Source: Mobula hypostoma (lineage: Eukaryota). Taken from it: a stretch of DNA of 64,000 bases. Location of the stretch: positions 43,340,001 through 43,404,000 of the forward strand of contig NC_086108.1 in assembly GCF_963921235.1 (NCBI RefSeq). Direction: 5' to 3'. This document shows positions 1-64,000 of this stretch, one piece after another (position 1 is the stretch's first letter; every line of letters starts with the position of its first letter). Position numbers and translations under genes: made by a program. A model generated the notes under the pieces. It did no database searches, had not been told where the DNA came from, and worked only from the letters and a program-made list of their open reading frames with translations.

Positions 1-265
1 CATTGTAACCTCTGGTCCCCATTCCAGCTATTGTTGGGAGGCCTGTATATAACTGCCATTAGGATCCTTTTACCCTTGTAGTTTCTTAACTCAAGCCACA
101 AAGATTCAACATCCTCTGATCCTATGTCATATCTAGCCAACTGATTTGATGCCATTCTTTACCAGCAGAGCTACACCAGCCCCTCTGCCTACCTTCCTAT
201 CCCTCTGATACAACGTGTAACTGTGAACATTTGGCTCTGAACTACAACCATCCTTCAGCCATCTG
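1..265 (-). mobile_element. CR1 LINE ORF2 endonuclease fragment
   Basis: Minus strand reads WLKDG...YTLYQRDRKVGRGAGVALLVKN, typical of CR1 APE endonucleases. Boundaries approximate. Confidence 0.7.
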
Positions 266-329
266 TCATAGTGCAACAAGATCATCCATCTTAGATTTTG
301 TTTGGATCTAACTATTGATTCTGCTGCCT

Positions 330-1030
330 GAAGGTTATCAGCCTGTCCCCCTAATTTTGTGTCATCAACAAACTTTACTAGTTTGTTATGTGCTTAATCG
401 TTAATGTAAATTAAAAACAGCAGTAGCCTTAAAATGTGAAAATGATCCTCTTACCTTAACTCGTTGTTTTCTGTTCTTGAGCCAATTCTGCACCCATTCT
501 TACACCTTACCTTGAAATCCCTACCTCCTGTAATTTGATTATTCACCTCTTGTGGGCTATCTTGTCAAAAGCCTTTTGAAAGTCCGAGTAAATAATATCA
601 GCCTTACTATTGTTATCATAAATTTTATCTGCCTCTTCATAGAACTCCAACATATTAGTCAAACATGATTTCCTCTTTCTGAACCCTTGCTGGCTTTCTG
701 CTAACATGCCTGTTCTTATCAGCTGGTTTTCCAGCTCATTCTTTATTATTGTTTCCATTATCTTGCCTGTGATACACATTAAGCTTACTGGTCTATAGTT
801 ACCAGAGTCAGTGCAGTCACCCTTCTAATATACTGGGACAATGTTAGCCCATTTCTGGTTCTTGGGGATTTCACCAGTCTTCAATGACTTCTGAAAAATG
901 CATGTTAGGGTTTTGTATATATAATCACAAACCTCTTTAGGTCCCCTTAGATATATGATGTCCATATATCCAAGGGGACTTTTCTGATGAAACAACACCT
1001 CACTTTCTAAGTTCTCTAAATCACTAAAAC
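330..1030 (-). mobile_element. CR1/L2-type LINE reverse transcriptase fragment
   Basis: ORF 543..779 has QQGFRKRKSCLTNMLEFYE...DFQKAFDKIAH (RT motifs). Degenerate. Confidence 0.75.
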
Positions 1031-1246
1031 AGCCTTAATTTTTCTTTCTCCAGTTACTTGATAAGTTTTTTTTCTTAAAAATTTTAGATTTCCAGTGGCA
1101 CTCTATTTTTGCTTTACAAGTAATACAGGTATTTATTTCTGTATGTGGATGAAGCATAATATCAGAATGATCCAGAGGGATCTTTGCACCACCAGTAAAA
1201 GGTGGTCTGGGGTTTTCTGTCAGTGGCAGACCCAAGAATTGTCATC

Positions 1247-1834
1247 AGAACATAGAACAAAGAACAGTACAGCACAGGAACAGGCTATCTGGCCTGCAGT
1301 GTTGTGCCAAACCAGCTAAGAAAAGAAGCAAATGAAAAAACACCCAAACACTAATCCCTCCTACCTACACCATGTCCATATTCCTCCATCTTCCTTACAT
1401 CCATGTGCTTATTCAAATGTCTCTTAAAAGTCTCCAGTGTATTTGTCTCCACCAGAATACTAGGCATTCACAACTCTCTAAGTTTAAAAAAAACTTACCT
1501 CTCACATCCCCATTTGAACCTTCTCCCTCTCACTTTCAATGCATGCCCTCTGATATTAGACAATTCAACTCTGGAAAACACACTTTTTGTCCACTCTATC
1601 TATGCCCCTCATAATCTTGTAACCCTCTGTCAGATCTCCCCTCAGCCTCTGCCGGTCTAGAGAAAACAACCCAAGTTTAACCAGCCTCTCGTGTTAGCCT
1701 TCTAAACCAGGCAGCATCCTGGTAAACCTCTTCTGTACCCTCTCCAAAGCCTCAATATTCTTCCTGTAGTGGGGCGACCAGAACTGTATGCAGTACTCCA
1801 GATGTGGCCTAACCAGAGTTTTATAAAGTTGCAG
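1247..1834 (-). mobile_element. CR1 LINE 3' end fragment
   Basis: Short tandem tail (agaacatagaacaaagaac) followed by CR1 ORF2 C-terminal sequence homologous to 15861-16368 and 56778-57270. Confidence 0.75.
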
Positions 1835-2625
1835 TGTTTAAGTGAATTGTGATGTACCCCTTTTCTTAAAAATTCCTTCAAATGTAGCTATGATATCCTC
1901 TGCTGCAAAAGATTATGTGGAGGAAATACTGTAGGTACCTGAACCTGGTAGGAAACTGATCCATTTATTGGATTAAATGGCTTTTTTGTACTTGGCAGGT
2001 TCAGCAGCATTTGTAAATAAATATCAGTTCATGCTTCAGGTCAATGACATTTCATGAGAACCTGAAGAAGATAGAAAATATGCAATGTTTTAAGATGCAG
2101 AGAAGAGAAATATCTGCTAAGAACAAAGAGATAGGTTGTGATAGGTTGGATCATGAGAAGCAATGGCAGATGGTGTCAGTGCCTGCTGAGGAAGGGCAGT
2201 GAATGTTTGCCAATTGTATCTGAATGCTTTTAGAATATTTTGTTTTTTTTATTTTGAATTCCAAGTATGTATAGTTTTTTTTGTTCATCAAGGAATGATT
2301 AAATACCATTTATAAATCTGTGGAATAGGCGTTGGCCAAAACACCATGGAGAACTTGGCTCTTACCATGTTTTGCAGAGACATTTGCTATACAACACGAC
2401 ACCTTATTGATGCTTGCTCAAATGCCCATTCTTGTAAATAAATAAGTAAATCAGGATGCCAAACATTGATGTGGTATTCTTCAGTCAGAAGCCATCAAAG
2501 GCAAGTTGTGATTACTTATCCAGATGTGTACATTTTCTACTAGAGTAATGATCTGTACTGGGGACTCGTGATTTACCCACTTTACCATTCCACTTCATCT
2601 GACACCTCAGATTAATTATGTAGGG

Positions 2626-2831
2626 CAGGGTTCCCCAATTAGTTTTCCACAAGGGCCAAATTCACGCTGTAGGGGGGTGTAGGTCAAGTGTATGGTGTGG
2701 GATGAGGTTAAAGTAAATTAGAGCAGCGCGCGGTTTATTTACATGTTAAGACAAGTGCGTTCACGCAAGTGCCAATGGGTCAGCGCGGTCCAGACATTCG
2801 GTTCTCGCGGCCCGCCTATTGGGGTTGTCTG
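2626..2831. mobile_element. hAT (Charlie/Buster-type) MITE
   Basis: 8-bp TSD ATGTAGGG (2618-2625 and 2832-2839) with central TA; imperfect TIRs CAGGGTTCCCCAAT / ATTGGGGTTGTCTG. Confidence 0.75.
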
Positions 2832-2879
2832 ATGTAGGGTGAAGATTGGCATGTTTGAATTAAACGTTTTGTTTTGCAG

Positions 2880-3021
2880 AGGTTACTATCCAAAGGGTGG
2901 AGGTGAGGTGAGAGTGAAGGTGTCTCCAATAAAACTTCTTTCTCCAATAAACATGACAGAAAGAGGAACCATTAAAAAGATCTACGGGAGAGCCTTTGTA
3001 GCTGGAGTCCTACCATTCAAA
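2880..3021 (+). CDS. RTCA: RNA 3'-terminal phosphate cyclase, internal exon ([11 protein letters not shown]...[12 protein letters not shown])
   Basis: Peptide matches vertebrate RTCA; acceptor ttttgcag, donor gtatgt; 142 nt. Confidence 0.96.
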
Positions 3022-3644
3022 GTATGTAATAAATCTTGCAATTATATTTGAATGTTATGTAATTATAGCTTTTTTATTTTCATTTGCACTATTTTGTTTC
3101 CAATGGAGCATTTTAATTTTTGGTTTTGCTTTGGATATTGTATCCAATAGTTACAGAAAGAGAAAGTGTGTGCGGAATTGAAAGCTAGAGAGTCTAACCC
3201 CTGGTCAAATGAAGTATGCTGTCTTAATCGGGTACAGTTGATATTGGTTGTATCTGCTAAGCCTGCAGTGCTGTCCATTTTAAAAATGCTTCTGACCAGG
3301 AAATTGTACTGAAGGGCAAACACTAAATTTTGTTGGGGTTGCACTTTGTTTATCAGAGCATTAGCTGAGCTTGTAGGCAATACAGTGAAAGCACTGTAGG
3401 ATTTGCAAATATTCTTGTGGCAGTGTGAGAGTGCTGGTCAACTGTGGAGAATTAATACTGTAGTCACATATTCCAGACCAGCATCTGATCTGGAATTATC
3501 TTTTATGTTCTCCACTCCTCATTCCCTGTGGCCCTATGTCTTATTCTTTTATCAAGTACTTATTTGATAACTTGACAGCTTAAATGACTATATTTTATTG
3601 GATGTAGCCCAACTTCCTGCAGAAAACTGCAAATTTCTGTTCTA

Positions 3645-5163
<1,519 letters not shown>

Positions 5164-5277
5164 TAGGTGGCAAATGTTAATTTCTGAGCATTAAAAATAA
5201 TTCACTGTATTAATCCATTATAAAGCAAGTGTTTATGCTGAGAATTGTGAAGTAATGTTGTTTTTCCTTTTAATTAG

Positions 5278-5402
5278 CTTGCATCTGAGATGACATCTGC
5301 AGCCATTCGGTGCATCAGGAAAGAACTGCGTGACATTTATATAAATATCGTACCTGTGCAGGAGCCCAAGGATAAGGCTTTTGGAAATGGAAATGGAATT
5401 AT
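5278..5402 (+). CDS. RTCA: RTCA exon ([41 protein letters not shown])
   Basis: Peptide homology; taattag acceptor, gtaaga donor; phase 0 to phase 2. Confidence 0.95.
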
Positions 5403-5612
5403 GTAAGAAGCAAAAATCTACCATTGCACTTGAATGAAAGATTTTCTTCTATTTTAAAAGCATGAACTATTCCTGCAGTTTTTGGTATTTGTTTTCCTCC
5501 CCATCTCACTAAGTGAATTCAAAACCTAACCATGTTTAATACTAATTTGTGTGTCATCCTTAGAAAAATCTGCAAAACAATTTCTAACTTCTGGATCTAA
5601 TTTCTTATCCAG

Positions 5613-5671
5613 TGTCTTTGCTGAAACTTCTACAGGGTGTATACTTGCGGGATCTGCCCTTGGTAAAAGAG
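5613..5671 (+). CDS. RTCA: RTCA exon (VFAETSTGCILAGSALGKR)
   Basis: Peptide homology; atccag acceptor, gtaaga donor; phase 2 to phase 1. Confidence 0.95.
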
Positions 5672-6016
5672 GTAAGATTGTAATGTTGTATAAAATTAGC
5701 AAAGAATAAACAGCAAATAAATGTACTGAGCTGCTATTAATCCATAACAACTACTTGTTTATATGTCATTTTATAATATGGTCATATATCCCAAGACTCT
5801 TCACGGGAGCTTCCAGTCTGCTGGCAAACTAGAATAGTTTCAGCAGTGGAAATGATGAAAAGCCACTGGGAATAGTGAGAGTAATAATAGTAAAGTTAAA
5901 AGACTAAAGATAGAGCCAATAGTGGTGACCATTGCCGGTGGGATTTATGAAAGCTGGAAAGAAACAAGGTTTGCAGATCGCCCTGTCTCAATATTTTGAT
6001 TGTTTCTGCAACACAG

Positions 6017-6111
6017 GGGTTTCTGCAGACAGAGTTGGAATTGAAGCTGCTGAGATGTTGTTGATGAATCTTCGACATGGTGGATGTGTGGACCAATACT
6101 TGCAGGATCAG
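6017..6111 (+). CDS. RTCA: RTCA exon ([32 protein letters not shown])
   Basis: Contains the YLQDQ cyclase motif; acacag acceptor, gtatag donor. Confidence 0.96.
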
Positions 6112-6790
6112 GTATAGTGCATAAAGAGATACTTCAATAATTTATAAAACTTAAATATTTTTGTAAAAATGTATTGATCTCTATTATAATCCTGAAATTA
6201 TTTCCTCCTGCCTTATTTCAGTTGTGCAGCCTCTACGATTGGCTTCTCTAATGCTGGCTGTATGTTGATAGTTAAGTACACAGTCAAATAGTCCCCATGC
6301 TATGGGGTGGGGTGAATTGCAATAATATCTCAAGTATTTCATTGCACTAATCTTGTTCTGAACTTTATAAAAATTACATACGGATTTCACCAAAAGCATA
6401 ATAGCTTCTATTTGGATCATGGTTCTCAATATGACAGTCGTTTAGCACATATCCAATTTAAGTGTCTATCTATATTTCTGTAAATTAATACAAAAATTTC
6501 TTGGATTCCTAGAAATAACATTTTGCCTGGACACATAGAGGTGTGGTCATAAACTTAAATGTGTGAAGACAACACTAAGGCATGTGTTGTATATTGCATT
6601 AGATTTAATGTATTATTTATCTATACTGTTTCACTTGGTCAGGGTTAAGAGGGGATGTTTTAATGCCTGTTTTGACTTGGTAGCCAGTTGTAATCATTGA
6701 AATTTGTTATTTTTAATAAAAATGTGGTTCTGTTGAACAGCACTGCTTTATACTATGTTCTAAAAATCAAATTCCTTCCACGTGTAGCCT

Positions 6791-6853
6791 GTGTCCTCCA
6801 AGAGGACCACAACCTTGTCGTAGGATTTGGAGGCTTGTGTGCCTCAATGAGCC
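6791..6853 (+). ncRNA. Candidate HDV-like self-cleaving ribozyme (degenerate copy)
   Basis: Manual fold: P1 6791-6797/6822-6828, P1.1 CC 6813-14/GG 6829-30, P3 6809-11/6819-21, P4 AGGC/GCCT, J4/2 C6845-A-A, weak P2. Not tested computationally. Confidence 0.45.
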
Positions 6854-7140
6854 AGAGAGCTATGTTGGGTGGAGTCAGGGCTTCATGCTGTGGCTGTTCG
6901 TAGGGTCACCTGTGCCACACAGGTCAAAGGGTAGAGGCCAGACTAAGAGTGATCCACCAGTCCCCCAGGTTCAGGAGTTCAGCTCAGGGTTAACAACCCT
7001 GACTGATTAAAAACAAAATTGTTACGGAAACAGCAATGAAGAATCTTTCTCTGTCTGTATGCGAGGGTATGGACAACAGAGATGGAGGACTTTCATTGCT
7101 GCACTAAATGCCAGCAGTGTAACGAGCAGTAAGTAAATAA
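6791..7140 (+). mobile_element. Short bipartite non-autonomous RTE-type retroelement (5' UTR fused to 3' tail)
   Basis: 7-bp TSD GTAGCCT (6784-6790, 7141-7147); 5' ACCTTGTCGT...GGCTTGTGTGCCTCAATGA resembles RTE/BovB/Expander 5' UTRs; TAAG-type tail; second copy at 33322-33570. Confidence 0.7.
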
Positions 7141-7229
7141 GTAGCCTTGAATAAAGGCATAGAGAATTGTCATAGTCAGTGGTGAAATGATAGTGTAACA
7201 TAGCCGTGAACTTTTATCTCTTTGCTTAG

Positions 7230-7334
7230 CTCATTATTTTCATGGCTCTCGCTAATGGTGTCTCCAGACTAAGAACTGGCCCATTGACCCTTCACACGCA
7301 GACTGCTATGCACTTTGCAGAATTGTTAACTAAG
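7230..7334 (+). CDS. RTCA: RTCA exon ([35 protein letters not shown])
   Basis: Contains TLHTQTA with the adenylated catalytic His; gcttag acceptor, gtcagt donor. Confidence 0.96.
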
Positions 7335-8492
7335 GTCAGTTTGTTTGTTATCCATTATCATTTCTGGCAATATGATTGTTTTTAAATCAATGTTATTTTA
7401 TGGTATTTTCCTTGCAGTTAAAATGAAATCTTTGGAAATATTTTGTCTTTTTTTGGAATGCCTGAAGACCATCATGGGTCACCAGTTCATACCGAAGGGT
7501 TAAATGCAAATCAGTTTTATGCTAACCTTAAATAATTTTCAGGCCAAATACACTACAATTTTGTACTACAATGTTCCCCATCTGTCTCCGGAGACTGAAA
7601 TTGAAGTGCAGCATTTCAATTTCCAATTTTAAATAATATTTCCCCATGGCAGTACTTCACAGAAATCCTAGTAAGTGTGTTGCTATCCTCCATGTGGATA
7701 TCATACCTTGGGTGTCAAATGTATAATTTTGTTGCAGACAGCAATCTTTCAGTTGAAGCGGGGAAAAAGGTAAATGTCATCCATTTTGTTAGTCTGCAGT
7801 AAACTTTAACTTCTGACTCTGTTTCTGTTTGTAATCTTTGAGGGATGGTGTAGAAGGATTTGATAGCTCAAAATGAATAAAATATATTCAGTTTATCATG
7901 CTGTAGGTGTTTTGTAAATAAAGATGCAAAGTATCCATAAAATATCTAGTCTCCATACTGAATAATGTGTTTTCAGTCTGTAAAACACTACTAACAAATA
8001 AAAAGTTATGTTTGACTTGGGACAATTTTTACCTGATGCCTTTTTCACCTCAATTAGAATAAGATAACATGATGTGATACTTAATTCTTTGCCAAACAAT
8101 ATATCTAATTTGACTTTGATCAAAGGCAGAACTGCATCTACTGTATGTGAATGTTGTGCTCTGGATATGGACATGCAAGCATTCGGGGTCAGGCCAAAAG
8201 TTATTAATTAAGGCTTTTTGGTAAATAAAATGGTGGTTAGAGAATGACATTATAAGTTGGCTATAGTATGAGTTTTTGCTGTAATCTGTACTGGAGTATC
8301 CTAATTTAGCTCTTTTCATTTGAATAAAGTAAGCCTAATTAAAATGCTTCCTTGAACTTTCTTTCTGAAGTTACATTTTGTGTTGGTATTCAGGTCCCAG
8401 GAAATGCATGATGTTTCTATAATGACACAGTCTCTTGTACTACAAGTAAGGTGTTAAAACAGGTTTTCATTTTGTTTTGTATTTTCTTTCAG

Positions 8493-8591
8493 GCTAAGTT
8501 TACAGTAAATAAAATAAATGATCAAGAATCTGGATCGGGAACATGCGTCATAGAATGTGAGGGGATAGGAATGGCAAATCCCAACTTCTGA
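8493..8591 (+). CDS. RTCA: RTCA last coding exon (AKFTVNK...IECEGIGMANPNF*)
   Basis: Strong pyrimidine tract and ttcag acceptor; C-terminus matches vertebrate RTCA (IECxGIGMxNPN); TGA at 8589-8591. Confidence 0.95.
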   Translation, partial: AKFTVNKINDQESGSGTCVIECEGIGMANPNF

Positions 8592-9095
8592 TATTTGGAA
8601 TGTACGTCCCATCCAAAAGTTATGGAAGCTGTATATTTTTCAGTACCTTGGATGTTCTTAATCCTCATAACTGCATCATGTAAGACTTGAATTTACAGAA
8701 ATAAACATTGCATTACTGTACAAGGGTTTCTTGTTGATGTACTGATATAAGGAAGAGAAGTTAACTGGGTAATAGCAACCTTGAAAGATCTCAAAACCAA
8801 GGGGAAATACAGAATAATTTTTGGAAGCGAAAAGAATTTGAGTTCCTTAAAGCATTTTAATCGATTATTTAAAAAATCCTGTGTTTAGTTTGCTGATCCA
8901 GCAAGAGAAATGTTGTTATATAAAATAACATTTTAAAACAAAAATTCTACTTTAATGATTATTACAGCTTAAAATCTCAATGGTTTTGTGCATGGCTCTA
9001 CTGTAATACAGCAAATGCACTTTAATGAAAGATAATATATTTAAATTGTGTATATTTTTCATTTGCAATAAGTAATAACGTCAAATTTGCTAAGG

Positions 9096-9101
9096 AATAA
9101 A
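9096..9101 (+). terminator. RTCA: Candidate RTCA polyadenylation signal
   Basis: AATAAA followed by U/GU-rich sequence; another AATAAA lies at 8700-8705. Confidence 0.45.
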
Positions 9102-10719
9102 AATGAGCAGTCATCATTTGGATGAATTGATTGGTAATTTGATTTCATTTTTATGCTTCCACCTATTGATCTTTTATTTAACTTGCTACAACTGGCCTTA
9201 GGATTTCCACGTCATTCTGAGGAGGTGGGGAAGAGGATGTCTGTTGTGACAGGAGGGCATTAGGGTGAATGTAGAATACCAAGTCCTGGTGTCAGAACAA
9301 AGATGACAATGGTGGGACAAAGAGTTAAAATAATGCAGAATTCTGGGGAACTGATTGTAGGACTAAAGTACCTTTAATAATGTGTGTGTGAGGTTGAAAA
9401 TTTCAAATTTAAAGCATTAAGGGTAGATGGATTTTAGGTGAATAGAAGTGTGTAAGACATGAAGCTAGAGTGTAATTGTATTCAGGTCCCAGGAAATGCA
9501 TGCAAATGCTTTTGAAAGGGCTGTGTAAGGTGACAAGATCGTAAAGCATGGTCCTCTCCTTGAGTTGAGGTGTGAAAATGATGGCAATGATATGGAATCA
9601 TTGTCCAAGGATTATTTGTCTTCTCTGTCTTTGGGTATTAAATGCTGATATAACTTTTTGAGGTGAGCTATAATTTTATTGAATGAGTAGTTTGCAGTTG
9701 GAGAGGGAGTTGCGTGTAAGAGTTCAACCTGCGTTTTTTGACATTATATTGGAAGAACAGATATAATACTTGAGGCACTGCATAGGTAATGAACAGAAGT
9801 CAGCTTGGGAGAAATTCTGGGTACAGATAATTAAATTGTCACTTTCAACCCGGGTAAAAAATTAATACCAATTGACTTGACTATCCAGAATAGAACAGTC
9901 TTGATCTGTACCCTGGTCACCTTCGGATGATTGTGGTTGTGTACTATACACATGATACATTGTGGTAACTCAAGCTGGATTTGACAACTCTGAGATCTTT
10001 ATCATTAAATACAATAGCACTAACATCTTAACATAATTACTTCCAATGACCTCTCTAAGTGACACACTCCTTTTGCACCTTTCACTCTCTATGTTGCTAG
10101 ATCAAAAGTTCTGAAGGACAAAAGCAGTTTAAAAATGTTTCCAACATTTTTCACAGCAACTAAGAATGCCAATATGCAAATATGCAAGCATCTCTTTTTC
10201 CAGAAAACATTTAAGAGCCTCATTGCCGCTCCTCCCAAATCCTGAGAGCATCACTTTTCCAAAACATAGTAGTAATAGGATGTTAGGAAACATCTCAATT
10301 ATTATCATCTATCACTGGTAAGCTAGAAGAGTTTCATCATCATCTGTGATTCAAGTTATATAAATGAGGTGAGAATGATAGTTTAACTAATTGATTTGAT
10401 TTTAATAGTAAATAAATTACAATATTCAAATATGTGTAAGACTATAATTTTCACATGCATATAGTAGAGTGAGATATTTAATTGGTCTTAGTCAGAATCG
10501 TGGATAATTACAACATGGAAATAAGTTGCTTGGCCTATCATGTTCCTGCTCATTTAAGAAAGGGCATCCTCTGTTAAGCCTTGGTATCTAACCTACGGTA
10601 TGATGTCCATAAAATGACTGTTAAAACTTGACCTAAAATCTAAACTGTGTTTATAGAATGTAGCATCAAGGCTTCTTTTGTACTCTTGTCTCATTTTATA
10701 AATCTTAAGGACTACAAAT

Positions 10720-11245
10720 GGAACAGTGTGTGCAGATTATTTACTGCACTATAGGAAGGATGTGGTCACATTGGAAAGAGTAGAAGAGATTCATCAGGAT
10801 GTTTCCTGGGATGAAGCATCTTGGTTATGAGGAGAGTTTATGTTTTTTTTTTGGAGGCAGGGAAGGCTGAGGTAGGACGTTACAAAATTATATGAGGGCC
10901 AATGATTAGATAGTAAAAAAAAAACTTTGTTCCCTGTACTGGAGGTAACCAAAATAAGAAGAGCATAGGTTTGGAGTGGAAGGTAAGAGGTTTAGGAGGA
11001 ATCTGAGGGAAAAATGATTTCACTCGGTGGGTGGTTTGAATCTGAATGCATCACCTAAGTGGGTGTTGGATGCAGGTATACCAATGACATTTGGGGGTGG
11101 GTGTGTGTGTGTGAGAGAGAGAGATGGCATAGAAAGCTAGCTATGGGTCAAGCACTGGTTTAAGGGATTAGTTCAGATAGATACTCGATAGTTGGGATGG
11201 ATATCGTGGGATAAATTATCTTTTTCTGTGCTGTATAGCTCTATC
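10720..11245 (+). mobile_element. Degenerate CR1 LINE 3' fragment
   Basis: Decayed RKDVVTLERV..RFIRMFPG sequence and CR1-type 3' UTR (ttttctgtgctgtatagctctat). Confidence 0.6.
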
Positions 11246-11999
11246 ACAAATGCCTTTATAATGGCCTACCCAATTTCTCCTACTTTCAAGGGTATGCACC
11301 AAAAACATCATATCTCCTTTTCCTCTAAAATTGTAAAATTTAGTTTATATCACCTCGATATTAGTGCCATCAATGTAAATCATTTCAAACATGATCTTAT
11401 TGAAAAGTAAATAAGTACAAGGTCCAGATTTACTCCTGCTTCTGCTTAAATTATTATCTATTTTCACTTTTTTCACTTCTCTGTATATTTCTTGTTGAAG
11501 TTTGTTACTATCCTTTCCTGTTGAAGTTTCATGGTGTCTACCAATCTAAGTCCATATCATTAACATTAAATTAAAAGCAAAGCTGACTTCACTGATCCTT
11601 GGGACCTGTCACTCCAATCTGAAAAACAGCATTTCTATCTCATATTTTGTCCTTTGACTTTTTCCTGCCAATTCTACTGCTCCATTAATCCCAATGTAAA
11701 TGAAATAGCTCTTTCAAGAGTTCCTGAATCTTTATCTCTGTATAGCTGTGGTTAATGATTCCTTGTAAAATATTCAGCATTAATGAAAAAGTCCTACAAT
11801 ATAAGTATTTTTGACAAATGCTAATTAAAAGAAAGTCTGGTTAAATAAGTTTCAGCTGGAGCTATTGAAAACTCATCTCACTGGAAATGCTATGAAATGT
11901 ATGTTACCATATCTATAATTAAACTATATCATTGTTTTTTCTTCTACACCCTCATACATTTAGGCCAATCTAGGTGGATTATCATTTAAAAGCATTATG

Positions 12000-12270
12000 C
12001 CTCCTATTCCATAATCCTCTCATATCCCTTTTGCCGATCAACTGTCCAGCTCTTGGCTCCATCCCTCCCCCCCTCCTCCTATCATTTTGGATCTCCCCCT
12101 CCCACTTTCAAATCTCTTACTAGCTCTTCTTTAAGTTAGTCCTGACGAAGGGTCTCGGCCTGAAACGTCGACTGTACGTCTTCCTAGAGATGCTGCCTGG
12201 CATGATGTGTTCACCAGCAACTTTTATGTGTGTTGCTTGAAATTCCAGCATCAGCAGATTTCCTCGTGTC
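12000..12270 (+). mobile_element. Penelope-like element 3'/pLTR fragment
   Basis: Near-identical to 41609-41891 and 25681-25823; contains a hammerhead core. Confidence 0.75.
12137..12174 (+). ncRNA. Minimal type I hammerhead ribozyme
   Basis: TAGTC-CTGACGA-AGG(GTCTCGG)CCT-GAAA-CG-TC-GACTG: intact CUGAnGA/GAAA core, stems I and II, palindromic ACGT stem III, GUC cleavage triplet. Confidence 0.75.
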
Positions 12271-12439
12271 TCCTTTTTTGTAGTGTGTTTTGAATGTTAA
12301 TTAACTTGAATAAAAGCAAAACATATTTATTAAATGCTAAAGCTTCCCTACAGTTTTAATTTTCAATACCTCAGAGTTGTATTGATCAGCAATTGTTGAG
12401 GACTGTGTACAAAGGGTGTTATCAAAACAGAAAACATGG

Positions 12440-14480
12440 ATGAACTATTGAAGTCTGGGACTGTAGTATTCAAATCAGGTGATCCTGACCTTTACAAGAA
12501 ATAAAGATGCGACCTCCATAACGGGATGCCAAGAGACTATACCAGTCCAAAGTCGAGTCGCAGACCAACTGTCAGTTGTGAAAGGGCTTGCATGCTATAA
12601 CAGGCTGCAAAACGTGACGGGGGTATTGCCAACAGTAGTGCATCCTTTGCAGATGAGCTTAATCCATTAAATGGATATTTTGAATAGAAGGAATGTGATA
12701 AATACTTTCTCTTCCCTCCCCCCCCCCATAACCTGCAGTACATATGAACTCAAAGTTACCATTCCAGACATATGATCAGTCTTACACAGAGTGAACCCCC
12801 AGAAAGCACCTGGCCCGAATGGTGACCCTGCCTGTGTCCATTGATCCTGCACTGATCAACTGGTGAGGGTATCTGTAGACATTTTTTACCTCTTCCTGCT
12901 TCAATCTGAGGTTCCCACCTGATTTAAGAAGACCATTATCATCCCTGTACCTAAGAAAAACAAAATAATATACCTTATTGACTACTGCCTGGTGGGTCTG
13001 CTATACACCATAATGAAGTGGTCATGGCATGCATCAACTCAACCCCCCCCCACCCCAGACAACCATGACCCACTGCAATTTTCCCACCACCAAAACAGGT
13101 CTATAGCATATGCCACCCCCTGGTCTTAAACTCTTCTCTGGAGCATCTGGGTGTGAAAGACACCCACAGAAGACTGTTGTCTATTGTCTACAGCTCTCCT
13201 TTCATTTCCAAACAAGCCCACCTCCAGGCTCCTAAACCAGGGACTCAGCACCTCCCTTTGCAACTGGATTCTTATTTTCCTGAACAACAGACTACAATCA
13301 AGATAGGCAGCAACCCCTTTGCCACGCAACACAATGCTGCAGGAACTCAGCAGGTCAGGTAGCATCTAGGAAAAGAGTACAGTTGATGTTTCAGGATGAA
13401 ATCCTTCGGTGGGACTGGAGGGAAAAAAAGCACTTTTCCTAGATGCTGCCTGGCTTGCCGAGTTCCTCCAGCATTGTGTGTGTGTTGCTTGGATTTTCAG
13501 CAACAGCAAATTTTCTTTTGTTTGTGAACACCTTTGCCACCATTATTTCTCAACTCTAGTTCCTCAGCACCATAACTCTACTCCTTATACACTCACAACT
13601 GTATGGCCAGATTCTGTTTAACTCCATTCATAATTTTGCAGATGACACAACCACAGTGATCATATCTCAAATGATACTGAGCCAGAGTACAGGAAGAGAG
13701 CCTGGTGACATGGTGCTATGAAAGCCCCCGTTCCCTCAGTGACAGCAAAACAAGAGATCGGCATTGACTTCTGGTCCATGTGCTCCTATTTCCTGGATAA
13801 TGTTGCTAAAGTTGAGTGAGTTGAGAACTTCAAGTTCCTAGGAATGAACATCACCAATAGCGTGTCCTGGTGTGACCAAAAAAAAGCTCACCAGCACTCC
13901 ACTTCCTCAGGAGGCTAAAGAAATTTGACATGTCCCCTTACCTTAGACTATATCAATGCACAATAAAAAGAATCCTATCCAGGTGCATCATGGCATGGTA
14001 TAGCAACTCCTGTGTCCATAGCCTCAAGAATCTGCAGAGTGTTGTGGACAGAGCTCAGCACATCATGGAAACCTGCCCCCACCCTACCCCACCGTCCTTC
14101 CATGGGCTCTGTCTATGTTTGTAGTTGCCTTGGTAAAGCAGACAGCATAATCAAAGATCCAGCCCACTATGGGCATTTTCCCTTCACCACACCACCCACT
14201 TGATACAGAAGTCTGGAAGTACATACCAACGGGTTCAAGGACATCTTCAATCCTGCTGTTTTAAGACTATTGAACACTCCCTAGCATGATAAGACGGAAT
14301 CTTGACCTCGCAATCTACCTTGTTATGACGTTGCACCGCACTTTGTCTGTAACTAGTGTAATCTGCACTCATTGTTTTACCTTACACTATCTCAATGCAC
14401 TGTTATAATGAATTGGTCTGTATGAACGGCATGCAAGATGTTTTTACTGTACCGAGGTACGTATGACAATAAACAGTTAC
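12440..14480 (+). mobile_element. Rex1/Babar-type LINE, degenerate 3' portion
   Basis: VNPQKAPGP...LQSEVPT..KKTIIIPVPKK, FADDTT and LRRLKKF remnants; AATAAA tail near 14470; interrupted by a Penelope-like insert. Confidence 0.75.
13326..13526. mobile_element. Penelope-like inverted (fold-back) insertion
   Basis: Two oppositely oriented pLTR pieces; 14-bp TSD with one mismatch, AAC(C/A)CCTTTGCCAC at 13312-13325 and 13527-13540. Confidence 0.7.
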
Positions 14481-15524
14481 CAATTTATTGGCAAAGTTTA
14501 ATGTCCCGAGTTTGTTGCAGCATCTTTTCAACAACTTCATTGGTATTACTTTATAGATTTTAAACTTGCGTGTCTGCATGTAGCGGACCCTTGTATATAC
14601 ATAGATAAACCCGTATTTGGTCTGCTGTGTGTATCTAGCACTAATGTAGGAACACTTATTGATGATCCTGCTAATTTATAATTGTCAGAAAATGCCCCTT
14701 CTGGTTGATTGGACGGAACATGAGATGAGACTGATGTTCAAACAGTTACAATTCGTAGTGACTTAGATGTCACTGAATGGGTGCCGCAGTTTCTCTTTTT
14801 TTGTTGCGGCTCAGCTTTTCTAACAGTATTTAACAGCTTTCTGCACATGATTAAATCCCAAGTATTTCTCAACCATATTATTAAAATTTTGAAATATGAT
14901 CGGCGCCAAATATGATTAAATAACCAAAGCAAAGTTCTGGTGGAATGCTATTGTGTCGCGGGGTAATCAGATCCGAAGTGCTGGATTCAGCAGTCCCCGG
15001 GTGCGGGGTCAGTGACTACTTGTTAGTTTCAAGGTACGTGGTTATAAGTTAGGAGACGTCACAAAGCCCTAGCTGGTGCTGAAACTCATCCCAATTACTA
15101 GCTGCCAAGAACCCAAACCTGTGCCCTCACTTACCGAAATCCAATGCAGCATGTTCACTTGATTTCATCCATACCAAAGCCCTACAGCCTGCGAAGGCAA
15201 GCCAGGCCCTTCTAATTGGAATTAACGTCCAGACATGTGGAGCCCCGACCAGTGCATTCGACCCACAGCGGATCGTGTTTATTTTGTTGATTTTGGGGGT
15301 AAGATTATTAAAACTCAGAAAATACTAATTGTCAGCTCTCATAGATGAATAGTGGAAATTTGAAATATCTTCATTGGAGCCGTGCATATCTTTGCAAGCA
15401 ATTTTTTAGTCATAATATTTTTATTTGTATCTACTGTTGGCTGAGTTAAAGTCGACTGTGCCAATGCCATATTTACTAGGGATTAAAATGCATAGATTTT
15501 AAAATCAGCACATGCAAGTAGATG

Positions 15525-15705
15525 TTTAACGTAGCACTATTAACAGCGCCAGCAATCCGGTTTCCATTCTGATGTTATCTCTGTAGAGTTTGTGTTTTCT
15601 CGACGTGACTATTCGAGTTTCCTCCGGCTGCTTCGGTTTCCTCCCACGTTCTAAAGATGTGAGTGTTAGTAGATTAATTGGTCACATGGGGATAACTGGG
15701 CTCGT
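15525..15705 (+). mobile_element. V-SINE (HE1-like) fragment
   Basis: V-domain GTTTCCTCCGGCTGCTTCGGTTTCCTCCCACGTTCTAAAGA. Confidence 0.65.
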
Positions 15706-15860
15706 TCTCAAACGATGAATGGATAATAAATTTCAGGACTGTTACAATAAATGAAGGCTGATTGTTTGAAGGTTAGGAGGCATCCAGCATTTCCCATATG
15801 ATAATATGTGCGTTTCTACCTGTATCTAAACGTTTATCCAACGTGTACAATAGTAGGCGT

Positions 15861-16368
15861 TAGAAACATAGAAAACCTACAGCACAATACAGGCCCTTCG
15901 GCCCACGATGCTGTGCCGAACATGTACTTACTTTAGAAATTACCGAGGGTTACCCATAACCCTCTATTTTTCTAAGCTCCATGTATATATCCAAGAGTCT
16001 CTTAAACTACCCGATCGTTTCCGCCTCCTCCACCGTCACCGGCAGCCCATTCCACGCACTCACCACTCTCTGCGCATAAAACTTACCCCTGACATCTCCT
16101 CTGTACCTGCTTCCAAGCACCTTAAAACTGTGCCCTCTCGTGTTAGCCATTTCAGCTCTGGGGAAAAGCGTCTGTCTATCCACACAATCAATGCCTCTCT
16201 TCATCTTATACACCTCTATCAGATCACCTCTCATCCTCCGTCGCTCCAAAGAGAAAAGGCTAAATTCACTCAACCTATTCTCATAAGGCATGCTCCCCAA
16301 TCCAGGCAACATCCTTGTAAATCTCCTCTGCACCCTTTCTATAGTTTCCACATCCTTCCTGTAGTGAG
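15861..16368 (-). mobile_element. CR1 LINE 3' end
   Basis: ORF 16007..16351 [14 protein letters not shown]...SLERRRMRGDLIEVYK; tandem tail tagaaacatagaaa. Confidence 0.88.
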
Positions 16369-18069
16369 CCGAATCTAGTAAAATCTTTATATTTTCTAAA
16401 CCGCTGTATGATTGTAACAGTATGAAAACAGCAAAATTGCGGGTGTGCTAACGACCAAACTGTGGTTCCTTACTGTCCGGTAAATCTGGACATCGACATT
16501 GTATGTACTGATTAATCTATCCCCCCAAATTTGGAAAGAGGAAAAAGAAGGAAGAGTATGATTTGAGAATAATGCCGAATGACGAAAGGAAGAACGTTAG
16601 TAACTTGCCACTGACGACACTACTCCTCTTGTTTCTATATTGGTACTATTGTCATGGTAGCATACAGAAAAAGCATTGTGTGACAAGCTAAATCCAGACC
16701 GGATCATATTTATACTGTTTCCTTCCAATTGTAATCATAATATAGGGACCACTGCGGAATGCTTAATGTTAACATCAATTGTTTAAACAATCACGAATAT
16801 GTTATTAACGGCGCTTAAGGAAGGCAAAGGGTTTATTTTGACAACCAGATTTGACACCCCCCCCCCCGGAATTGTAGTGATGAAGGTGTTTAGAGTGGGC
16901 GATGGAAATTATTGCTCGTAGCAGATCTCCCCGTATTTTTCGGTTTGAATCAGGCTACCCTTTATTGCCTCAAAATGGGCGCTCAAGTTTATTTGCCGAA
17001 TCACAGATTCGTTTTCATTATTAACAGTGTGCATATGGCTCAGAACTCACTACACAATTCTTCCATAGATTACAGCTTCAAGTGCCACTATGCATTGAAC
17101 ACAGACATTTCCTTTGATGCTCCAGTGTGGTGCTCTTCTATTGGTGGTTGAAAATTTAAACCAAGCTCCTGATTTATCTCTGAAATGAATATAGAGAATT
17201 CGAGGTACCATTTCCAGGAAGATCAATTAAAGTTTGTCCAATGGTATCTCTTAGCCAACATCAGTAAAAAGAGGCCTCACTGATCATGAACACATGTGGG
17301 AGCTTGCTTTTGCATTTTCTACCTGCAAAAGAAAGTGGCTTGGAATGTATTGAGGTTGTGAAATGTAGATCCTTATTTGTGTTCAATGGGATAGAAATGG
17401 TGATTATATGATCAAATAATATCATCCCTACAAGTATTTGAGAAATGCTGCACTTCTGTTGGTAAACTCCATTATCAATAGTTAGTCCAATATGTATGAC
17501 AATACATATAGTACAAGAAAAGAATGTAATATTGAAATGTGTTTCTATACTAATCTGAATTATGATTCACACATGTTGTCCAATCTAAGTAAGGTGCAAT
17601 TGATATCACTTGTGGGTAGATTAAGCCAACAGAAAGGATTTGATTTATTTTATAGGAGCAATATGATACACTGTTAACCTTTTTAACGTCCCTAATGGTT
17701 ACCATAATCTTTCAAAATAATACAGCTGCTGTACATTAAAGGGTAGTGAACAAAATAGATTTATTTGTTTTGTTTTCTGATCTGTTCAACATGAAACCTC
17801 AGTTTCTAGATTAGGTATGAAAGGCATAGCTAAAAAGGGCAATAGTACATTGGGAGCTTGTTTTTGATCCCCTTATTTTTGTTGATATGGTGGGAAGTAA
17901 TCACGTGATTTGATATACTGTCAGGCTGCCATTACCTATTTCCCATTATCTTCAAAAGCTAATTGACACCTTTCTAGTGAGAGTTCTGATTGTTCTTGAT
18001 TTACTTGGTTGTGCAGTAGCTGATTGTCTCTGCTAACAGACAATCAGAAATGAATTACTACTGACAAAT

Positions 18070-18893
18070 ACAAAGAAAATGGAACATGGAATACAGTTTG
18101 AGGAAATGCATGATCATGTACTTTGGTATAAGGAATAAAGGCATGGACTAATTTCTAAATGGGGAGTGAATTCAAAAATTGGAGGTGCAAAGGGACTTGG
18201 GTATTCTACTGCAGGATTCTCTAAAGGTTAGCTTGCAGGTTGAGTTGACAGTAAGGAAGGCAAAAGCAAGGTTAGCATTCATCTTGAGAAGACTAGAATA
18301 TAAAAACAAGTATGTAATGCTGAAGCTTTATCAGACATTGGTCAGACCACATTTGGAGTATTGTGAACAGTTTTGGGCCCGTTATCTAAGAAAAAAAGGA
18401 CTGGCATTGGAAAAGGTCCAGAGGAGGTTCACAAGAATGATCTGGGAAATGAGGGTTAACACATGAGGAGCATTTGATGGCTCTGGGCCTGTACTCACTG
18501 GATTTAGGAAGACGAATGGGGATCTCATTGAAAGCTATTGAATATTGAAAGACATAGTTAGAAGGGACGTGGAGAGGAGACTGAGCTAGAATCTAATAGT
18601 GGTCTTGGACCAGAGAGCACATCTCTGAATAGAAGGACATCATTTTAGAACAGGGATAAGGAAGAATTTCTTTAGCTAGAGGATGGTGAATTCATTGCTG
18701 CAGACAGTTATGGAGGTCAAGTTGTTGGGTATATTTAAAGTGGAGGTAGACAGGATTTTGGTTTGTCAGGGCATCATAGGTTACAGGGAGAAGACAGGAG
18801 AATGGATTGAGAGAGATAAAAAAATCAGCCACGATGGAACTGGTGAAGCAGTACTGATGGACTGAATGGCCCAATGTCACGGTCTTATGGTTT
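18070..18893 (+). mobile_element. CR1 LINE 3' portion
   Basis: ORF 18179..18466 EVQRDLG...[17 protein letters not shown]...VQRRFTRM. Confidence 0.85.
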
Positions 18894-20593
18894 AAAATAT
18901 TTACTGGAAATCTAAAACAAAATATTTAATTACCCTTTGCTAGCCAGGTGTCTATAAATAAGCCATTATCCAAAGAGTCTGAAGCACTTCACGGAGGGTG
19001 GAGGAGAGAGAAGGAGGTATGATTTGCTCATTTATGATTGAAATGGGGGAGTACTTATGTTCTCAAAGGGTTATGAATCTTAAACCAAAAAATAATTTCA
19101 GAGGCATTTCTTAAGAGAATTGCTATACCTTCTCTCCACTCCAACTCTTTCCTCCATTTCTCTTGCTTTTTAAAACTTATAATGGCAAAGTTAATTGGAA
19201 ATCAGTTCTAAACCCCTGCCATGTTTTTGCATTAACTGGTGAAACAATGCATTACTTTTGATTGGATTTGTCATCATAAACTGATATTACCATGAACATT
19301 AATCTCAATGTTTTAACTTCATAATTTAGCTTGAAGTGATATTCTGGACATCTTTTTATGCCTCACTTCTATATTAGCTTGTTTTTCCTCATATCTTGGA
19401 TCTCTAAAGCAAATGAGAAGAAAGTGGCATGAATGCCTTATACTATGTATTGGTAACTAGAAATAAGAATAGTATTTAAGTTGCTCATGGTCAATAATGG
19501 TAATATTTAGATCTTATTCTTGATATCCATCCCCTCTGATCTTACATGATCTTTTGTCCAGATCATTAGACATATCTCCAATTAAGCCAATTGCTTTCCT
19601 ATAAAACAGTTCCTCTTTCTTCCACTTCCCTCAACACCTCTACACCCCTCCCCCATGAGTTTTTTCAGAAAATCCAAAAATGTGTAAGATTTTAAACATG
19701 TCCCCAAAACAAAAGTTCTTATAACACAAATTTCTTACAATTCTGAGCAAGGCAGTTTAAGTTCACCCTCTGCAAACTTTCTGGTTTCCTTTTTGCCATG
19801 GATATAGTAAATGGCATATTTTATTGTCTTATATAGTGTCATACTTAGAATTACATATCTCTTGCAAATATCAATGAAATATTTTAAACCAATTTATTAG
19901 TAATTTCTTTATCTTTATGATGAACAACATTATTTTCAGCAGAGAACCCTTCAGGACATCAGTACTTTTAATTCTTATCTTTAGTTTTGTTTTATTTCAC
20001 AGCCATCTGCTTTCTGTTGTCTATCACCTATTCTTCTCTCTGGCCATCTGCCCTTATTATGAGCTTTTTATCTTGCACCTTTTATACCATATCTATTGTA
20101 TGCCTCTGTCAGTTCTTTCAATTATTTATACCAAGTATTTAACTTGGCTAATTAAAGATGAATACAAAAGCACAACACTGTAGATAATAGAAATCTGAAA
20201 TAGTGTTACTAATAACAGTTAAAGCAGCGTATGTAGAAAGAGAAAAATAGAAAAATGTTTTGAGTTGCTGACTTTCTATATATTATAGATATACACAATG
20301 TGACTCTATTATTTAAGGAATGAGGGTAAGAGTAAACAGAACTATTGTTCTGTTAGCCTGATATCATAGGAAGGTAAATGCTGTAATGCATAATGAATGA
20401 TTTAATAAAGAGCACCTTGAAAATAACAATAGTTTATGAGATGTCAGCTTAGATTTATAAAAGTAAAATCATGTTCAACAAATTTGCTGGGGTTCTTTGA
20501 GGATGTGACCAGTTAAATTGACAATCAGAAACTAATGGATTTGATGTACAGTATTTGGATTTTTGGAAGGCTTTTGACTCAATGCATAAAAGC

Positions 20594-21025
20594 ATACAGT
20601 ATATTCAAGAGGTTCTGTTGTATTTCATTCCAAACATCAGAATGGGGAAGAAATGTGATCTAAGTGAAATGGTTGTTGATTGCAGATGTAGTGGTTTGAG
20701 TATCTCAGAAACTCTTAAATCTCCTATGATTTTCACACACAAGTCTCTCGAGTTTACAGAGAATAGTGCAAAAACAAAAAAAAAATCCTTCAGTGAGTGG
20801 CAGTTCTGTGGGTGAAAATGCCTTGTCAATGAGAGAGGTCAGAGGAGAATGGCCAGATTGGTTCAGGCTGACAGAAGGCAACAGTAATTTAAGGAACCAC
20901 ATTTTATCACAGTGGTGTGCAGAAGAGTATCTTGGAATGCACAACTGGTCATACCTTAAAGTGGATGGGCTTCAGCAGTAGACCACTAACATACGCTCAG
21001 TGGCCACTTTATTAGGTTCTGGAGG
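20594..21025 (+). mobile_element. Tc1-like non-autonomous fragment
   Basis: MGKKCDLS...GLSISET paired-like N-terminal transposase remnant; cagtggccactttattagg terminal motif. Confidence 0.6.
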
Positions 21026-21387
21026 TAAATGATTTGGCTCAGGGATTCAAGGTTGATGATAACACTGAACTAAGTGGCATTGTGAATATGGAGGACAATT
21101 AAGACAGAATATAGGAAACTGGGTGAGTGGGCAAGAACATAGCATATGGAATATATTGTGGAAAAGCTTGAGATCTTTCTCAAGAATGCACAAAATAGAA
21201 AAGCAGTGTATGTATTAAGTGGTGAGAAATTGAGTAATGCCAATATTCATAGGGATCTAGGTGTGTTTCTCTACAAACTGCTGAAAACCAACACTTAGAT
21301 CTAGTAAGCAATTAAGAAGGCAAATAATATGTTAGTTATTATAAAAAGGGGATTTAATACAGCAATAATGAAGTCTTACTGTACCTA

Positions 21388-21672
21388 TGGGGTAGCACAA
21401 TGATTAGCTCAATACTTTACAGTATCAGCAACCCGGGTACAATTCCTGCCGTCGCCTATAAGGAGTTTGGTACATTTTCCCCATGACCATGTGGGTTTCC
21501 TTCCACAGTCCAAAGACGTACTGGTAGGAACGTTAATTTTGGTCATTGAAAATTGCCTTATGATTAGGCTAGGATTAAATCGCGGGGGGGGGGAGTGTTG
21601 CTGTGCGACACGACTTGAAGCGCCAGAGAGGACTATTCTGTGCTGTATCTCAATAAATAAAAATAAATAAAT
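21388..21672 (+). mobile_element. V-SINE (HE1-like) with CR1-type 3' tail
   Basis: tRNA-like head, V-domain (tgggtttccttccacagtccaaagacgt), CR1-like tail and (TAAA)n. Confidence 0.7.
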
Positions 21673-22769
21673 GTGATAGGGGAAAGACTGCAGCTAGAGA
21701 GAGTATTGTGTATGGTTTTTGTCTCCTTACCAAACAAGAGTGCGCCCATCCTGGAGGCAATGATGATTTGCCAGACTGTTTCCAGCAACAGTTGGTATGC
21801 ATTATGAGGAAAGGCCAAGTAGATTAGGCATGAGTTTAGAAGAACGAGAGGAGATCTCATTGACACTAAAAAACTTCTCTCAGAGCCGAACAGAATGATT
21901 GTTGGGAGGATGTTTTCCCTGATTGAGGAGTCTAGCATTAGAGGTCACACTTTCAGAAAAAGGAAACTGATAGACTTCTAGATATAAAGGGAATCAAAGG
22001 ATATGGGCATAGTGCAGAAAAGATTGAAGATCAGCCATGATCTTGATAAAAGGCAGAATGGGTTCAAGGGGCATGACGTGTTAAGGGAAGAAGGGAGAGA
22101 TAGAGAAAAAAGGAGAAATTTATGTGTCGTATGGATGGTCAAATAAATAAAATAATGAATGGTCAGTGGAGCAATACAAAGGTGATGGTGATGGGACAAA
22201 TAAACAAAGATTATTTTCAAGGAGGTGTTAATGAGAAATAAAGAATTATTACCAATATAGGCAGTCTTAAAAAAACGAAGCAACGATTATATGTGTTAGG
22301 ATTCTGGATGGAAGGGATTTCAAAATTTAAGAGCAGAAGTAGATCTTTTGTCAAGTTCATGGACAATCTTTTCTTGATGAACCCCTTCTTGCCTATCCCC
22401 CATAGTTCTTAATAAAAACAGAAAATGCTGGAAAATCTCAGCTTGACAGGCAAAGAGAGACATTTACTATTTTAGATCAAGGACTCTTCATCAGAATTGA
22501 GAATGAGAAAACAAATTCATCTATGCAACAAAGAAGGTGGGGATTGCAATGGATGGAACAAAGTGAATTTCTATTAATTAATGTAACCACTAGTTGGGCA
22601 GTGACTATGTTCTTTCTGCTGTGCCCAGATAATACTGTGAAGTCTGTGAAATGTTGTATAGTAACACTTGACTCCTTTACAAACCTGAGAAATAAAGGAA
22701 ACAAAAATTTTCACATCATAACTCAAACTTCTGAGTCCAAACTATTGAAGTGCAAATTAACATTTCCTA

Positions 22770-23160
22770 TTGAATAATAGGACTTCTTCTTTACCTTATC
22801 ACTGTAACCAGCCCACCCCTACCCTACCTTCTCTGCAGGAACAACACAAGTTTACTAACACTGCAAATTTTTGGAATTTGCATCTCAAATGTGATCCCAT
22901 TCACCTTGGGTGGACCAAATGCAGATTGGGTGATAGTTTTGTGGAACATCATTCAATCCACAATCTTGGACCAAAACTTTTGGTTGCCTGCTAATTTTAT
23001 GTTACATTTACATCGTCATTTAGTTCACATTACATTGACTCACAACTTATGATGTTTGTTTACTTGTCCCACTTATCTTTGTACCTATGGCCTCTGTACT
23101 GTTTCAATGAAACTCGACATACAAAGGGCTATCATCTTCCTTGGTGTTTTATTCCATTCT
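22770..23160 (+). mobile_element. Penelope-like GIY-YIG endonuclease remnant
   Basis: HLGWTKCRLGDSFVEH...LLVAC resembles the PLE motif YIGETKRRLGDRFAEH...LPVA. Confidence 0.6.
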
Positions 23161-23367
23161 GAACGGTCCACGAAACTTTAAACACTATCTCATTATTTGT
23201 CATTGAAACAATTTATTTTTTGTAACTTATAGTAACGTCTACCCGTAACCTTAATGTCTTGCACTGTTCCGCTGCCCCCCAAAAAAATCACGTCAAGTTG
23301 ATAATCTGATTATGGCATAAATTCAGTGGTAACTTGGACTATTTTAGAAAATAAAGATCTTGTTAAC

Positions 23368-23571
23368 GAACAAGAGAAAATCTGCAGATGCTGGAAATCC
23401 AAGCAGCACACACACACAATGCTGGAGGAACTCAGCAGGCCAGGCAGCATCTATGGAAAGGAATACAGTCGACATCCTGTCCTGCTGAAGGGTCTCAGCT
23501 CTAAACGTCAACTATATTTTTTTCCATAGATGCTGCCTGGCCTGCCGAATTCCTCCAGCATTTTGCATGCT
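23368..23571. mobile_element. Penelope-like inverted (fold-back) insertion
   Basis: Inverted pLTR pieces around a decayed hammerhead (ctgctgaagggtctc...taaacgtc); degenerate TSD gat.t.gttaac. Confidence 0.7.
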
Positions 23572-24483
23572 GATGTAGTTAACAAGCTCACTTTTCCCCA
23601 TTACCATTGATTTTAGCTATTCACCATCGACACCCTCATCAATCTCTCTTGCCCCTATTTGTTTTTCCTCCCCTTTTTTGCTTGATTAAAATTTGTTCTA
23701 TGATTAACTTCTTTTTCCGCTTCTACTATCGAAAACTTTAACCTTTCTTTTGAATGCACAGATGTTGCCCGACCTGTTAACTATTTTCAGCAATTTCCTT
23801 TTACTTTAAACACAGGCATCCTTTTGAAATTGTTCCTTTAAGCTTTTAAAATGACCTCAGTCAGCAGATGGTGTTATTTATGGGACCTCTCTGACAAGAC
23901 CCACTGGCTCAACAGCTGGTTCTAGATAATCACCGACACTTTTGGCCGCTGCCAGATCTGAGCCCATCAATTACCAGAACTTGTCTTGGTCCTCACACCA
24001 GCAAGGCCACTGGTTCCGGTTGAACATCCCGACCCGGCGCCTCCTACAGGCAAACCCAACTGACGCACTCCCGCCCTCTCTGTGTTTTCGAACTTTTCCC
24101 ACCCGTTGATTGGCCGAGCCATTGCTATGGTGACGCGAGGCAGCGGGCATGTGACTAAAGCTGTTGACTGCTCTCGGGCCGTGGTGGCAGAATGGCTTGA
24201 GCTGCTTGTCCGAGGGGGAGGGAAGGAAGTCAGGCAGGCAGGCGCCGCGCGGAGGGGGCGGACTCCAACGGGAGCGGGGAGACGACTTTGCTCGAGTTGG
24301 GAAGAAGTGGTGGGCCCGAGTTGGAGAGTCGCCGCCTGTGGATCTTTCTGGAGAAGAGTTGAAGTTTGGATTGCGCTGGACACGCGGCGTTCTCGCTCCC
24401 CGGACGCGCGCCTCGTCTTCTTGACACCCCGTGCACGCGCTCACAGCCCCTGTCCCCATTTACCGAGTTGCGCGCTCTTTAAA

Positions 24484-24529
24484 ATGGCCGAGGAGCAGGA
24501 ACTGATCAGCGCGTCCGAGTTCACCAAAG
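24484..24529 (+). CDS. CDC14A: Dual-specificity phosphatase CDC14A, coding exon 1 (MAEEQELISASEFTK)
   Basis: Kozak-like aaaATGG; similar to human MAAESGELIGACEFMK; gtgagt donor, phase 1. Confidence 0.92.
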
Positions 24530-24617
24530 GTGAGTGCGGCAGCGCTGGGGTTCGTGGCGGGGAGGAGGAGGAAGATGTGGGGGGATGGAGGGATACGCGG
24601 GATGTCCCTGCTGCTGA

Positions 24618-24761
<144 letters not shown>

Positions 24762-25066
24762 TAAGTTTCTGCTGACTGTAACTGTGGTCAGTTTCTTTTT
24801 AAAGTCTGCAATAAGCGGTAGTGAAGGCTTGGTGTGGTAACGATTCAGTTATGTGATCACGAGTGAAATCGGGATGCGGACTTTCAACATCTTTATTAAC
24901 GAGATGTTGTCTTTTAATTATTTAAGAATGACTGTGTTCCTGTTTATTTATATCTCCGGAGAACTGGGCAGATGATGGGCTTCTCCAATAGTAATACTTG
25001 TTTCTCTATAAATTGAATCGCCTTCGAACCTGTGTTCACCTGAGTGAATTGCTTGTTTCTGTTCAG

Positions 25067-25142
25067 TTTCTATGCAGATTTTGGTCCACTTAACTTGGCT
25101 CAACTGTATCGATATTGTTGCAAGCTTAATAAGAAATTGAAA
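25067..25142 (+). CDS. CDC14A: CDC14A exon 3 ([25 protein letters not shown])
   Basis: CDC14 DFGPLNL motif; ttcag acceptor, gtaagt donor. Confidence 0.96.
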
Positions 25143-25680
25143 GTAAGTAATATGATAAATAACTATACATTTAAAAGTGAAAATTATCTTTAATATGTAC
25201 ACTGTCAAAGGAGTTTGAAATAACAAGCCATAATACTTAAATTTATGTATTAATAATTCCAGAATATTGCACTGCTTTGGCTGTGTTTTATCAAAGAACC
25301 TTCAAAAACTTCATCCCAGTGAATAAGCTATCTCTATAACATTGTTGCTCTTATTATAATCTCTCTCTCCCATTCAGAGGCTAAAAAAGTGTAGGACTAA
25401 ACTGAAATGGTGCTAAAAGTGAACTTTGATAGTATAAAGCTGTAGTGAAATAGTAATTTTTCTTCAAAAAAAAACTTTGAAGGGATTAATATAATAGATC
25501 TGTTATGGAATGAAGATTTGCATTCTTTGCAGTTAAAGGAATTGTGTTGACTCTGTATGACTAAATTATCAAAAAGCTAGTCCTATATGTGGATTTGACG
25601 ATTAGGATGTTGAAATTTGGCAGACAATTAGCTGAAATATGGTGGTGTTTTTAGTAGTATGAGCACATTTTGGTTATGTT

Positions 25681-25823
25681 CCAAGAAAAAGTCCTGACGA
25701 AGGGTCTCGGCCTGAAACGTCGACTGTACCTCTTCCTAGAGATGCTGCCTGGCCTGCTGCGTTCACCAACAACTCTGATGTGTGTTACTTGAATTTCCAG
25801 CATCTGCAGAATTCCTGTTGTTT
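25681..25823 (+). mobile_element. Penelope-like pLTR fragment beginning just 5' of its hammerhead
   Basis: Same family as 12000-12270; flanked by an imperfect duplication tttg(g/t)ttatgtt. Confidence 0.75.
25690..25725 (+). ncRNA. Minimal type I hammerhead ribozyme
   Basis: AGTC-CTGACGA-AGG..CCT-GAAA-CG-TC-GACT; core identical to the 12137 copy. Confidence 0.75.
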
Positions 25824-28800
25824 GTTTATGTTACTGGGCTAGTTTTCATGATGATTTAAAATCCTATTACTTAAATCTGAATAGTAAAAAGGCAAGTGTA
25901 TGTAATGTTGACTGAAGCTACTGAACTTCTGCTTTTAAAAAAAATACTGATGTCCATTAGAGAAAGAAACTTGCCATCGCTGTCCAGTCTGGTTGACTAT
26001 ACAAATAATGTCAGCCTTAATGTTTTACTCTTGTCTTACTATAGCATTTTAGCAATATGCAGTTCAGAGATAGTTGGGGATGGACAATAAATACAATTCA
26101 TGTCCATGTCCTGCATCTACAGTTCCTTCAATTACACTTATTGAAATAGGACTTGATCTTGGTAGAGCAGTTGATAGAACTCAGAGGGTGGCTATTAGTG
26201 CATGAATTTTTTGGACTTTTGACAGATATTGATTTATCCATCAATCAGTTTTCTAAACCCAAGCATTTACTGATTTTTGAGTTAGTAACAATACTAATGA
26301 GATTTGTTTCTATTGTTCTATTCATGTGGATCTCTGCCACCAAGTTGTACCTATAAGGAGTTTGTGATTACAGTTTTTTTTTGTCCATCCTCAATTCTTG
26401 ATGACCCAGTCAGAAACTCCGGAATTACTAATACCTCCTTGCTTCATTTGCAGCTGATTTAAAAAAAATTATAATTCTTCCAATCACACACAAACACATC
26501 AAATACTGTTTTGAGATTTCTAAATTTCCAGAACCTCTGCACATTTGAAATGATTGTTTTGAGCTCAAAATATCAAAAGACAACACCCTGGAAATGGAAT
26601 TTTTTTTGCTGCTGTAAGTTGAAGATGAGCAACTTTGTGAATTCTTGTCTTCAAATTCTCTGCAAATGAATGCTCAATGTCCTCCTTTCTCTGACCCAGA
26701 TTTGAATATCTTCTGTTTACTATAGTGCAATTATCTGGGTAATCTAATGGCTGTGAGCAAGGCTGGCATAAAATCAAACAGGCTTAACAGTGTTTTCACA
26801 AGTGCTTCTACACTTCCTTGAGCAGAGAAGGCCAGTTATCAATGCTTTGGCAGTTACTTGTCAATGTCCATAGCAAATGTTCAGTAATTTACCTGAAAGG
26901 GAGATTATGAATTAAGCAACACACACAAAAAATGCTGGTGAACGCAGCAGTCCAGGTAGCATCTATAGGAAGAGGTACAGTTGAGGTTTCAGGAATTAAG
27001 TCAGGTTTATGTTAACTAGTCTTATTGCTTTAATGTGTGCAGTTTCATTTACAAACCTTTTGATTTACGATCCTAACTTTGTCGTGATTTGGGTTTTTAA
27101 CATTGGTTGTTTCTGTCGTGATGGAAATTTTTTTTATTGAATTACGCAATCTATTTGGATAGTTGAACAAAGGATCAGAAATAGTCATGTATAATTCAGA
27201 CTCTATTCTGGTTGGTTCCATTTCTCCATATACCATTTTGGGCAACGTACTTCATGCTGCAGAGCTTTGGGCAAGGTGTAAATTAGGTCCTAATATTTAA
27301 ATTGGCAAAATTTGAAATTGCTTAAATCAAAAGAGTAGCTACTATTGTAAAAGAGTGTTTATTTTTGTGAAGGCCTATTGATTTATTGATAATGAAGTTA
27401 ATATTTGACTATTTAAACTGAAATAATTTCCTCTGCTTTTAAAACTAGTTCCTGGCAGAAAAGAAGCTTAATTTTCTATGGATAAGAGTGAGTTAGGTTT
27501 TGTTTTACTTGGATGTTGCTATGGTAGCGAGCCTATAGTAGAATTTTATTGACCTTGCTTTGATCAACAAGCAAAACTTTCAATGTAATTTAAATAAATA
27601 ATGTTGTAGTGTATTGGGGCCATTGTTGTTTCACAATCTATAGGTGAATCTCAGATCTTGCAAGAAGACAGCAGGCACGAAGTTTTTTTTCTTGAGACAT
27701 ATTTTGCTTGACCTGAGTGTTATATAAGCACTTCCTGGGAATTTTTACTGTGCTTTAGTTTTTATGTTCTTGGCAAGAATTGAATTGTGACATTCAAAGT
27801 AATGGGATAAAGGAGGAAGATTTGTGCTTGAGTATTACTTATTTGAACTTGTGTAGAGGTGTCAAAATAAGTTGAATGGTATTGTTTTGCATGATTAATT
27901 AGTTTTTCATTATAAATTAAAATGGTTTTGAATTTGCTTATTAATTTTTGTGGCTTCAACCATTTTGAACAGACATCATTAAACTGTTCCTTTGAAAATT
28001 AGTTGCTTATTATTGTGGTAGGCAACTGTGGTACATTTGTTATAATTTCTGTTTTGTTTAATTTCTGCACACTCTCTTGGGTATTGGTTGTACAATTTTC
28101 CCTCCTTTTCAAAACAATAATCTTGCACTCTCAATTTCAATTTCAACTTCCTACTTCCACAGTTCTCCCCTTACCACTTCAAAGCTGAATCCAACTCTTG
28201 TTTTCTCAAAACTTCTCTTTGAATGACTTTGCAAAAGTTTCTCTTCATGAGTTTTTTCTTTGCATAGTCTTGCTCTATCTGTTGGAGCTGTATGATGAAC
28301 TATGAATATTAATTCATTACTTTGTATTGTGGTTCACTTTTCATATAATTTGAGGGATTTGGAAGTTGCTTGTTAAGTTTCTGAGATGTGTTAAGAAAGT
28401 GCAAAGAGATTACAGTATTTAGTTGTTTAGATTTTTGTTTCTTTTTGCAATCAAGATACATTCTCTGTTTTGTACTTCAGACGCCATGGCCATAACTGAT
28501 ACTTAGCGTTAATGTGATTACAGAATTACTTCAAATGATAGAAGTTTGAGGAGACAATTTACTAACTACTAAAGTATTGCACCGTGAAATATGCCAGCTT
28601 TCTCATTTAGAAATATTAGCTGAGTGAATAAATTGTTTTTCCCGGTCACTCAAGGGTTTATTTTTTCTGGTTCTTTGCACATTCTTTACATGTAATCAAT
28701 CAGGGCATATTGAAGATTCAATTACCTGTGGAGGTAGGGTTATAATGTACAAAGAAGTTTTTTAAAAAAACTTGTAATGAAGTATTTGCAGTTACTGCTA

Positions 28801-30543
28801 TGATTTAGGAAATATCATGTCCAACTTATATTAATTTAGCTTGTTCTGGTATTTTAATTTCAAAATCATTAATTCTGATGTAAGCTGACATTTAATAGAT
28901 CTATTGTATATGGGCCATGTGCCTGTGCCTACCACTGACTTGGAGAAAACCCTTTCTCAAAAGCCACCCATACATATCCCTCTCTCCTTAAATTCCACTC
29001 TTGCCCTTTTTTTTGCTTTGTTCGTCTAAGGCCCTTATGTACTGTAATGGTTATAAGACCATTAGGCATTCAGCCCATCAAGCCTACTCTTCATGGCTGA
29101 TTTATTATCCCTTCAATCCCATTCTTCTGCGTTTCCTCCCGCAATCTATGACACCCTTACTAATCAAAAGCGTATCAACCTCTGCATTAAATATACTCAG
29201 TGACTTATGGAATGAATCCCACCAATTCACCACACTCTGGCTAAAGAAGTTCCTTCTAATCTCTGTTCTAAAGGGATGAGTGATCTATGATTTCCTACTT
29301 TTGGTGTCTTTGTTTTGTCTTTGGCTGTTTTATAATAGCCATTGATGAAATTTGTTTTCACTTTGCCTCCTGAAGTACTTACTTGATCTAACTGCAGGCT
29401 GCTTATTTGCTAATTTGTACGAGGGTGACCAGTGTCCATGTTCACTCAACTCTACCTTCTTCAGCTCTTAATAAACCCATGCTTTTTTTTTTGTCAAACT
29501 ACTTTTCCAGCATCAATGCGATTTCCTTTAATAAAATTTGAAATAGACACTCCATTCCTCATTGATCCCAAGTCCAAAATGTTTTCTTGGTCGGACACTT
29601 TTCACTCCCAGTATTGTAGAGTCACTATGGTATGAAAGGAGCATTGAGGTTTTGCTGGAATTTGCTAAAGCTGTCCCATCAGATTTGTTACTATTTTCTT
29701 TCCACATTTCTCTGTTTTTAAAAATTTTCTCTTGCACTTCTATCCAGGTAAGTTCCAAGTTGTAAACATAACTATAGGCATCACTGCTGCTCTTAATGCC
29801 CTTTTAAAATTTGTTTTATCATTTAATCTCTTTCTCCTGGTCTTTCATCCCTGTTGATCTGTGTAGAAAAGACTGAATGTGGCAAATATCCTTTTTTACT
29901 TTTGAGGACATTTATTTGCAAAACTCCAGTCGTGATGACAAACGAATCTTAAAACTGTAAACTGTAATCACTAATTTTGTTCTTGTTTTCATGGTCATTA
30001 TTTGGTCTGATATGGTACAAGCTTCATCAGGAGATACAAATTGTAAAACAGATGCAGATGACTTTGTGCTCTCCTTCTATCCCAAATAATAATTGATGAT
30101 GTTTAAAGAATTCCTCTTTTTTTTGTCAGTTAATCCACTAAAACTATGGAGGCTAGTTTATACCTTGCCAGTTTAAATGTAAGCATTGCCAGTAAATATT
30201 CCCATAGCTCAACAGAATTGAGAGAGCTTGAAATAAATTAATAGAAATTGTTTTCATACACTCTAGTTCAATAATAAAGTTTGTTCATCAAATGAGTTAG
30301 TAATTTATTTTTATGTTTTATTTTTGTATTTTTTTTTGTGCCAAATAACAGGCTTGTGGTCCTGTTTGAAGATGTTTAACCTATGCTCTGGTGCCCAGAA
30401 TTTTTTTTTTAAAATTCACTACTCTTAGCTTTTTGTTTCCATCAGAGTGTTATTCTTTTCGGCTTGTTGTACAGTGGCATTCAAATATTTTGTAATGTGT
30501 CTGGCTTTTTTTTCTGACATGAACATCTTTATTTTCTCTTTAG

Positions 30544-30636
30544 TCATTTACTTTGTCACGTAAGAAGATTGTTCATTATACCAGCTTCGATCAACGAAAA
30601 CGAGCTAATGCTGCTTACCTAATTGGTGCTTATTCA
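30544..30636 (+). CDS. CDC14A: CDC14A exon 4 ([31 protein letters not shown])
   Basis: KRANAA motif; ctttag acceptor, gtaagt donor. Confidence 0.96.
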
Positions 30637-31119
30637 GTAAGTGCTACATTTTTTATATGTTTAAAGGAGTGACAGATTTATAATAAAACTTGCATTATAA
30701 CTTTAAGCCCAATCCAGCCAAACAAACACCCTGATATTAGAAGTTCTATTCCATGTATGGAGCAGGTACAGCAGGGCATATGCTTTCTCAAGCCTGTTCT
30801 GTCATTCAGTAAGATTGTGCTGATTATCATAACTTTTGATTTTTCCTTCTATGTACAATACACCTTTTTAAATTGGCTCTGAATGATTCTATTCCAGTTA
30901 ATTTTCAATGAAGAATTTCAAAAGCATAAACCCTTCCGAGGAAAAACTCCTTGTTACCTTAGTTTGAATTGAGATTCCAATAGTCATGCAATAACACTTG
31001 GACAATCTCTATCCTTTCAATCGCTTTGAATTTTTTTGGTTTGTTTTAGTAAGATCATGTGCCATTCTCCTAAAACTAGTGTTTGGGTCTAATCTATTCG
31101 GTCTCTCATAATAAAACAA

Positions 31120-31570
31120 TCTCTTCATTTTGCTAGAAGAACTGTGGTTGAGCATAATCTGTGCTGGTGGGAAGAAAGAATTCTTGTTGCTTTGAATCAA
31201 AGCCCTGCTTCAGGACTGGGTATGGAGCATGAACCTAGCCAGCATAAAGAGGAGAGGGAGAATGGAAAGATTGGAATGGGTTAGTGATTTGTGGACCAAG
31301 GATGTGTAAATAATGAAGGGGGATGGAGCAGGGACTTGCTTTCATCTCCCCAACTTTCACCTATTTTTGGCCCACCAATGCCAACTCGTCCCTGACTCAT
31401 CACTCCCTCTCTTTATACTAGCTATCTTCCCTTTCTACACCAATTCCAGATGTACGATTTTAACCTGAAAAGGGGATAATTCCTTTTCTCCCACAGATGA
31501 TGCTTAGTCACAGAAGTTCCTCCAGTACCTTGTTTGTTGTTTGAGTTTCTAGCATCTGCAGTTTTCTTTT
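31120..31570. mobile_element. Old Penelope-like inverted insertion
   Basis: Decayed minus then plus pLTR pieces ending agttcctccag...tagcatctgcag. Confidence 0.5.
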
Positions 31571-31639
31571 CCAGGAATCTCTTCCTTCCATGGCTCCAAG
31601 CAGGTCTTTTTTTTCATGAGGGTCTAAAATTGCACTTAA

Positions 31640-32838
31640 GTTTAAAGTTGTATAATGAATTGAATTGACGTTATTTCTTACATCCTTCATATGTGTGAGT
31701 AAAACTCTTTATGTTGTGTCTCTGTCTAAACGTGCAATTTATAGTAATTTATAATAAATAGTGTATGTACAACAGGACTGTCAATATTACATTGAAATAC
31801 AATTGTATCAGCATGCATCAAGCAGTCTGATGGCCTGGTGGAAGAAGCTGTCCTGGAGCTTGTTGGTCCTGGCTTTTATGCTGCAGTACAGTTTCCTGGA
31901 TGGTAGCAGCTGGAACAGTTTGTGGTTGGGTGACTCTGGTCCCCAGTGATTTTTCGGGTACTTTTTACACACCTGTCTTTGTAAATGTCCTGAATAGTGG
32001 GAAGTTCACATCTATAGATGTGCTGAGCTGTCCGCACCACTCTCTGCAGAATCCTGCGACTGAGGGAAGTACAGTTCCCATACCAGGCAGTGATGCAGCC
32101 AGTCAGGATGCTCTCAATTGTGCCTTTGTAGAAAGTTCTTAGGATTTGGGCGCCCATACCAAACTTCTTCAACTGTCTGAGGTGAAAGAGACGCTTTTGC
32201 ACCACACAGCCAGTATGTACAGACCACGTGAGATCCTGTGTATGCCGAGGAACTTAAAGCTGTTCACCTTCTCAACCCCAGATCCATAGATGTCAATAGG
32301 GCTTAGCCTGTCTTCATTCCTTCTGTAGTCCACAACCAGCGCCTTTGTTTTTGAGACATTGAGAGGGAGGTTGTTTTCTTGACACCAGTGTGTCAGGGTG
32401 ATGACTTCTTTTCGGTAGGCTGTCTCTTTATTATGTGAGATTAGGCCAATCAATGTAGTATTGTCAGGAAATTTAATGAGCAGATTGGAGCTGTGGGTGG
32501 TGACACAGTCATGGGTATACGAAGAGCAAAGGAGGGGGCTTCGGACACAGTCCTGAGAGGCACCTGTGTTGAGGGGCAGAGGTGAGGGATTCCACTCTTA
32601 CCATCTGCCAGCGATCTGACTGGCCCCTGCTACACAAGGGAGGGTGAAGACTGAGCTTCTTGTCGAGTCTGGAGGGAATTACGCTGTTGAATGCTGAACT
32701 GTAGTCCAAGAACAGCATTCTCACATAAGCATCATTCTTCTCCAGATGTGTAAGGACAGTGTGTAGAGCTGTGGCTGTTGCGTCATCTGTTGATCAGTTG
32801 TGTCGGTAGGCGAATTGTAGGGGTCTGGTGTGGGTGAC
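31640..32838 (-). mobile_element. Rex1/Babar-type LINE 3' portion
   Basis: ORFs with [13 protein letters not shown] and QKRLFHLRQLKKFG...TIESILTGCITAWYGNC. Confidence 0.85.
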
Positions 32839-32839
32839 T

Positions 32840-33321
32840 TCCCTATCTTTTGAACTCTATTTTAATCCATAAAGACCAACATTCTGTTTTTTTTTCCCTC
32901 CCTTTTAGCGCTCGTTAAATTTCGTCATTACAATAAGATTTAATTATCTCTTATTGATGGGTGGCAGTTAGAGCTGTCCCAATCCTGCATATGGTGATTA
33001 GCAGAATGTGACCCCTTGAAGTGGAGCTGCCCTGCTCTTTTGCTCCAGTAGGTGTTGCTACTGAGGCTGGCCGTGTGCATGTGTCAGGCTGTCGCGTCCC
33101 AATTTCCGTGATGGCGGATCGGGTCTCGGGTGAAAGCGAGCCTGTTGATTTTGGCGAATGAGCAATTTTATACGAATATATAACCCTGAACTTTGCCTGC
33201 ATTCTGTAAGTTAGCACATTTTAATTTGATGTAGCCAAAAAAAAGTGTTGCTGTAATGCACCGTTTACGCTAATTGGAGGTCACAAACAAACAGAGCATG
33301 AGAGTTTTAGTAGTATATAGA
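32840..33321 (-). mobile_element. Probable non-autonomous Helitron, 5' part
   Basis: Minus strand starts A|TCTATATACTACTAAAACT followed by ctgtttgtttgt; CpG-rich body; no 3' CTAG end found. Confidence 0.45.
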
Positions 33322-33570
33322 TCTTCATTGCTGTTTCTGTAACAAATCAGTTTTACCAGGCAGGGTTGTTGGCCCTGAGCTGAATTCCTGAACCTGGAGG
33401 ACAGTGGACCACTATTAGTCTGGCCTCTACCCTTTGACCTGTTTTGCGTGGGTGACCCTACCAGGAGCTAAAGCATAAAGTCCTGACTCCAGCCAACATA
33501 ACTCTTCAGGTCATTGAAGCATGCAAGCCTTCAAACCCTTCTACAAGGTTGTGATCCTCTTGGAGGGTTT
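33322..33570 (-). mobile_element. Second copy of the RTE-type short element (3'-truncated), with candidate HDV-like fold at 33508-33570
   Basis: Aligns to 6791-7042, without gaps over the first 60 nt; P1 AAACCCT/AGGGTTT is perfectly paired. Confidence 0.7.
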
Positions 33571-33612
33571 AATCAGTAGTTAATAACCAAAATGTGAATA
33601 TGTAATGTAAAA

Positions 33613-34117
33613 CAGTGGACCCCAACCACTGGGCTGTGGACTGGTACCGGGTGGCTGCAAGGAAATGATATGATTTGGCGATATGAGTCAGCTGCACCTT
33701 TCCTCATTCTCTGTCACGCACTGCTGAACTTGAAATAACCTACCAAAACATACCAAATAACACATAAAACCTAAAATCACACTAACATATAGTAAAAGCA
33801 GGAATGGTATGATAAATGCGCAGCCTATATAAAGTAGAAATAATGTATGTACAGTGTAGTTTCACTTAATAGAATCGGGAAGATTAAGACAAAACCGATT
33901 TGTAGTAAAAAAAAATTGGCACATACACACATGCGCGCACAGGTGCCCACGCAAGGCTTCATGGTCATGGTAGTCTTTCTCGGGGTAAACACAAGTGTCC
34001 TGTATTTGACTGCTACTTTTGTCCCTTATTTGGGAGTGAGAAAGTTGGCAACCCTACTTGAACCCCCCACCCCCGGTCGTCCAGTCCGCAAGAATATTGT
34101 CAATATTAAACCGGTCC
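33613..34117 (+). mobile_element. hAT MITE (right end truncated) carrying a Tigger-derived segment
   Basis: Left TIR CAGTGGACCCCAACC; 33733-33883 matches the reverse complement of 54310-54460. Confidence 0.65.
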
Positions 34118-34126
34118 AATTCTGAT

Positions 34127-34634
34127 TTGATGGAGACAGACGTAAAACCACAGAGAAACATCTGGAGAAATTTCTGAAATGCCGGTTCGCTGCCGCTGCT
34201 ACTGTGTGATTGAGAATCTCCGGAGGGAAGGCCCCAAAATCCCCGGCTTTGCCTGCTGCTGGCGACTGAGGCTGAGGTCAAAACGTTCGGATAGAGATGG
34301 TGCTTGGTACTCGGTACCCGGTGTCGGAGAGCTGATCAGAGCTCGAAGTTTTCGGACGACTCAGAGTCGGACTGTGGTCGGGAATGGCAGGGAGAGTTTT
34401 CTTTCTTCTCCCGTCTGCGTTTGAACTTCTTTACTGTGCCTGTTCTTCATCAAGTTATGGTATGGTTGCACTGTTGTAACTATATATTATAATTATGTGG
34501 TTTTTGTTAGTTTTTCGGTCTTGGTCTGTCCTGTGTTTCTGTGATATCACACCGGAGGAATATTGTATAATTTCTTAATGCATGCATTACTAAATGACAA
34601 TAAAAGAGGACTGTGTGTCCTCATAATCTAATAA
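34127..34634 (+). mobile_element. Young non-autonomous LINE-derived/SINE-like element
   Basis: CpG-rich body; 3' ATGACAATAAAA plus (TAATC)-like tail resembling Rex1 ends; possible TSD TCTGAT. Confidence 0.5.
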
Positions 34635-34640
34635 TCTGAT

Positions 34641-35330
34641 CTCGGATTTTTGGATTTTCTCCCCATTTAGAAAATAATCTTCACATTTATTTCTACTACC
34701 AAAGTGCATGACCATGTATTTTCCAACATTGTATTTCATTTGCCACACTCTTGCCCATTTTCCTAATCTATCTAAGCCCTTCTGCAGCCTGCCTGTTTCC
34801 TCAACACTACCTGCCCCTCCACCACTCTTCATAGCATCAGCAAACTTGGCAACAAAGCCTCCCATTCCATCATCTAAATCATTGTTATACAGCGTAAAAA
34901 GAAGCGGTCGTAACACTGACCCCTGTGGAACACCACTAGTCACTGGCAGCCAACTAGAAAAGGATCCTTTTATTCCCACTGGCTGCCTCCTAATTAGCCA
35001 ATGCTCTAACTATGCCAGTAACTTTCCTGTAATGCCATGGGCTTTTAACTTGGTAAGCAGCCTCATGTGGGGCACCTTGTCAAAGGCCTTCTGAAAGTCC
35101 AAATATGCAACATCTACTGCATCCCTTTATCTATCCTTGTAATCTCCTCAAAGAATTCTAACAGGTACATTAGGCAAGATTTTCCTTTAAGGAGGCCATG
35201 CTGACATTGTTCTATCTTGTCCTGTGTCACCAAGTTCTCCATAACCTCATCCTTAACAATTAGCTCCAGCATCTTCCCAACCACTGAGGTCGGGATAACT
35301 GTTCTACAATTTCCTTTCTGCTGCCTCCCT
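34641..35330 (-). mobile_element. CR1 LINE RT fragment
   Basis: ORF 34590..34979 VTSGVPQGSVLRPLLFTLYNNDLDDG...KFAD. Confidence 0.88.
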
Positions 35331-37184
35331 GTAAATTTCCTTGATTTCTTGTTGCACTTATTTTGGATGTGATTGGACTATAAGGTATAGGAGCAGAATT
35401 AGGCCATCTGGCCCATCGAGTCTGCTCTGCCATTCTATCATGGTTGATTTATTATTCCTGTCAACTCTATTCTCCTGCCTTCTTCCCATAACCTTTTGAT
35501 TCTGTTACTAATCAAGAACTGAAGTATACCCAATGACTTGACCTCCATACCATCTGTGCAATGAATTCCACAGATTCATTAGCATCTGGTTAAAGAAATT
35601 CCTCCTCATCCCTATTCTAAAGGGATTTCCTCCCTTTCTGAATCTCTGCCCTCTAGTTCTAGACTACCTATTTCAGGAAGCATACTTTCCATTCCTACTC
35701 CATCTTGGCCTTTCAATGTTCGATAGGTTTCAATGAGATCCCCCTCATTTTTGTAAGCTCTATCAGATACAGGCTCAGAGCTATCAAATGCGGCTCATAT
35801 GTTAACACTTTCATCCCTGGGATCATCCTTGTCTGGACTCTCTCCAATGCCAAAATATCCTTTCTTAGATAAGGTGCCCTAAACTGCTCAGAATACTCCT
35901 AAGTTTGGTCTGATGAATACCTTGTAAAGCCTCAGCATTATGTTGTTGCTTTTGTATTCTAGTTTTTCCTACCACCAACTCACTTGCATATTAACTTTTA
36001 GGGAATCCTGCACAGGGTCTCAAGTTCCTTTGCACCTGAAACTTTGGAATTTTCTCTCTGTTTAGGAATTGTCTATGCCTTTATTCCTTCGATCAAAGTG
36101 CATGTCTGTACACTTCCCAGCAATATATTCCATCTGCTACTTCTTTGCCCATTCTCCTAATCTGTTTAAGTTCTTCTGCAAACTTTCTGTTTACTCAACA
36201 ATACCTGGCTCTGCACCTATCGTTGTACTGTTGCATACTTGGTCATAATTCCGTCAGTTCTGACATATAATGTGAAAAGAAGCTGTCCCAACACCGACCA
36301 TTGCAGAGTACCACTAGTCGCTGGCAGCCAATCAGAAATGGCCCCCCTTGATCCCCCACTTTGCTTCCTGCCAGTCAGCCAATCTTCTATCCATGCTAGT
36401 ATCTTTCCTGTAATACCATGGACTGTTGTCTTGTTTAGCAGTCTTCTGCATCTCACCTTGTCAAAGGCCTTCTGAAAATCCAAGTAAACAGCAACCACTG
36501 ACTCTCTTTTTGTCTAACCTACCTGTCACTTCCTCAAATAATTCCAACATGCTTGTTCGACAAGATTTCCCCTTAAATAAACCATGCTGACTTTGGGCTA
36601 ACTATTTTATCATGTGCCTCCAAGTACCCAAAAACCTCATCCTTAATAATAGTCTTCAACATCTTCTCAACCACTGAAGAAAGTATAATTGACCTCTACT
36701 TTTGTTTTTTGCTTCCCTCCCTTCTTAAATTATTGAGTGACATTTGCAATTTTTCAGTCCTTCATAGCCATTCCAGAATCTAGTGTTTCTTGAAAGATGA
36801 CTACTAATGCCTTCACAATCTCTTCAACTATCTCTTTCAGAACCCTGGGGTGTAGTCCATCTGGTCCAAGAGACTTATCTACGTTCAGATCTTGCAGCTT
36901 CCCAAGCATCTTCTCCTTAGTAGATGGGTCTCCTGACATTCTCAAATTTCTGCCATACTGCTAGTGTCATCCACAATGAACAGTGATTCACAATACTTAG
37001 TGTTGTCTGTAATTTCTTTGTTTCCCCACCCCCCAATTCAGCGTCATTTTCTAGTAATCCGATATCTGCACTCATTTTTTTTACTCTTTATATATCTGAA
37101 AAATCTTTTGGTATTCTCTTTTAAAAAAGCAATAAGGGAGAGAAAAGATGAAATATGAAGATAAGCTAACCAATAATATTAAAG

Positions 37185-38320
37185 TCAGAGTACATTTATT
37201 ATCACAGTATGTACACAGTAAACGGTGTGCAACTGGCCTCAGGCAAGAGAGCACAAGAGCGGCCCCATCTTCATTTCAAAGACGTTTGCAAGAGAGACAT
37301 GAAGTCACTGAAAATGAACATTGAGAGGTGGGAGGACATCGCAAGCGATCGCTCTCACTGGAGGCTGGAACTACACAGAGGTCTAAAAAGAGGAGAAGAG
37401 AAGCTGAGCCTTGCTGCTGAAGAAAAGCGCACTTGTTGGAAAAACAGCACCAAGATAACACTGGAGGACAGTGCCTTCAAGTGCAGTCGCTGCAGCCGAG
37501 ACTGTCACTCCCATGTGGGACTTTACAGCCACAACAGACGCTGCTCTAAAGCAGACTGAAGCAAGACTTTCCAGGCGCAGACCCATGGTCTCGCGAGACT
37601 AATACATGCCACCACCACCACGCAGTAAACAACCCTGAGATTTATCTTCAGACATCATGGAACCTGTTCAAAGCAAACATTAAACACCCAATGCAGAAAA
37701 AAAACAAATCACGCAAATGGCAAAAAAAAGTACAAAACACAATATAAAACATCAAGCCACAGAGTCATTGAAACAGTCTAGGAATATACAGTTGAGTTTA
37801 GTTGAGTTCAATTTAGCACTGTGTTGTTTGTTGACTGCAGGCTGCAGAACCAGGCCACCCCGATCAAAATTGCACAAAATAGTAAGTAGAAACACATATA
37901 ACAAAGTGCAGTGTCCAAACCACAAACCCCGTTGATTAAACCTTGCCCAAGGGTGGTGGGGGGGGGAAGGGCAAAGGACAGAGGGAGGGAACGGACAGAC
38001 AGTGCTGAACATCTGCTCTCCTTCCATTCTTGTCCTCATTGATTTCAATCTTGCTCGCGCTTTAATCAGCAGGATCGGACAAATATAAGAGTCGATCATG
38101 GGCTCGTGACCCATCCCCATTCTTTTTGGCCTCTGGGCTGCACATTCTGCTCAAAACGTCACCAAACCCCCTCAGAGACAGCAAAGTGCCAGATTGCTCA
38201 ATTGGCCCAAAAACACACCTTCAAACTGGAAACCACAGGTTCCAGAAGTAGTTCTGTGAACTGTCTGAAGGATGTTGCCTTTGTTTGCGTTGTTTGCTGG
38301 CACCATCTTCTTCAGCCACT
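37185..38320 (-). mobile_element. Non-autonomous Rex1-related element inserted in the CR1
   Basis: 3' end similar to the Rex1 tail at 45470 (aaag...tttattatca); minus-strand 5' end AAGATGGTGCC; no coding remnant recognised. Confidence 0.5.
37224..37622 (+). mobile_element. 5'-truncated RTE LINE
   Basis: LASGKRAQERPHLHFKDVCKRDM...CSRCSRDCHSHVGLYSHNRRC zinc finger; (CCA)n tail; TSD CAGTAAAC at 37216-37223 and 37623-37630. Confidence 0.85.
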
Positions 38321-41300
38321 TTTGTTTTAGTTTGCTTTCTGTTGCTTTTTAAAAGTTTCCAATCCTCTTGCTTCCCAGTAATTTTTTGCTATATTATGTA
38401 TCTTCTCTTTTGCTTTTATGTAGTCTTTAACTTCCCCTGTCAGCCACGATTGCCTCATCCTCCCTTTAGAATGCTACTACTACTTTGCAATGACCCTGTC
38501 CTGCACCTTCCAGACTGCTCCCAGAAACTCCAGCCATTGCTGTTCTGCGTCATCCCTACTAGTGTTCCCTTCCAAACAACTTTGGGCAGCTTCTCTCTCA
38601 TGCCTCTCTAATTCCCTTTAATCTACAATAATACTGATACATCTGACTTTTAGCTTCTCCATCTCAGTGGCAGGGTGAATTCTATCATATTATGATAACT
38701 ATCTCCTAAGGGTTCTTTACCTTGAGATCCGTAATCAAATCTGGTTCATTACACAACACCTAATCCAGGATTTATATTCCTTAGTGGGTTCAACCACAGG
38801 CTGCTCTGAAAATCCACTTCATCGGCATTCAACAATTTCTTTCTCTTGGGATTCAGCACCAGCCTGATCTTCCCAATCTACCTGCTTATTGAAATCCTCC
38901 ATGACCATCGTACCATTACCCTTTTTACATGCCTTTTCTATTTCCCATTGTAATCTGTACTCCAGATCCTGGCTACTGTTTGGTTGCCTGTATGTAACTT
39001 TCATCAGGGTCTTTTTACCCTTGCAGTTTCTTAACGCTACCCACAAGGTCTCTATATCTTTCTAAGTATTTGATATTATTTTTACCAACAGAGCCACTCC
39101 ACCCATTCTGCCTTGAATGTTGCAGGCTTTCACTGATGTCAACATTGTTAAAATATCACTTTGTTGTTTTGGAGCTGAGTCATTACAAACAATACAAGGT
39201 TGTGTGAATCTTTTGACTTCCTTGCCGATGGATGCAAAAAAAATGCTCAAGTGGATACTTTAAATACTCATGAATGGAATGCAGTGAAGTACTTCAGCAC
39301 ATAATACTTCATGTAGATGTTATTTTACATTGTACCACCATTGTTGCAAAGGCTGAGTTGTTGCCATGTGTCTTCTCTACAAAGTGTTCAAATATTTTAG
39401 TTTTATTTCTTGCCATGGGTTTAGCTTTTTAGATTTTCAAATAGATTCTGTCATGCTGCTGAGATTTACTAGCTATTATTTTGATTGGCCACCTCATATA
39501 CTGTACTGCACTGTTACTGACAAATATTTGACAATGATGGCACATTGTTTGGAAGTTTATTTCCAAAATTATTGTGTATTAGACCTAAAAGCTGAGCAGC
39601 AGTGCCTTGCTTTTATTCCAGTTGCTAAGTGAGAGAGTTTATTCTTGTTTCTGTGGCATAAAGTATATTTTCATGTTAGATTTGCACGTTGTCTTGGAGA
39701 GTAAGGTTCCATCTGATGCTGAGGTAGTTTTCAAGAGGTAGTAACTTGATGTCTGTTTTGTTCAAACCTTGAAGGGCTTGTTGTTGGTTGTTAGACCAGA
39801 GCCTTGTTAACTTGTTTTAAGTTTCATGTTGGAGTGAGGCTGAGACTAGTGATCAATTGGGTTGGAAGGGAATGGATGAATTTGGCCTTTAGCCAAAGTA
39901 GTCCTGAAGATGAGTGATGCAAATTGGATTATTGTTTTGAGTTGCCATGAATTTCCATTGTATTTCTTTTTGAGAGTTATATCTTTGTGATGTTGTAAAA
40001 TACTTGATATTGTTAAGACTTCTGAAGGAGACATTTGCTTTCAAGCTATGTTTATTCAATTCATGTTTGCATTGCTTTCAAACTGTGAGATCCATTCAGC
40101 GAAAAGCAGTTCTAATCTGTTATCATGGTTTCTCATGGAAATATTTTAAAAGAAATGATTGACAAGTTGGAAATCTCGTGCAAAAATAATACAGTATGCT
40201 AGGCTCTAGAGTCTTTGATCTTTGCACACTAATAGAACTTGTGCCACTCAGCAGGCCTATGGTGCACAAAACCTGTGACTACAATTAGCAATATAATTTT
40301 ACAGCCTGGGCCTCCAGCTTTTTGGCTGTTTCATTTTGATTTCTTGTACTGTGTTAATTTATTTTAAGTTTATGGCAAGGTAATTGCAGTGTTGCCCTGA
40401 GTAAATGCCAAATTTAGTTCTATATAGAATTCAATGAATTATTTATGCAGCCAGGTTGTTCTATTGGTGATAGCTGAAGAGCTCACTAGATTCACTGAAA
40501 TATTCTGTATGGATATTGTGACAGAGGGCTCTTCGCTGGCCTTGGGCAGCACTACAATAATTTCACAACCTTGAATGAACATACACTTGTCTTTTAATAG
40601 CCAAATAACAATCTTACCATTTGGTACCATATTTTGCTGGGTGGTGTCAGTGGTGCACACCCTTGGCACAGAAAGCAATTCCCATATACACACATGAACA
40701 CACACGTTCAGGACATATAAATGTACTTGCCATAATCGATCTGCCAGTGATATATGCAAACAGAAACAGAGAATAAGTTAATTATTAAACTTAATAAACT
40801 GAAATGTTTATTTGTTTTACGTTTGTTGAAGGAAGTGGATGAACTTGATGTAGGCTCTCCTTTCCTGCTTACTTAATGTGCTTGACCTTAAGATGCCCAG
40901 GGATCCTGCTGCGCCCTCTCAAATCTTTGTCCAAGTGCAAATTCTGGTTCCTATCCAACTCTAGATCTATATGTATAATACTGCTGGACACTGGCTTCTC
41001 ACCAGCAAAAAAAAATGAAGTGCTGTTAGCTGCCTTGTAGGTTATGAACAACTGTACAACTATATGACTATATAAACAGCTACAAATAATATTTTTGTTT
41101 GCGCATTATATCATGTAGGAGTCTATGATTTTTTTCCTCTTATAGTCTCATAGTCCATTTAAACTTTGCATTGGTACCAAACTTGCGCTGTCACTGTGGA
41201 GAGGTAGCCTTAAAGTGGAATCTTGATACAATGTCAGATTTGGCCCACCACTCCATAAAGTCTTGAGTACCACAGGAAAGTTTTACTGTGACACAGTTTC

Positions 41301-41608
41301 CTCTTGCTCCCAAAATAATGGTGGTTTAATATACAATGCCTATAAGAAAAGTATTTGCCTCCCTTGGAAGTTTTCATGTTTTATTTGTTTTACAGCATTG
41401 TATCACGGTGGATTTAATTTGGCTTTTTTGACACTGATCAACAGAAAAAGACTTTTTTGTGTCAAAAGTAAAAACAGATTTCTACAAAGTGATCTATATT
41501 AATTATAAATATAAAGCACAAAATAATTAATTGCATAAGTATTCACCCCCTTCAAGTCAGTATTTAGTAGATGCACCTTTGGCAGTAATTACAGACTTGA
41601 GTTTGTGT

Positions 41609-41891
41609 CCCCCCCACCCCCCCGGCTTTTTCTTTCTCCCTAGGCCTCCTGTCCCGTGATCCTCTCATATCCCTTTTGCCAATCAACTGTCCAGCTCTTG
41701 GCTCCATCCCTCCCTCTCCTGTCTTCTCCTATCATTTTGGATCTCCCCCTCCCCATCCCACTTTCAAATCTCTTACTAGCTTTTCTTTCAGTTGGTCCTG
41801 ACGAAGGGTCTCGGCCTGAAACGTCGACTGTACCTCTTCCTAGAGATGCTGCCTGGCCTGCTGCGTTCACCAGCAACTTTGATGTGTGTTG
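41609..41891 (+). mobile_element. Penelope-like 3'/pLTR fragment nested in the Tc1
   Basis: 13-bp TSD CTTGAGT(T/C)TGTGT at 41596-41608 and 41892-41904. Confidence 0.8.
41793..41830 (+). ncRNA. Minimal type I hammerhead ribozyme
   Basis: TGGTC-CTGACGA-AGG..CCT-GAAA-CG-TC-GACTG; stem I is kept by G-U pairing. Confidence 0.72.
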
Positions 41892-44384
41892 CTTGAGTCT
41901 GTGTGGATAGGTCTGTACCAGCTTTGCACATCTGGACACTGCAATTTTTCCCCATTCATCTTTACAAAACTGCTCAAGCTCTGTCAGAATGCATAGGGAT
42001 CATGAGTGAACAGCCCTTTTCAAGTTTAGCCACAAATTCTCAATTGGATTAAGGTTTGTTGTTTTTAAGCCATTCCTGTGTAGCGTTGGCTTTAAGCTTG
42101 GGGTCATTGTCTTGCTGGAAAACAGATCTTCTCTGAAGTCACAGTCCTCTCTCAGACTGCATCAGGCTTTCCTCCAGGATTTCCCTGTATTTTGTTGCAT
42201 TTATTTCACCCTCTACCATCCTTCACAAGCCTTCCAGGGGGTGAAGCATCCCCACAGCAAGATGCAGCCACCACCATGCTTCAGAGTAGGGATGGTCTGT
42301 TTTTGATATGTGTGGGGTTTGTCTTACGCCAAACATAGCATTTAGCCTGATGGTCGAAAAGCTCAATTTTGGTTTTATCAGACCATAGGACCTTCTTCCA
42401 ACTGACCAGAGTCTCCCACATGCCTTCTGGCAAACTCTAGCCGTGATTTCATGCGAGTTTTTTTCAACAGTGGCTTTCTTTTTGCCACTTTCCTATAAAA
42501 CTGCAACTGCTGAAGCACCCTGGCAACAGTTGCATGTGCTGTCTCTTGCATCTCTGCCACTGAAGCTTGTAACTCCTCCCTCGCTAGTCACCTTTTTGCA
42601 CTTTCACTCAGTTTTTGAGGACAACCTACTATAGGCAGATTTGCAGCTATGCCATGTTCTTTCCATTTCTTGATGATTGACTCCCAAGGGATATTCAGTG
42701 ACTTGGAAATTTTCTTGCATCCATCTCCTGACTTGTGCTTTTTGTGGAGTTGCTTGGAGTGTTCCTTTGTCTTCATGGTGTAGTTTTTTCCAGGATACTG
42801 TCTCACCAGCAGTTGGACCTTCCAGATACAGGTGTATTTTAATTACAATCAATTGAAGCACCTTGACTGCACACGGGTCTCCAAAAACAGATCTCTATTT
42901 AACTAATCATGTGACTTCTAAAAGCAATTGGCTGCACCAGTGATGACTTGATGTGCCATATTAAAGGGGGTGAATACATATGCAATCAATTATTTTGTGT
43001 TTTATATTTGTAACTAATTTGGATCACTTTGTAGAGGTCTGTTTTCACTTTGACATGAAAGAGTTTTTCTGTTGATCAGGGTTAAAAAAGCCAAATTAAA
43101 TCCACTGTGATTCAATGTTCTAAAACAATAAAACATGAAAACTTCCAAGGGAGGGTGAATACTTATTATAGGCACATAATGTGTTAATTTTAACAAACGT
43201 TTAGGTTATATTTTGTGTTCAATAATTGTGGTTAAACTTTAAATTTATGCAAATGAGGCACTAAACGTTGCATTGTTAACTTGTAACTGAACTCTGCTAA
43301 AATCATAATGGACTGGAGCACACTTGCACAGTTTATTCAGAGACATAAGCGTTTCCTTTTTTCTTAATATCGAAATAATGCAGAATTGAGAGAACTTTCA
43401 TTCCTTGCCAAAGTTTATGACTTATTTTTTCCATTTTGCTGTGCAATATATAAATTCTAAGTCTTCATCTTGTGGTCAGTGGTGCAGTAGGTTCTTGGTT
43501 ACAGTGGATTTGTAATTGAAAGTTCCTGTTTTTAGTCTGTAATTAGTGGAAGCCAGCTTTGTCTTTTTTTCTGTTTTATTCTAACTCTAGCTGAACACCA
43601 TATTGTTAGAAGCTTAGAGATGCTGGGTGTGGCATAATTCCATGCATTTGAACTTTTAGCTAGTGCTTGGAAACCTGTCATTGTTTTGTTACATTGAATG
43701 GTCATGAATAGTTCTGCCATTTCATTGGCATGTGGTTTTATCCCCAGCTGAGCATTAACTAGTTCATCTTAAGAATGCTAGTGCAGAGTCATATTACACA
43801 TGTGCACTGGCTATTAGTCTTTTAAAATTACACAGTACTTTGTTAAATATCTGGCCTCTCTGTAATGGTTAACACTATGCCTGTATTGAGAAACGTACGT
43901 GTACTAGCTGTTTGTTTAATTTTCCATTCTGTATTTTTATTACACAATATTTTTTATAATCCATTGTATATCAGTTTCTCTCCCCAAATAATGTTATTTC
44001 TATCTAGCATACTACATATGGTATCCCTGAGAAACTGAGTTGTTCATTAAAAATTTCCTTCAAAATTGTAATGGAAAATCTCTTGGCCTCAACAATCTTT
44101 GCAAATTGATTTTTGCAAAGAGTAGACTGAGGAATGTTACCAGCAAGTGAACAATGACTAATATTTATTGAATGCAACATGGGCGTAGTGATGGAGGAAA
44201 ACTATCAGCAAATTAATAAAGGAGATAGCTTGGGATTTGTAATATTTGATCTTATCTGAATGAAATTTGGAGAAAGCAAAGACAGTTTTAAATGGATTGA
44301 TATAAACTTGAAGCTAGTCTAAACTCTGCAGCAGTTACAAGTGCCAGAAAATAATTGTAAATTTTGTTGTCTGTCTTTAACAAG

Positions 44385-44464
44385 GTAATTTACCTTCAGA
44401 AAACACCAGAAGAGGCCTACAGATCTCTTGTAGCAGGAAAGAATCCTCCTTACATGCCATTCAG
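44385..44464 (+). CDS. CDC14A: CDC14A exon 5 ([27 protein letters not shown])
   Basis: Peptide homology; aacaag acceptor, gtatga donor; phase 0 to phase 2. Confidence 0.95.
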
Positions 44465-44858
44465 GTATGATTGCCATGTAGTACCACAAATAAGTTTCCT
44501 TGATTTACTGTTTATATAATTGCATTTCTTAATATATTGAAAGTGAAATTTATTTTTCCTCATACTTAAAACCATGGAATGCCTGTGCCTGGAAGGAAGG
44601 GCGAATTATTTCTACAGCATTGTTTCATGTGATTGAAGGCATGAGAATGGTTATGTTGTATTTCTTGTCCACTGCACTCTTTCAAATATCATTTTCCTTT
44701 ATATGGCTCAGATTGGGAATAGAAGTACTTGGTGTCATGGACTGATCTTAAATCACTGTCGTGTGCTCTGTTTTGCACTTTCTGATCCTAGAGTTTGTAC
44801 CTTTGGGACTAAATTACTTCTGTAAACATTGTATGCAAGCATAGCCTCCCAGATGATT

Positions 44859-45064
44859 TTAAAAACGCAAACAACAGGAATTCTGCAGATGCTGGAAATT
44901 CAAGCAACACACATAAAAGTTGCTGGTGAACGCAGCAGGCCAGGCAGCATCTCTAGGAAGAGGTGCAGTCGACACTTCGGGTCTCGGCCTGAAACGTCGA
45001 CTGCACCTCTTCCTAGAGATGCTGCCTGGCCTGCTGCGTTCACCAGCAACTTTTATGTGTGTTG
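44859..45064. mobile_element. Young Penelope-like fold-back insertion
   Basis: Perfect 70-bp inverted arms 44904-44973 / 44996-45065; perfect 13-bp TSD CTCCCAGATGATT at 44846-44858 and 45065-45077. Confidence 0.88.
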
Positions 45065-45469
45065 CTCCCAGATGATTAATGTTTTTAGCTAAATTGACAG
45101 GAATGAAGTATTATCCTCTGAAGTTCTATTCCTCGGTATGTTGATATTTTAAAGATGAGTTTAGAGTGACTAGGAAGAAGTGAATGTTCATGCGTCCTTT
45201 GCAATTTATAACAAATGAAACGTGGCATGTGATCTTTGTTTGCAAGACCTCCTTGGTTAAAATGAGTAATCATTTTAAGTTGTCAGTTCTGCTTGCTGGT
45301 TTACTCAACTAAGCTACCATCATAGCACTATCTATTGTTACCACAGTTAGAGTGATTTTGTAATAGGACAATGTTTTGTAATTTGATCATTTATGTGTTG
45401 AAATGGTGTATATAGAGAAAAGAGCTTAAAAAATTGGTTTTGGTCTTGTCAAAAGTGACTGAGGAATTA

Positions 45470-46390
45470 ATAAAGTTCAAAGTAAATTTATTATCAATGT
45501 GCATGTATGTCACCGTCCCTGATTTTCATGGACTTCCTGAAGTCAATAATCAGCTGCTTGGTCTTACTGACATACAGAGAGATGGTTGTTGTGGTACCAC
45601 TCAGCCAGATTTTCAGTCTCCCTCTTTTTTGCTGATTCCTCATCACCTTTGATACAACCAACGACAGTGATGCGTTAGGAAACGTAAATATATAATTGGA
45701 ACTGTGCTTAGCCATAGTTATAAGTATGAAGTGAGTAGAGCGGGGGCTAGCCTTGTGATGCACCTGTGCGAAGGAGTTTGCGGAGATGGTGTTGTTGCCA
45801 ATCCAAACTGAGGTCTGCAAGTGAAGGAATCAAGGGTCCAATTGCATAGGGAGGTATTGAGGCCAAAGTCTTGAAGTTTATTGATTAGTTTTGAGGTGAT
45901 GAGGGTATTGAATGCCCAGCTGTGGTCGATAAAGATCATCTTAATGTATGCATCTTAGTATCCAGATGTTCCATAGTTGAATGAAAAGCCAATGAAATGG
46001 CATCTCCTGTGGACGTGTTGTGCTAGTAGCAAATTGGAGTGGATCCAGTTGCTTCTCAGGCAAGATTTAACGTGTTTCATTACTAACATCTCAAAACACT
46101 TCACAGTGGATGCAAGTGCTACTGGAAGATGAGTCATTGGAGGCAGGTTACCACATTCTTCCCAGGGCATAATTGAAGCCTGCTTGAAGCAGTGGGTACC
46201 CCAGACTTCTGAAGTGAGAGGTTAAGGATATCGGTGAACATGCTAGCTTGTTCATTAACACAGATATTTAGTACATACTTGGCCAGGTACCTCATCAGCG
46301 CTGGATGCTTTTTGTGGGTTCACCATCCTAAAGAATGCTCTCACATTGGCCTCTGACTGAAATCACAGGGTTATCGGGGGCTGTGGGAAT
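45470..46390 (-). mobile_element. Rex1/Babar-type LINE fragment
   Basis: [29 protein letters not shown] and LYVSKTKQLIIDFRK remnants. Confidence 0.8.
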
Positions 46391-47057
46391 AACAGAACGT
46401 GATGATATAGAAAATGAAGTGGAATAGGAATTTGTTATAGGGGAATCAATGGATATCCCAGAAATGGCAATAAATTGTGAATTTTGAAGGAGAAATATAG
46501 AGTAATTGAAGATTACTCTTGAAGAAGGCAGTGGTAACCAAGTAAACTGTTGGAGCTACAAGCTAACAAGTTTCCAGACTTGATTGATTTCATCATGTCC
46601 TTGGAAAGCGTAGCTAGTGAGATTGATGAATTAATTTGTTTTTCCAAACTGCCGTCATTCATTTGGCATGTTATGCTAGGCTGGAGAGCCTGTTTCTGTG
46701 CCACATTGCTCCCTAACTCTATTTTCAAGATAATTACATAAAGTCAGCCTGGTTTTGTGAAATGGGATATGATGTTTAACCAATTTATTTCATTTCTTTG
46801 AAGAAATAACGTGATGTGTATAAGGGGAAACTGATGGGTGTACTATACTGGAACTTAGAAAAAAGTGTTTAATTAGGGGTCATCTTGAAGGTTATTCGAG
46901 AAAATAAAAAACTTGTGCTGTGACAAATCAACATGGGTGGAAGATGGACTCGCTAATTGGGGTGTAAGTGAGTCTTGTTCTGGTTGGCTGGATGTAAAGT
47001 GATTTGCTAGAGGGAAGAAATGCTTTGATTTCAACTTCCTATCAATTGTTTAATTTA

Positions 47058-47592
47058 CACCTGGAGTGCTATGTGCTGTATTGGTCTCCAAATTTGAGGA
47101 AAGCATTCTTGCTATTGAGGGAGTGCAGCGTAGGTTCACAAGGTTAATTCCCCGGATGGCGGGACTGTCATATGTTGAAAGATTGGAACGACTGGGCTTA
47201 TATACTCTGGAATTTAGAAGGCTGAGAGGGGATCTTATTGAAACATATAACATTATTAAGGGATTGGACACGCTGGAGGCAGGAAGCATGTTCCCGCTGA
47301 TGGGTGAGTCCAGAACCAGGGGCCACAGTTTAAGAATAAGGGGTAGGCTATTTAGAACGGAGTTGAGGAAAAACTTTTTCACCCAGAGTGTGGTGGATAT
47401 ATGGAATGCTCTGCCCCAGAAGGCTGTGGAGGCCAAGTCTCTGGATGCTTTCAAGAAAGAGATGGATAAAGCTCTTAAAGATAGTGGAATCAAAGGTTAC
47501 GGAGATAAGGCAGGAACTGGATACTGATTGTGGATGATCAGCTGGCTCGAAGGGCCGAACGACCGACTCCTGCACCTATTGTCTATTGTCAT
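47058..47592 (+). mobile_element. Young CR1 LINE 3' end
   Basis: ORF 47066..47527 EGVQRRFTRLIP...LEFRRLRGDLIETY...GIKGYGDKAGTGY*; (ctattgt) tail. Confidence 0.9.
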
Positions 47593-49274
47593 TATTTAAG
47601 GAAAGTTATTAATCTGTTAGAAACATATCAATGACTGTTTACAAGACTTTAGAAGGAAAGATTGAATAGGCTTGCCTTGTATTTGCTGAAGTGAAACATA
47701 CAAGACTTGTAGGGTCTCTGATGTGGTGGATGTGAAGATGGCATTCTTTCTCGGGGATGAATTCAAAATTGGAGATAGCAGTAATATTACTCAGCTATGA
47801 AATTTTGTCCTTGCTTAGTTTTATGAATCATTGGAATTCTTTCTAACAGACTTAGTTTTCAAGATTTGTATGTTAGCGTTAGATATAGATTCTTGAAAGG
47901 CAAGGATCAAAAGTTTCCTGGAGAAGATGAGAATATAGGGTTAAAGTTGTTTTTTTTAAAAAAATCTGTAGTCTTGAATACAAGACAGCCAAGGATCTGA
48001 GAGACATATACTCTGGTTTCTAAACTGTATGTGTACACGGGCAGTAAAAGAAAATGACGTTAATCTAAATGTTACTGATCCAGACAAAAGTTGATGCAAT
48101 GTAGAATTGAAACCAAAAGCTTAATGTCTGTATGAACTATTACATTTAGAGTTTATTTTTCATGTTTCTGTTGAGTAACCTACATACATATTTTGATTTT
48201 AGTCACAATGAATATATATTTTTAATTTACTTGGGCTTTTGTGATGCATACCTTAGATTTTTATCAAGTTGATCTAGATCGAGCATATAATAGATAAATC
48301 ACATTTGCATAAATATACCTGTTGTAATGTTGGGATCTGTATTGATTTCTTTAGTTGGGTGGTTGCAATGTATTAATTGATGCAGCTGTTGGTTTTGTCT
48401 TTTTAATTGTTTTTATTTCCTTTCACAATGTAGAACTGTGACTGTTTCACTTGGTACCTTCTCCTGCAACCAGTGATGTGGTTTTAGCTTTTTTTATGCC
48501 CTTTCTTGAGGCATGCCAAAGAATGATATTAAATTGTATCATAATCTGCTGAGTGTGAGAAAACTCGGAAGTAAAGCAGAGGGGTTTATTGCAACATTTG
48601 GAGGGAATTCATTTGAAGGGGTTGAAAACGTGTTTAAAATGTATTTTTATTTTTTTCCTTTGCTTAAGGCACTCCCACATGCTAAAGACTTGATTTAATA
48701 TACTTATCTAGAGTAATTCCATTTTTGTTATTTACCTTGCTCCTGGGAGTCAATGTTTGCTGTGCATGCATGTGCTAGGTTTAACCCAGCAAAAGCTGGA
48801 GCACATTTTCCAGGTTGAATGTTGTGAAAATTGTGGAGGTTTGTGCTTCCTCGGACTCCATGAGCAGCCTGAGTAATGGAGCAAATGATGCCATTACTAA
48901 TTTGGACTGGTGTAAGTACCAAAAGCTGGGACTTCTGAGGGTATTTGGTGTTCAGTCATTATTTCTAGTGTGGGGCAAGAAATTATGTCCTCATCATGTG
49001 CTCTTGTTGCACAGATTTACTTTACTACTTTGAAAGAGTTTAATCATTTATTTTAATAGAAAAGTGAGAAAAAGACTGCAAAAGTTGTTCTAATGGGGGG
49101 GGGAGTAACTAATTGCCTAATAGTTGTTAAAAATGTAATGCTAATTCAGTTCTCTTTTTTTGTGATTTGCGGAGAATCTTTATTTTGGGGTAACTAGTCA
49201 CGGATTATATGAAAATGATCTGTTCTCAAGTCAATTTTATTGCAGCAATAAGAAGTTCAGTCTTTTATCCCTTT

Positions 49275-50370
49275 ACGGACTGAAAATGCTGGAATCTGGA
49301 CTGCCATACAAAGCACTAGAGGAGCATGGCAGGCCAGGCAGCACATTTGGAAGGAAATTCACTGTTTTTGGTCACACCCTTTAGTCTGAAAGATTGTGGA
49401 GAGACAGCCAATGTAAGAAAAAAAATAGAGGGAAAGGTGGAGGAAGAGTAATTTCTGATGAGTGGATCTAGGGGAGGGTAGGGGGAGATAGGAAGTTGAA
49501 GTAAGGGGAAAAGTGTAAATGATATCAGAAACTGGAAGGTAAAAGTTGAAATGAGAAAGGATTGGCCGGCTGGTGGCGCAATGACATCAGCTCGGTATTC
49601 TGGAACGAAGGTTCCCGGGTTCGAATCCAGTCAGAGCCACTCCCAAGTACACTTTCCGTCTGTGCCGCATTGAGTGTCGAGATCGCAACTCAACCTTGTA
49701 AAATAAAGGGAAAAATACTGCGAAATGTCTGTGTGTGGAGTGGTGCGCCACACAGTGTCTCTTTCTCGCTGCGTGCCTTGTAAAGGCATGAAAAAGACAT
49801 TGTCCCACCAACATCGCACACACACGGACGCACGCACGCGCACTCACAGACGAACACACATGTATGCACATGCAAAAAAAAAAGAAATGAGAGAGGACTG
49901 AAAATGATAGATTCTGGTAAGAAACGAAGATGGAATAAAGGAAGGGAGGTAGTAGGGAAAATTGTTGGAGGAGTTTGTGGGTGATGGCCAGTAGAGGGAG
50001 TGCCTCACTAGGAAGAGCTGTTTACGGTCCTGGGTGGTGGTGAGGGGAGGTGTTACACCTTTTTGAAGTTGTGCAAGAGAGTGCCAAGGAGGAGAATGAT
50101 TGGAAAAGGGAGTCACAGAGAGACTGATCCTTTTGGAAAGTGGGGAAGGGATGGGATCCAGTTGTAGATGATGTGTAGATAAAAAATGATATGTTGGATG
50201 CATAGTCTGGTGAGGAAGTAGGTGATTTCCAGGGGAACTCTAAGGGGACAGGGTGAGGGCAGAAGTGCTGGAAATTGAGGAGATATGGGTGAGGGGTCCA
50301 TCTGTAGCACTGGGGGAAATTCTCATTTTCTGAACAAGGAGGGCTTTCACTTTGTCTTTCAGCCTGCAAT
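49275..50370 (-). mobile_element. Old Penelope-like element (ORF C-terminal remnant plus pLTR), interrupted by a SINE
   Basis: HLQLDP...PLTTTQDRKQLFLVRH resembles the PLE RT-to-GIY-YIG linker; pLTR end at about 49275-49390. Confidence 0.6.
49562..49883 (+). mobile_element. tRNA-derived SINE with poly(A) tail
   Basis: A-box TGGCGCAATG, B-box GGTTCGAATCC, A-run tail, 14-bp TSD GAAATGAGA(A/G)AGGA at 49548-49561 and 49884-49897. Confidence 0.85.
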
Positions 50371-52072
50371 CTTTTAGCCTGTTTGATTCAATCAGTTATA
50401 CTTCCCTAACAACAAAATCTGGTATGATGAGTTAGATCAAAGAACACTTGGTTAGCCAGCCATTTTCTGAATAGTTACAGCGACATGTATACGGTTCTAC
50501 TCTTTTGCACTGAGTGTGCCAAACTCCATGTGGACTATTGGCTATCAGTTCTTTGTGAGATGTCATCAAAATGTACTGATGATGACATTTTATGTCCTTG
50601 TAACAGCTCATTAGATGCACAATGAGATTATAAGGATTACACTATCATTTCCATCTCACACAAGTGCTTTCTTATGTAGCTTAAACATCTTCCTGAGTAT
50701 TACTGTCAGAACTGTTAGTGAGTGGCTCATGAAGACAACCAAAATTTATTTGAAAGTGTTCTGAAACTTCAATTGTGAAGTGACTTTTCTGAATAAAAAT
50801 TATTTGCTCCATTTTGCTTCTCATTTTAGAAAAAGCCTATTGTTTTCAAATTGTAATATTGCTATTTCTGAGCCTATGATGCCCTCTACTGTGCAGTGTC
50901 AACATATGACTATGTTTTACTGTTATCTGAGATCATTGCATGGCCCAGATATAAAAAGATAAATATTGCTAATAGGAATAAAAAGATTAATTACCCACCA
51001 ATTCTTTGTATTCAGAAATGATGCATTATAACGCAGACCCAGATTGGTGAGGAAAAGTAATGCATCAAAATTTTTACTAGATAGAAGAAAATAAGTCTTA
51101 ACAGCTGAGTAGATAAATGTAATATATTATGTGCATGAGCTGAAGCCCAGTCAGTCTTAAAAGCTTCATAAAGGATTTTGTACTCTTGCTTCACTCTTTC
51201 CCTTCCCCCTGTACCTCAACAAAATCAAGTTCCAGGCTGAGTCATATTCCAATTGCTTCCTGGGTTCCCACTCAGCTAGAGGCTGCTGCCTTTCACCAAA
51301 TGAGTGAAATGTTGTGGATCACCAGTAGTGGAGGTTAACTTGCCGACAAAAAGATCAAGTGATTCAGCTCTTTGAAACTATAGTGAAGGACTAATCTCAG
51401 GTGGGGAGGGAAATCTAAAGGATAGTAGTTGAAACTTGCCTTCCCACTATCTGAGATGGAATGTTGTTAATGGGTAACAGCTACAGTAACTGCTGTTTGG
51501 CAGGTCTAGTGATCCGGCCTATTATTTTGGTCTGTTAGCCAGACTTGGTAGTATAACAGATGTGGTTCTCCTGTCATGAGAACATTTTTGAAAATGTCAA
51601 TGCACTTTTAATGCAGATTTTATTTGGAATTCCTGGATTGTCCACGTCCACTGAGTTCCTCCAACAATTTGTGTGTGTTGCTTTGGATCTCCAGCATCTG
51701 CAGATTTTCTCATATTTGTGACAATTATACAGTCTAATTCAGCATGGAGAGATGTTGTGCCTGATTTGCACTGGCCACATTGCCATTATTTGAAGTGTAA
51801 ATTAAATTTAAATTAAGATTAATTTTTTGTAATTTTTCATGACATTACCAAGCCTTTCTTTACATAGTTTGCAGCCAGTGTCATTAATCTTGTATTTTTG
51901 CACAAATGTCCAGATACTTGCATTAGTATGGTTTAGTTGTACTTGAATGAAAAGACTTTGAAGGAGTGTAAGAACTATCTTTTAATGTTACTCATCAAAA
52001 TCCTCAGTGCATAAACTGTTTTAGAAAATGGAGGAATGGTTTGAATAGTGCAAGGAAGACTGGTAACCCAAA

Positions 52073-52782
52073 CAACACACACAAAGTGCTGGAGGAACTC
52101 AGCAGGCCAGGCAGTATCTATGAAAAAAAGTATCTTCAATGTTTCAGGCCGAAACTCTTCGGCAGGATAGGAAAAAACAAGCTGAGGAGTAGATTTGAAA
52201 AGTGGGGGGAGGAGAGAGAGAAACGCCAGGCGATAGGTGAAACTTGGAGGGGGAGGGATGAAGCAAAGAGCTAGGAAGTTGATTGGTGAAAAAGACAAGG
52301 CTATGGAAGAAAGAAAAAGTGGGGGGGGGAGGAGTACCATAGGGAGGTGATGGGCGGGCAAGGAGATGGCATGAACATCGATTTCTCAAACTTTCAGTAA
52401 TGCCCCCACCTTTCACCATTTCTCATCCCCTTGTCCCTCTCTCCTGTTATCTCCTTGCCCACCCATCGCCCTCCCTCTGATGCTCCTCACCCCCCCTTTT
52501 CTTCCATAGTCTTCTGTCTCTTTCACCAATCAACTTCTTAGCTCTTTGCTTCAACCTTCCCCCTCTCCCCCTCCAAGTTTCACCTATTGCCTGGTGTTTC
52601 TCTCTCCCGTCCTCCCCACCATTCAAATCTACTTCTCAGATATTTTTTCTCCAGTCCTATTAAAGGGTTTCAGCCAGAAATGTCGACTGCACTTTTTTCC
52701 ATAGATGCTGCCAGGCCTGCTGAATTCCATCAGCATTTTGTGTGTGTTGCTGGGATTTCCAGCATCTGCAGGTTTTCTCTTG
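52073..52782. mobile_element. Penelope-like fold-back insertion with long diverged arms
   Basis: Minus copy about 52073-52372, plus copy about 52373-52782; perfect 13-bp TSD CTGGTAACCCAAA at 52060-52072 and 52783-52795. Confidence 0.85.
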
Positions 52783-53132
52783 CTGGTAACCCAAAGGTTA
52801 TGTTGCTTATGTTGCTGTATTTGTTGTCAGGTAATTCAAGCTGCCTCTTAATGGTAATATCTTTAGTCAGGCCAGGATGTGATTTAAATCATGTTATCTA
52901 GGCATGTCAGGTTGTCAGTTCCATGCAATGTGGTACATAAAAGTCATGTAAAACTACATGCTAGCGAGGTTTCTGGTGTTTCTATATGTTATGTTTTGTA
53001 GCTTCAAAACACTAAACTAATTCAAATGAAAACGAGAGCTGAAAAATGGATGTCTAACTTCATTCATTAGGCGAGGCACATGCACATCACCTGGTAGTGT
53101 CATGACGTAAGCAATTCATATATTCTTACATA

Positions 53133-54588
53133 CAGGTGTCCCCTGCTTTTTGAACGTTCGCTTTATGAAACCTCACTGTTACGAAAGACCTATATTAGTT
53201 ACCTGTTTTCGCTAACAGAAGGTGTTTTCACTGTACGAAAAAAGGCAGCGCACGAAAAAGGCAGCATGTGAAAAAAAGCAGCGCGCGCCCCGAGAAGCCA
53301 CTCTCCCCCAGATTCAGAACTGCATTCTCACCGGCATTGCTTAAACACGTGCCTGTGAGCAGCCGTTGGCAAGATGAGTTCTAAGATATTGGAAAAGCCT
53401 GAAAGAGCTCGTAAGGGTGTTACACTTAGCGTAAAACTAGACATACTTAAGCGTTTTGATCATGGTGAACGAAGCAAGGACAAAGTGAGTTTGGCTTGTG
53501 GAAGCTGACGAAGATGATGTTGAAGAGGTTTTGGCGTCCCATGACCAAGAACTGATAGATGAAGAGCTGATGCAATTGGAAGAGGAAAGGATAACAATCG
53601 AAACTGAATGCAGTAGCGAAAGTGAAGTCGTCCAGGAACTGAGCATGAAGCAACTGCGTGAGATTTTTGCTGCAATGATAAAGTACGACTTTAATTTTGA
53701 AAGAGTTCGTTAGTTTAGGGCATATTTGCAGGATGGTTTGAGTCCTTACAAAGAACTGTATGATCTAAAAATGCGCGAGGCTAAGCAGTCAAGCAAGCCT
53801 TCCACATCAGCCACAGCAGACCACAAACCTTGACCTTTGACATCGAGGCAGGCAGTCATAGGGGAAGATGACCTGCCTGCCCTGATAGAAACAGATGACT
53901 CCCCAGTGTCCCACCACCCCAGCCCCCGGGCCGTGGACAGATACTGATGCACGAAGAATGCAACGGTAGCCAGGACGCACCCAGCACATCTTTAAGAAAA
54001 AAAAGCCGAAATAAACGAGCTAATTAATTAGGTGCCACCCGGCATGTAAATGTCGGCCCAGATCAGAGGCGATTGCCGACTGCATCGCCTCTGATCTGGG
54101 CCGACATTTACGTGCTGGGCAGCACCTAATTAATTAGCTTGTTTATTTTGACTTTTTTCTTAAAGATGTGCTGAGTGCGTTCCAGCTACCGCTGTACCAC
54201 TGCATGCTTCGTGAAACGGTATCGGGCTGCTGCCTGGAGGGTGGGGGCCACTGCACCACCCCAACCTCCGACGACTCAGCCTAACACACCATCATCAGTG
54301 TGCTCGATGTCTTCCATATTCCCGTAAGTGATACTACACTGCACATACATTATTTCTACTTTATATAGGCTGTGTATTCATCATATCATTTCTGCTTTTA
54401 CTATATGTTACTGTTATTTTAGGTTTTATGTGTTATTTGGCATGATTTGGTAGGTTATTTTTGGGTCTGCGAATGCTCGCAAACTTTTCCCATATGAATT
54501 AACGGTAATTGCTTCTTCGCTTTACGACATTCCAGCTTACGAACTGTTTCACAGGAACGCTCTACCTTTGGGTGGCGGGGGAAATCTG
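53133..54588 (+). mobile_element. Internally deleted Tigger/pogo transposon
   Basis: TA TSDs, imperfect TIRs CAGGTGTCCCC/GGGGAAATCTG; N-terminal RKGVTLSVKLDILKRFDHGER joined to acidic C-terminal DVEEVLASHDQELIDEELMQL. Confidence 0.85.
53920..54253. mobile_element. Palindromic hAT MITE nested in the Tigger element
   Basis: 8-bp TSD CACCACCC (53912-53919, 54254-54261); right TIR GGGTGGGGGCCACTG; left TIR partly deleted; long internal palindrome centred at 54074-54083. Confidence 0.7.
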
Positions 54589-56777
54589 TATAACCAATAG
54601 TGAATTATTTAAATGAACAAGGCTGCTTGATCAAACTATATTACTGGAATAATAAATACACAACATTGTTCCACAGATCTCCGGCAAAAGAAGGGATAAC
54701 CTATTTGGAAAATAAAACAAACTTCATGATTTTGAGAGAGTAATGAATCCTTGGAATTCTCTCCACTGGGTAGTTTTGAAGATTTGATCATTCAAAACTG
54801 AGTACAGCAGATTCTTTTAATCTGGCATAGGGTAGAAGGTTGGGTTTACTGGAGTTTGGAAGTGTAAAGGGTAATCTCAGGATACTGGGAATGTTCTTTT
54901 AGAGGAGAGATGAAAAGCACTTCATGCCAGAGATTGGAGTCACTGTGTGTAGGCTGACGGATGTTTTGGACTACAGTGCATCCAGGATCTTTGGGGATCA
55001 GGCGGGAGAGTGGAGCTGAGACCAAAATCAAATTGGGTATAATACTGAGTGATAGGGTTGAAGATGTGCTGTATTTCTGATCACAGAATAGTTCAAGAAT
55101 GAAGAGATATCTGTTGAGTCTGTATTGGCTCTGTGCAAAAGCAGTCCACCTTGTTCAACTCCACTGCTCTCCCCATAGTCCTGCAGATTATTTAATTTCA
55201 GGTACTCTTTGTTTCAATACTGTAATTGAATCCATCTCTGTTACCATCCTAGCAGTGCATTCTACATACTATCCACTTTTGCATTGGGTTTCTTTTCCAG
55301 AAAAATGAATTCCTCGTTGCACTTATTTCATCATCTGGTTCTCACAGACCAATTTTCTCATACTTTTAAGTCTGTATTTGGTGTTTTACTCAATTTACTA
55401 GACTCTACAAACACAGAAAATTTACAAACTACTCTACAGTTGGATTTTGGTATCGATATATTTAAGCAAGGCATGTTAAATTGCCATTTTGTATCATATT
55501 TTGAAAATATTTTGTATATCATTTAAGTTCAGTCTTTGGAATAGGTTTGTTACTTTGTTTGTCCCTAGTCATTAATCTGAGAAATTAATAGTCTAGCCAA
55601 GAGTGTTCTAATTTCAGTGCATTGGGATCTTTGGAGAGTAGTAGGATTGTTGATGCTTATTATTTTGATCCCTGAATGTCTTTGTATCCAAAATGTGTGC
55701 ACATTGTCACTATTTTGGCACTCAACATTCCAGTCAGTATCTCCATGACTCATTCTCTGGAAAGAACTAATTATATTTGTAGGTTGATTATGGATAGATT
55801 GTTTTTTTGCTATTGCCACAATTCTCAAGTTTTGGTGTTTCCCAGAGTTGATTTGAGATGTAAAAAGTTCATAAATCAGTTAGAATTAGAGTAGAATATT
55901 GCTGAAATTTTATTTGGATATGCCCATTTCAGATAACTTTTACTGTTGCCCTCTCCCAATCATTCTCTGCTCCTAACTCCTGTAAAAGATTAATTTTTAA
56001 GAGTCACACCCTCTTATTGCTCCCTTTACTGGCTGATGGAGGGTGTTCCTGTTTCTTTCTCTCACCATCCCAGTTTCATATGATAGTTATCTGAAATTTC
56101 CCAATTTTTACCCCCCTTCTGCCCTGGAAAAAAATGCTGTGTTTCATAAAGGAAATAAGTCAATATGAAAACTGGAAATTCTTCAGATGAAATGAAGTAG
56201 GGACTGGTATTTTACAGGCTCATTCCTGCTGTTAACCAGAATGGGTTAATGGACTTTGATCAGGGAATCCTAGCTTGCTATTATGACCAGACCATTTTAC
56301 TTAAGATCTGTTATCTGAACTGTATCAAAGTTTAGCTGTTTGTGGTTTGATACAGCACAGATTCCAGGAGTGCAGGGAAAGCATAAAAGAACCTCTTGAG
56401 GCTAAGATTAGATTGACCAGCATCTAATTAAACAATGGAGCAGACTCGTATAGCTTTTTGGCCATATTATGCTCCTGTTTATGTTCTTATTAGTGACAAA
56501 TCCTTTAAGATATTAATTTGTTAATTCTTTGGGGGCGGGGGGAACCATTGAATAGAACAAATCTTACAATGAATTGGGTTTAAACTTTTTTTTCTCTCAG
56601 TTTTGTTAACCGATACATACACCCTATCCTTGTTATATGCGAGGGATACGTTCCTTGAAGTTGATGCATAATGTGAAATCGCATAATGTGAATAATTATT
56701 TAAATGGAGAAAATAGGGATGCGTTCCAGCGGGCTTCCTTAAATATGTTTTATCTGTGATTTATTCACATTTTCATA

Positions 56778-58269
56778 TAACCATATAACAATTACAGCAC
56801 GGAAACAGGCCATCTCGGCCCTTCTAGTACGTGCCGAACTCTTACCCTATCCTAGTCCCACTGACCTGCACTCAGCCCATAACCCTCCATTCCTTTCCTG
56901 TCCATATATCTATCCAATTTAACTTTAAACGACAACTTAGAACCTGCCCCAACCACTTCTGCTGGAAGCTCATTCCACACAGCTACCACTCTCTGAGTAA
57001 AGGAAGTCCCTCTCATGTTACCCCTAAACTTTTGTCCTCTAACTCTCAACCCATGTCCTCTTGTTTGAATCCTCCCCACTCTCAATGGAAAAAGTCTAAC
57101 CACGTCAACTCTATCAATCCCCCTCATAATTTTAAACACCTCTATTAAGTCCCCCCTCAACCTTCTACGCTCCAAAGAATAAAGACCTAACTTGTTCAAC
57201 CTTCCTCTGTAACTTAGGAGATGAAATCCAGGCAACATTTTAGTAAATCTCCTCAGTACTCTCTCAATTTTATTGACATTGACATTGTTGTTTATTGACA
57301 TTTATTGTTCTACAGCATTCTTCAGTGCCCTACCATTTACCATGTATGTCCTATTTTGATGAGTTCTACCAAAATGTAGCACCTCACATTTTTTCTGCAT
57401 TAAACTCCATCTACCATCTTTCAGCCCACTCTTCTAACTGTCCTAAATCTCTCTGCAGGTTTTGAAAACCTACCTCATCATCCACAACACCACCTATCTT
57501 AGTATCATCTGCATACTTACTAATCCAATTTACCACCCCATCATCCAGATCATTAATATATATGACAAACAACACTGGACCCAGTACAGATCCCTGAGGC
57601 ACACCGCTACACACCGTCCTCCAGTCTGACACACAGTTATCCACCACTACTCTCTGGCGTCTCCCATCTAGCCACTGCTGAATGCATTTTACTACTTCCA
57701 TATTAATGCCTAACGATTGAACCTTCCTAACTAACCTTCCATGTGGAACCTTGTCAAAGGCCTTACTGAAGTCCATATAGACAACATCCACCGATTTACC
57801 CTCGTCAACTTTCTTAGTAACCTCATCAAAAAATTCAATAAGATTTGTCAAACATGACCTTCCATGCACAAATCCATGTTGACTGTTCCTAATCAGACCC
57901 TGTCTATCCAGATAATTATATATACCATCTCTAAGAATACTTTCCATCAATTTACCCACCACTGACGTCAAACTCATAGGCCGATAATTGCCAGGTGTGT
58001 TCTTAGAACCCTTTTTAAACAATGGAACCACATGAGCAATACGCCAATCCTCTGGCACCATTCCCGTTTCTAATGACATTTGAAATATTTCTGTCAGAGC
58101 CCCTGCTATTTCTACACTAACTTCCCTCAAGGTCCTAGGGAATATCGTGTCCGGACCCAGAGACTTATCCACTTTTATATTCCTTAAAAGTGCCAGTACT
58201 TCCTCTTCCATTGTCATGCTTTCCATAACTACCCTACGTGTTTCCTTTAGCTTATACAATTCAATATCC
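56778..58269 (-). mobile_element. Young 5'-truncated CR1 LINE with an open RT segment
   Basis: 8-bp TSD TTTTCATA (56770-56777, 58270-58277); ORF 57411..58313 has QHGF, DFSKAFD, GVPQGSVLGP and YADD. Confidence 0.93.
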
Positions 58270-59787
58270 TTTTCATACCAATATGACACAAAAGCGGTAC
58301 TAAAAGACAACATTTGTATTATATTTAATCAATTTAAGGTAATATTCAATGTAATAAATCATAGAAAGTTAACATGCTCTGGTGTACAGTACTCATCAAC
58401 AGTGGCAGGTGTGTTCGCTCCAGGAGGTGAGTGGTTGTTGTGGTGTCGGGCAGCTTTACACGGATAAGGTAGATGGTTGTGGTCGTCAGGATCATATCAA
58501 GCACAGCAAGGGGTGAAGGAAGACTCACAGAACTCTTAAAACTGCCGGCAGCAGAAGATTACAGTGATTTGAATAAAGTGGTGAGGGTTGTTTGCTTGGC
58601 AGCATTTTGTTTTCCAGCATAAATTTGCTTGTAGGGAGGAAGGGTTGACGGCAGGGAACGACTGAAATGCTGACTCCGTTCTAAACTTGGGCCCATGTCC
58701 ATCGCCATTTGTGCCAAGTGTTCCGACTTCTACCATGCCCCCACCGTTGGTAAACTCCCGGGATTTTCCAAATGGTCTGTTGCTTGCAGCATCTGAGAGA
58801 TAGTTCACCGTAAAAAAAAATACGTACGCCTTGAATGTGGATCACACCGGTCGAGTGGTTGAATCAGCGATGTTGTGTTAAGCGGTAGAAAACGCACTGT
58901 TATGTTAGGATGAATGCTGTCCAAATGTTTAGGATAGGCTGGCACATTGTCAAGCAACAAAAGAATTTTAAAGGCAAGATTCTGTTCCCGGCAGTAGCAT
59001 CCCAGAGCTATGTTACCTTCAGCTGATGCCGCGCTGTTTATAATTTCCAACTTTTTTTCAACTGTTAAAACGGTTCTCTGCCCAAAACATGACATCGGAC
59101 ACTTAGGAGGCATAGTTAAATATTTCAAGCGCAAAATCACTCCACCGTTGGTAAAACCAATAAAAGTTTAAGATCGTGCATCCACACCTTGCCAAATCCA
59201 ATGCGAGAGTGGCGAGAGTGAAATTGTGAGGCGCACGCACCTGACTTGTATTGGCGGGAAAGTGGTGCTTCTCATCCCAACAGTGAGACTGTGAAGCCTG
59301 CGCACGTGACTTGTATTGGCGGGAAGGCAGTGCTCCTCGCATAACTGTGAATTTTGTACGCATATAACGAGACGTTGGTAGAAATAGGTTCCTCGCATAA
59401 CTGTGAATCTGCATAGTCTGAAGACGCATATAACGAGTGTAACGCTCAGCTATATTGGCTCGTATTTATCTGGGGGAAACCCCGTCCGCCGCCTACCTTG
59501 TCTCCGGGTTACGTCAGTTGCTGTATAACTGCCACCTGATTCAGCTTCAAACATCAATCATCAGCCAGCACACAATGTACATTTTATCAATTACACTTTA
59601 TAGATATTACTAAGTCTATGAGATTAATAGAAGTTCAATACTAAAAAGGAATGGAAAAAGCACCAGACTTATCAAGTTCAATTTCTTTGTGCACATGATG
59701 GAGCTTGGGACCTCTTTGGGACCACTCTGACCCCTTCGACTTGCAGCTCGGGACCACCGGAGTGATCAACCTGAGCTTTTCCTGCAC

Positions 59788-60018
59788 GTCCATCGTCCTC
59801 ACGGTCTCTCCCCGCCAAAACCCCCCGGTTCCCAACCATATGAGACAGCGTATCACTATGTCCTTCGTCCTCACGGTCTCTCCTCCGACTCCCCGCCAAA
59901 ACCCCCTGGTTCCCAGCCATATGAGACAGCGTATCGCTATGTCCGTCGTCCTCATGGTCTCTCCTCCAACTCCCCGCCAAAACCCCCTGGTTCCCAGCCA
60001 TATGAGATAGCGTATCAC
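59788..60018. repeat. Tandem repeat, 3 copies of an 81-bp unit (first copy 72 bp), inside the LTR
   Basis: Units start at 59788, 59860 and 59941. Confidence 0.9.
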
Positions 60019-60114
60019 CCAAGGAAAGAATAACATGGACAGCCATTGGTTCATTTACTCTGTTATCTATATTATAATCCAAGCAAAGTGCTAGCTAGAG
60101 ACTTTATCAGCATT

Positions 60115-60214
60115 TAACATAACAAAGAAGGCATTTTAATTAACATACACAGTAACATAAAAGATAACATAACAAAGAAGCCATTTTGATTAACATACGC
60201 AGTAACATAAAAGA
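60115..60214. repeat. Tandem duplication, 2 x 50 bp, inside the LTR
   Basis: taacataacaaagaag...agtaacataaaaga occurs at 60115 and 60165. Confidence 0.9.
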
Positions 60215-60372
60215 AGAAACCCCTTACACGAGGATAGGGTGTACGATCAAATAAAATCCTACATATATGTGCATCGTTTGAGTATATTTTTTTATCTGTG
60301 ACTTGACCAATGGGTTCTCAGTAAAGTGTTGACATACTCTAAAAGATTTTACTTGGTCTCTTTGTTTTGTAG

Positions 60373-60439
60373 AGATGCCTCCTTTGGGAATTCCACCTAC
60401 CACCTAACTATTCTAGATTGTTTACATGCAATAAATCAG
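60373..60439 (+). CDS. CDC14A: CDC14A exon 6 (RDASFGNSTYHLTILDCLHAINQ)
   Basis: FRDAS motif completed across the exon 5/6 junction; ttgtag acceptor, gtaagt donor. Confidence 0.95.
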
Positions 60440-61308
60440 GTAAGTGACCCATTTATTTAAGTACAGATGGTTTTTATTTACATTGCTTTAGTTTTTTTAA
60501 TGTTTTTGTGATGGGATTGACAAGAACAAAAGATATAAAGCATTTTAGAAGCAAATGTAGTTTTGAAAGGATTATGAAACTATTGGGTTACAATAAAATC
60601 TTATTAGTTTAATAATTTTTCTTTAGGGATGGTACTCTGTTATGCTTGCTGGCCTGGCCCATGTCTTAGTACAGACCTTGCAGTTGAAAATTACTAGCAG
60701 TCCACTGTTCGGGGGCAATGACTGATGGGTGATGTATGCTGACCTCAGCAGCAAAGTTCACATCCTGAAATTGGGCGCATAGCTAAAATGGACTTCAAAT
60801 AATCATTGTTTCTTAGTAATCTTTTGACCTGCAAGGTTCAAATCTTGTTCTATTGTTGCCTGGGCAATTGGTAAGATTTTTGTACCCCTTCATGCAGTTC
60901 ATGAAGGTGTTGAGATGTAACATTACCATTTTAAATCTGCTGCAATGTTTTATTCACTCTAAGGTGACAAAAATCACTATCAATTTTATGATCCTAAAGT
61001 TGCCAATGTGGCTCTTTATTCCAGAGGTTGATCATATAAGAATCAGGAATATTATCTAGTGTTTACCTGTAATTTTCTGTTTATCCACTTTCATTCCTGT
61101 CAAGGCTACTATTTGTTGCACATCCCTAACTGCCCTTGATGATAGTGAACTACCTTTTGGAAATGTTGCAGTCTAATGCTTAAGCTATGCTTGTGGTGCT
61201 GTCAAAAACGTTTCCAACAATGAAGGACCTGCAATACACTTGCCAGCCAGTTGGTGTGCAACTTGGATAGCCCTGCAGATAGTGTACTCTGCTCCTATTG
61301 TCTTAGGT

Positions 61309-61389
61309 CAGGGATTCCCAACCTTTTGTTGTGCCATGGATCAATACCATTAAGCTAGGGGTCCGTGGGCCCCTGGTAGGGAACCCCTG
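61309..61389. mobile_element. 81-bp hAT mini-MITE
   Basis: TIRs CAGGGATTCCCAACC / GGTAGGGAACCCCTG; decayed 8-bp TSD. Confidence 0.65.
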
Positions 61390-61499
61390 TTCGAGGTGGT
61401 ACTGCTCTTTGGTTTAGAAGCTGTTATTGGAGTGTCTTAGGATCCTTTATATGCCAGGTTTGAAAAGCGACCGGGGCCTGTCAGGAGTTGTCTGCCGAG

Positions 61500-62965
61500 T
61501 GGGTGATTGGTAAGGTGATAAGCAAATTAGTAAGGGCCAATAAAAGGAAGGAAGATGTAAGCGAAGTGGGTGATTGTGGGAGCAGTCAGGCTTTGGCTCA
61601 GCTGGCTTCAACAAGAATAGGTTAGGCTAAAGGTGCGTGGAGTCTTTTGGAGTCAATTATTTGTTTGCAGAACTTGAGCTTAACAAGTTATACATTTTGG
61701 CTTTTAACAACTTTAGACAGGTAGATAATTAAGGCAGTGGAATGCTCCTCCTGTAAGATGTAGGATTACAGGGTACCTAATGGTCTCCCTGATGACTATC
61801 TTTGGAGAAAATGCACCCAACTTCAGCTCCTTCTGAGGTCAAGGAACTGGAACTAGAACTGGATGTACTTGGGGTCATCTGGGAGGCTGCAAACCTCATA
61901 GATGAGACTTTTATTGAGGTGGTCACACCCAGAGTGCAGACTTCAGGTAGTAGGAATATCAGAAGTAAGGGGAGTAAGCAGATAGTGCAGAGTTCCACTG
62001 TGGCCATTCCCTTTTGGATACTGCTGTGGGGGGAGGTGGAACAGCAGCAGCAGCCAGGCCAGTGGCACTGTGGCCAGCTCAGCAAAGGAGAGGAAAGCTA
62101 GGCAGAGCATCTGTAAGCCGTAAGAGGAGACTTGATGGTTAGGGAGATGGACTGGAGATCTTTTTTGGGCCACAAAATAGAGGCCAGGATGGTGTGTTGT
62201 CTGCCAGGTGCTAGGATCAATGATGTCTCAGAACAGCTGCCAAATATTCTCAAGAGGGAGTGTGAACAGCCGGAGGTCATGGTGCACATTGGCACAAGTG
62301 ACATGGGCAGAAGGGGGAAGAGGTCCTGTGCAGTGAGTACAGAGACTTGTGGAAGAGGCTGAAAAGCAGGACCTCCAAGGTAGTATTCCCAGTGCCATGT
62401 ACTAGTCAGGGCAGGGCAGGACGATAGTGCACATAAATGAGTGGCTGAGAGAGTGATGCAGGGGGCAGGGTTTCAGACTTTTGGATTGTTGGGATCTCTT
62501 CTGAGGAAGGTATGACCTGTACGAAATGAACAGGTTACACCTGCACCTGAGGGGGATCAATATCCTTGCAGGCAGGTTTGCAAGAGCTGTTGGGGAGGGT
62601 ATAAACTATTTTGGTATGGGGGTGGGAGCGGAGTAATAGGGATGAAGATGGGCAGTGGTATACAATAGATGCAGTGTGGAGTGAGAAAGGACAGGCAGAT
62701 GATAGGACAGCATTGCAGTTGGTGGGATGAATTGAAATATAATCTGTGGGCAAAATCGAAAAGGGCAATGAATAGAGAAATACAGGTGTTATATTTGAAT
62801 GCATGCAGTATACAGAATAAGGTAGTTTATCTTGTAGCTCATTTAGAAATTGGCAAGTATGATGTTATGGGCATCAGTAAGTCATGGCTGAAAAAAGATC
62901 ATAGTTGGGAGCTTAACATTTTATCAAAAGGACAGGCAAGTAGGCAAAGGGGATGGAGTGGCTTT
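61500..62965 (+). mobile_element. CR1 LINE 5' part: ORF1 esterase remnant and start of ORF2
   Basis: RMVCCLPGARINDVSEQL...VHIGTSD (SGNH esterase-like ORF1); VLYLNACSIQNK...SWL (APE start). Confidence 0.82.
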
Positions 62966-62969
62966 TCCT

Positions 62970-64000
62970 GTGACAGCGCTCTGTGTAGATGTGCTCAGTG
63001 GTAGAGAAGGCTTTACACGTGATGGACTGGGTCATACCCGCTACATTTTATAGTGTTTTCCATTCAAGACCATGTGTGCTTCCATACCAGGCTGTGATGC
63101 AGCCAGTCGATATACTCATCACACATCTATAGAAGTTTGTCAAAGTTTTAGATGTTAAGCTGAATACTTGTGAACTTCTAAGAAAGTAGAGGAGCTATAT
63201 GTTTTCTTTGTAATTGCCCTCGCGTGCTAGGTCCAAAGCAGGTCCTCTGAAATTATAACCATGAGTAATTTAAAGTTGCTGATCTTCTCTTCCCCTGATC
63301 CCCTGATGAGGACTGGCTCATGGACCTCCAGTTTCCTCCTCCTGAAGTCAATAATCAGCTGCTTGGTCTTGCTGACATTGAGTGACAAGTTGTTGTGGCA
63401 CCACTCAGCCACATCTTCAGTCTTCCTCCTATATGCTGATTTGTCATCAACTTTGATTTGGCTGATGACAGTGGTGCTGTCAGCAAACTTGAATATGACA
63501 TTGGAGCTGTTGTTGGCCACAGTCATAAGTATAAAGTGACTATGGCAGGGGACTAAGCACATAGCCTTGTGGTGCATCTGTGATGATGGAGATGTTGCCA
63601 ATCTGAACTGACTGTGGTCTGCAAGTAAGGAAACAAAGATCTAATTATACAAGGAGGTACTGAGGTCAGGGTCTTGAAACTTATTGATTAGTTTTGAGAG
63701 GACGATGGTATTGAATGCCGAGTTCAATATACATCTTTGCTGTCCAGGTGTTCTGGGGCTCTGTGAAGAGACAATGAAATGGCACCTGCTCTGAAGTTGT
63801 GCTTGTAGACAAACTGGAGTGGATTCTGGTTGCTTCTCGGGCAGGAGTTGTGTATTCTATCAGCAACCTCTCAAAACACTTCATCACAGTCAGTGTAAAT
63901 GCTACTGGATGATGGTCATTGAGGCAGGATACCATGTTTTCTTAGGTACAGGTGTGATTGAAGCAGGTGGGTACCTCGGATGGCTGAAGCGAGAGGTTAA
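62970..64000 (-). mobile_element. Rex1/Babar-type LINE fragment
   Basis: CLNDHHPVAFTLTVMKCFERL and IFKFADSTT...WCHNNLSLNVSKTKQLIIDFRR. Confidence 0.82.

Follow-up and report, generated by a model that had tools for sequence, protein, structure and literature searches.

A 161-nt HDV-like ribozyme fold predicted at the 5′ end of an old, internally deleted RTE element in an RTCA intron of Mobula hypostoma

The window analysed here is a 64,000-nt stretch of Mobula hypostoma contig NC_086108.1 (positions 43,340,001 to 43,404,000, forward strand). An intron of RTCA in this window carries an internally deleted RTE element of 346 nt (6795–7140, + strand), with 7-nt TSD copies at 6784–6790 (+), identified by sequence and a TSD search, and at 7141–7147 (+), identified by sequence. 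Four extra bases, 6791–6794 (+), separate the upstream TSD from the element; they are unconserved in sets of 31 and 67 copies and are likely an untemplated addition made at insertion, lying outside both the element and its P1 helix. The element is sense-oriented between RTCA exons and lies upstream of the exon at 7228–7335 (+), which is covered by RNA-like contigs and contains a Pfam RTC match at 7230–7334 (+; E 2.5e-7). An initial annotation of this DNA had described a sense insert in an RTCA intron, flanked by a TSD and with G6791 as the first base after it, and the sequence, the Pfam match and the RNA-like contigs bear this out.

A second copy is found on the minus strand at 33322–33566. 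It is 83% identical to the first, has a head that is intact from 33566 and aligns gap-free with the first copy across the head, as had been noted initially; a 3′ tail for it was not found within the 64-kb window. The host genome is 3.48 Gb in size, and a first look returned 6425 candidate copies of the insert, of which 40 were scored, at 82–88% identity. Exact 23–25-nt head patterns gave 568 genome matches for the form with a 7-nt L3 loop and 676 for the form with a 9-nt L3, while reversed controls gave 0. Because two copies occur within 64 kb and thousands in the genome, the RTCA location is unremarkable and needs no special explanation. A link between the cut product, with its cyclic phosphate, and the RTCA host gene was considered and, given this copy density, dismissed as chance. 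Two other repeats share the window. A ~620-nt inverted duplication with 95% identity occupies 3647–5161 in another RTCA intron and holds transposase-like ORF fragments, which we presume from their motifs to be Tc1/mariner-like, and a dispersed family of short repeats has ~10 copies between 11996 and 52782, some arranged as inverted pairs.

Copy alignments place the element's 5′ end at C6795. The commonest base is present in 10–13 of 31 copies at positions 6791–6794 and in 27–30 of 31 at positions 6795–6801. Alignments start exactly at the C6795 equivalent in 55 of 72 copies and within 12 nt of it in 67; in a larger locus set, 88 of 103 matches start within 3 nt of this base (+1). The first 30 loci had been picked by likeness to the whole element, a choice that favours full-length copies and does not create an abrupt boundary. 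TSDs of at least 7 nt were detected in 25 of 67 copies, 11 of which abut +1 while 9 leave 3–4 extra bases, as in the window copy. Among relatives, the shared sequence of five multi-copy families starts at or beside the first base of P1, as judged by eye. The initial annotation had named G6791 as the exact 5′ end and had suggested looking for 5′ ends that pile up at P1 position 1; such a pile-up exists, at C6795 and not at G6791. At position −1, G is depleted (5 of 67 copies), an observation on which we do not rely.

The RNA runs consist of contigs only, which cannot show RNA starts, ends, levels or cleavage, and runs with small shares were not counted. Loose contig ends in three independent runs (X1–X3) pile up at 6794/6795. 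One X2 contig begins at 6795, which a k-mer branch accounts for, its neighbour ending at 6824. Another X2 contig, from a different organism, spans the upstream intron and continues across 6795; therefore, the insertion is shared between organisms and uncut RNA or DNA exists. In run X1, a single contig joins 7120 to 6794, that is, the 3′ part of the element to its first base, which could represent a tandem copy or a circular form.

Both halves of the element originate from an RTE. Positions 6956–7070 (+) comprise the remainder of an RTE 5′ UTR together with the opening codons downstream of an AUG at 7036, assigned by the occurrence of the same head upstream of endonuclease loci. Following a deletion junction at 7070/7071, positions 7071–7140 (+) hold the last ~70 nt of an RTE, with the ORF end and a short tail of 4-nt repeats, assigned by translation and by comparison with relatives. 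All 25 of the 25 RTE endonuclease loci that were fetched from G000 have this head immediately upstream; a search of G000 for the endonuclease family proved too broad. The 3′ part translates as the final residues of an ORF whose C-terminal motifs we take to be those of RTEs, and a longer, broken piece of the parent ORF is 55% and 53% identical to the teleost endonuclease-RT proteins P0001 and P0002. The clade name RTE is used here on the basis of the single endonuclease-RT ORF layout and the presumed motifs and not of a tree with named references. A search for homologues of the N-terminal peptide found none, and the viral collection searched yielded no relatives. The stretch between head and AUG (6956–7035) is hairpin-rich, and its conservation extends to relatives whose head differs (L094, L132, L144); in L094 a tandem repeat (305–500) stands where the ribozyme head would be.

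The architecture is that of a bipartite non-autonomous RTE: its 5′ part comes from the 5′ terminus of an RTE LINE and its 3′ part from the 3′ terminus of that LINE, repeat tail included, and a TSD flanks the whole. The element has no ORF and no tRNA, 5S or 7SL head (no Rfam match), and many copies share junctions. We mapped these junctions in 71 copies, a sample biased by the queries, so that class counts are not frequencies; counted from the first AUG, the 5′ breaks form two groups, at +10 to +32 in 33 copies and at +93 to +133 in 38, and of the 71 3′ breaks, 63 are confined to one 20-nt stretch.

The first 161 nt of the element (6795–6955, +) form a predicted HDV-like ribozyme with a predicted cut immediately 5′ of C6795. 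P1 has seven Watson-Crick pairs, the first being C-G, between 6795–6801 and 6827–6833 (+). P2 (6804–6810 with 6949–6955, +) crosses P1 and has a C-A mismatch at 6807/6952 in the window copy. P3 (6812–6814 with 6824–6826, +) is broken here by A6825 and is capped by L3 (6815–6823, +), which has 9 nt in this copy and 7 nt in the sister subfamily, with U, C and G at positions 1, 5 and 6. P1.1 is one pair, G6817-C6834 (+). A structured P4 domain of ~100 nt (6841–6938, +), identified by covariation in helices 5–9, column counts and RNAalifold, starts with an outer helix (6841–6845 with 6934–6938, +) that contains C6845, continues through a bulge (6846–6850/6932–6933, +) and a G/A-rich internal loop, and ends in a branched inner part. 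J4/2 (6941–6948, +) contains the predicted catalytic C6943 followed by U-A-A.

To assemble relatives of this region, a 28-ORF alignment was used to search metagenome contigs; 80 of 486 matching loci were fetched and the 55 with an ORF start were used, 24 of which match the window 5′ part by blastn at ~65–80%. The working alignment (A3) combines 5 own copies with 14 relatives, 12 found by blastn and two, L136 and L140, by a generic HDV descriptor. Left out were near-duplicates (L121, L123, L126, L127 and L164), sequences that were cut off or did not contain the first part (L093, L103, L104, L105, L119 and L161) and sequences with only the downstream part in common (L094, L132, L144 and L160). 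On these 19 rows, 90.9% of 755 cells of the 161-nt fold are paired, compared with 36–53% in slid controls, and 30 of 40 pairs show two-sided changes. Cells with two-sided changes number 110 versus 37 in shuffles, and 0 of 500 shuffles were as good on all five measures; five of the rows are sister copies, and relatedness alone can beat shuffles. The fold includes a revision of P4 made after RNAalifold. The first version gave 86.8% paired cells and two-sided changes in 25 of 41 pairs, and two of its parts were replaced: an inner P4 helix (6848–6852 with 6922–6926) that had no two-sided change and a small P4 hairpin that was 68% paired.

Individual helices behave as expected for an HDV-like double pseudoknot. 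P1 was also tested alignment-free because MAFFT shifts its 5′ strand by 1–3 columns in some rows; in 15 sequences, 102 of 105 pairs form, versus a permutation mean of 84.7 and a maximum of 96 (100,000 permutations). All seven P2 pairs show two-sided changes, with 88.7% of cells paired. P3 is paired in 96.5% of cells and is nearly invariant, which is conservation and not covariation. P1.1 is paired in 19 of 19 rows, as G-C in 15 and as A-U in 4, the A-U rows falling in separate clades of a quick tree; in an all-pairs column ranking, which at 13–19 rows is too noisy for single-pair support, it ranks 14th of 11,198 and 22nd of 11,197, below several pairs outside the model. L3 retains U in 19 of 19 rows, C in 17 and G in 18 at positions 1, 5 and 6, and is 7–8 nt long in 15 of 19; the C-N-R-A motif of J4/2 retains C in 18, R in 18 and A in 19 of 19 rows. 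RNAalifold, given no structure, returned P2, P3 and three P4 helices, whereas the window copy, folded by itself in a model without pseudoknots, does not outperform its shuffles (z 0.17). Covariation is thus observed at the level of the P1, P2 and P4 helices and conservation in P3, L3 and J4/2; single pairs of the fold are not individually secure.

The family has a 7-bp P1 at its first base, a P2 of at least 5 bp that crosses P1, a 3-bp P3 stacked beside P1, the L3 bases, a one-pair P1.1, within the one to two pairs given in PMC3185411, and C-N-R-A just ahead of P2. The published descriptor specifies L3 U, C and G at positions 1, 5 and 6, C-N-R-A, a G1-Y first pair and a CC/GG P1.1 (PMC6326823, in part); the family departs from its strict form by a C-G first pair and a single G-C or A-U P1.1. 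Rfam at gathering level gave no match in the window and only chance matches in eight copies, and on five relatives it returned one weak HDV match (L102, E 0.82). A generic HDV descriptor run over RTE 5′ regions gave scores of at least 14 in 21 of 55; among the controls, reverse complements reached this score in 2 of 55 cases and shuffles in 4 of 165.

The ~100-nt P4 is conserved across RTEs whose ORFs share 45–70% identity and that are scattered over the quick tree, which serves here only to show the scatter of the long-P4 form across an RTE subgroup. Its bulge has 3 nt followed by G (18/19) and A (19/19) opposite A (18/19) and U/G, a pattern that we take to resemble a kink-turn. The 9-nt L3 occurs in about half of the own copies, the window copy included, and is absent from the relatives; the start position is kept in 43 of 44 copies with the 9-nt loop and in 31 of 36 with the 7-nt loop. 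Six sister RTEs (L095, L096, L102, L109, L111 and L134) have textbook HDV-like ribozymes, with G1 and CC/GG, at their 5′ boundary 200–320 nt upstream of the ORF, the one in L102 measuring 72 nt. These sisters are scattered among the long-P4 families on the quick tree, and ribozyme heads may have been repeatedly swapped or remodelled among RTEs. Two further HDV-like candidates measure 77–95 nt (L115:1204 and L147:72); in both, the single P1.1 pair is in the opposite order, C-G, and the long P4 is missing.

The two ends of the element are predicted to pair with each other. The proposed stem joins 7031–7041 to 7091–7101 (+), 11 bp within a longer stem capped near the deletion junction. In 18 of 24 full-length relatives, those with the anchor motif and including two pairs of near-duplicate rows, duplexes between each sequence's own 5′ and 3′ ends sum to −539.5 kcal/mol, versus a permutation mean of −392.8 and a minimum of −484.0. 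The own 3′ end ranks first among all 3′ ends in 9 of 18, and three rank poorly (8th, 12th and 16th). Our model of the family has the two ends paired in a covarying stem. Both arms are kept in all mapped forms, and only the short form joins near the apex; the idea that the junction always lies at the apex fits the ~345-nt form and not the ~430-nt form, and was rejected.

The genomic copies themselves are decaying. Their mean divergence is 10%, and the whole core is intact in only 5 of 89. The catalytic C is retained in a fraction of 0.90 of copies versus 0.89 for other non-CpG C, and the L3 CpG decays like another CpG; since the catalytic C is retained no better than other C, inserted copies decay neutrally, and selection on the fold acted in source elements and not in inserted copies. 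The window copy retains 7 of 7 P1 pairs, 6 of 7 P2 pairs, 2 of 3 P3 pairs and C6943. Judged from its sequence, it is probably inactive because P3 and one P2 pair are broken and copies decay neutrally, and we consider it unlikely that it still cuts. The second copy has a P1 mismatch at 33563/33531, has lost the L3 C and keeps the catalytic C at 33418.

We favour, with good confidence, a reading in which 6795–7140 is an old bipartite non-autonomous RTE copy that inherited, in its first 161 nt, an HDV-like fold which probably cut the RNA of the source elements just before C6795; this confidence applies to the element family and not to the window copy. A source copy would have been transcribed inside a host transcript, and the fold would have cleaved the RNA 5′ of C1 with the equivalent of C6943 as general acid. 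The freed RNA may have been held end-to-end by the 7031–7041/7091–7101 stem while the reverse transcriptase of the parent copied it from the 3′ tail, insertion producing a TSD and a few extra bases. Short forms likely arose by a jump in copying that left the 3′ arm at its top and resumed in the 5′ part.

The initial annotation had drawn a different HDV-like ribozyme, a 63-nt fold that starts at G6791 and uses C6845 as the catalytic C. The letters given as its P1 and P4 are present, both window copies accommodate the drawing, 31 of 31 copies retain C6845, and the P4 hairpin of that fold appears in minimum-energy folds. Four of its P1 bases, however, are flank, and two of its seven P1 columns are gapped in 15 of 19 aligned rows. 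The covariation check that had been suggested for it gave 72.6% of 215 cells paired versus a shuffled mean of 70.9%, with 74 of 500 shuffles as good and two-sided changes in 3 of 13 pairs versus 3.5 expected. In the column-pair ranking, one pair of this fold is 5th with 13 rows but drops to 625th with 19. A T-A to C-G replacement reported in the second copy combines an unconserved flank base with a G>A at 6825 that 4 of 31 copies carry; by a hand product of column counts, ~9% of copies should match perfectly over the four flank bases, as the second copy does. C6845 is a P4 base that pairs with G6934 in 18 of 19 rows. The departures listed with the 63-nt fold (an L3 starting with A, CAAU in J4/2, imperfect P2 and P3, GA at P1.1) all vanish in the corrected register. 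What endures from that annotation is the short RTE-derived element and, very likely, the HDV-like 5′ end; nearly all structural details give way, as P1, P1.1, P2, P3 and P4 are different helices in a fold of 161 nt and not 63 nt. The 63-nt fold is already refuted as the family structure, and we give it almost no weight.

The main rival to the reading we favour is an internal polymerase II promoter that starts transcription at +1. The fold would then be real but serve RNA protection, translation or protein binding, and cleavage would be weak or lost, if perhaps only among copies with the 9-nt loop. A single 77-nt stretch of L1Tc acts as promoter and as ribozyme alike, and its start site and cut site coincide (PMC3185411, in part). 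Although it differs from all 14 relatives, the 9-nt L3 subfamily keeps the common starting base in 43 of 44 copies, and conservation of the ~100-nt P4 exceeds catalytic need, P4 being variable and dispensable in the ribozymes of PMC3774820 (in part). By contrast, conservation across RTEs of 45–70% protein identity is among the highest at the core bases (L3 U, C and G; C-N-R-A), and at +1 the pairing of P1 is conserved while its primary sequence is not. We regard the promoter alternative as improbable, if well above the two structural ones. The other structural alternative, a twister variant, is prompted by the Schistosoma element Perere-3, an RTE whose tail is similar and whose head is a twister (PMC8501958, in part), and by a stretch within P4 that loosely resembles twister L4. 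That stretch, however, lies ~115 nt inside the element within covarying P4 helices, and elements of the T-variant start with AA beside the TSD, whereas window-type elements start with C. The Rfam twister model had no match in the window, eight copies or five relatives, and a twister head seems to us very improbable.

Beyond cleavage itself, we raise as a tentative possibility, doubtful as a whole, that the family represents an undescribed and widespread RTE-specific HDV-like form (C1-G, one-pair P1.1, missed by Rfam and strict descriptors), in which the ~100-nt kink-turn P4 would be a conserved second functional module for protein binding or cap-free translation and a stem closing the RTE RNA would explain two-ended mini-elements. 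The literature searched, mostly as titles and without Ruminski et al. 2011 and its supplement, the likeliest place, gave no description of the long-P4 form, its kink-turn or the end-to-end stem.

Ribozyme-headed RTEs and bipartite RTE derivatives are already known, and the single locus is ordinary and probably dead. What the analysis contributes is a structure, backed by covariation, for RTE 5′ ends across a broad subgroup; current Rfam models miss it. Under the tentative reading above, the spread of a form with a 9-nt L3 would mean that the active site tolerates more than is known so far. RTE UTRs also find use as templates for gene writing, and their optimisation in such systems has been empirical (PMC13708176, in part).

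Bipartite, ORF-less non-autonomous RTE LINEs include the RTE-N families, RTESINE1/2, WALLSI3 and Bov-A (Kojima 2018, PMC5786205). The window element belongs to this class; motifs of its family were not found in the supplement of that paper, which gives no structure. That paper leaves open why bipartite elements come from RTE, Ingi/Vingi and R2 alone; a ribozyme-defined 5′ end combined with an end-to-end stem offers a testable answer. Published work already reports ribozymes at the 5′ ends of RTEs (PMC5786205; PMC6765202 and PMC3774820, in part): the RTE HDV-like ribozymes of Ruminski et al. 2011, as relayed by these three papers, share the clade, the position and an expected cut at the 5′ junction. 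Large peripheral domains occur in J1/2 of ribozymes excerpted from PMC4908430 and PMC3774820, while here the large domain is P4 and J1/2 has only 2–4 nt. Twister heads on RTEs are also known (PMC8501958 and PMC7761336, in part) and do not fit the window element. L1TcRz, found in L1Tc/NARTc and SIDER, cuts before C1, as is predicted here, has a single-pair P1.1 and sits on autonomous and internally deleted forms (PMC3185411 and PMC4035085, in part), and the C1-G first pair with a single P1.1 occurs in the active L1Tc ribozyme (PMC3185411, in part). As described in the same partial sources, L1TcRz belongs to the trypanosomatid Ingi clade, is ~77 nt long with a short P4 and is a shown promoter, whereas the present fold is RTE-borne, 161 nt long and predicted. 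R2 ribozymes and R2 SIDE elements share the topology and free the element from a host co-transcript; according to the same portion of PMC3774820, R2 is rDNA-specific, often with target-derived P1 bases and a variable P4, whereas here P1 is wholly element-encoded and P4 is conserved.
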